Shown here: piece after piece, positions 1 to 32,000 of the stretch
How the letters are laid out: each line of letters opens with the position of its first letter
Position numbering within the stretch: position 1 is the first letter of the stretch
Assembly: GCA_947259185.1 (NCBI GenBank)
Contig: CAMYKT010000020.1
Location: forward strand, 1,007-33,006
Source of the DNA: an uncultured Methanobacteriaceae archaeon
GTDB taxonomy: Archaea; Methanobacteriota; Methanobacteria; Methanobacteriales; Methanobacteriaceae
Length of the DNA: 32,000 bases
Direction of reading: 5' to 3'
Translations under genes and position numbers: made by a program
The notes under the pieces: model-generated
What the model saw: only the letters and a program-made list of their open reading frames with translations
Database searches by the model: none
What the model was told of the DNA's origin: nothing

Positions 1-629
1 GTAGCCCCTTCCATTTCTATTTCAATAAAACTCTTGAAATCGCTCTTAGCCCTTTCTACTATCTCACGGGCCATAGCATGAATATGGGAATGTTTCAAGG
101 GACGGGAACCAATTTTAACCAGCTGTATATTACCCGGGGTACCCTTTTTTGCCATGGGCACCACATTTTCTTTAAGATGCACCGACATGGTTTCCGGATC
201 AAAGTATTTGGTAATTTCCAGTTCCTCATATTCCATAACCTCTGGTCGGATATACACAACATCCAGACCCTGGGCCTTCCCCACTTCGGATTGGACCCGG
301 TCACTGGTTACCAGAACCGCATCCAGATCCCTTGCTGTGCTGCGAATCATAGCATCTATTTCCCCTCCTCGAGACAGAGATATCTCTTCTAAGGTAGGCC
401 GGCGCCCCACAAAGGTTATACTGATAACATGATCTTTATGCAGTTTTTGTAAATTTTTAAGTTCTACCAGACCATTAAATCCAGTTTCTCTTCCACGATT
501 GGCCTGGTATTCCAGTTCAGATACCACTGCTTCAGGTACAATCACTTCACTTCCTCTGAATTCTTCTTCCTGAACGATGCTGGTGATTCGCCCATCCACA
601 ATTACACTGGTATCTGGCACAATTTTCAT
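1..629 (-). CDS. PIN-domain / PilT-like ATPase (COG1855-type), N-terminal ~209 codons; the gene runs off the left window edge
   Basis: My own minus-strand translation from ATG 629-627 gives MKIVPDTSVIVDGRITSIVQEEEFRGSEVIVPEAVVSELEYQANRGRETGF...TSDRVQSEVGKAQGLDVVYIRPE...KKGTPGNIQLVKIGSRPL, open to base 1 with no stop. It is absent from the ORF track because there is no in-window stop. PIN acidic residues are present (PDTS, SELE, TSD). The ATG directly follows the hisI stop (TAAATG). Confidence 0.8.
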   Translation of the reverse strand, partial: MKIVPDTSVIVDGRITSIVQEEEFRGSEVIVPEAVVSELEYQANRGRETGFNGLVELKNLQKLHKDHVISITFVGRRPTLEEISLSRGGEIDAMIRSTARDLDAVLVTSDRVQSEVGKAQGLDVVYIRPEVMEYEELEITKYFDPETMSVHLKENVVPMAKKGTPGNIQLVKIGSRPLKHSHIHAMAREIVERAKSDFKSFIEIEMEGA

Positions 630-929
630 TTAACTCTCCCCATATATTTTTTCAGGCTCAAAAACTTTTTTGCCAATGGTTTTTAAATCATCTGAATCCA
701 ATTTTCTGTAAAAACAGGAGTAATAACCGGTATGGCAGGCCCCACCTTTTTGTTCTACCTTTAAAACCACCGCGTCCTCATCACAGTCTACCAAAACTTC
801 ATGTACTATTTGCACATGCCCTGAACTTTCACCTTTTAGCCACAACTTTTCCCGAGAAGTACTCCAGTAATGAGCTTTTTTTGTTTTTAAAGTTTTTTCA
901 AGGGCTTCTTTATTCATGTAAGCAACCAT
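630..929 (-). CDS. hisI: Phosphoribosyl-AMP cyclohydrolase (HisI); the true 5' end probably lies upstream of 929
   Basis: AYMNKEALEKTL, HYWSTSREKLWLKGESSGH and DCDEDAVVLKVEQKGGACHTGYYSCFY are classic PRA-CH motifs. The in-frame upstream sequence (INGQNLIIAISQDIKTSQVL) continues the conserved HisI N-terminus but contains no ATG/GTG/TTG. Confidence 0.9.
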   Translation of the reverse strand: MVAYMNKEALEKTLKTKKAHYWSTSREKLWLKGESSGHVQIVHEVLVDCDEDAVVLKVEQKGGACHTGYYSCFYRKLDSDDLKTIGKKVFEPEKIYGES

Positions 930-1133
930 GAGTACCTGGGATGTTTTTATGTCCTGGGATATGGCTATTATTAAATTCTGGCCATTGATTTTGTGCTTGA
1001 AATTTAATGAAATCTTAACATCTCCTGTGTATATAATAATATGACTGTTATTAACATAAAAATTTATATTAAAACCGGGTTCTTTTAGATAAATGGTATT
1101 TTAAGTGAAAATAAAAGGATATTAAAACCTGGT

Positions 1134-2414
1134 TCAGGATTTAATATACTCCAATAATTCTTTTTCATTAACCAGTTCTTGACTTCCAGTTTGCATGTCT
1201 TTTATAGTTAATTTTCCTTCTTCAAGGTCTCTTTCACCTACCAGGACCACTTTTTTAACCCCTAGATTATCGGCATAGGATAGTAATTTTTTAAGTTTCC
1301 TCCTTCCCAGGTCCACTTCCGTGGCTATACCATGATACCGTAATTTCTGGGCGATTTCAAATGCAGCTCCCCTGGTTTTAGGGCTTATTGGTGCTACAAA
1401 TACTTCTGCAGCAACTTTAAGATTTAAATCTTTCTTTTGTGATATTAAAGCAGCCATCAAGCGGTCAAATCCAAAGGCGAAACCAGTTGATTCAACTTTT
1501 TCCCCACCAAAGGTCTCCACCAGGTTATAGGTCCCACCTCCACAAATCTGCTTCTGGGCCCCCAGGGAGGGTACATATATCTCAAATACCATTCCAGAGT
1601 AGTAGTCCAGACCCCGGGCAATACCCAGATTAAGTACATAGTCATCCATCTGGAACATGGCAAGAGTTTCCACTAATTCTTTCAACTCAAATAAGGCTTC
1701 TAGTGCTTTATTTCTACCTTTTAATAATTCTTTTACTTCATCTAGTACTTTAGATGTTCCTTTCATTTCTATTATCTTATAAAGGATTTTTTGAGTGTCT
1801 GGCTCAATTTCTGATTCATCTAAAAATTCTTGAAGTAATTTTGGGTCTCCCTTATCAATAAGTCCCATAATATGGTCCTGGGTTTTTCCGGGGATATTTT
1901 CTTCATCCAGTATCCCTCTTAATATTCCCAGATGTCCCAGGTGTATTTCAAAACCGTCTAATTCTAGTTCCTTAAGAGAATGGGAAGCCATAGCTATTAT
2001 TTCAGCATCTGCTTCAGGTGATTTTCCTCCAATCATTTCACAACCAAATTGCCAGAATTGCCGGAATCTCCCGGCCTGTGGCCTTTCATACCTGAAACAG
2101 CTCCCATAATAATACATTTTTATTGGTTTGGGACTTTTTTGCATTTGAGCCATATACAAACGTGCCACCGGTGCAGTTAATTCGGGTCTAAGGGCCAGTT
2201 TTCTTTCACCTTTATCTTCAAAATTATAGAGCTGGTCTACAATTTCATCCCCTGATTTCTGGGTAAATAAAGATAAATTCTCAAAAATCGGGGTTTTAAT
2301 TTCCTGATAAGCGTAATTTTCAAATATCCTTTTTAAGGTGCTGGCCACCACTTTGCGCTGTTTCATTTCTTCAAAGAGGAAGTCTCTAGTTCCTCGAGGT
2401 CTTGATAGTTCCAT
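1134..2414 (-). CDS. hisS: Histidine--tRNA ligase (class II aaRS)
   Basis: 426 aa. [17 protein letters not shown], motif 2 [19 protein letters not shown], motif 3 region GFAFGFDRL, and a C-terminal anticodon-binding domain. Confidence 0.95.
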
Positions 2415-2440
2415 TCTATTGCTCCCGCAGGGTTTGATTA

Positions 2441-2498
2441 TTAAAAATTAATTTGCATACCTATTTATATTAAAATTAATTTGTATTCTATTTTTATA
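2441..2498. repeat. Imperfect tandem duplication of a 29-bp AT-rich unit in the hisS upstream region
   Basis: Unit A at 2441-2469 (ttaaaaattaatttgcatacctatttata) and unit B at 2470-2498 (ttaaaattaatttgtattctatttttata) are roughly 80% identical. On the hisS strand each carries a TATA-like TATAAATA/TATAAAAATA element, 27-84 nt upstream of the ATG at 2414. Confidence 0.45.
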
Positions 2499-2751
2499 TC
2501 TGGATTTTATTTACTTCTTCTTGGATATTCTACATTCTGGAGGTATTAATACGATTTTTATAGAGTTATTTCTCATTAATCAAAATGACATATTTCCTTA
2601 ATTTATTCAGTAAAGTATTAATTTTAAAAAAAATTTACTTATAATTAGATTTAACTTCAATATTAATTTATAATAGGCTGTGGGTTATTATTTTTTTCGA
2701 TTCTATTACCCGATAAAAATCATTTAAAACCATAATTTTAATATTTTAAGT

Positions 2752-3423
2752 TTATTCATAGTATTTAAGATATTCCTGGAGCATCTGAGGAAATGACTTG
2801 GCATGTAAAAATCTCAAGCCCAGCCGTTCTGCCCAGACTTTGATACCCTCATCAGCAGCCACCACACCTGCTCCTAATTCTTTGGCCAGTAAAAGCACAT
2901 CCAGATCAGGGGCACTGTCCAGGGTTCCTTTCCTTAAGGCGGCCCGATATTTTTTTCTAAAATCTTTTATGGCTTTTCCTATGATTTCCATTTCAATTTT
3001 ATTTTTCTCTTCTCCCCGGGACATCATAACCATAGACTCCACTGCGGCCTGCCACATGGCACTCTCTGATATTTTCATACCTTTATTCATCCGCTCCCGC
3101 ATGTCCTGCACATATTCAAAGAATATCTCTGAAGGAATCTGAGTATCATATCTATTAGGGGTTTTTTTAACAATCCATGTTTCTGCTTTTATCATTATAT
3201 CCTCAGGGCACTCATAACGAGCCATATAATCTGAGAATTCTTTATAAGTTACCGGCGGCATATGGCAACTTATATTCAGTTTAATCCGGGAACGGGCAAT
3301 TAAGTCAATCAGGTAATTTACCGATTGGTTAAGTTCTCCATCACCTAAATCATCCCTCAACTGGTTATCAGTAAAAGCAGTAGTATCCAGAACAAACCTT
3401 TGCTTGGCAAACATTTTATACAT
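2752..3423 (-). CDS. HARP-type protein-only RNase P homologue (UPF0278 PIN-like family)
   Basis: 223 aa. N-terminal FVLDTTAF (PIN aspartate), MPPVTYKEF, and the C-terminal block FRKKYRAALRKGTLDSAPDLDVLLLAKELGAGVVAADEGIKVWAERLG, which matches my recollection of the UPF0278/HARP consensus. Confidence 0.7.
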   Translation of the reverse strand: MYKMFAKQRFVLDTTAFTDNQLRDDLGDGELNQSVNYLIDLIARSRIKLNISCHMPPVTYKEFSDYMARYECPEDIMIKAETWIVKKTPNRYDTQIPSEIFFEYVQDMRERMNKGMKISESAMWQAAVESMVMMSRGEEKNKIEMEIIGKAIKDFRKKYRAALRKGTLDSAPDLDVLLLAKELGAGVVAADEGIKVWAERLGLRFLHAKSFPQMLQEYLKYYE

Positions 3424-3709
3424 CTCCCTAACCCCTGAATCGCATATTAAAATAATCGATTATTAAATACACTCCACTTAAATTAGAAATTTATAAATTC
3501 CTTTTTTTATAAGGTGATAATATAATAACTTTTATCTTGAAATATACTAATATAATTATGGTTAAAAATTTACCGGGATAGTCTAAACAAAAGAAACAAT
3601 TCCCACTAAAGATTAAATTAATCCCGCCACCACCGGGAAAATCTGGAAAAATTTATATTAACTTTGTGGGAGTTGAAACAATGGTTTTAGTTATTTAAAA
3701 ATACTTTTT

Positions 3710-3768
3710 CCAGTTATTTAAGGTGGATAATGATTTACCAGTTATTATGTAAGGTGAAAAATTGATTA
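3710..3768 (+). promoter_or_regulatory. Tandemly duplicated Shine-Dalgarno plus start region upstream of aroE. It creates an 11-codon uORF (3730..3765) whose TGA overlaps the aroE TTG start.
   Basis: Copy 1 is ccagttatttAAGGTGGataATGattta (3710-3737). Copy 2 is ccagttattatgtAAGGTGAaaaaTTGatta (3738-3768). The uORF reads ATG ATT TAC CAG TTA TTA TGT AAG GTG AAA AAT TGA, and the aroE TTG sits at 3762-3764. Confidence 0.4.
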
Positions 3769-4604
3769 CAGGAAATACTAAGATAATAGGGCTTTTTGGA
3801 GATCCGGTAGGTCACAGTCTTTCTCCAGCCATGCATAATGCTGCTTTTAATTATGAAAAAATGGATTATGTATATGTGCCCTTTAATGTAAAGCCTGAAT
3901 ATTTAAAAAAGGCCACCGAAGGTGCTTCTGCTTTAAATATCCGAGGATATAATGTCACCATCCCTCATAAAACCAGAATAATAGACTACCTCCCGGAGGT
4001 GGACCCTACTGCTGCTTTAATTGGAGCAGTTAACACAGTGAAAATCCAGGACGGTGTAAGTAAGGGGTATAATACTGATGGTGTAGGGGCCATTAAGGCT
4101 ATTGAAGAAATAACTTCAATTTCTAATAAAAAAGTGATTATACTGGGCGCTGGTGGAGCCAGCAGGGCGGTTTCATTCCAGCTACTATCTTCCTATGAGG
4201 TGGAGTTACTGATACTAAACCGGACTCCGGAAAAAGCATTTGAACTTAAAAGTGACCTGGAGAGTAATCTAAAAACCACTTTATCTGCCGGGGGTTTTGA
4301 ACTACTACGTGAGGAAATAGAATCAGCAGATATTTTAATTAATACCACCCCCAGGGGTATGCATCCCCATGAAGATGATGAACCTTTTTTAAAGGCCAGA
4401 GACATTCCTTCTCATGTGGTGGTAAATGATCTGGTATACAATCCCCTGGAAACAGGACTTATAAAAGAGGCCACTAAGGCCGGTGCTACCACCATTTCTG
4501 GATTAAAGATGTTGCTTTATCAGGGAGTAGAAGCATTCAAGATATGGACTAACCAGGAACCACCGGTGTATATTATGGAAAAAGCGTTATATGATTTTTT
4601 TTAA
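3762..4604 (+). CDS. aroE: Shikimate 5-dehydrogenase
   Basis: 280 aa. GDPVGHSLSPAMHNAAF, NVTIPHK, NTDGVG, Rossmann GAGGASRAV, and VYNPLET. TTG start preceded by AAGGTGA. Confidence 0.92.
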   Translation: MITGNTKIIGLFGDPVGHSLSPAMHNAAFNYEKMDYVYVPFNVKPEYLKKATEGASALNIRGYNVTIPHKTRIIDYLPEVDPTAALIGAVNTVKIQDGVSKGYNTDGVGAIKAIEEITSISNKKVIILGAGGASRAVSFQLLSSYEVELLILNRTPEKAFELKSDLESNLKTTLSAGGFELLREEIESADILINTTPRGMHPHEDDEPFLKARDIPSHVVVNDLVYNPLETGLIKEATKAGATTISGLKMLLYQGVEAFKIWTNQEPPVYIMEKALYDFF

Positions 4605-4632
4605 ATAATTAAAAATAAGGATACCCTCAAAA

Positions 4633-4641
4633 TTTTTTTTT
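4633..4641 (+). terminator. Oligo-T (T9) tract, candidate archaeal terminator for aroE
   Basis: A run of nine T residues lies 29 nt after the aroE stop, in the 38-nt gap between convergent aroE and the GNAT gene. Archaeal RNAP terminates at oligo-T. Confidence 0.35.
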
Positions 4642-4642
4642 A

Positions 4643-5104
4643 TCACAGATACATCTTCATCCGGATCATATCTCTACAGAGAATACCATTTTCATAAAAC
4701 TCTTCATGATGTTTAATAAAAAAATCAGGATCTACTCCTACAATCCGGAAACCACATTTTTGGTATAATGTTATTTGCTTTATGCCGCAGTTTCCTGTTC
4801 CGATGGCAAGGATTTCATTTTTCCCGGCCCGGGCCATATTGATAACAAATTTTATCAGTTGTTTACCAATTCCTTTATTCTGAAATTCTTCCTTTACAGC
4901 TATGTTCACAATTTCCAGAGTTTTTGGCCGGGTATTAATTATAACAACGATTCCCACAACCTCTTCACTAATTTTTGCCACATATTTATGGCCACGACCT
5001 ATATAATCATTCAACATATCCGGGGAAGAATCTCCCAGTAACAACAACTCATAAATATCCTTATCTACCTGGTCAATTTCTTCAATCACTATTTTAATTG
5101 TCAT
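4643..5104 (-). CDS. GNAT-family N-acetyltransferase
   Basis: 153 aa. Acetyl-CoA binding motif A is present in VKEEFQNKGIGKQLIKFVINMA (Q/RxxGxG/A), and the length is typical of GNAT proteins. Confidence 0.8.
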   Translation of the reverse strand: MTIKIVIEEIDQVDKDIYELLLLGDSSPDMLNDYIGRGHKYVAKISEEVVGIVVIINTRPKTLEIVNIAVKEEFQNKGIGKQLIKFVINMARAGKNEILAIGTGNCGIKQITLYQKCGFRIVGVDPDFFIKHHEEFYENGILCRDMIRMKMYL

Positions 5105-5186
5105 TTGATAATAATTCTGGTTATAACCATATAAAACTAACCAATTTAGTAAGATAGTAATAAAATATGGTCTATAATTTTTAGCA

Positions 5187-5903
5187 TCATCCTGATTTAT
5201 TTCTACTTTTTATATTTGCTATGGCTTTTTTAAGAGCAATCTCAAATTCATAAGACTCTCCTTTTGAACTATTCAATGCTTCTTCCAGATAGGCAATGGT
5301 GTTCTTATCACCAATTTTTCCCAGGGCATGGGTAGCATTTACCCGGACAAGATAACTATCATCCTGCAGGGATCTTAAAAGTGATTTTATGGCCACATCA
5401 TCACCGATTTTACCCAGAGAAGTTACAGTACAGGCTCGAAGAAGAAAATCATCTTCACCCAGGATTTCACTCAGATGTTCAGATGCTTTTATATCTCCCA
5501 GATTTCCTAGTGCCCCTACCATTTCACATTTAACATTTAAGGAGCCATCTTTTAATGCTTTAATTATGGGAATAACGGCTCTCTTATCACCAATAGCTCC
5601 TAATGCCAGAGCAGCATTTTCACGTACATGCCAGTATTCATCATTTAATAATTTAATTAATGCCGGGACTGCTTCCGGATTTCCAATTCTCCCTAAAGAT
5701 AGTGCGGCTGCTTTACGTATAGGCCAGTAGTCATCATCCAGACAATTGATTAAATCATCCACGGAATTATCAGCACGAATATCCCCCAGTATATAAGCCA
5801 CCTTTTCACGTATTTTTTTATCTGCACTGGTTTTCAAGGTAGTTATAAGGCCGGCAGTGTCCTGGTATTTTTTCATTTTTTCTAAATCATTCCGGGAAAT
5901 CAT
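5187..5903 (-). CDS. HEAT-repeat (PBS-lyase HEAT-like) protein
   Basis: 238 aa with six to seven repeats of about 31 aa, of the form xxVRxxAAxALGxIGDxxAVxxLIxxLxD. Confidence 0.8.
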   Translation of the reverse strand: MISRNDLEKMKKYQDTAGLITTLKTSADKKIREKVAYILGDIRADNSVDDLINCLDDDYWPIRKAAALSLGRIGNPEAVPALIKLLNDEYWHVRENAALALGAIGDKRAVIPIIKALKDGSLNVKCEMVGALGNLGDIKASEHLSEILGEDDFLLRACTVTSLGKIGDDVAIKSLLRSLQDDSYLVRVNATHALGKIGDKNTIAYLEEALNSSKGESYEFEIALKKAIANIKSRNKSG

Positions 5904-6201
5904 TATAATAGCCCTTTGTATTAATTATGAATGGGAGATGTACTAATTTATTACCTGTTCTAATTAATAATTGGTTAATTTTCTAAATAATTTTTATTAA
6001 TAAAGTTAATTTAATAAGGTACAATAACAAAATAAAAATACGGTTAAAATCTTTTTAAAAATCAGTTTTTTTAAATAAATACGCATGATTTGCGTCTTAT
6101 TAAGCATATTCTATCCTGGAATATTATTATGCAGGTTAAAATTTTAAAGATTAAAATCATGAGGAATTACTAATAAAATATTTACAAACAATGGTGATTA
6201 C

Positions 6202-7164
6202 ATGAGTGGACCATGGGTGGAAAAGTACAGACCAGCTACACTGGAAGATGTTGTTGGTCAGGATCATATCATAGAAAGGCTCAAAGCATATGTGAAGGAT
6301 GAGAGCATGCCTAATCTCATGTTTACTGGGCCTGCAGGTGTAGGTAAGACTACCACTGCTCTTGCTTTGTCTAAATCAATTTTAGGTGAATACTGGAGAC
6401 AGAACTTCCTGGAACTTAATGCTTCAGATGCCAGGGGTATTGATACCGTGCGGACCAATATCAAAAACTTCTGCCGCTTAAAACCAGTGGGAGCTCCCTT
6501 TAGAATAATATTTTTGGATGAAGTGGATAACATGACCAAAGATGCTCAGCATGCCCTTAGAAGGGAAATGGAAATGTATACTAAGACTTCTTCTTTCATA
6601 CTATCCTGTAATTATTCTTCAAAAATCATAGACCCTATACAGTCTCGCTGTGCCATATTCCGATTTACACCGGTAAAAGGGCACCAAATAATTAAGAGAC
6701 TGGAATATATCGCCCAGGAAGAAGGGCTGGATTATGATCCCGCGGCCATAGAAACCATGGTTTACTTTGCAGAAGGGGACCTGAGAAAGGCTATCAATAT
6801 TCTACAATCCTCTGCTTCAGTGGGGGAAAAAATCACTGAAGACAGTATTTACCAGGTAATCTCTAAAGCCAGACCTAAAGATGTTAAAAAAATGATTATA
6901 AAGGCATTGAATGGGGATTTCATGGGAGCACGTGACTTACTTCGCGAAATCATGGTTTTACAGGGTACCAGTGGGGAGGATATGGTAAATCAGATTTATC
7001 AGGATGTTTCCCGAATGGCCACTGAAGATGAATTAGATGGTCCTTCCTACCTGGAGATAATTGAAGCCATTGCTGAAACTGATTTTAGAATAAGGGAAGG
7101 TGCTAATCCAAGAATACAATTAGAAGCACTTTTAACCAGGTTTTTATACAAGGCCCGGACTTAA
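6202..7164 (+). CDS. rfcS: Replication factor C small subunit
   Basis: 320 aa. PWVEKYRP (RFC box II), Walker [10 protein letters not shown], Walker B LDEVDNMT, and the SRC motif (QSRCAIFRF). No intein. Confidence 0.95.
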
Positions 7165-7198
7165 GATAATATAATCACTCTTATTTGAGGATAATTAC

Positions 7199-8671
7199 AT
7201 GTTGTGGACGGAAAAATATCGACCCAGAAGCTTTGATCAGGTAGTGGGCAATGCCAAGCAAATTAAAGAGATTAAAGAATGGGTTGATCTATGGATTAAA
7301 GGTGAAAAACAGCAATGCTTATTTTTAGTGGGGCCTCCTGGAACGGGTAAAACGACTTTAGCCCATATAATTGGCAGAGAATTCTCAGATTACGTGGAAT
7401 TAAATGCCAGTGATAAAAGGTCCTATGATATTATTAAAAATACAGTAGGAGAGGCTTCTGCCACCCGATCACTATTTAGCCAGGGCTTGAAATTGATTAT
7501 ACTCGATGAAGTGGATGGTATACATGGAACTGATGATCGGGGAGGTAGCCGGGCCATTAATAAGATAATTAAAGAGGGACATCACCCCCTGATTTTAACA
7601 GCTAATGATCTCTACAGCAAGCGTATAAAATCATTTAAATCTAAATGTAAGGTTATTAACATTAAAAAGGTGCACACCAATTCTATTAATGCCCTATTAA
7701 AAAGAATATGTTCCCAGGAAGGGGTCACCTTCGATGATATGGTATTAAAAGAACTGGCTAAAAGATCCAATGGAGATATGCGCTCAGCCATTAATGACTT
7801 AGAAGTCCTGGCCCGGGGCAAGGAAAGTATTGATAAAAGCAATCTGAAGGAGGTAGGGGTGAAGGATAGCCGCTCCAATATCTTTGATTCAGTGCGCCGG
7901 GTATTAAAAAGTAAAAACCTGCCTAAAATCCGGCAGGCCATGTACCTGGATGAGGACCCCACCCTGGTGATGGAGGTTATGGCTGAAAACATCCCCCGGG
8001 AATATGAAAAACCACAGGAAATCCAGCGGGCATATGAAATGATTTCCCTGGCAGATTTGAACTTCGGAAGAGCTCGCTCCAGCCGAAACTACTCTTACTG
8101 GAGATATGCCTCTGATTTTATGGGTATCGGGGTGGCATTATCCAAAAAAGAAACCTACCGAAAGTTTGCCCGCTATACGGGATCCACTTCCTTTGCTCTT
8201 CTGGGTAAAACTCGCTCCAAAAGAGATTTAAGAGACAGGGTGGCAGATAAAATGGCTGAAAAAATGCATATCTCCCGGCAGGTGGCCATATCCCAGTTCC
8301 CCTACCTGACTCTAATATTTGAAAACGATGAGATGGCCTATGAAATTGCCTCCTACCTGGGACTGGAAGATGATGAGGTAAAATTATTCCGGAAGAGAAA
8401 AATAAAAAAACCTCCTAAAAAAAAGACCACTTCTCCTAAAAAAATTGACACTGACAAATTAAAATCAGACGGGATAAATTCTTCTATTTATGCTAAAAAA
8501 TCAAAAAGTAAGCCTAAATCTTCTCCATCACCAGATAAGAAGGTTCCCCCTAAAGATAAACCTCTTAAAAGGAAAAAAATACCTAAAAAGTCCGCTGAGG
8601 AAAATAATAAACCTTCTCCCGATACCAAAGAAAAGGAGAAAGAAAAACAAACTTCTCTATTTCAGTTTTAA
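7199..8671 (+). CDS. rfcL: Replication factor C large subunit, with a 92-aa Lys/Pro/Ser-rich tail and a C-terminal PIP box
   Basis: 490 aa. [17 protein letters not shown] and LDEVDG. The tail spans 8393-8668, and the terminal QTSLFQF is at 8648-8668. Confidence 0.92.
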
Positions 8672-9799
8672 CTAGAAACTCATTTCATGGAATTTTATTT
8701 TAAATTCAGTGGGGTCTTTACGGTTAACGGTAAGCTGACCATTAATTTGTTCAGTAAGACTATTTACCAGTTGCAGGCCCAACGATTTAGTATTTTCTAT
8801 ATCCAACCCTTCGGGTATGCCAATACCATTATCCGATACCTTTAAGATAAAATAGTCATCCTGGGGGTAAAAACCTATTTTTATTTTTCCATTTCTTCTG
8901 GTGGGGAAGGCGTATTTCATACTGTTGGTTATTAGTTCATTTACTATTAATCCCAAAGGTATGGAGGTGTTAATATCCAGCATTACGTGTTCTATGTTTA
9001 GTTCTAATTTTACTTTACTGGGGTCGGGTACGATGGAGTGGTATAGTTCTCCAGAAAAGGTGCGAATATATTCTCCAAAGTCTATTCTTTTTAGATCAGT
9101 GGAGCGGTATAATTTTTCATGGATGAGTGCCATAGATTTAGCCCTGTTTTGGCTTTCCCTGAAAACAGCCAGTGCTTCCTTGTCTTTAATATAACGGGAT
9201 TGTAGACTCAGCAGGCTAGAGATAACCATTAAATTATTTTTCACCCGATGATGAATTTCCTTTAAAAGCATTTCCTTTTCTTCCAGGGCCTTTTCCAGTT
9301 GTATATTCTTTTTTACCAGTTTTCTTTTGGTATTGGTCAGTTCGTTATTAAGCAGGCTTAGTTCATCATACTGGGCATCAGAAGCTTTTAAATCATTTTC
9401 ATACCGGGCCAACTCTTTCATAAGATCCCTTAAAACATTGTTCTGCTCACTATTTATGTGGTATATTTCTTCCCAGAACTTCTCAATATCTTCCTGGGAA
9501 TTAACTCCATAAATCAGCAGATCATTATCCATTAAAAAACCTGAAAAATGCATAATTTCTATTTTTTTATCTGGGGAAAAATTTATTTCCCAATTAAAAG
9601 TAGCATGTTCTTCTTTTATTTCTTCTATAAAATTATAAGCTTTTTTTTTACTACCCTCATCCACAGAATCAATGAATGAATTCCCTATATGGAAAAAGTC
9701 ACTTAATTGTAATCCATCGTGGATTATGTCCTTTATTTTACCAGTGGGTGTGCAGGATAATGCTATTCCTTTCACCTGAGGGGTGTTATAATCTTCCAT
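8672..9799 (-). CDS. Soluble sensor histidine kinase (HisKA_2-type H-box plus HATPase_c) with a PAS-like N-terminal domain and a coiled-coil linker
   Basis: 375 aa. H-box [20 protein letters not shown] (9230-9259), N-box [16 protein letters not shown]-boxes SDNGIGIP and SLGLQLV. No transmembrane segment. Its stop codon directly abuts the rfcL stop. Confidence 0.85.
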
Positions 9800-9822
9800 A
9801 TTAAATCCCTGTCATGAGTTCA

Positions 9823-10233
9823 TTATTCGGATTTTTTTAACCATTCTTTCTGCCATTCAATCATCCAATCAATATAATGGGTTATCTCTGAGACATATTC
9901 CTCCGGCAAAGCCTCCCTAATTTGTCCACGGTAAATCTCAAGCCGTATGAGAATATGCTCTAAGGCCACCCCATCATGTGGTAGGCGATTACAGGCCCAG
10001 CTTAGTTGATCTTCCAGTATGGATACTTCCCCCAATAACATTGCCGTTTCTAACATCCGGGTGGTAAATTCCATTCCACTGCTTAGTAATTCCCGGGCAT
10101 GGTCCCCATGTTGTACAACCTCATCTGAACGTTCCAGAGAAATATTCACCGTATTTTTAATTATATGTGGTGAATGTTCCTTAAAGGACTTCAATGCTTC
10201 TGAGGAAACTGGAGGAAATTCTTCTTGATTCAT
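9823..10233 (-). CDS. Hypothetical 136-aa His-rich helical protein, encoded between the B12-binding protein and the kinase
   Basis: The ORF has short gaps to both neighbours on the same strand (49 nt and 23 nt). I recognised no family motif. Seven His residues and a predicted all-helical composition. Confidence 0.6.
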   Translation of the reverse strand: MNQEEFPPVSSEALKSFKEHSPHIIKNTVNISLERSDEVVQHGDHARELLSSGMEFTTRMLETAMLLGEVSILEDQLSWACNRLPHDGVALEHILIRLEIYRGQIREALPEEYVSEITHYIDWMIEWQKEWLKKSE

Positions 10234-10282
10234 TATAATGCCTCTTTTATGAAATTATCTAAAATCCATATAATGTCTCTTT

Positions 10283-10957
10283 TTATGAAATTAATTCATT
10301 GGCCAATTGGACTGCTTCCAGAGCATTGGAGGCACTTGCATCAGCACCAACTTTTTTCCATAAGTCGGGTGATATGGAAAAGGGTCTACCCCCTACCATA
10401 ATTTTAAATCGGGATCTCAAGGGGAGTGAATTGATTTTATCAACTAATTCTTTTACAGCCGGTATATTAAAATGTATAGATGCAGATATGGCTACAATAT
10501 CTGGATCTAAATTAGATATAGTATCTAAAATACTTTCTAATGGAGTGTTAGCCCCTAAATAATAGGAATCCCATCCCTCTAATTCAAATATATCCGCAAC
10601 CATCCTTAATCCAATTTCATGCATCTCTCCAGCCACACAGGTAGCCAGTAACTTGTAACCCTTTTTCTGTGACTTGAAAATAAGAGGATATAGTTCAGAC
10701 ATTATCTGCTGGGTGGAGGCAGAGCAGTAATGCTCCTGGGCCACATTGATGATGTTGTTTTGCCAGAGTCTTCCCACCTCATGCTGGCTGGATTCAAAAA
10801 CTTTTATATAAATATCTTTTATAGGGACACCCTCATCTAAAGAGGTATGGATCATTTCACTGGCACTATATCGATCTAAATTTAAAAGAGCATCCCGGTA
10901 ATTCCGGGCAAGTTCAATTAATTCTCCTGATTCTTTTTCAAACTCACTTAAAACCAT
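10283..10957 (-). CDS. Stand-alone cobalamin-binding protein, CarH/AerR-like (helical cap plus B12-binding Rossmann domain, no DNA-binding domain)
   Basis: The cap motif W-x9-E-H (WQNNIINVAQEH) lies at 10730-10765. The lower-ligand motif E-x-H-x-x-G (GEMHEIG) lies at 10610-10627, followed by LGANTP and MVGG. I prefer ATG 10957 (AAGGTGG sits 8 nt upstream) over the track's GTG at 10969, which falls inside that Shine-Dalgarno sequence. Confidence 0.8.
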   Translation of the reverse strand: MVLSEFEKESGELIELARNYRDALLNLDRYSASEMIHTSLDEGVPIKDIYIKVFESSQHEVGRLWQNNIINVAQEHYCSASTQQIMSELYPLIFKSQKKGYKLLATCVAGEMHEIGLRMVADIFELEGWDSYYLGANTPLESILDTISNLDPDIVAISASIHFNIPAVKELVDKINSLPLRSRFKIMVGGRPFSISPDLWKKVGADASASNALEAVQLANELIS

Positions 10958-11111
10958 ATTCCAAACCACCTTCTTAAACTGGCAATGATTTTCTCATAAA
11001 AAGATTTTTATTAATATAACATTATTTTATTTGTTTATTTAAATATTCATTTTCCCGATTTTATTTGAAAGCATTTTAGCCAGGTAAAAGATAATTAAAC
11101 AGGGGATATTT

Positions 11112-11810
11112 TTAATTTTCAGGAGATTTTTTAGTAATAAATTGGCTGGATTTTAAAATATTTTCCCTCACCTGAGGCACCACACTCTCTAAAAATAATA
11201 AAAATTCATGGGATAATTCTTCACCATCAACTGGACCGGCTTCATTTTCTGGATTTAACCAGTCCTCCAGCCACTTTTCAGGAATATTTAGAAGGGGATA
11301 AATTAAACGCACCTTACCCCTTTTAATTTCTGAACTTTGCAATTCTATCTTTTTTCCGGTAAAAATTTGTGCTAAAACACCCTCCACTTCCCCATCCAGG
11401 GTTAAGGGAATAACCAGGGAGTCAAAATCATAATCTAAGTTTTCGTCCATATCTTCCAGTTTTAAATTCTTTTTTATGATTTGTATTCCATATTTACGGG
11501 TGTAGGGTTCTAAAATAATATATAATGCTTTATTTTTCAGGGTTGAATCGGAATTTATCATTACTTTTTCCTGGGGACGGAGAGATTCCCCCAGTATCCG
11601 GGAAGAACGTGCACATATTTTCTGGAATAGGCTGGATCTGATTACCTCCCCGGAAGGATAGTTTTTTAAAAATAATTCTTCCTTTTTACGGGAAAACCGG
11701 GAAAACCGTAGATTGTTAATATAAAGCTGGGGGTAAACTACACTTACAAAACGGGTATCCACCCCTATTCTTTTTAAAAACACCAGTATATCTTTTTTTT
11801 CAGGCATCAT
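11112..11810 (-). CDS. Hypothetical protein, possibly a divergent PP-loop (N-type ATP pyrophosphatase) fold with a degenerate SGGxDS motif
   Basis: 232 aa. VMINSDSTLKNKALYIIL occupies the position where PP-loop proteins have SGGxDS. DSLVIPLTLDGEVEGVLAQIFTG and VRLIYPLLNIPEKWLEDW resemble the GHxxDDxxET and IRPL blocks of the TilS/TtcA families. The similarity is weak and judged by eye only. Confidence 0.4.
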   Translation of the reverse strand: MMPEKKDILVFLKRIGVDTRFVSVVYPQLYINNLRFSRFSRKKEELFLKNYPSGEVIRSSLFQKICARSSRILGESLRPQEKVMINSDSTLKNKALYIILEPYTRKYGIQIIKKNLKLEDMDENLDYDFDSLVIPLTLDGEVEGVLAQIFTGKKIELQSSEIKRGKVRLIYPLLNIPEKWLEDWLNPENEAGPVDGEELSHEFLLFLESVVPQVRENILKSSQFITKKSPEN

Positions 11811-12019
11811 AACATCAATAAACCAATTAAAAAGGGTTTTTAACCACTTGTTATATAGTATAACTTCAGTACTTGAATTAGTTCTTTTTTACTTTTTGTA
11901 AAAACAAAAATTTAATTATTTTATGATAGATATTAGATTCAGGGTTGTTTTTTTAGAAAGGGTTATTCTAATATCATATAGGAGCATCTATCAATCTATA
12001 ATAAAATAGGGGACTTTTC

Positions 12020-12946
12020 ATGTTTAAAATTTTTGGCCAAAAAAAGGATGAAAAAAAGGATATTTTAGAAATAGTACTAAAAGAAGAGGTGGACTGTGTA
12101 GGGGACTTCACCTACAATTTCTACTGGCAGCACCAGGGAGAAAAACTGGATCCTGATGAAAAGATCCCGGGTAATGATTACTCCTTCCGGGATGTGGTAG
12201 AACACCTTAAAGCCAAAAAAACCGTTAAAATTAAGGGCAATGTGGGCCACCGTTTATGTTCCAGCATGGGAGTGGATATTAAATATTTCGGGGGTAGTGG
12301 CCAGGATATAGAAGTGGGAACGGTGATAGTGGATGGAAATGTGGATAGCCGGATGGGTATCAGCATGGTCCAGGGAACCATCTACATTAAAGGAGAGCTT
12401 AAAACCCCTGTTGGTAATCTCCTGGAGCTGGAATCAGATAAAAAAGGTTACCGTAAATTCAAATCCATAACAGATATTATCAAAAATGGTTTAAAAGGGG
12501 AAAAATTTATAGGGGCCCGGTTATCCGGCAAGCAGCTGGTAATTAATGATGGCCTGGTGAAAGATACGGTTGGGGCCCGTCTGGATGAAGATGCTGAAAT
12601 TGTAATGGAAGGGGATGTTGATTTATCCACCGGAATACTGATGCGGCAGGGACGGGTTATAATAAATGGCAATGCTGGAAAAAACACTGGAGCACTTCTA
12701 AATGGAGGTACAGTGGTCATAAATGGGAATTGTGATGATTTTACAGCTATTGAGGCGATAAAAGGATTAATAATTGTTAATGGTGATGCTGGAAAATTTT
12801 TAGGGGCTCAAAAGAAAAATGGAAAAATATTAGCTAAAAAGGGGAGTCCCATTCCCCCTACCACCAAAAAAAAGCTGGATGAAACTGATAAGAAACTTTT
12901 ATTGCAGATGGGTTATAATCCTCACCACTTCCAGGCATTTGAATAA
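12020..12946 (+). CDS. GXGXG-motif beta-helix protein (FwdC / glutamate synthase domain-3-like)
   Basis: 308 aa with repeated turns: IKGNVGHRLCSSMG, VIVDGNVDSRMGISMVQGTIYIKGE, VIINGNAGKNTGALLNGGTVVINGNCDDF, IIVNGDAGKFLGA. Confidence 0.75.
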   Translation: MFKIFGQKKDEKKDILEIVLKEEVDCVGDFTYNFYWQHQGEKLDPDEKIPGNDYSFRDVVEHLKAKKTVKIKGNVGHRLCSSMGVDIKYFGGSGQDIEVGTVIVDGNVDSRMGISMVQGTIYIKGELKTPVGNLLELESDKKGYRKFKSITDIIKNGLKGEKFIGARLSGKQLVINDGLVKDTVGARLDEDAEIVMEGDVDLSTGILMRQGRVIINGNAGKNTGALLNGGTVVINGNCDDFTAIEAIKGLIIVNGDAGKFLGAQKKNGKILAKKGSPIPPTTKKKLDETDKKLLLQMGYNPHHFQAFE

Positions 12947-13001
12947 ATAACTTTTTCTAACCAAATGTTACTTAATTCATATTTCAGACTGGAAAATAGA
13001 A

Positions 13002-13009
13002 TTTTTTTT
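13002..13009 (+). terminator. Oligo-T (T8) tract within a TAGAA/TTCTA hairpin, candidate terminator downstream of the GXGXG gene
   Basis: The sequence tagaattttttttcta starts about 50 nt after the stop at 12946. Confidence 0.3.
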
Positions 13010-13220
13010 CTAAAAATAGAAATTATAAAGACGATAATAAAAAGTATTCAATTAATCCAGAATATGAGGTAGCTTTTATTTTATATTCGAAATGATTTAA
13101 TTCTTTAAACTATATTAAACGTTTCCTTTTATCTTTTATTTTATTTAGAGTCCGGTAATAAACAAAAGATTTATAAGATGAGTACTATATTATGGAACCG
13201 AAATATAAGATGTAATATTC

Positions 13221-14201
13221 ATGGAGGAAAATACCAAAATGAAAAAATTCAGTACATGGAAACTTAAATTAAGATTATTATTTGCCACCTTCCTGCTTTT
13301 TGCATTGGTTTATGCTCTGGTAGTACTGGTGGGATCATTCTTAGGCATATCCGGGCCTCTATTATATGTTGGACTTGGTCTGGCTATTGTGGTAATTCAG
13401 TACCTGGTAAGTCCTAAAATGGTGGAACTTACCATGAAGGTACGCTACGTTTCCCCAGAAGAAGCCCCCCAACTGCATCAGATGGTGGAAGAACTCTCCA
13501 GAAACGCCGGCATACCCAAACCTAAAGTAGGGATAACTGAAATTGCCATACCCAATGCCTTTGCCTTTGGAAGAAGTAAGGGTGACGGTAGGGTATGTGT
13601 TACCCGGGGTATAATTAATCTACTGGATAGGGATGAATTATATGCCGTTTTAGGTCATGAAATATCCCATATAAAGCACTCTGATATGGCGGTGATGACG
13701 GTTATCAGTGCCATACCCTTAATCTGTTATTATATCTTCTGGAGCACCCTCTTTAGCCGAAATAATAACAACAATGGAGCTGCACTTATAGGAGTGGCGG
13801 CTTTAGTTGCTTACTTAATTGGACAACTACTGGTGCTATTCGTATCCCGGGTGAGGGAATACTATGCCGATGAAGGTAGTGTGGAAATTGGAGCACAACC
13901 TCATAAAATGGCCAGCGCCCTGTACAAACTGGTATATGGATCGGCCAATTTAAGTAAAGATCAGTTAAAAGAAGTAGAAGGGGTAAAAGCCTTCTTTGTA
14001 AACGACGTATCTGATGCACGGAATGAAATAAATGATTTAAGACAGGTTGACTTTAATATGGATGGAGTAATCAGCCCGGATGAATTAAATCAACTCAAAA
14101 ACTCCGATATAAACATTAAAACTTCCAGTAAACTATTTGAACTTATATCCACCCATCCTAATATGGTAAAAAGGATTAAAAGATTAGCTGATATGAACTG
14201 A
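13221..14201 (+). CDS. htpX: HtpX-like M48 zinc metalloprotease (membrane protein) with an EF-hand-like loop inserted near the C-terminus
   Basis: 326 aa. N-terminal transmembrane helices, HEISH zinc motif, downstream EYYADE, and a C-terminal THPNMVKRIKRL. EF-hand loop DFNMDGVISPDE at 14049-14084. Confidence 0.9.
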   Translation: MEENTKMKKFSTWKLKLRLLFATFLLFALVYALVVLVGSFLGISGPLLYVGLGLAIVVIQYLVSPKMVELTMKVRYVSPEEAPQLHQMVEELSRNAGIPKPKVGITEIAIPNAFAFGRSKGDGRVCVTRGIINLLDRDELYAVLGHEISHIKHSDMAVMTVISAIPLICYYIFWSTLFSRNNNNNGAALIGVAALVAYLIGQLLVLFVSRVREYYADEGSVEIGAQPHKMASALYKLVYGSANLSKDQLKEVEGVKAFFVNDVSDARNEINDLRQVDFNMDGVISPDELNQLKNSDINIKTSSKLFELISTHPNMVKRIKRLADMN

Positions 14202-14304
14202 TTTTTTAATCAAAACTTTTTTTTATTTTAAATTCAGTATAATAATTCTTTAAAACTGGAATAATTTCCAAATTAAATATCTAAAAGTTTTAAAAAAAAT
14301 AGTA

Positions 14305-14321
14305 AAGGGTTTTAAACCCTT
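14305..14321. terminator. 17-nt palindrome between convergent genes, possible bidirectional terminator hairpin
   Basis: aagggttttaaaccctt has 8-nt arms and is flanked by A/T runs. It lies in the 189-nt gap between the htpX stop (14201) and the lipoprotein stop (14391). Confidence 0.25.
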
Positions 14322-14390
14322 AAATTTGTTGAAATTAAGATTTCTCATTTACCAACTGTCTTAATTCTTCTATTTTGGTAGTAAATGTTT

Positions 14391-14789
14391 CTAGATTATT
14401 GATGTCTCTAAACCAGATCCAGTTTCTAAAAATTCAATATAATTGGTTAAAAACTTATCATATTCTTGTATGGCTTCTATGGCTTTAGCTTTAATATCTT
14501 CATATCCCGCAGGGGGAGTACTTGCTTCTAGATCAGAAAGTATGGCCTGTACATCTGCCTGACTATTTTCCAGTCTACTTTTTAATTCATCTTCAGTTAT
14601 ATTCCCATCAACCTGGGATTGTAAATTAGAATTCACTTCCATTCCAATTTCCCCCATTTTAGAAATATAACCACTTATTTCCTTAAGGTATTCTGCCCCA
14701 TCCTGATTATTTCCAATACAACCTGATACCAGAACTAAACTGGAAACCAACAATATTATAAAAATACTCTTAATTTTCACATCAAACAC
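14391..14789 (-). CDS. Putative secreted lipoprotein (small helical protein)
   Basis: Signal peptide plus lipobox-like VLVSGC (KIKSIFIILLVSSLVLVSGCIG). The track start is GTG at 14789. An in-frame GTG at 14780 (giving MKIKSIF...) sits 7 nt after GGGGGGTG and is at least as plausible. Confidence 0.7.
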   Translation of the reverse strand: MFDVKIKSIFIILLVSSLVLVSGCIGNNQDGAEYLKEISGYISKMGEIGMEVNSNLQSQVDGNITEDELKSRLENSQADVQAILSDLEASTPPAGYEDIKAKAIEAIQEYDKFLTNYIEFLETGSGLETSII

Positions 14790-15194
14790 CCCCCATTCTA
14801 ATTATTAACTATCTATCTAATTATTAATCAATATATTTTTCTATATTCTAAGAAAATTCAAAATTTTTAATCTTTAGAGGATAAATCTGCTGTGAATTAT
14901 AAAAATAAGATATAAAATTGGCTTTTTTAAAAAACATAAATTCAATCTATTACATACTGCAGGGATATCATTTAAATCAGAAAAAGAAATTTATAAACAA
15001 AGCTTCCAGGACTATTATTTGTCCCATTTTTAATATTTAATCATCTGAACTAATTTTAACTTAATTGTTTTATTTAAGGGAATCAAATTCAAAAAATAGA
15101 TATAATATTTAATATAATTTACTGTATATAATATGTATATTATTACTATAACCTTACTTTCATAATCATTTATACTATAATGGGGGTGGAGTGA

Positions 15195-15740
15195 ATATAC
15201 TGTAAAAACTGTGGAACTAAAAATGAAAAAACAGCTAAATATTGCGAAAAATGCGGGCAAGCCCTAAATTCAGGTGGCTCTAATATCACCAAAGGTTTAA
15301 TTGTACTGGTCTTAATTTTATTCATAGGGTTGGGTGCTTTAGCCGCTTATGTAATGAGCATGGATACCACACCGGTAGTTATAAGCTCCACCTATAATGA
15401 GACTCAGGAAAAAACCCAGGCCTACCAACCATCCTGGAAACTAATTGATACTTACCGTGGAGTAAGTGATGATTCCAGATCATTTACCACCAGAGGTAAT
15501 AAATTTAAAGTAAGCTACTCGGCTAACCCCCTGGTAAATTATAATATCAATTATCTGGAAATCCTACTTATTCAAGGTAGCCAGAGACTGGAAACAGGCT
15601 ATGTATCCTGGGAAGCATATGACTCTCCCAATACTAAAAGTGGAACCATAGAAGTTAGTAAAGGACCTGGAACATATTACCTGGATATCTATGCCTATGA
15701 ATTAAAAGACTGGAATGTAGAAATATATGACTACTATTAA
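15195..15740 (+). CDS. Zinc-ribbon / single-TM / extracellular beta-rich domain protein; start codon unresolved (the track's TTG at 15330 truncates it)
   Basis: The frame is open from 15195 and reads IYCKNCGTKNEKTAKYCEKCGQALNSGGSNITKGLIVLVLILFIGLGALAAYV..., that is, a CxxC-x11-CxxC ribbon followed by a transmembrane helix. No ATG/GTG/TTG occurs in frame before 15330. An in-frame ATG at 15180 is separated from it by a TGA at 15192. Confidence 0.6.
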   Translation: MYCKNCGTKNEKTAKYCEKCGQALNSGGSNITKGLIVLVLILFIGLGALAAYVMSMDTTPVVISSTYNETQEKTQAYQPSWKLIDTYRGVSDDSRSFTTRGNKFKVSYSANPLVNYNINYLEILLIQGSQRLETGYVSWEAYDSPNTKSGTIEVSKGPGTYYLDIYAYELKDWNVEIYDYY

Positions 15741-15897
15741 TTCTCTGGATAATTATGGAGGGGTTTATTACAGGCTGTTTTTACCTGAATTTATAAAAAT
15801 AGTTAATTAACTGTTTTAATAGAATTCAATATCCTTTAATCAGTACCTATAAGAATAATATCTTTAATCAGTCCTTATAAGAATAATATTAAAATAT

Positions 15898-16716
15898 TTA
15901 CCCCCTGGTTTCCAAGAATTCCTTAATATATCCTTCTATTTCATCCATCCTGGAGGGTACAAATAGATTATGTCCTTCTCCCTTGATAATAATCCATTGG
16001 GAATTCGATAAGGATTCCTGCATAATTTTTGCTAATCCCATCCCTGTTAATTTATCTTCACTTCCAGATAAAATCAAAACTGGACATTTAATTTTTGATA
16101 ATTCTTCGCTGATATCAAAGTCTAAAATAATATCAATAGTACTTATAAGTGAATTTATTGAAGCTGTTTTAGCTTTAAGGACTTTAAATTCTTCCAGGAC
16201 AATTTTATTTTCAGATAGAAACTCAGGGGTATTAACCACCTGCACTGCTTCATCAAAAAAGGACCCATAGTTCTTTTTTAATTTTTCTTTAAAAATATTC
16301 AATTTGAACTCCAAATTAGGATCCACCTGACTAAATCCAGAAATTAGAGTTAGTGATTTTACCAGATGAGGAGCATCACAGGCTAATTTTAGCAAAAGAG
16401 CAGAGCCCCATGAAAAACCAATAAAATGTGCTTTTTCTATACCCTGATCTTTTAGAAATTCTATTAAATTATCATTAAAAGAATCAAGATTAAAATCATT
16501 ATTAATCTCTGAAGAAGAACCATGGCCCGGCAAATCCAGGGCCAGGGTGAAGTAATCTTTTTCAAATTTGTTTATTAAGGGCAGCCAGATACTTAAATCA
16601 TCAGATAAACCATGTAAAAAAACCAGGGGAAATCCACCACCTCTCTTCTGGTAATGTAATTCCCGGTTATTTATTTTTGAATAGATTATTATTCCTCCTA
16701 TCAAAATATTAGCCAC
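15898..16716 (-). CDS. Alpha/beta-fold hydrolase (cytoplasmic)
   Basis: 272 aa. Oxyanion region PLVFLHG, nucleophile elbow GFSWGS, Asp in SGSEDKL, His in GEGHNLF. Confidence 0.8.
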   Translation of the reverse strand: MANILIGGIIIYSKINNRELHYQKRGGGFPLVFLHGLSDDLSIWLPLINKFEKDYFTLALDLPGHGSSSEINNDFNLDSFNDNLIEFLKDQGIEKAHFIGFSWGSALLLKLACDAPHLVKSLTLISGFSQVDPNLEFKLNIFKEKLKKNYGSFFDEAVQVVNTPEFLSENKIVLEEFKVLKAKTASINSLISTIDIILDFDISEELSKIKCPVLILSGSEDKLTGMGLAKIMQESLSNSQWIIIKGEGHNLFVPSRMDEIEGYIKEFLETRG

Positions 16717-16851
16717 TTAATAAAAAAGGGGATTCTATCTTGTTTTATGATAACAATTTACTAAAAATTTATAGATTAGCAGTTACCATAATTTAATATG
16801 CTTATATTAATATCAGTATATTTACCTTAAATAGTTGGGAGAGGGTTTTAT

Positions 16852-17037
16852 ATGGTACGTTACCAGTTAGATGACATTCCCAGTTCAATTAAATGTTCTA
16901 ATTGTGGAAAAACTTCTCTAGAAGTAGAAGGAAGCTTTCAGCAGGCCGGTAATTTTATAATAGTTTATTATAAATGCCCCCACTGCCAGCATAAAGATAA
17001 ATTACAGTGCGGAAAGCCGGTGGATATTATTGATTAA
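16852..17037 (+). CDS. Small zinc-ribbon protein (61 aa)
   Basis: CSNCG-x24-CPHC. GGGAGAGGG lies upstream of the ATG. Confidence 0.55.
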   Translation: MVRYQLDDIPSSIKCSNCGKTSLEVEGSFQQAGNFIIVYYKCPHCQHKDKLQCGKPVDIID

Positions 17038-17062
17038 TTTGTGGATAAAGGGGCTAAAAAAA

Positions 17063-17248
17063 ATGAAGGTCAGTGAAGATATAAAAAAAATCTCCCTTAA
17101 AGAAGAGTTTAGAATATGCCCGGAATGTGGCTATGAATTTGGCTTCCATAATTCTTTTTTAAAAAATGAAGCCGGAAAATATCAGAATATACTTATATGT
17201 CCCCAGTGTGGGGCCCGCTATGATGTGGGATGGGAATTATCAGTATAA
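17063..17248 (+). CDS. Small zinc-ribbon protein (61 aa from ATG 17063; the track's TTG at 17030 overlaps the upstream gene)
   Basis: CPECG-x23-CPQCG. Same length and strand as the preceding ribbon gene. Confidence 0.55.
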   Translation: MKVSEDIKKISLKEEFRICPECGYEFGFHNSFLKNEAGKYQNILICPQCGARYDVGWELSV

Positions 17249-17309
17249 TATCATTAAATCAGGCTAATTAATAAAGCTGGAAATAGTAGAATATAAATAA
17301 AATACCAGG

Positions 17310-18002
17310 GTGATGAATATGGAAGACTATGATGTGAGTGGATATGATATTGTTTCTGAAAAAATAAAAGAAAATCTGGGACTTAAAAGATCTCCGGTGG
17401 CCATAAAATTTGTTCTAAAAAAAGAGGATTTACCTGAGAATATTGAGGAAATTGATAAACCAGTAAGGCACTGTGAAATGGTAACCCGGGCCAGCCGGGG
17501 TGAAACCTTCTATGCCACTTCCCAGGATCAATCCTGTAAAGGTGGAGCAGCAGCCATCGGTGCAGGTGAAGCGCCAGAAAAAATTAAAACAGGTGAATTT
17601 TATTATGATCTGGGACGTTTTTCCAGTATAGGCGCGGCTAAAAGGACCCTGGATGCTATTCCTAAAATAGATATGGATATTTATGCTACTATTTATGCTC
17701 CCCTGGAAGATGCTACCTTCCATCCGGATATAATTGTGGTGGTGGGAAATCCGGCTCAGGCTATGAAATTATCCCAGGCACTGGTCTACACTCTGGGAGG
17801 GAGGGTAGAAGCAGATTTCTCCGGTATACAGTCTTTGTGTGCTGATGCGGTGGCCGGACCTTTTACAAGTAAAAATCCTAATATAACCCTGGGTTGCAGT
17901 GGATCCCGAAAATTTGCAGGTATTGAAGATGAAGAAGTAATTGTGGGACTTACTGGGGAAAATATTGGGTGTGTGGTTAATGCTCTGGATGCTATTAGCT
18001 AG
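17310..18002 (+). CDS. DUF169 (COG2043) family protein
   Basis: 230 aa. SPVAIKF near the N-terminus and conserved cysteines (RHCEM, QSCKGG, SLCADA, LGCSGSRKF), matching my recollection of DUF169. Confidence 0.65.
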   Translation: MMNMEDYDVSGYDIVSEKIKENLGLKRSPVAIKFVLKKEDLPENIEEIDKPVRHCEMVTRASRGETFYATSQDQSCKGGAAAIGAGEAPEKIKTGEFYYDLGRFSSIGAAKRTLDAIPKIDMDIYATIYAPLEDATFHPDIIVVVGNPAQAMKLSQALVYTLGGRVEADFSGIQSLCADAVAGPFTSKNPNITLGCSGSRKFAGIEDEEVIVGLTGENIGCVVNALDAIS

Positions 18003-18012
18003 CATCCCCCTA

Positions 18013-18702
18013 TTATTCTTCTTTAAAATCATTTAAAATAAGTTCATAATCCCTGTAATGATTTATATTAATTAATTCCTGCTTATTTTCTGGAGGGAAT
18101 CCATAAAATTCCACTCCTTCTTTAACCATTCTTCTTAACATGGGATTGAGGTTCATTTTATATTGGGGCAGGTAATGCAAAAGCAGATTCCTGGAAGAGG
18201 CCAAGGGCATCCCTAAACCTTCAGCAGAATCCAGACGACCGTAAGTTTTTCTACCCAGAATAGAAACCATGTTATCCCGGTTATCACTATTTATAATTTT
18301 ATCTTTTAATTTTCTAAGGCTATTACTTTTTACGGTGGGCTGATCACCAGCTACACAAAGGCAGATATCATTAGAAGCAGATTTTAATCCATTATACAAT
18401 GACCGGGCCAGGGGAACATCAACAGGATTATTTTCAATTATTTTTAAGCGAGGGTCATGGATATTACTTATGGCATGTACTATTTCATCCTGGTAATGAC
18501 CTACCACCAGGATACATTCCTCTACCGGGACATTTAATACACGCTGGATGGTGTGCTGCAGCAGGGGTTTACCCTTAATTTCTAAAATCAGCTTATTTTT
18601 CAGTGGCAGGCCTCTTTTTTCCAGGTCTTCCCTCATGCGGCGGTTTTGCCCAGCTGCAGTTATTATTGCACTGATACTCATTTTATCGTATGATTTACTC
18701 AT
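18013..18702 (-). CDS. MobA/MocA-like nucleotidyltransferase (NTP_transf_3 fold)
   Basis: 229 aa. AIITAAGQNRRM (the LAGGxSxRM-type NTP loop), KPLLQHTIQRV, and VAGDQP (the DQP metal/substrate motif). It is the last gene of the Mur-ligase operon. Confidence 0.75.
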   Translation of the reverse strand: MSKSYDKMSISAIITAAGQNRRMREDLEKRGLPLKNKLILEIKGKPLLQHTIQRVLNVPVEECILVVGHYQDEIVHAISNIHDPRLKIIENNPVDVPLARSLYNGLKSASNDICLCVAGDQPTVKSNSLRKLKDKIINSDNRDNMVSILGRKTYGRLDSAEGLGMPLASSRNLLLHYLPQYKMNLNPMLRRMVKEGVEFYGFPPENKQELININHYRDYELILNDFKEE

Positions 18703-18785
18703 CCCGGAGTTTATAATGTTATTATTGCACCCTATTCCTGCTTTAATTTACCAATCCATGAATTTGTCCTGATACTCCTAACTAC

Positions 18786-19994
18786 CTAATTGGGTACTAA
18801 TTCATAGACTTCCGCATAAATCTGTGTATTTCCTGCTGCTCCTGTGGTCCACATAACGATTAGCAGGGGGTATTCTCTATTATTATTCACCTTTACTCCG
18901 GTGGCAGGATCCACTCCAAAGGCTATACAGTGGAATGACCAGTTTAAGCCAATTGGTAGAGGCACTCCGGCAGAAGTCACTGCGCCCCTTAAGGCCCGGG
19001 CTGGGGGACAGGTCCCATGGGAAGCAAATCCACCTGGTGCTTCAGGATCCCTTACTCCCACAAATCCACCTGACTTTTTACCAGAAGCCATATTTTCAGG
19101 AGGTACTATGGTCCCGTTCCACCTATTGGCAAATTCTCGAGCATTATGGGCCCGGGAATAATCATCGTACTCGGGATAAGACCCTAAATAACTAACAGAT
19201 CCGGATACTTTCTGGGGAGTGTAGTCATCCATATAGGCCATAACCGGGGCACCTTCTGGATAATCTTTAACATAATCCAGCACAGATTTCCCGAAATAAA
19301 CTTCAATTTGGGAGGGAGGTACTGTATTTCTACCATCACTGAAATTGGTGAGAGCATAATCCAGTACAATTTTATCTCCTATCTGGGCCTTATCATACCA
19401 TTTTTTGACTTGTTCCCCAGAAATGTACTGATTAGGGATGGTATCATTACTGATATCTTCCCCACCAACCACCCGCAGGGTCTGGTTATTCTCACTGATT
19501 TCTAAACCGTCTTTAGTTTTATATCCATAGACATAGGGGTTTTTAAATCCCCAAATAAAATTATCTGGAGGGCTAACTGTTAATTTTCCAGCATTTACCA
19601 TTAGCATTCCTGGTCCTTCATAACCGGTGGCAATTCCATACCGGGAAATACTACCTCCGGTAAGATGCACAATAGGGGTAGGGATACTACCGGTTAATAA
19701 CGACTCCATTAAATCCATAATACGGTAATCCCGGGCAAATTCAATCAGGTAACGGGGGTGGGTTATTAAGGGAACCCTCCTTATTTTACTATCATCCACC
19801 ACATCAGTTCCCGGTAATACCGTATCACCTGGTGTTAAACCGGTTATTTCCTCTGCATTTTGAGCAGGATATACTCCTTCCAGGTAAACTCCCAGGGGGG
19901 TGCTTATAATACCTAAAAATATCAACACTACCAGTATTTTAAATGCCGAGTTCTCCCAGTATTTTTTTAGAATATTTAACTCCTCCTTCTCCAA
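18786..19994 (-). CDS. Membrane-anchored extracytoplasmic protein of unknown function, with a Cys/His-containing VanW-like C-terminal region
   Basis: 402 aa. Single N-terminal transmembrane segment (FKILVVLIFLGIISTPLGVYL). C-terminus GGFASHGTCPPARALRGAVTSAGVPLPIGLNWSFHCIAFGVDPATGVKVNNNREYPLLI (18855-19034). TTG start at 19994, with a GGAGGAG just downstream, so the exact start is uncertain. It overlaps the end of the upstream ligase gene. Confidence 0.7.
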   Translation of the reverse strand: MEKEELNILKKYWENSAFKILVVLIFLGIISTPLGVYLEGVYPAQNAEEITGLTPGDTVLPGTDVVDDSKIRRVPLITHPRYLIEFARDYRIMDLMESLLTGSIPTPIVHLTGGSISRYGIATGYEGPGMLMVNAGKLTVSPPDNFIWGFKNPYVYGYKTKDGLEISENNQTLRVVGGEDISNDTIPNQYISGEQVKKWYDKAQIGDKIVLDYALTNFSDGRNTVPPSQIEVYFGKSVLDYVKDYPEGAPVMAYMDDYTPQKVSGSVSYLGSYPEYDDYSRAHNAREFANRWNGTIVPPENMASGKKSGGFVGVRDPEAPGGFASHGTCPPARALRGAVTSAGVPLPIGLNWSFHCIAFGVDPATGVKVNNNREYPLLIVMWTTGAAGNTQIYAEVYELVPN

Positions 19995-22900
19995 TTACTA
20001 ATATGATATCATTATCTTTAACTAATTCCAGTGCTTTTTCCAGGGCCTCCTGTACCTGATTTTTACTGGCACCCAGAGTTCCTTTTTTTATATTCTCGGC
20101 ACTGGATTTGGTTTCCACAATCTCTTTATTGATATACTTAGATGATTTAAGGGCGGCATAGGAAGCAGGTATCACCACATCTGCATAGTTAAGGATTTTT
20201 GCAATATCCCCATCACCCTGGCTGCCACTTTCTGAGGAAATAGTGTTTACCACGATTAGTTGAGAATCATCATCTTTTTTACTTAAAATTCTTTGTATAA
20301 CTGCTTTTACACCGGCCGGATTGTGAGCATAATCAATAATTAAAGAAGGATGGTCACTTATTTTTTCAAACCTACCTTCCACACCCGCAAAATCCTGAAG
20401 CCCGGTCACTATATCTTCAAATTTAATACCCATAGCCCAGGCACCTGCAGCAGCAGCCAGGGCATTGTAAATATTATATATGCCTTCTATTTTTAATTTA
20501 ACCATAGCCTGTTCTGATTTAATCCGGAGTAACATACTGTTTTCTGTTACCTGACGTCCGGATACATCCAGTGGTGGTTTTTTAAATCCACATATACATT
20601 TATATTTGCCTAAATGCCCTAAATAATGTTTTTCATACTTGAGGAGTGCTTCACACAGGGGACATTCCCGTCCTTCAGAAAAGGTATTAATTCTGGTATT
20701 AATATTTTCAATACCATAGAATATTATATTTTCCGGGTTTTGGGAATAGGCAAAACTGGCTACCAGAGGGTCATCTGCATTGAGTATTAATATATCGGCC
20801 ACGTCAGTTATTTCTTTTTTACACTGTACATACAGGTTAAAATCATCATCTTCTTTTAAATGGTCCCTGGAAATATTGGTTACCAGTCCCAGATCAACTT
20901 CACAGTTTAAAGCAGAGTTTTTTATTTCATCCGCGTTTCCAAAGGTTCCTATTTCCACCACCGCCATGTCCCCTTTAAGACGAGTTTGCAAAGCAGGAAT
21001 AAGTTCAGTATTACCCTGGATAGGCATATGGTGTTCAGGAACATGGTAATCTGCTTTATAGAGAATATGTTTTAGTATCTGGGTGGTGGTGGTTTTACCA
21101 TTGGTACCGGTTATCCCTATTACTGGTTTATCCACCTTACAGATGGCCATCACTTCATCCACACCGATTATATCCGCAGAACTATTCTGGGTAATCAGAT
21201 CCCATACCTTCTGGTTTTTTTCCAGTCCCGGGGTGAGTACAATGGTTTGGGCTTTTTTAAGTACCTCCGGGGAGTGGCCTCCCAGGTCCATTTTTATGTC
21301 TTCGCGGGTAAAAACATCCTTCAAATAGGTATCCGGGCTCACATCAGAAACTGTTACATCCGCCCCGTTGTGCTTCAAAACACGGGCTAATAGACTTCCT
21401 ACAGTGCCACAACCACCTATGACCACAATATTGGAGTTATAATCCTGATAATAATCAATGGCCTTTTTGATATCATTCTTAACATTTTCATAGGCATTTA
21501 CCACTCCCGGCCCCAGGTGTAATATGGTATCACCGGGTGCTGAAAGTTCCAGAGCCATTAAAATGGCGGTGGTCACATCTTCCACCCCATAGCTTTCCAC
21601 TGCACCTGCAGCAGAGATTACTTCCTCCACCGCTTTCCAGTCAACTACCTCGGTGGTTTCATTTTTAGCACTGGAAATAATCACATCTGCCTTTTTATCT
21701 AAAATCCCACCAATTTTTGATTTATCTCTTATGGTAAGGGTATCAGGGTTATCCAGACTTATTATAAGTCTTCCCGGAACAGATAAGCCTTCTAATAATT
21801 TTTCCATACTTTCCGGGTTATGGGCAGCATCCATAAATATATTAACCTCATTAAGTTGACCTATTTTCTCAAAACGACCTTTAACCCCATGAAATGACTC
21901 AATTCTTTCTTTCAAATATTCCAGACCAAAACCCAGAACCAGGCCAGTGCCCACAGCAGCCAGCGCATTCTCAATATTACAGCTACCCGGTATTTTCAAG
22001 TTTATATCCGTTTTAAATGGTCCCACCATTTTCCGGGAGAAGTTACCACAACTGCAATTGATATGGCCACAATTTTCACATACGCTGCTAGGGAGGACCG
22101 TGCTCACCAGGTTGAAACTGGAACCATCCAGCCCTTTAAGCTGAATATCTTCTGCATAGATATTTAGATCCACTTCTAAAGGACCATAAGTCTTATCTTC
22201 AAAATTGATGATTTGAGGAGCCCCTAAACCATAGTAAATACTTTTCTTATTACTTTTTTTACCCTGCTGGACCACCACCGGGTCATCACCATTTAAAATC
22301 AATACCCCCTGGGGGGATATTAAATGGGATAGGGAAAAGTTACGATTGACATAATCTTCATAGCTGGTGAATTCATCCATATGATCCGGGGTGAGGTTGG
22401 TTACCACCCCGGCACATAGTTCCAATCCATCAGCCATCCTTATAGTTCCATGGGGCAGTTCGAATACAGCCAGCTCTTTATCACTGGTTTTTTCATTAAC
22501 CACCAGTTCTATGAGTCCTTCAATAACCAGAGAATCCTGCAGGGATGAAAAAGTAATGGTTTCCAGCTCACCTTCCAGTACATGGTTTATCATATTAGTG
22601 GTGGTGGTTTTACCATCGGTCCCGCCAATACCCACCATAGGTATCTCTATTAAAGAATTCAAAATCTCTCCGATATGGGAAGTACTTATCAGGTCTATTT
22701 TTTTATTTTCTCTGGTCTTTTCAATGAATATACGTATATCTGCCTGAGGAGGTATATTAGGGGAAATAAATATGGCATCTGCCCATAAAACGCTGTCAAA
22801 TATATGGGTTCCCAACTCAAAAACAACCCCCTTTTCTTCCAGCTTTTTAATTTTTTTCCGGGCTTTTTTAGGAAGGGAGTTATAATCCTGCATATCTGAA

Positions 22901-23022
22901 ACCCGTACCTGGTTACCCAAATAGTTTAATAAATTAGCAGCAGGTCTTCCTGCATTTCCTGCTCCCACTACCAGTATCTTTTTACCATTTATCAATGTAT
23001 CAACCTTTAGAGAGTGATTCAA
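19939..23022 (-). CDS. Tandem-fused double Mur-ligase-family protein (two complete MurD-N/MurT-like modules); putative pseudomurein peptide ligase
   Basis: 1027 aa. Module 1 (aa 1-~527): VVGAGNAGRPAA, P-loop GIGGTDGKTTT, Cys4 CENCGHINCSC (22048-22080), GRFE, DAAHNP. Module 2 (aa ~528-1027): VIGGCGTVGSLLA, GITGTNGKTTT, CPLC-x18-CIC (20590-20664), GRFE, DYAHNP. An alternative TTG start at 22995 gives (M)INGKKILVVGAG, just after the upstream stop. Confidence 0.85.
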   Translation of the reverse strand: MNHSLKVDTLINGKKILVVGAGNAGRPAANLLNYLGNQVRVSDMQDYNSLPKKARKKIKKLEEKGVVFELGTHIFDSVLWADAIFISPNIPPQADIRIFIEKTRENKKIDLISTSHIGEILNSLIEIPMVGIGGTDGKTTTTNMINHVLEGELETITFSSLQDSLVIEGLIELVVNEKTSDKELAVFELPHGTIRMADGLELCAGVVTNLTPDHMDEFTSYEDYVNRNFSLSHLISPQGVLILNGDDPVVVQQGKKSNKKSIYYGLGAPQIINFEDKTYGPLEVDLNIYAEDIQLKGLDGSSFNLVSTVLPSSVCENCGHINCSCGNFSRKMVGPFKTDINLKIPGSCNIENALAAVGTGLVLGFGLEYLKERIESFHGVKGRFEKIGQLNEVNIFMDAAHNPESMEKLLEGLSVPGRLIISLDNPDTLTIRDKSKIGGILDKKADVIISSAKNETTEVVDWKAVEEVISAAGAVESYGVEDVTTAILMALELSAPGDTILHLGPGVVNAYENVKNDIKKAIDYYQDYNSNIVVIGGCGTVGSLLARVLKHNGADVTVSDVSPDTYLKDVFTREDIKMDLGGHSPEVLKKAQTIVLTPGLEKNQKVWDLITQNSSADIIGVDEVMAICKVDKPVIGITGTNGKTTTTQILKHILYKADYHVPEHHMPIQGNTELIPALQTRLKGDMAVVEIGTFGNADEIKNSALNCEVDLGLVTNISRDHLKEDDDFNLYVQCKKEITDVADILILNADDPLVASFAYSQNPENIIFYGIENINTRINTFSEGRECPLCEALLKYEKHYLGHLGKYKCICGFKKPPLDVSGRQVTENSMLLRIKSEQAMVKLKIEGIYNIYNALAAAAGAWAMGIKFEDIVTGLQDFAGVEGRFEKISDHPSLIIDYAHNPAGVKAVIQRILSKKDDDSQLIVVNTISSESGSQGDGDIAKILNYADVVIPASYAALKSSKYINKEIVETKSSAENIKKGTLGASKNQVQEALEKALELVKDNDIILVIGEGGVKYSKKILGELGI

Positions 23023-24217
23023 TATAATTTTGCATTTCTTTTATTTTTTCTTGACCATTTCCGCCTATAAAAATATTTTTAAATGATAGGTATGGTTTTA
23101 TAATCTCCGGGAGCTGATCAAATTCCTTTATGATTTTGACTTCACCTTCAAAACCCAGTGATATTAATTTCTTTACTGCCAGGGAAGTGCTGTCCTCCAG
23201 ACCAGGGAATAAAATTATGGTCTCGGGATTGGATTTACATACTTCCTCTAAAATTTTAAAACGCCATTTTTCCTCTGCCCGGGGGGTTCCCACTACCATC
23301 ACCGGAAACTCAGCTTCCTTTAAAACCTCCTGGATGGCCCCGGTGTTATCAGTTTTCCCCACCACAATGTGGCTGCCCTGAATATTAAACGATTTTATAC
23401 GCCCTTCCACTGGACTAAAATTCTCCAGTGAATCTTTAATAATATCCTCTCTTATTTTAAGAACATTAGCCACAGTTTCTGCTGCTCCTGCATTAATTTT
23501 ATTAAATTCTCCAAAAAGAAGAAGTTGGTAGGTGGTCTTATCATAAAAAGAGTACTTTAAAAGATTTTTTGATATCTCCACCAGATACTTATCCTGTTTA
23601 TTCAGGAGACTATTTTTTGATTTTAAAAATTTTCCCATGTTCCGGGCATAGTTTTCCAGGGACTGATGATGGTTCAGGTGGTCCGGCCCTATATTGGTGG
23701 CCACCACCAGGTCGAATTCAAAACAATGCTCTGCATATTCCAGGGTCATATCACAGACTTCCACAATCATAACCTGGTATTTATTAGAATCAGCTTCTAA
23801 AATTAATTCACTGTAACCATCAAATCCACCCCCAGAATTACCTCCAATTAAAACCTCCATACCGGCCTTTTCCAGTATGCTTTTTATCATTAAAGAGGTG
23901 GTGGTTTTACCATTGGTTCCTGTCACTCCAATGGTGAAAAGGGAGCGATGGGTATTTATTTTATCAGATAATAGCATCTTAGATTTTTTAATTTTTTCTC
24001 CTAAAGGAGTTTTCCATAATCCCGGACTAAGGGCCACTGCATCCGCAGAGAATATTTTCTCCTCATTATGGAATCCCAGATCCAGGTCTACAACATCTTC
24101 TTCCAGGATAATGCTTTTATTAAGATCAGTGGCATAAACCTGGTGACCTCTATTTTTAAGAGACCTGATAGCTTTTTTACCTTCAACTCCCAATCCAATT
24201 ACTGCAACTTTCATCAA
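23000..24217 (-). CDS. Mur-ligase-family protein (MurD-like N-domain); putative pseudomurein peptide ligase
   Basis: 405 aa. KVAVIGLGVEGKKA Rossmann domain, P-loop GVTGTNGKTTTS, ATNIGPDHL, and a short C-terminal domain with no Cys4 ribbon. Confidence 0.8.
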   Translation of the reverse strand: MMKVAVIGLGVEGKKAIRSLKNRGHQVYATDLNKSIILEEDVVDLDLGFHNEEKIFSADAVALSPGLWKTPLGEKIKKSKMLLSDKINTHRSLFTIGVTGTNGKTTTSLMIKSILEKAGMEVLIGGNSGGGFDGYSELILEADSNKYQVMIVEVCDMTLEYAEHCFEFDLVVATNIGPDHLNHHQSLENYARNMGKFLKSKNSLLNKQDKYLVEISKNLLKYSFYDKTTYQLLLFGEFNKINAGAAETVANVLKIREDIIKDSLENFSPVEGRIKSFNIQGSHIVVGKTDNTGAIQEVLKEAEFPVMVVGTPRAEEKWRFKILEEVCKSNPETIILFPGLEDSTSLAVKKLISLGFEGEVKIIKEFDQLPEIIKPYLSFKNIFIGGNGQEKIKEMQNYIESLSKG

Positions 24218-24462
24218 TACACCTTTAGAAATAAAAAATTAATTAATTATTCTAATTATTTCCTAGTTTAGTATGCTATATCAAATTTAATATTAAGAAA
24301 TTTTTATTAGTTATCTATTAAAATAAGTAATATTTAAAGTAATTTTTTGTACAGTATTTTATTAAAAATTCCGTTATTATATTCATAATATAACTGACAC
24401 TTTATTTAACTAGGATTACAGTAAACACCCGGGATGGTATTGAATATTTTCTGGGGGTTTTC

Positions 24463-24723
24463 TTAATCTAATTTAGATTCATTTTCGTCCTGATTTATAA
24501 CACTATCTTCGTCCTGATCCACACCATACTCCTCTTTTAATTCATCCAGGATATTTTCATGTAGATTAGAAACTTTTACTTCTACCTGTTCCCTTTTTTT
24601 AGTTTTTAATCTACGGCCTATAATCCATAATACCACTATGATAGATAAGATAAAGGCCAGTGCTACTATAACCGGGATTAAAAGTGAGTAATCAAATCCA
24701 TCAATATTGAATTCCGGACCCAT
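24463..24723 (-). CDS. Small single-pass membrane protein with an acidic C-terminal tail
   Basis: 86 aa. Transmembrane segment LLIPVIVALAFILSIIVVLWII, followed by RRLKTKKRE and a D/E-rich tail. Confidence 0.5.
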   Translation of the reverse strand: MGPEFNIDGFDYSLLIPVIVALAFILSIIVVLWIIGRRLKTKKREQVEVKVSNLHENILDELKEEYGVDQDEDSVINQDENESKLD

Positions 24724-24814
24724 AATTAAAATATGGTAAAGAGATATATAATGCTAATCATTTGAACACTTTAATAAAAAAAATATAGTTTGTTTTAAGT
24801 CTCGGGGGTATAAA

Positions 24815-25390
24815 ATGGGATTTAGATATGATACGAGAGGACAGGGATCAGCTGAATATGTACTGCTTTTTGCTGCAGTCATAGTGATTGTTATTGCTGG
24901 ATTATACATGTATTATTCTTATTTTAGTTTTGGAGAGGAAGTGGAAATGGTGGATGTAAGTTTAACCATTACCAATACCGGGCCCCGGCCTTCCCAGTTT
25001 ATTTATGAAGCCAATAATACTACTGGTGTAAATCGCCATATTAGCACCGGTAATCCTGGAAATTTCTTTTTCACATTACCTTCGGGCCAGAGCCGTACCT
25101 TTTCTTTAGGTACCATGCATTCACCAGTTAGCTTCACCATAGAAGGAGGGGTGGGAAATCCCACCAGTGGAAGTGCCCAGCAAAGAGGTGAAGGCCAATC
25201 TGGTAGATGGACCATTACTATTGGAAACCAGACCATATCATGGGATATAAATGGCCCTTTTGACTGGAGAAAAAACCCCACCGGTAGTATTATTCGTAGT
25301 TTTGCCATAACGGGAGGGGGAGGTGGACTTCCATTTAATATTACAGAAGACCTTCAAACTGTAAGGACCAATGTGAGTGGGGCCTCATAA
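24815..25390 (+). CDS. Class III signal peptide (archaeal type IV pilin-like) protein with a Gly/Thr/Asn-rich globular domain
   Basis: 191 aa. The N-terminus TRGQGSAEYVLLFAAVIVIVIAGL fits the prepilin motif [KR]G/QxSxEY plus a hydrophobic helix. Confidence 0.7.
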   Translation: MGFRYDTRGQGSAEYVLLFAAVIVIVIAGLYMYYSYFSFGEEVEMVDVSLTITNTGPRPSQFIYEANNTTGVNRHISTGNPGNFFFTLPSGQSRTFSLGTMHSPVSFTIEGGVGNPTSGSAQQRGEGQSGRWTITIGNQTISWDINGPFDWRKNPTGSIIRSFAITGGGGGLPFNITEDLQTVRTNVSGAS

Positions 25391-25505
25391 TAGATCAAGT
25401 TTATAAAACCCCCTTTACTTTTTTAGTAATTATTATAATTTTTTATATGCAGGGGAATACTTTCAGTTTATAATCCACTATTCCAATCTTTCATAAGTAC
25501 CTTTT

Positions 25506-26525
25506 TTAGTTTGAATAATCCACTACTTCCAGTTCTTTTACAGGTGTACCATCACTCCATAAACCCATAAAACGTTGCTGGGTGGTATTACCCAGGGCAT
25601 ATTCCTTGTTTGTCCCATAAAATGCTGCTTCATATAACCCATCAAATAATTTCCAGGTCCCATAGTAATCCAGGGCATTAACCATCAAACGATATTCCCC
25701 ACAATTTAAAAGTGCCAGCGGGGCCAGATGGTCAGCAATTAAAGGTGGGTTTCCATAGTAATCAGATACCATGATTACATAGTTCTTATTTTCAGGGGGT
25801 ATGCTGGTGGTTTCTTTTATTATCTTTTCTGAATCAAAAGAACCTACAATATCATCTCTATCACCAGATAAGGTTAATAAGAGAGTAGTGGATGGTATTC
25901 TGGATAAATCTTCCAGTAGAGGGCCCATGGTCCGGTTTTCTGAACGGGATAAACCAGGTTGCACACAGAATATTGCTTTTGGTTGGGGAATTCCTTCCTG
26001 GGATGCCCTTGCTGCCATATTGATTGATATGAGACCACCAGCAGAGTGTCCCACCAGGGCCAGATTTTCCCTCTGGGGCCGGACATGTTCACCATTTTCC
26101 AGCTGGATTAATGCATCTTTAAGGGAATAAATAGCATTCTGGGTGAAATTATCTGATGAATCAAAAATACTGGATTGGTAGCGAGGATAAATCACAATAT
26201 TGCCTTTTTTTACCAGATGATCAATCCAGGGGCGATAAAATAAAGGATCGGTGGCAGACCAGCCGTGGTTAAATACTATTACCGGGGCAGATTCAGGTGA
26301 AGGGGATCCTGGTTCAAATATCCAGTACTGCAGCGCCCCACTACCATAAGTAGAGGATATCACCTGGGAATGATTATAATCCATTCCACCAGGACCATTT
26401 ACGGTCTGGAAGGATCCCTGAGGGTTTTCAGCATATACTGCGGTGCTAAATGCAACTATAACTAAGAATATAAAAGCAAAACCTGAAAAAATTAGGTATC
26501 TGGCTGAGGGAGGAGAGGAAGTCAT
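25506..26525 (-). CDS. Secreted alpha/beta hydrolase (esterase/lipase-like)
   Basis: 339 aa. Signal peptide ending AVYA/ENP, HGW oxyanion region, nucleophile elbow VGHSAGG, Asp in SGDRDDIV, His in IADHLAP. Confidence 0.75.
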   Translation of the reverse strand: MTSSPPSARYLIFSGFAFIFLVIVAFSTAVYAENPQGSFQTVNGPGGMDYNHSQVISSTYGSGALQYWIFEPGSPSPESAPVIVFNHGWSATDPLFYRPWIDHLVKKGNIVIYPRYQSSIFDSSDNFTQNAIYSLKDALIQLENGEHVRPQRENLALVGHSAGGLISINMAARASQEGIPQPKAIFCVQPGLSRSENRTMGPLLEDLSRIPSTTLLLTLSGDRDDIVGSFDSEKIIKETTSIPPENKNYVIMVSDYYGNPPLIADHLAPLALLNCGEYRLMVNALDYYGTWKLFDGLYEAAFYGTNKEYALGNTTQQRFMGLWSDGTPVKELEVVDYSN

Positions 26526-26700
26526 GTATAACTTTTTTTAATTAATTACTAATTAATTTATTCCCGGCTTAGTTTTTTAAAAAATATGGTAAAAAATTTG
26601 TATTTATAAAAACATAATATCAACTACCAGTGGTGATTAGCATTATCTGGTATAATCCGAGAGATAGTTAACCCGGTTTTAATAATCCCTATACTAGGAT

Positions 26701-27198
26701 ATGGATAATATGAAAGAAGATAAAACGCAAAAAGCTACCTTTGGAGCAGGATGTTTCTGGGGTGTGGAAGATGCATTTAGAAAGCTCAAAGGAGTTAAAT
26801 CAACACAAGCAGGTTATATGGGTGGCCATCTAAAAGACCCCACCTATGAAGATGTATGCCAGGGAGATAGTGGACATGCTGAAGTGGTTCAGGTTACCTT
26901 TAACCCGGAAGAAATATCCTATAACGATCTTCTGGATTTATTCTGGAAAATCCACGATCCCACCACCTTAAATCGCCAGGGACCGGATATTGGATACCAG
27001 TACCGTTCGGCTATCTTTTATCATAACCTGGAGCAGAAGGCCCAGGCTTTGATTTCAATGGAAAAACTGCAATCCACCCCGGGATATGATAAGGAAATTG
27101 TAACTGTTATTGAACCGGCCACCACCTTTTACCAGGCAGAGGAGTACCATCAGCAGTACCTGGAAAAAAGAGGAGCTAAAAGCTGCCACTTCTTTTAG
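26701..27198 (+). CDS. msrA: Peptide methionine (S)-S-oxide reductase
   Basis: 165 aa. [27 protein letters not shown], and HQQYLEK. Confidence 0.95.
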
Positions 27199-27525
27199 TT
27201 ATTAATTAATAGGATAACTCCTGATAAAATAGGAAAATTAGGATTAATTATTATAGTTGGTGTTTCCTATAAAACTGAAAAATATGAGAACATTTTATTT
27301 ACTTCAAAAATCATATAAAATAATGATTTCATGTTAAAATCACTTCCAATAACCCTTTTAAAACAATCAACATATTTTAAAAGGCAGGCCGGTATATTTT
27401 ATATTCACTCAGGTACTCTTATTAATTTTTTTAATTGTTTAAACTTCTTCCCTTTACAAATGGATTCATTTAATACTCATTTTAGAGGTTTTAATTCTTA
27501 TTAACAGACTAATTTTTAAAGTATA

Positions 27526-29271
27526 ATGCTGGTGAAACCAATGTCCATGATAAAATTAGAAGAAGATGTTTCCCTGGTGCTTTGTGGTGAAGCAGGGCAG
27601 GGAATTCAAAGTGTGGAGAATATTATGGTACAGGCCTTGAAGATGGGGGGCTACCATGTTTTTTCCACCAAAGAATACATGTCCCGGGTAAGGGGAGGTC
27701 AAAACTCCACCCAAATCAGGGCCTCTTCAAAAAGGGTTAAAGCTTATCGGGACCGGATTGATATCCTGGTGGCTTTGAGTAAGGGTGCCATTCCCCATCT
27801 GGAAAAGAGGATAACTGAAAATACCCTGATATTAGGAGATGAAGAGGTACTGCAAGATATGGATGAGAACCAGTATACTCTCTTAAAAGCCCCCTTTATT
27901 TCTAAAGCCAAAAAACTGGGGGGCCTTATATTCTCCAATGTGATTGCTGCCGGGGCATTGTCCTGTATCATGGGGGTGGATAAAGAAATATTTGATGAAC
28001 TCATTACTCTCCTTTTTGCATCCAAGGGTGAAAAGATACTGGAAAAAGATTTAAAAGCAGGGGTGAAAGGATACGATATTGGGAAAAAACTCCTGGATAG
28101 TGGTCGGATTTCTATTAAAATAGATAAAAACCCGGCTATCAGTAAGGAAATCTTAATTAACGGTACCCAGGCAGTGGGTTTAGGTTGCATTTCCGGGGGA
28201 TGTAAATTTATTTCCGCTTATCCCATGACTCCTTCCAGCCCCTTACAGGTTTTTATGGCAGATAATGCCTCAGAATTTGAAATGGTGTTTGAACAGGCAG
28301 AAGATGAAATCGCCGCCTTAAATATGGCATTGGGAGCATCTTATGCCGGGGCCCGGGCTATGACCGCCACCTCGGGTAGTGGTTTTGCCCTTATGCAGGA
28401 AGCCGTGGGACTAGCAGGGATGATCGAAACCCCGGTGGTTATCTATATTGCCCAGAGACCGGGACCGGCAGTGGGACTACCTACCAGAACTGCCCAGGAA
28501 GATCTTAATTTAGCCCTTTACTCCGGGCCAGGGGAATTCCCCCGGATAATCTATGCTCCCGGGAACTTTAAAGATGCCCTGGAATTATCTCATAAATCAT
28601 TCAATCTGGCAGAAAAATATCAAATCCCGGTATTTATATTATCAGACCAGTATATGGCTGATATTTATTATAACCTGCCTTCCCTGGATATAGAAAATCT
28701 GGATGTGGAGGACTACCTGGTGGAAACTGATGCAGATTATAAAAGATACATCCTCACCCGGGATGGTATTTCACCCCGGGGCATACCGGGCCATGGAAAG
28801 GGCTTAGTATGTGTTGACTCAGATGAACATGATGAAGAAGGGCACATAACAGAAGATCTGAATCTTAGAACCCTTATGGTAGATAAAAGACTAAAAAAGA
28901 TGGATAAAATAAGAAAAGAAGCCATTCCAGGTGAATTTTTTACCACATCAAATTCCTCCTCGTATGAAACTCTTATTTTGGGCTGGGGCTCCACTTACTG
29001 GCCCTTAAAAGAGGCTCTCTTAGAAATGGAAAATGATGATCTGGCGCTATTACACTTCAAACAGTTATATCCTCTCTCTTCCCAGGTAGGGGAATTAATT
29101 AAAAAGGCCAAAAAAAGTGTTATGTTTGAGAATAATGCCCAGGGGCAGATGGCCCACCTGGTTCAAATGGAAACGGGCTTAAAGATTGATCATAAGGTTT
29201 TAAAATATAATGGAATGCCCTTTTCTGTTGAAGAAATTTTAGCAGTATTGGAAACTCTGGAGGAGGAATAA
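27526..29271 (+). CDS. 2-oxoacid:ferredoxin oxidoreductase, fused gamma-alpha subunit (two-subunit KorA-type)
   Basis: 581 aa. N-terminal gamma domain ([11 protein letters not shown] ... [15 protein letters not shown]), then the alpha domain ([51 protein letters not shown]). Substrate not assignable from sequence. Confidence 0.9.
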
Positions 29272-29273
29272 TA

Positions 29274-30152
29274 ATGGATCCAGAAATCTTTGAGATGGAA
29301 AATGCAGATATTGCCTGGTGTCCTGGATGCGGGGACTTCCTTATATTAAAAGCATTAAAACAGGCCCTGGCCGATTTAGAGTTAGGTCCTGAAAAACTGG
29401 TCTTAGTATCAGGTATTGGGCAGGCAGGAAAATTACCTCACTACCTGAAATCCAATATATTCAATGGCTTACATGGCAGATCTCTATCACCAGCCACCGC
29501 TATTAAAGCATCAAATCCGGATATGGTGGTTATCGATGTTTCCGGGGATGGCTGTATGTATGGTGAAGGGGGTAACCACTTCATGCACACCATACGCCGC
29601 AATCCAGACATCACCAACATAGTACTAAACAACATGGTGTATGGTTTAACCAAGGGTCAGGCATCACCCACCAGCCAGAAAGACTTTGAAACCCCATTTC
29701 AGGTAGATGGAGTTTTTGAAGAACCATTCAATCCATTGGCCGTGGCCATAACTTTAGGTGCTTCTTTTGTGGCCAGGACATTTGCAGGAGATATACCTCA
29801 TATGGTGGATGTCCTGAAAAAAGCCATACAACACAAGGGATATTCTCTGGTGGATATATTTCAACCCTGTGTTACCTTCAACAAGGTGAATACTTTCAGC
29901 TGGTTTAAAGAGAACACTTACCTCATGGATGATACCCACAATCCCTACCTTAAAATAGAGGCCCTGAAAAGAGCCCTGGAAGGAAATGATGGTGAAGGTA
30001 AATTCCCCCTGGGTATATTTTATATTAAAATGGGCCAATCCACCTTTGAAGAAAATCTATCAGTTTATAAAAAAGATAAGACCCCCTTATTCTGGAGGAA
30101 AGTGGATAAAAATAAATTAAAGACATTAATTGATTCTAAAAGAAGCCTTTAA
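29274..30152 (+). CDS. 2-oxoacid:ferredoxin oxidoreductase beta (TPP-binding) subunit, with Gln at the usual third Fe-S cysteine position
   Basis: 292 aa. WCPGCGDF (C16, C19), SGIGQAG (Q50, where KorB-type proteins have GIGC), TPP motif [10 protein letters not shown]-x-NN (C94), and QPCVTF (C199). Confidence 0.9.
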
Positions 30153-30213
30153 TCTAAGTATTTACCCGGTAAGTATATATTTACATGATTTAATTATTTT
30201 AACAGGTAATACC

Positions 30214-30630
30214 ATGTTTGAAGAAGAAATGGACAACCGGATATATAAATTATTTATAAGCCAGTTTAAAGAGGAAGAAGAAGAGAATATACTTTTTAAA
30301 AATAGGCTGGACCATGCCTCTGATTTCCAGTGGGAAAACTATTCCCTCCCCCAGGATGCACCCCCTGAAATAAAAAATAAGATAAAGGAAGTTGATGTGG
30401 TGGTGGTGCTCTCAGGACTCTACAGTCACTATCCTGATTACATTGAACTGGTAGTAAATACTGCCCATGAACAAAATAAACCCCTGGTTATCATCCGACC
30501 CTATGGGGTGGAAAATATTCCTCTGGAACTGGAAAAAAAGGCTCAGGAAGTGGTGGGCTGGAATGCTCCCTGTATTGTGGATGCTATAAAAAGTGTTTTA
30601 GGTGGTGGGGAGGGTAGTTGTGATATATAA
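30214..30630 (+). CDS. TIR-like domain protein (MTH538 / DUF1863 family)
   Basis: 138 aa from ATG 30214; the track's upstream start at 30130 overlaps the oxidoreductase gene. YKLFIS, VDVVVVLSGLYSHYPDYIELVVNTA, KPLVIIRPYG, and EVVGWNAPCIVDAI follow the DUF1863 pattern as I recall it. Confidence 0.65.
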   Translation: MFEEEMDNRIYKLFISQFKEEEEENILFKNRLDHASDFQWENYSLPQDAPPEIKNKIKEVDVVVVLSGLYSHYPDYIELVVNTAHEQNKPLVIIRPYGVENIPLELEKKAQEVVGWNAPCIVDAIKSVLGGGEGSCDI

Positions 30631-30638
30631 AACCCAAT

Positions 30639-32000
30639 CTAAGCTTCATTTAGACTAATCCGGGAGTCACCTTCCTCTTTTATTATCCGGATAATATTAT
30701 CTGCTGCTTCTTCCAGATCATTATCATGGGTGACGATAATCATCTGGGGCAGGACCGATAATCTTTTCAGTATATCGATTAATTCCTGGCGACGGTAACT
30801 ATCCAGGTGAATGGTGGGCTCATCCAGCATAATAAGCTCCAGTTTACCTCCGGATAGCACCCGGGTAATGGCCAGACGCAAGGCCAATGCCACCGCAATT
30901 TTCTCCCCACCACTAATCATATCCAGGGTGGTCTTACCCCCGGGACCATATACCTCCACATCATAGTCCTCATCCAGGGAAATATCCGAATACTCAAAAT
31001 TGAACCTATCAAAAAACTTACGGGTCTCCTCCTGGATAAGAGGTCGGGAACGGTTCCGCAAATCCTTTTGCACTCCATCCTTACCAAATAGCTTCCGAAT
31101 ATAATCCAGAACTTTAATAAAATCTTTAAGATTATCTAAATCTTTTTCAACATCCTTTAAAGAATCCAGATCTCTTTGTAGATCCTCTATAGCAGAAATG
31201 GTCATGCCCTGGATTCCCTCATTTTTACTTTTCTGGCTATTTAATTGGATGAAGGATTCCTTTTTTTGTTCATAATCCTGGAAAATCTTTTGATGTGCTA
31301 CTTCATCATAGTCGATTTTAATAAGACTACTGTGGAGCGATTCCTTATTTTTCCTATTTTCTTCTAAATCCAGTACCTTTTTTTGCAGTTTTTTCTCTAT
31401 ACTATTTTTTTGAGATACTCTGCCCTTTAACTGATTCAGATTATTCTTGAATTCTTCCAGCTTATCTATCTCTTCCTGGAGTATATCACTATCCAGAGTG
31501 GAATAATCATCCTTAAATTGCTTGAAATAATCAATTTCCATAGAGGATAATAATTCCTTTATACGGGAGTCCTCTTTAGCTATTTTTTCTACCATCTCAT
31601 TTTTTTCTTTTTCCAGAGTCTCCACCGGGGCCAGGTTTTCCAGGGAATGCTTGGCCTTTAAATAATCGTCTTTATCATTTTCAATTTCTTTTAGCCGGCT
31701 TTTTTTGGATTTTATGCTGGATTCTATTTCTTTAAGGGTGATATTTTGGATTTTAAGATCCTCCAGCTTCATCTCCAGATTACTAAGTTTGTGGGAGGAG
31801 GTATTTTTTGCTTTGATTTTTTCCTGGAGGATATCCATGTTAATTTTCTGGAAGGAATTTTTACGGTTTTTTAACTCTTCCTTTTCTTTATTCAACTTCT
31901 TTAAAGATTTTTCCAGATCCAAAATCTCTTTTTTATTAGAAGCGATATCCTGCTGGTAGAGGGTTACCAGTTCTGTTTTTTTGGATTTACTGATATCTGA
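30639..32000 (-). CDS. rad50: Rad50 (SMC-family DNA double-strand-break repair ATPase), C-terminal ~453 codons; the gene continues past the right window edge
   Basis: A long coiled coil, then the ABC signature MISGGEKIAVALALRLAI, Walker B LELIMLDEPTIHLD, and H-loop IIVTHD. My own translation shows the frame stays open upstream of the track's TTG at 31922 (SDISKSKKTELVTLYQQDIASNKKEI...) through base 32000. Confidence 0.9.
   Translation of the reverse strand, partial: SDISKSKKTELVTLYQQDIASNKKEILDLEKSLKKLNKEKEELKNRKNSFQKINMDILQEKIKAKNTSSHKLSNLEMKLEDLKIQNITLKEIESSIKSKKSRLKEIENDKDDYLKAKHSLENLAPVETLEKEKNEMVEKIAKEDSRIKELLSSMEIDYFKQFKDDYSTLDSDILQEEIDKLEEFKNNLNQLKGRVSQKNSIEKKLQKKVLDLEENRKNKESLHSSLIKIDYDEVAHQKIFQDYEQKKESFIQLNSQKSKNEGIQGMTISAIEDLQRDLDSLKDVEKDLDNLKDFIKVLDYIRKLFGKDGVQKDLRNRSRPLIQEETRKFFDRFNFEYSDISLDEDYDVEVYGPGGKTTLDMISGGEKIAVALALRLAITRVLSGGKLELIMLDEPTIHLDSYRRQELIDILKRLSVLPQMIIVTHDNDLEEAADNIIRIIKEEGDSRISLNEA

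What the first reader, a model, noticed from the sequence alone, without database searches (positions are those of the whole stretch)
8672..10969. Operon encoding a CarH-type stand-alone B12-binding module, a 136-aa helical protein and a HisKA_2 kinase: candidate cobalamin/light-gated signalling system in a methanogen
Three co-directional minus-strand genes are separated by only 49 and 23 nt. The first product (about 224-228 aa) is a cobalamin-binding module with no DNA-binding or enzymatic domain. Its Rossmann domain has the lower-axial-ligand motif E-x-H-x-x-G (GEMHEIG, 10610-10627). Its helical cap carries an exact W-x9-E-H (WQNNIINVAQEH, 10730-10765). That motif lines the upper-ligand pocket of AdoCbl photoreceptors (CarH/LitR, and the AerR-type short cobalamin-binding proteins) and is not a feature of methyltransferase corrinoid proteins. 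The second gene encodes a His-rich all-helical protein with no motif I recognise; it could be an adaptor or a second sensor. The third is a soluble kinase with a PAS-like N-terminus, a long coiled coil and a HisKA_2 H-box (HHRVKNNL). No response regulator, MerR domain or methyltransferase gene lies nearby. A split B12-sensor plus kinase arrangement in a strictly anaerobic, cobamide-rich archaeon would be a signalling system I do not know to be described. It could sense light, cobamide availability or redox state.
Basis: partly seen in the sequence, partly recalled or inferred. Interest (0 to 1): 0.8.

Follow-up and report, generated by a model that had tools for sequence, protein, structure and literature searches.

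The report
Split B12–globin light sensor with kinase
A methanogen carries a three-gene operon for a vitamin-B12-binding sensor protein, a phycobiliprotein-like globin partner and a histidine kinase; this is the split form of a predicted and partly characterised bacterial photoreceptor type ("photocobilin"/photoglobin systems), so it is a new member of a known kind, not a new signalling system.

Summary
Three co-directional minus-strand genes lie 49 and 23 nt apart. They encode a stand-alone B12-binding protein with W-x9-EH and E-x-H-x-x-G, a 136-aa helical protein, and a soluble HisKA_2 kinase.

The unrecognised middle protein is a photoglobin, a phycobiliprotein-like globin. Its AF2 model (pLDDT 91) matches only phycobiliproteins. 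Its family profile matches the globin domains of B12 fusions (hhalign 97.7 %, E 2.4e-12). It is 46 % identical to the C-terminal half of single-chain B12-globin proteins.

The B12 protein's best solved relatives are the photocobilins SasPcob and AbPcob. It carries all four published "light-responsive" signature elements.

The same gene order recurs in six further loci from Methanobacteriaceae, Methanofastidiosum and a metagenome. Fused versions are also followed by a kinase. All these kinases share an unannotated N-terminal domain and an LNNEL…KKN helix, whichever catalytic core follows.

Operons of stand-alone photoglobin, B12-binding and two-component genes were described computationally in 2021, archaea included. 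Fused photocobilins were characterised in 2024.

One twist remains. This globin subfamily has Gly (92/94) where the bilin-binding Asp sits, and lacks the Cys/Ser. Light response is inferred, not shown.

The parts
10283..10957 (-). Stand-alone cobalamin-binding sensor protein (224 aa from ATG 10957; 228 aa if the GTG at 10969 is used). It has a four-helix cap plus a Rossmann domain.
   Evidence: Pfam gives B12-binding_2 plus B12-binding. The best solved relatives are photocobilins 8J2W/X/Y and CtMerR 8JBS, E about 2e-19. The ribosome-binding site and the product on record support ATG 10957.
10730..10774 (-). GxxW and W-x9-EH (G66-W69, E79-H80 in 228-aa numbering): pocket for the upper axial ligand (adenosyl group).
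   Evidence: These residues align with SasPcob W61/E71/H72 (PMC10979010). The motif is present in 119 of 120 closest homologues. It is absent from the methyltransferase-type corrinoid protein 4JGI in the same alignment.
10610..10630 (-). G-E-M-H-E-I-G (G114-G120). H117 is the predicted lower axial cobalt ligand (base-off/His-on).
   Evidence: The motif aligns with SasPcob GEWH, whose H108 ligates cobalt (PMC10979010). It matches the GxxH signature element (PMC11796333).
10541..10555 (-). G-A-N-T-P (G139-P143): the GxxxP element of the light-responsive cobalamin-binding-domain signature.
   Evidence: Motif position; signature defined in PMC11796333.
9823..10233 (-). Stand-alone photoglobin (136 aa), a five-helix phycobiliprotein-like globin. 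It is the second half of a split photocobilin.
   Evidence: The AF2 model has pLDDT 90.9. The top 50 Foldseek PDB matches are all phycobiliproteins, TM 0.66-0.76. It is 46 % identical (E 2e-41) to residues 233-354 of the fused B12-globin protein P0064. The family profile matches AbPcob and SasPcob globin domains and allophycocyanin beta. hhalign to photoglobin domains of fusions gives 97.7 %, E 2.4e-12.
10075..10077 (-). G53 codon of the globin, at the position of the bilin-coordinating Asp of phycobiliproteins and photoglobins.
   Evidence: Three independent alignments place G53 opposite allophycocyanin-beta Asp (the D of the printed CLRD stretch, the CxRD motif), the only His in the aligned pocket segment of AbPcob (probably the one said to replace SasPcob D270), and the invariant Asp of K[CS]x[RQ]D. 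Gly is found in 92 of 94 family members.
9970..9999 (-). W-A-C-N-R-L-P-H-D-G (W79-G88): the most conserved motif of the globin subfamily, at the junction of helices 3 and 4.
   Evidence: Conservation is W79 93/94, R83 81/94, L84 88/94, P85 76/94 and G88 81/94. W79 aligns with the AbPcob pocket Trp listed in PMC10979010.
8672..9799 (-). Soluble sensor histidine kinase (375 aa).
   Evidence: Pfam gives HisKA_2 at residues 181-255 and HATPase_c at 280-370. The best solved relative is the LOV-histidine kinase EL346 (4R3A), E 7.5e-16. The N, G1 and G2 boxes are present. No transmembrane segment is predicted.
9455..9778 (-). Kinase N-terminal domain (about residues 8-115). It has no family assignment and is the proposed docking or input domain for the B12-globin pair.
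   Evidence: The domain is conserved in kinases of all eight related loci examined (L001-L008), whether the core is HisKA_2 or HisKA and whether the sensor is split or fused. It has no Pfam or PDB sequence match.
9305..9352 (-). [quoted passage not shown]
   Evidence: L150, N151, N152, E153, L154, R159, L161, K163, K164 and N165 are invariant in 7 of 7 aligned kinases. The same motif is visible in the two kinases beside fused sensors.
9248..9250 (-). H184 codon: the predicted phospho-accepting histidine of the HisKA_2 H-box ([10 protein letters not shown]).
   Evidence: H184 aligns with the His of EVQHRVKNHL in EL346. Assigning that His as the phosphoacceptor rests on my own knowledge of EL346.

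Best explanation
The operon encodes a photocobilin-type cobamide sensor split into two polypeptides, coupled to a dedicated histidine kinase.

Shown:
- The first protein is a CarH/photocobilin-class cobalamin-binding module.
- The second is a photoglobin homologous to the globin half of single-chain B12-globin proteins.
- The three genes travel together in several archaeal lineages and in metagenomic loci.
- The kinases share a private N-terminal domain and linker motif.

Inferred:
1. The B12 protein binds an adenosyl-cobamide base-off/His-on through H117. The adenosyl group sits under W69/E79/H80.
2. The globin docks on the B12 protein, as the globin domain does in SasPcob, and covers the corrin edge.
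3. UV-to-green light cleaves the Co-C bond and changes the shape or oligomeric state of the B12-globin complex.
4. The kinase N-terminal domain reads this change and passes it through the LNNEL...KKN helix to the DHp domain. This alters autophosphorylation at H184.
5. The phosphate goes to a response regulator encoded elsewhere.
6. The globin has Gly instead of the bilin-binding Asp and no Cys/Ser, and the host is expected to be haem-poor and anoxic. The globin therefore probably acts here as a structural cap or transducer, or binds a non-canonical ligand, and not as a canonical biliverdin chromophore domain.
For: B12 module. Pfam finds both domains. The closest solved sequences are photocobilins and CtMerR at E about 2e-19, against CarH at about 3e-8, with residue-for-residue alignment of W/E/H/H. 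[quoted passage not shown] The signature is kept in 119 of 120 homologues.

Globin. The model is confident and matches only phycobiliproteins. Fusion proteins P0064, P0092, P0139, P0200, P0239 and P0198 join the two halves in one chain. Profile matches reach AbPcob and SasPcob globin domains and the photoglobin domains of 12 fusions.

Linkage. The order B12 gene, globin gene, kinase gene is found in L001, L002, L003, L004, L005 and L006 and in the P0119 contig. Fused sensors are followed by a kinase in the P0092 contig, L007 and L008.

Kinase. The shared N-terminal domain and linker occur across HisKA_2 and HisKA cores. The catalytic boxes are intact.

Published precedent. Photocobilins respond to light through AdoCbl and regulate partner enzymes (PMC10979010). 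Stand-alone photoglobin, B12 and two-component operons were predicted to be light sensors (PMC8717448).
Against: - No experiment exists on any member of this split subfamily. Cobamide binding, light response and kinase control are all inferred.
- Several hosts are strict anaerobes, some from dark habitats. One B12-protein homologue (63 % identical) is annotated from Methanobacterium subterraneum, which I know as a deep-groundwater isolate. Its gene neighbourhood was not examined.
- The canonical chromophore residues of the globin are missing, so its role is unclear.
- The His that follows the Trp in CarH and forms the bis-His light state is Gln here, as in SasPcob.
- No response regulator lies in the 32-kb window.
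- The fold of the kinase N-terminal domain is unknown; the AF2 single-sequence model has pLDDT 49.9.
- Physical contact among the three proteins was not modelled.
Confidence: 0.55

Rival explanations
1. The hardware is the same, but the signal is not light. The B12-globin pair reports cobamide availability, the identity of the upper ligand (adenosyl, methyl or hydroxo), or the redox or oxygen state of the bound cobalt. It gates the kinase accordingly, in the way that AerR-type short cobalamin-binding proteins act through ligand state.
For: - The hosts are strict anaerobes rich in cobamides, some from dark habitats. A B12-protein homologue is annotated from M. subterraneum; the habitat is my own knowledge.
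- The globin lacks the canonical bilin residues, which removes the second chromophore expected of a photoreceptor.
- In L001 the triad follows a stressosome-like gene set: PAS-STAS, STAS, a switch kinase and a PP2C phosphatase. This suggests a general stress input.
Against: - The adenosyl-pocket signature that separates light-responsive cobalamin-binding domains from enzyme and methyltransferase domains is complete and almost invariant in the family.
- The closest characterised relatives are photoreceptors.
- Adenosylcobamide bound in this pocket is intrinsically photolabile (PMC10979010).
Confidence: 0.28
2. It is a true two-chromophore photocobilin. The globin binds a linear tetrapyrrole (biliverdin or similar) non-covalently despite the Gly substitution. 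The pair then senses both green and red/far-red light.
For: - The globin fold and pocket scaffold are retained. The pocket Trp (W79) is found in 93 of 94 members.
- AbPcob also lacks the Asp yet still responds to red light with low biliverdin occupancy (PMC10979010).
- BBAG-2 globins lack CxRD, carry an RGMC motif and bind biliverdin (PMC10151467). The local sequence here is S-G-M-E, which may occupy the same position. This was not tested.
Against: - Both canonical chromophore-contact positions are replaced: Asp by Gly in 92 of 94 members, and Cys/Ser by Ile/Leu/Val.
- Position 55 is not a conserved Cys or acid.
- No haem oxygenase or bilin reductase gene lies in the window.
- Methanobacteriales lack cytochromes, and canonical haem oxygenase needs O2 (my own knowledge). 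An endogenous bilin source is therefore doubtful.
Confidence: 0.12
3. The first gene is an ordinary methyltransferase corrinoid protein (MtbC/MtmC/MtaC-like) that shuttles methyl groups, and its position next to the kinase is incidental.
For: - JGI automatic annotation calls many homologues 'methanogenic corrinoid protein MtbC1'.
- NCBIfam corrinoid-protein models give partial hits.
- The solved corrinoid proteins 3EZX, 1Y80, 4JGI and 7XCN match at E 1e-13 to 1e-18.
Against: - All NCBIfam hits are far below their cut-offs, for example 66 versus 215 bits for pyl_corrinoid and 65 versus 350 for MtbC.
- W-x9-EH is present here and absent from 4JGI in the same alignment.
- No methyltransferase gene lies in any of the eight related loci (L001-L008) or three further contigs examined. 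A globin or globin domain and a kinase are always present, except that the gene after fused P0064 has no assignment and the kinase there lies upstream.
Confidence: 0.02

Closest known systems
Photocobilins SasPcob and AbDPcob (PDB 8J2W/8J2X/8J2Y; Zhang et al. 2024, PMC10979010)
   Same: - They are the best solved sequence relatives of the B12 protein.
- They share the W/E-H/His-on residues and the Gln after the Trp.
- The domain order matches: B12 module, then phycobiliprotein-like globin.
- The globin profile reaches their globin domains (E 0.002 and 0.03).
- Both regulate a partner enzyme.
   Different: - Here the two halves are separate genes.
- The globin has Gly where SasPcob has the biliverdin-binding Asp270 (AbPcob has His there).
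- The output is a separate histidine kinase and not a fused diguanylate cyclase or a protein-protein partner.
- The host is an anaerobic archaeon.
- Nothing here has been tested experimentally.
Stand-alone photoglobin, B12-binding and two-component operons (Schneider et al. 2021, PMC8717448)
   Same: The paper describes this gene-neighbourhood theme directly. Stand-alone photoglobins are 'almost always' adjacent to B12-binding_2/B12-binding genes and to sensor kinases, in bacteria and archaea. Homology to photoglobin domains of fusions was confirmed here.
   Different: - The paper's family signature (Asp on helix 3, Cys/Ser/Thr at the distal position) is not met by this subfamily.
- The passages I read do not name Methanobacteriaceae or Methanofastidiosum; its alignment includes Methanoregula.
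- Those passages do not describe the shared kinase N-terminal domain.
BBAG-2 globins paired with B12-binding proteins in Myxococcota (Rockwell et al. 2023, PMC10151467; PMC13446030)
   Same: Both are split pairs of a phycobiliprotein-related globin gene and a B12-binding protein gene. Both globins lack the CxRD motif.
   Different: - BBAG-2 has an RGMC motif with Cys, binds biliverdin, and sits with haem oxygenase and pre-PcyA bilin reductase genes.
- Here there is no Cys, no such genes in the window, and a kinase as the third partner.
CarH/LitR and CtMerR (PDB 5C8A, 5C8D, 8JBS)
   Same: They share the four-helix cap plus Rossmann fold, W-x9-EH, a His-on lower ligand, and the GxxW/EH/GxxH/GxxxP signature.
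   Different: - There is no MerR DNA-binding domain here.
- The second His for the bis-His light state is absent (Gln instead).
- Sequence similarity is much weaker (E about 3e-8) than to photocobilins.
- The output is through a kinase and not through DNA release.
EL346 LOV-histidine kinase (PDB 4R3A) and other HisKA_2/HWE photosensory kinases
   Same: Both are soluble kinases with a HisKA_2 DHp (HRVKN H-box), HATPase_c and an N-terminal sensory domain joined by a helix. EL346 is the best solved match of the kinase core.
   Different: - In EL346 the chromophore domain (LOV) is part of the kinase chain.
- Here the chromophore module is one or two separate proteins.
- The kinase N-terminal domain here has no detectable cofactor motif and no family assignment.

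Membership tests
Light-responsive CarH-type cobalamin-binding domain (SignatureFinder signature, PMC11796333) | B12-binding_2 four-helix bundle followed by a B12-binding Rossmann domain | tested here: met
   Pfam PF02607 at residues 21-93 (E 1.3e-13) and PF02310 at residues 106-220 (E 1.7e-24).
Light-responsive CarH-type cobalamin-binding domain (SignatureFinder signature, PMC11796333) | Signature elements GxxW, EH, GxxH and GxxxP | tested here: met
   GRLW 66-69, EH 79-80, GEMH 114-117 and GANTP 139-143 in 228-aa numbering. The signature is defined.
Light-responsive CarH-type cobalamin-binding domain (SignatureFinder signature, PMC11796333) | Binds AdoCbl and undergoes light-driven Co-C cleavage with a structural change | not testable with these tools
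   This needs reconstitution and spectroscopy.
CarH/LitR transcription factors | N-terminal MerR-type DNA-binding domain | tested here: not met
   There is no MerR domain and no other additional domain. The protein is 224-228 aa and is fully covered by the two B12 domains.
CarH/LitR transcription factors | His directly after the pocket Trp (TtCarH H132), which gives the bis-His light state | tested here: not met
   The residue is Gln70. Gln occupies this position in 117 of 119 homologues, as reported for SasPcob.
Photoglobin (Schneider et al. 2021) | Globin fold related to phycobiliproteins, without their N-terminal helix pair | tested here: met
   The AF2 model has pLDDT 90.9 and five helices. 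Foldseek returns only phycobiliproteins, TM 0.66-0.76. The profile aligns to allophycocyanin-beta residues 39-159, which lie after the N-terminal hairpin.
Photoglobin (Schneider et al. 2021) | Sequence-profile homology to photoglobin domains of B12 fusion proteins | tested here: met
   hhalign gives 97.7 %, E 2.4e-12 over 119 columns. BLASTP to the fused P0064 and P0092 gives 46 % identity, E 2e-41 and 8e-36. The profile hits 8J2Y at E 0.002 and 8J2W at E 0.03.
Photoglobin (Schneider et al. 2021) | Fused to, or encoded next to, B12-binding_2/B12-binding, with two-component genes nearby | tested here: met
   This holds in the window and in six further split-triad loci plus the P0119 contig.
Photoglobin (Schneider et al. 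2021) | Conserved Asp on helix 3 and Cys/Ser/Thr at the distal ligand position (CxQD/CxRD-like motif) | tested here: not met
   The Asp position is G53, with Gly in 92 of 94 members. The Cys/Ser position is L50, occupied by Ile/Leu/Val/Met.
Photoglobin (Schneider et al. 2021) | Binds a linear tetrapyrrole | not testable with these tools
   This needs binding assays. The missing Asp argues against the canonical binding mode.
Photocobilin (Zhang et al. 2024) | B12-binding domain and biliverdin-binding globin in a single polypeptide | tested here: not met
   Here they are two genes 49 nt apart. Single-chain relatives of both halves exist: P0064, P0092, P0139, P0200, P0239 and P0198.
HisKA_2 (HWE-related) sensor histidine kinases | HisKA_2 DHp with an H-box His, plus HATPase_c with N, G1 and G2 boxes | tested here: met
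   PF07568 E 1e-30 and PF02518 E 2.7e-11. HHRVKNN is at residue 183, NELITNS at 287, DNGIGIP at 323 and SLGLQLV at 339.
HisKA_2 (HWE-related) sensor histidine kinases | A cognate response regulator encoded nearby | tested here: not met
   No Response_reg domain is found in any ORF of 100 aa or more in the window. Response regulators do occur near the triad in L002 and L006.
Methyltransferase corrinoid proteins (MtmC/MtbC/MttC/MtaC/MtgC) | Scores above family thresholds and is linked to cognate methyltransferase genes | tested here: not met
   NCBIfam scores of 25-73 bits fall far below cut-offs of 215-450 bits. No methyltransferase gene is present in any locus examined.

The most novel reading that the evidence does not exclude
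The Gly-type globins (141 clusters at 50 % identity, mostly stand-alone) may be a bilin-free branch of the photoglobins. They would have been retained as an obligatory partner of CarH-type B12 modules. Together with a private kinase input domain, which has no family assignment and may be a new domain family, they would give haem-free, strictly anaerobic methanogens a working cobamide-based light sensor or light/oxidant alarm. That would be the first photosensory two-component pathway in methanogens. It would also show that the globin half of photocobilins has a role independent of any second chromophore.
Probability: 0.25. Interest if true: 0.7.

Novelty: new member of a known kind. Interest (0 to 1): 0.42.

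Why it matters
Methanogens are damaged by light and oxygen, yet no photosensory pathway has been demonstrated in them (my own knowledge).

This operon is a compact candidate made of three soluble proteins. It occurs in cultivable species: homologues of both sensor halves come from Methanobacterium alkalithermotolerans and M. movens, and the full triad is seen in an assembly carrying the M. alkalithermotolerans B12 protein.

It also offers a natural test of what the globin half of photocobilins does when the bilin-binding residues are absent. The shared kinase N-terminal domain is a concrete handle on how B12-globin sensors talk to kinases.

For annotation, many of these B12 proteins are mislabelled 'methanogenic corrinoid protein MtbC1'. 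Their globin partners are labelled 'hypothetical'.

Tried and rejected
Searches that gave nothing useful
- Pfam, NCBIfam and single-sequence PDB searches on the 136-aa protein found nothing. Only family profiles and the structure model revealed the globin.
- PDB profile searches with the kinase N-terminal domain gave only spurious repeats from de novo designed TIM barrels.
- A Pfam scan of seven N-terminal domains gave only noise from coiled-coil families.
- The supplement of PMC10151467 holds no BBAG-2 sequences, so the comparison of RGMC with SGME is untested.
- Cluster look-ups gave no taxonomy for the wider globin family.

Structure work that failed
- The single-sequence model has pLDDT 49.9 and was not used for fold search. 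Its strand-strand-helix-helix-strand-strand-strand order is compatible with PAS, but this is not evidence.

Candidate parts of the system, considered and rejected
- The upstream ORF at 11112-11810 (232 aa, no family) is rejected. A gene of similar size and position (230 aa) occurs only in the close-synteny locus L003 (sequences not compared), and no counterpart flanks the triad in L001, L002, L004, L005 or L006.
- The HEAT_PBS ('phycobilisome lyase-like') ORF at 5187-5903 is rejected. It is separated from the operon by the two replication factor C genes, and no such gene lies within the flanks held for the other loci.

Alternative reading rejected
- The methyltransferase corrinoid-protein reading is rejected on scores, motifs and gene context.


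Full report
**1. The observation**

The three minus-strand ORFs exist as described: 10283-10969, 9823-10233 and 8672-9799. They are separated by 49 and 23 nt. The kinase stop codon directly abuts the stop codon of the convergent replication factor C large-subunit gene.

Pfam assigns B12-binding_2 (E 1.3e-13) and B12-binding (E 1.7e-24) to the first product. It assigns nothing to the second. It assigns HisKA_2 (E 1e-30) and HATPase_c (E 2.7e-11) to the third.

The quoted motifs are present. WQNNIINVAQEH lies exactly at 10730-10765. The coordinates given for GEMHEIG omit the Gly codon.

The real start of the first gene is probably ATG 10957, giving 224 aa. The GTG at 10969 lies inside a GGTGG ribosome-binding site. 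The 224-aa product is the one on record for this 33-kb contig.

All three products lack hydrophobic segments. No response regulator, MerR domain or methyltransferase was found among the window's ORFs of 100 aa or more.

The organism is a Methanobacterium close to M. alkalithermotolerans. The B12 protein is 90 % identical and the globin 81 % identical to that species' proteins. Locus L003, from an assembly carrying the M. alkalithermotolerans B12 protein, has the same triad and a matching order, size and domain make-up of the neighbouring genes (replication factor C pair, M48 peptidase).

**2. The B12 protein**

Its best solved relatives by sequence are the photocobilins SasPcob and AbPcob (8J2W/X/Y) and CtMerR (8JBS), at E about 2e-19. 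Methyltransferase corrinoid proteins follow at 1e-13 to 1e-18, and CarH at about 3e-8.

In the printed alignment, W69, E79-H80 and H117 fall on the SasPcob residues W61, E71-H72 and H108. The structure paper describes these as the adenosyl-pocket Trp, the Glu-His motif and the lower axial His (PMC10979010). The methyltransferase-type protein 4JGI lacks the Trp and the Glu-His in the same alignment.

The published signature that separates light-responsive cobalamin-binding domains from other such domains is GxxW, EH, GxxH and GxxxP (PMC11796333). It is complete here. It is kept in 119 of the 120 closest homologues.

The residue after the Trp is Gln, as reported for SasPcob. It is not the His that forms the bis-His state in CarH.

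NCBIfam corrinoid-protein models score far below their thresholds. The module is therefore a CarH/photocobilin-class sensor domain. It is not a methyl carrier, and it is not CarH itself because it has no MerR domain.

**3. The 136-aa protein**

Single-sequence searches found nothing. Three further lines of evidence identify it.

- *Profile searches.* A profile of ten orthologues matched allophycocyanin beta subunits over the whole globin core, E 3e-4.
- *Structure.* An AF2 model with pLDDT 90.9 has five helices. It matched only phycobiliproteins among the top 50 PDB hits, with TM 0.66-0.76.
- *Fusion proteins.* Among homologues of the B12 protein, 39 of the best 120 are proteins of about 355 aa with an N-terminal phycobilisome-type globin (Pfam PF00502 is precomputed for many). 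Two more, P0064 and P0092, carry a C-terminal domain 46 % identical to the 136-aa protein, E 2e-41 and 8e-36.

An exhaustive profile search found 141 clusters of this globin subfamily. Most are stand-alone proteins of about 135 aa. A few are fused on either side of a B12 module.

A 94-sequence profile reached the globin domains of AbPcob (E 0.002) and SasPcob (E 0.03). A profile-profile comparison with the globin domains of 12 fusion proteins gave 97.7 % probability and E 2.4e-12 over 119 columns.

The middle gene is therefore a photoglobin, and genes one and two are a photocobilin split into two polypeptides.

**4. A departure from the family**

Three independent alignments place the nearly invariant G53 (92 of 94 members) at the position of the bilin-coordinating Asp. 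They place L50 (Ile/Leu/Val in the family) at the Cys/Ser position. The three references are:

- the Asp of the printed CLRD stretch of allophycocyanin beta, the CxRD chromophore motif;
- the only His in the aligned pocket segment of AbPcob, probably the one the paper says replaces SasPcob D270;
- the invariant Asp of the K[CS]x[RQ]D motif of fused photoglobins.

The most conserved feature of the subfamily is instead W79-x3-R-L-P-H-D-G. W79 corresponds to a pocket Trp of AbPcob.

BBAG-2 globins also lack CxRD. They carry RGMC and bind biliverdin (PMC10151467). The local S-G-M-E here might be the same position, but I could not obtain those sequences.

No haem oxygenase or bilin reductase gene lies in the window. 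Methanobacteriales are cytochrome-free (my own knowledge). Canonical bilin binding is therefore doubtful, though not excluded.

**5. Conservation and the kinase**

The order B12 gene, globin gene, kinase gene recurs in the following places:

| Locus | Source |
|---|---|
| L001, L002 | two Methanobacteriaceae MAGs |
| L003 | assembly carrying the M. alkalithermotolerans B12 protein |
| L004 | Methanobacterium contig |
| L005 | Methanofastidiosum |
| L006 | metagenome contig |
| P0119 contig | neighbouring 139-aa gene has a Pfam Phycobilisome hit |

Fused sensors are likewise followed by a kinase in the P0092 contig, in a Methanotrichaceae MAG (L007) and in a bacterial genome (L008).

The catalytic core varies. 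It is HisKA_2 in Methanobacteriaceae and Methanotrichaceae. It is HisKA in Methanofastidiosum, L006 and L008. L002 has an added PAS array.

All nine kinases nevertheless share the same N-terminal domain of about 110 aa, followed by a helix with an invariant L-N-N-E-L-x4-R-x-L-x-K-K-N motif. This domain has no Pfam or PDB sequence match. Its fold could not be predicted reliably, so 'PAS-like' remains unverified.

Co-inheritance with B12-globin sensors across kinase families makes it the best candidate for the input or docking domain.

The kinase core looks competent. The H-box His184 aligns with the H-box His of the LOV kinase EL346, and the N, G1 and G2 boxes are present.

**6. How it most likely works**

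*Shown:* domain identities, homology to characterised photoreceptors, fusion relatives, conserved gene order, and the shared kinase domain.

*Inferred:*

1. The cobamide is bound His-on with an adenosyl upper ligand.
2. The globin docks on the B12 module as in SasPcob.
3. Light cleaves the Co-C bond and changes the complex.
4. The kinase N-terminal domain senses this and the linker helix transmits it to H184.
5. The phosphate passes to a response regulator encoded elsewhere.

*Main rival:* the same machine senses cobamide status, ligand state or redox state in the dark. This is plausible for anaerobes, some of which live without light. In L001 the triad follows a stressosome-like gene set. That echoes the STAS/SpoIIE associations reported for SasPcob.

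*Other rivals:* a two-chromophore reading with a bound bilin is weakened by the missing Asp and Cys. The methyltransferase reading is effectively excluded.

**7. Comparison with what is known, and novelty**

Schneider et al. 2021 (PMC8717448) reported three things. Stand-alone photoglobins are almost always adjacent to B12-binding genes. These loci carry two-component genes. The family occurs in archaea. They predicted a coupled light-sensing bundle.

Zhang et al. 2024 solved and characterised fused photocobilins. Rockwell et al. 2023 described split globin and B12 pairs in Myxococcota.

The window's operon is therefore a new member of a known, mostly predicted, kind. Three details are not covered by the passages I read:

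- the Gly-type pocket of this globin subfamily;
- its presence in Methanobacteriaceae and Methanofastidiosum;
- the dedicated kinase N-terminal domain.

**Verdict**

Interest is moderate. The system is an untested but readily testable candidate for light or cobamide sensing in methanogens.

Noticed in passing
window 5187-5903 (-): A 238-aa protein is built of HEAT_PBS repeats ('phycobilisome lyase HEAT-like', PF03130 E 1.5e-33; HEAT_2 E 3.9e-40). It lies 2.8 kb from a phycobiliprotein-like globin. A gene of the same length sits at the equivalent position in the close-synteny locus L003, but none lies near the triad in the other loci, so the proximity is probably coincidental. CpcE/F-type lyases attach bilins to phycobiliproteins, which makes it worth a look.
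   Followed up: partly
window 9455-9778 and 9305-9352 (-); L001-L008 kinases: The kinase N-terminal domain of about 110 aa and the invariant LNNEL-x4-R-x-L-x-KKN linker have no Pfam or PDB sequence match. They co-occur with B12-globin sensors across HisKA and HisKA_2 kinases in archaea and bacteria. This may be an undescribed domain family.
   Followed up: partly
L001 1913-5257 (+): In the Methanobacteriaceae MAG Yes71-23 the triad is directly preceded, on the same strand, by a stressosome-like set: PAS-STAS, STAS, an HATPase_c_2 switch kinase and a SpoIIE/PP2C phosphatase. A second HisKA_2 kinase follows.
   Followed up: partly
L008 3675-3986 (+): An ABM-family monooxygenase gene (PF03992, E 5e-12) lies 15 nt upstream of a fused photoglobin-B12 gene in a bacterial genome. 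Some ABM proteins degrade haem, so it might supply a linear tetrapyrrole. No such gene is present in the window.
   Followed up: no
window 30130-30630 (+) and 30639-31922 (-): A ThsB-like TIR-domain ORF (PF08937, E 1.5e-6) sits next to an SMC/SbcC-type ATPase ORF. This could be an anti-phage defence pair.
   Followed up: no
window 19939-23022 (-) and 23000-24217 (-): A 1027-aa ORF contains two tandem Mur-ligase modules and overlaps a further Mur-ligase-like ORF. This is presumably pseudomurein synthesis, consistent with a Methanobacteriales origin. The fusion is unusually long.
   Followed up: no
window 12020-12946 (+): A stand-alone 308-aa protein has GXGXG/FwdC-like repeats (TIGR03122, 75.9 bits, below the cut-off of 130.65). 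No other formylmethanofuran dehydrogenase subunits lie nearby.
   Followed up: no
window 11112-11810 (-): A 232-aa ORF lies 154 nt upstream of the B12 gene on the same strand and matches no Pfam or NCBIfam family. A 230-aa gene sits at the same position in L003 (sequences not compared).
   Followed up: partly
window 8671/8672: The kinase gene and the convergent replication factor C large-subunit gene end on adjacent bases, with zero intergenic distance. Any transcription terminators must lie inside the opposing coding sequences.
   Followed up: no
P0255 (hit): A 742-aa protein made of a unit of about 46 aa repeated roughly 11 times matched the globin profile at E 2.8e-9 over 35 columns. It looks like a translated DNA repeat and is probably a spurious hit.
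   Followed up: no

Follow-up and report, generated by a model that had tools for sequence, protein, structure and literature searches.

Profile comparisons relate PmurA, a predicted membrane-anchored protein of the pseudomurein operon, to the bacterial VanW transpeptidase domain

The cross-linking of pseudomurein strands has remained a question ever since an outline of the pathway was given around 1990, and it is only by default that transglutaminases have been put forward for this step. To our knowledge, no homologue of a PBP or of an L,D-transpeptidase is known for pseudomurein cross-linking. A previous study reported no transpeptidase orthologue for pseudomurein (PMC10117817), and the published candidates for the cross-linking enzyme are transglutaminases (PMC2812497, PMC11915815). 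The original prediction on the gene described here had stated that this enzyme is without assignment, and the statement holds in the literature that we searched. VanW domains occur on extracellular proteins with a membrane anchor, where they depend on a Cys for transpeptidase and carboxypeptidase activity, and their fold is unrelated to that of YkuD (PMC11348318). The same prediction had named VanW as a transpeptidase fold in Clostridioides difficile, in which the enzymes are Ldt4 and Ldt5 (PMC11348318). No prior link between VanW and pseudomurein was found in the literature searched.

The Mfer335 family, also called OG0001147 or PmurA, has already been described as pseudomurein-specific, ligase-linked and membrane-inserted (PMC10117817). 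Because the family was described and named before, this part of our findings was already known. What appears to be new here is a statistically supported link to VanW, a transpeptidase fold of recent discovery, for this core operon protein, which is predicted to face outward.

The gene lies at 18786..19994 on the minus strand of the window, that is, of the whole stretch of 32,000 nucleotides that was analysed. Its longest open reading frame runs for 402 codons from a TTG and ends with a stop codon at 18786-18788. The product matched the NCBIfam family NF053640, "Mfer335 family protein PmurA", with E=1.4e-158 and 527.8 bits (cutoff 400). The match to this curated equivalog HMM is full-length, with residues 24-401 on profile positions 1-378 of 378. 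The gene is PmurA of the Mfer335 family, which is conserved in the operon for pseudomurein biosynthesis.

The upstream partner of PmurA is a gene for a fused pMurD1+pMurC pseudomurein peptide ligase of 1027 aa (19939..23022, minus strand). The fusion was recognized with NCBIfam and Pfam: pMurD1 matched residues 15-523 (E=4e-146), pMurC matched residues 533-1021 (E=5e-192), and Pfam gave two copies each of Mur_ligase_M and Mur_ligase_C. The first gene of the packed operon is the pMurD2 ligase gene (23000..24217, minus strand; NCBIfam NF053647, E=1.5e-175), and it overlaps the fused ligase gene by 23 nt. The downstream partner is pmurB of the Mfer334 family (18013..18702, minus strand), which encodes a MobA-like nucleotidyltransferase (NCBIfam NF053639, E=6e-93; Pfam NTP_transf_3). 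These family matches confirm the claim of the original prediction that the gene lies between the fused Mur-ligase gene and a nucleotidyltransferase gene. The one-strand order ligase-PmurA-PmurB is kept in essentially all 80 related loci, and in nearly all loci that extend far enough, pmurB directly follows PmurA on the same strand. That is, the linkage to Mur-type ligases that had been proposed from one locus is tight in about 80 loci.

PmurA homologues numbered 89, and the named ones all belong to Methanobacteriales apart from one MAG labelled Methanomicrobiales, which still carries pMurD2-PmurA-PmurB. When 1.84 billion representative proteins were searched exhaustively with a HMMER profile, only 68 matched, and these are consistent with family members or fragments (six were inspected). 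One of them (P0105) is Methanopyrus-like, and its contig has 62% GC. The original prediction had proposed to test whether orthologues occur only in pseudomurein lineages and stay linked to the ligase genes. The first was borne out by the 89 homologues and the 68 HMMER matches. The second held in essentially all 80 loci but not in the Methanopyrus-like genome, in which the PmurA gene is not adjacent to the ligase genes.

The start of the gene was considered together with its overlap with the ligase gene. If the TTG is assumed to be the start, PmurA overlaps the ligase gene by 56 nt. A Shine-Dalgarno-like GGAGGAG, read from the sequence at 19980..19986 on the minus strand, lies inside the 3' end of the ligase gene. 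The original prediction was right about this position, but the motif cannot serve the TTG at 19994, because it is downstream of that codon; initiation at this TTG from the GGAGGAG was ruled out. The motif stands 6 nt ahead of an in-frame ATT at 19973-19971, which is codon 8 of the long open reading frame and, by comparison with orthologous loci, a candidate non-canonical start (19971..19973, minus strand). Other possible starts are TTG 19994-19992, GTG 19928-19926 and TTG 19925-19923. Many PmurA orthologues are without a canonical start codon ahead of the membrane anchor.

The pattern of a Shine-Dalgarno motif followed by ATT or CTG recurs in orthologous loci. Two of them (L022 and L036) have GGAGG, 6-7 nt and then ATT, and another (L005) has an ATG at the codon matching the ATT at 19971-19973. 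Three further loci (L008, L011 and L013) have an in-frame TGA two codons upstream of the candidate-start codon. Initiation at ATT or CTG behind such a motif explains more loci than a -1 frameshift or a homopolymer sequencing error at the T or A runs near the starts of some orthologues, and the ATT at 19973-19971 may be the actual start of PmurA. Conservation of the N-terminal peptide was rejected as proof of the long start, since the overlapping ligase frame constrains the DNA and some orthologues have in-frame stops. The exact start is uncertain because the conservation of the overlap peptide is partly forced by the ligase reading frame.

We next describe the N-terminal segment of the protein. 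Residues 20-38 (ILVVLIFLGIISTPLGVYL; 19881..19937, minus strand) form the predicted N-terminal membrane anchor, as judged from hydropathy, flank charge and the AF2 model. This is the sole segment of which the 19-residue Kyte-Doolittle mean is above 1.6 (value 2.48), and the AF2 model places a helix over residues 2-41. The flanks of the anchor are net positive before it and net negative after it in nearly all full-length homologues, and an in-frame hydrophobic segment is encoded at the N-terminus in 81 of 81 loci. Hydropathy and charge thus point to a single N-in/C-out anchor with an extracytoplasmic body, and on the same evidence they support the topology that the original prediction had given, a single N-terminal transmembrane helix with the rest of the protein outside. 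In the scoring of Lupo et al., the orthogroup was given no signal peptide and no transmembrane segment (PMC11915815). Their call is explained by the database models, which start at a downstream Met (entries of 372-373 aa).

The topology bears directly on the published role of PmurA. According to this role, PmurA depends on ATP, works in the cytoplasm at the first step of the pathway and phosphorylates glutamate to feed PmurB (Subedi 2021, Cha 2026). PmurA does adjoin PmurB and the ligases, Subedi et al. named Mfer335 among possible phosphoryl-transfer enzymes (PMC10117817), and the prediction of Lupo et al. would agree with a cytoplasmic location. Recombinant PMurA of M. ruminantium degraded ATP to ADP and AMP, but the expected Glu-phosphate was not detected (PMC12996149). 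Moreover, no kinase, ATP-grasp or P-loop family was matched in Pfam or NCBIfam, every locus encodes the in-frame N-terminal anchor with its charges pointing outward, and the sole detectable homology is to an extracellular transpeptidase domain. The present result argues against PmurA as a cytoplasmic glutamate kinase, and we consider this role very improbable.

The homology just mentioned concerns the C-terminal part of the protein. Residues 250-402 (18789..19247, minus strand) form a divergent VanW-like domain according to hhalign comparisons with two VanW alignments. When the PmurA family was compared with the first VanW alignment, the probability was 89.4% and P=2e-6 over 142 columns spanning the whole PF04294 domain. 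The C-terminal domain alone gave a probability of 92.4% (P=5.2e-7), and the second, partly overlapping VanW alignment gave 91.7% (P=7.7e-7). The matches covered 115-152 aligned columns and PmurA residues of about 250-394. The probability, about 90%, is below 95%, and since the VanW hypothesis was picked after the sequence had been viewed, correction for about 25,000 Pfam families brings the P values to an E of roughly 0.02-0.05.

The signal was distributed over three colinear segments (P=7e-6, 8e-4 and 1.7e-5), and the match kept P=1.8e-6 when the Cys helix was masked. In 120 column shuffles the mean score was 16.2 and the maximum was 24.9, and reversed alignments scored 17-18, against the observed score of 56.4. 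Positions common to PmurA and VanW are R281-x2-N284 (R-x2-N256 in VanW), the Pro after strand 1, G327-x-C329 (G308-x-C310), L335 (L316) and N371 (N359). The order of secondary-structure elements is also the same in the AF2 models of PmurA and of a genuine VanW protein (pLDDT 91 each). Judged from these profile statistics, which are robust, the domain at about 250-402 appears to be homologous to the VanW domain of bacteria, although it has diverged very far from it.

PmurA is not a VanW member at the Pfam level. A Pfam scan of PmurA at E<=1 matched no family, VanW (PF04294) and YkuD (PF03734) included, and the same scan gave 111-176 bits on genuine VanW proteins. The exhaustive HMMER search reached no VanW protein and no bridging sequences among the 1.84 billion representative proteins. 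A PDB sequence search with the family profile gave no match, and Foldseek of the PmurA AF2 model found nothing at E<=0.001 in PDB or BFVD. The Foldseek result is uninformative on VanW, because the genuine VanW model is equally without a relative in PDB, which holds no VanW chain. The VanW-domain core that had been read by eye in the C-terminal part thus stands as a whole-domain hhalign match with C329 on the catalytic Cys, but the Pfam profile match and the Foldseek match that had been proposed as checks were not obtained.

We then considered the residues that might form the active site. Conservation, hhalign and the AF2 model point to a putative active-site loop and helix start at 18987..19025 (minus strand), A-S-H326-G-T-C329-P-P-A-R333-A-L-R336, in which the codons of His326 and Cys329 are at 19019-19017 and 19010-19008, respectively (minus strand). 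The motif H326-G-x-C329-P-x-x-R-x-x-R was found in 82 of 82 loci, and its H, G, C, P, R and R do not vary among the 42 aligned homologues. Using hhalign, C329 is aligned with the catalytic Cys of VanW, C310 of GGGxC, and G327 with G308, and the first two Gly of the VanW motif are replaced by Ser-His. In the AF2 models C329 opens a helix at 329-341, and C310 of VanW stands at the start of a helix at 309-322.

The other two residues of the proposed VanW triad are missing. The segment "IVxRxxHS" with the catalytic His of VanW (H333 of R-x-x-H-[SY]) corresponds to an 8-residue deletion in the PmurA family in the hhalign comparison, and the column aligned with the catalytic Asp of VanW (G-x-D-A-T) is not conserved in the family. 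The original prediction had continued the VanW pattern with a His and then G-x-D-x-A, and it had named C329 and C356 as candidates for mutation. The former does not hold. His355 is present in 8 of 82 orthologues and Asp362 in 13 of 82 (position 362 is mostly Asn or Ser), and Cys356 occurs in 4 of 82, so that His355, Cys356 and Asp362 were ruled out as catalytic residues for lack of conservation. C329 remains, being invariant and on the position of the VanW nucleophile. We infer that Cys329 may act as the nucleophile with His326 as the base, and that His326, Arg333 and Arg336 are likely replacement residues for catalysis and substrate binding.

Between the anchor and this domain lies the first part of the ectodomain, residues 45-249 (19248..19862, minus strand), which the AF2 model confidently predicts to be mostly beta-strand (pLDDT 83-97). 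This part has no Pfam match, and residues 42-252 did not resemble the PG_binding_4 region of VanW proteins. Its invariant residues include W199, F218, D220 and R222. That half of the protein should be without a detectable relative and yet hold such residues is one reason to consider that the main function could reside in residues 45-249. In related explanations, PmurA could use the VanW-like Cys domain for another acyl transfer, such as the covalent attachment of a protein or other polymer to pseudomurein, in the way that some L,D-transpeptidases attach Braun lipoprotein, or it could have no catalytic role and act as a membrane scaffold or a substrate presenter for the glycan polymerase. YkuD-type L,D-transpeptidases do attach proteins to peptidoglycan (PMC12274547), and the pseudomurein transglycosylase is also unknown (PMC2812497). 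However, no positive evidence favors any particular alternative substrate, and the invariance of the Cys-His motif speaks against a role in structure alone. We regard an explanation of this kind as rather improbable.

The explanation that we prefer, with a confidence slightly short of even, is that PmurA is a VanW-like Cys enzyme outside the cytoplasm, a transpeptidase or peptidase with the stem peptides of pseudomurein as its substrates. The original prediction had proposed the protein as a candidate cross-linker. The predicted anchor, the operon, the phyletic restriction, the VanW match and the invariant Cys speak for that proposal, and the loss of the His and Asp of the VanW triad speaks against it. 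The protein would consist of a short Lys-rich cytoplasmic N-terminus, the anchor at about 20-38, the beta-rich part at 45-249 and the VanW-like domain at about 250-402. The lipid-linked disaccharide-pentapeptide would be flipped to the outer face of the membrane, where Cys329 at the N-terminus of its helix would attack the bond to the C-terminal residue of the donor stem. The terminal residue would then be freed and a thioester acyl-enzyme would be made. If the thioester is then resolved by an amino group on a neighbouring stem, a cross-link would form; if water does so instead, the enzyme would work as a carboxypeptidase.

The last branch leads to another explanation, in which the VanW-like fold and the Cys are used for hydrolysis only. 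That is, PmurA would be an extracytoplasmic carboxypeptidase trimming the terminal residue from the stem or an endopeptidase remodelling the wall, and the cross-link would be made by another enzyme, for example an exported transglutaminase-like protein. We think that this is unlikely. Classical transglutaminase chemistry uses a Gln amide and removes no terminal residue, which on general enzymology counts against it, whereas the absence of the VanW His and Asp could mean that the reaction has changed. Transglutaminase homologues are exported and abundant in these genomes and are the published favourite for cross-linking (PMC2812497, PMC11915815). Ldt4 and Ldt5 are also carboxypeptidases, and their Cys-to-Ala mutants retain some of this activity (PMC11348318). 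On the other hand, a single-copy gene that is invariably present in the core biosynthetic operon looks more like a gene of synthesis than of remodelling (PMC10117817).

Going one step further with the transpeptidase reading, we tentatively suggest, as a possibility held with less confidence than the broader assignment, that PmurA is the pseudomurein transpeptidase itself: an archaeal offshoot of VanW in which the base has moved to His326 beside Cys329, and which would cross-link all-L stems outside the cell with release of the terminal residue. Like the Mur ligases, and along with them, it may have come from bacteria of the Gram-positive type. If this is true, murein and pseudomurein would share the ancestry of peptide cross-linking, beyond the cytoplasmic steps of ligation, and PmurA would be a methanogen-specific inhibitor target accessible from outside the cell, which is relevant to the mitigation of rumen methane. 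The link between PmurA and VanW makes the question of the cross-linker directly testable by experiment.

Finally, we compared PmurA with the known systems. The gene in the window is a member of the Mfer335/PmurA family, which belongs to pseudomurein gene cluster 1 (cluster B of Lupo et al.), and it shows no structural difference from the family. It fits the restriction of the family to Methanobacteriales and Methanopyrales, and it shares the family position between a pMur ligase and PmurB, in agreement with PMC10117817. At this locus the upstream pMurD1 and pMurC are fused, and the PmurA open reading frame overlaps the 3' end of the fusion.

Transglutaminase-like and papain-fold proteins of pseudomurein methanogens (the PeiW/PeiP endoisopeptidases; OG0000044) are exported Cys enzymes that act on pseudomurein peptides, and they are published candidates for cross-linking. 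They have a different fold from PmurA, and no sequence relationship was detected between the two. In addition, they are multi-copy and unlinked to the biosynthetic clusters (PMC11915815), whereas PmurA is single-copy and embedded in the operon.

YkuD-type L,D-transpeptidases (PF03734) carry out transpeptidation through a Cys acyl-enzyme on the outside of the membrane, as is proposed for PmurA. The YkuD signature contains [S/T]-H-G-C, which resembles the A-[S/T]-H-G-x-C of PmurA with an offset of one residue, and we take this as a lead only. PmurA has no Pfam match to YkuD, and no fold match in PDB was obtained although PDB has YkuD structures.

The VanW-domain L,D-transpeptidases (PF04294) include Ldt4 and Ldt5 of C. 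difficile, YoaR of B. subtilis and VanW of Enterococcus. These proteins are membrane-anchored, with an N-terminal transmembrane segment and an extracellular C-terminal catalytic domain, an arrangement that is predicted for PmurA. PmurA and VanW show a colinear profile match over the whole domain, the same order of secondary-structure elements, the shared R-x2-N, Pro, Leu and Asn, and an invariant Cys that is preceded by Gly and stands at the N-terminus of the central helix. The relationship is, however, below the detection of Pfam and HMMER. The loop is S-H-G-x-C-P-x-x-R-x-x-R in PmurA instead of G-G-G-x-C-Q-V-S, and the beta-hairpin ahead of the Cys loop is shortened. PmurA has a family-specific part of about 200 residues in place of a PG_binding_4 or G5 domain. 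Its host is an archaeon, and its presumed substrate is the stem of pseudomurein, which is all-L and contains epsilon and gamma isopeptide bonds.

The gene under study is the longest ORF at 18786-19994 on the minus strand (402 codons, TTG start), and its product matched, over its full length, the curated NCBIfam equivalog NF053640, "Mfer335 family protein PmurA" (527.8 bits, cutoff 400). It comes third in a compact run of genes that all lie on that strand: pMurD2 at the head (23000-24217), a fused pMurD1+pMurC ligase gene (19939-23022, a 1027-aa ORF), PmurA, and downstream of it PmurB, a MobA-like nucleotidyltransferase gene (18013-18702). Pfam and NCBIfam identified the neighbours as Mur-type ligases and "pseudomurein biosynthesis protein PmurB". 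The last 23 nt of pMurD2 lie within the start of the fused gene; this overlap and the fusion itself indicate that the four genes are packed for translational coupling. The fusion is also present in the closest relatives (L001-L004), and the two ligases are separate genes in others. The window has a GC content of 37% and shows 89% protein-level identity to a Methanobacterium MAG.

Two other features of the window were recorded. A DUF169 (COG2043) gene at 17310-18002 on the plus strand converges on pmurB, 10 nt from its end; most of the related loci L001-L080 likewise have a homologue on the strand opposite to pmurB, no more than a few kb past its end, and the association is conserved. A small ORF of 132 aa at 14391-14789 (minus strand) has an N-terminal sequence ending in LVSGC, which resembles a lipobox, and possibly encodes an archaeal lipoprotein.

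The family has been described before. Subedi et al. reported that Mfer335-like genes are always present in "gene cluster 1" and occur only in methanogens that contain pseudomurein, and that Mfer335 has a membrane-insertion domain near its N-terminus; they speculated on a phosphoryl-transfer role (PMC10117817). Lupo et al. placed the family in cluster B as a hypothetical protein with no assigned domain, scored it as having neither signal peptide nor TM segment, and regarded exported transglutaminases as the best cross-linking candidates (PMC11915815). Cha et al. (2026) named the gene PMurA and proposed that its product phosphorylates glutamate (PMC12996149); in M. ruminantium it sits between PMurB and PMurD2, and this position shows that it belongs to the same family as our gene. 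The ligase linkage and phyletic restriction of PmurA are thus not new, since these papers already describe them. Our literature search found no paper tying VanW or any transpeptidase fold to pseudomurein, and the functional link to VanW appears to be new for this known family.

A word-indexed search gave 89 PmurA homologues, of which the named ones were all methanobacterial except one MAG labelled Methanomicrobiales. A scan of one genome per species gave 192 relatives, and the best 80 of these were all from Methanobacteria with the same type of exception, one MAG so labelled. This MAG (L007, JBNGDB010000006.1) possesses pMurD2-PmurA-PmurB-DUF169, at 50% identity to the protein of the window. 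The taxonomic label is probably wrong; if correct, a pseudomurein cluster would exist outside the expected orders. An exhaustive HMMER profile search gave only 68 matches among 1.84 billion representatives, consistent with PmurA family members or fragments (six inspected). Wherever the contig was long enough, the order was ligase (pMurC or pMurD2), PmurA, PmurB on one strand, except on 62%-GC contigs (L085/L086) that are presumed to be Methanopyrus-like. These carry P0105, a HMMER match of 392 aa (gene at 6001-7179) and the most divergent full-length homologue, which keeps the membrane anchor and the AHGCCPPARALR motif. Its gene is flanked by TP_methylase, MoaA-like radical-SAM and alanyl-tRNA synthetase genes, not by Mur ligases or PmurB. 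Operon linkage is thus not universal.

In line with the original prediction, PmurA has a single putative N-terminal membrane segment: residues 20-38 are its sole strongly hydrophobic stretch. In nearly all full-length homologues, net positive charge precedes this stretch and net acidic charge follows it; hydropathy and charge together point to a signal anchor of N-in/C-out orientation, like that of VanW-type enzymes. In all 81 loci (the window and 80 relatives), the open frame encodes a K/R-rich stretch followed by about 20 hydrophobic residues. Many database entries (372-373 aa) begin at a downstream Met and hence lack the anchor; this is the probable reason for the "no TM" score given in PMC11915815.

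The original observation was largely correct, while the relation of the Shine-Dalgarno motif to the start codon, like the His/Asp positions, needed correction. GGAGGAG (19986-19980, minus strand) lies past TTG 19994 and 6 nt ahead of an ATT at 19973-19971. L005 has ATG at exactly this codon, and three other relatives carry TGA in frame two codons before it; whether translation starts at TTG 19994 or at ATT 19973 is thus uncertain, and the anchor is included with either. Eighteen of the 81 loci have no ATG, GTG or TTG ahead of the anchor segment, and 16 of these 18 have an SD-like GGAGG with ATT or CTG after it, 7-12 codons before the segment begins. Loci flagged for non-canonical starts were L002, L003, L008, L011, L012, L018, L022, L036, L042, L047, L051, L059, L061, L075, L080 and the window (19971-19994, minus strand); L061 has ATA at the codon where L060 has ATG. 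This pattern suggests that non-canonical start codons may be used family-wide and may account for the widespread N-terminally truncated annotations. Some orthologues have a canonical ATG just upstream in a frame shifted by one nucleotide, with a T6 or A5 homopolymer linking it to the PmurA frame. In L042, L047 and L051 an out-of-frame ATG ATG stands just before GGG TTT TTT CTG, and in L036 an A5 run comes after the ATG. The heptamer T TTT TTC is a classical slippery sequence for -1 frameshifting. The arrangement could be coincidence, assembly error or programmed frameshifting.

A VanW-like domain had also been proposed. A Pfam scan of the protein, VanW and YkuD included, gave no match even at E<=1. 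We then gathered VanW proteins from plasmids with a VanW consensus, verified them with Pfam, and expanded them to two alignments (A3 and A4). With hhalign, the PmurA family matched VanW with a probability of 89.4% (P=2e-6, 142 columns), residues 250-394 spanning the entire PF04294 domain; the C-terminal domain alone gave 92.4% (P=5.2e-7), and the second VanW alignment 91.7% (P=7.7e-7). The hypothesis was picked after looking at the sequence, and E is about 0.02-0.05 once corrected for a Pfam-sized search. The observed score was 56.4; 120 column-shuffled VanW alignments averaged 16.2 and reached 24.9 at most, and reversed ones scored 17-18. Three colinear segments each scored independently (P=7e-6, 8e-4 and 1.7e-5), so the signal is not one single motif, and masking the Cys helix still left P=1.8e-6. 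Both families conserve R281-x2-N284 in the first helix, Pro after the first strand, G327-x-C329, L335 and N371. We consider that, at the profile-profile level, the VanW-like homology with its invariant Cys is real. The original interpretation is partly supported, as the protein falls outside VanW at the Pfam level and lacks the other residues of the triad.

AF2 models of PmurA (pLDDT 91.1) and a genuine VanW protein (pLDDT 90.9) have the same order of elements: helix, two strands, hairpin region, helix starting at the Cys, and three strands. The strand and loop that come next after the Cys helix in VanW are absent from PmurA, in which the hairpin is also shorter. No relative of either model turned up in the PDB, where there is no VanW chain; this agrees with the report of VanW as an orphan fold (PMC11348318). 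Residues 45-249, about half of the ectodomain, have no detectable relative, and may serve in substrate binding or have a second function. Two N-x-S/T sequons, N-D-T at residues 183-185 (about 19440-19448, minus strand) and N-G-T at 293-295 (about 19110-19118, minus strand), are conserved in 34/42 and 38/42 homologues, respectively. Such sites would be in keeping with an exported archaeal protein that is N-glycosylated; N293 and T295, however, may be conserved simply for their function in the VanW-like domain.

On the best-supported reading, PmurA is an extracytoplasmic enzyme tethered to the membrane, has a Cys domain of a divergent VanW type, and acts on pseudomurein stem peptides after their export. 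It would most likely be the transpeptidase, forming the cross-link with release of the terminal residue; a carboxypeptidase or endopeptidase using the same chemistry is the alternative. The published model of a cytoplasmic glutamate kinase, for which Cha et al. saw ATP degradation, fits poorly: it is at odds with the predicted topology, PmurA showed no nucleotide-binding signature in Pfam or NCBIfam, and the expected phosphorylation product was not detected (PMC12996149). The VanW link makes the long-standing question of pseudomurein cross-linking directly testable.

The motif H326-G-x-C329-P-x-x-R333-x-x-R336 is invariant (82/82 loci), while His355, Cys356 and Asp362, originally put forward as candidate catalytic residues, occur in only 8, 4 and 13 of the 82 loci. 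YkuD transpeptidases have [S/T]-H-G-C around the nucleophile, and we take the resemblance of H-G-x-C to it as a lead only. We infer, provisionally, that Cys329 is the nucleophile and that the base role has moved to His326. Compared with VanW, for which a Cys-His-Asp triad has been proposed (PMC11348318), PmurA keeps only the Cys: the "IVxRxxHS" segment bearing the VanW His is deleted, and the position that matches the VanW Asp varies among the loci.
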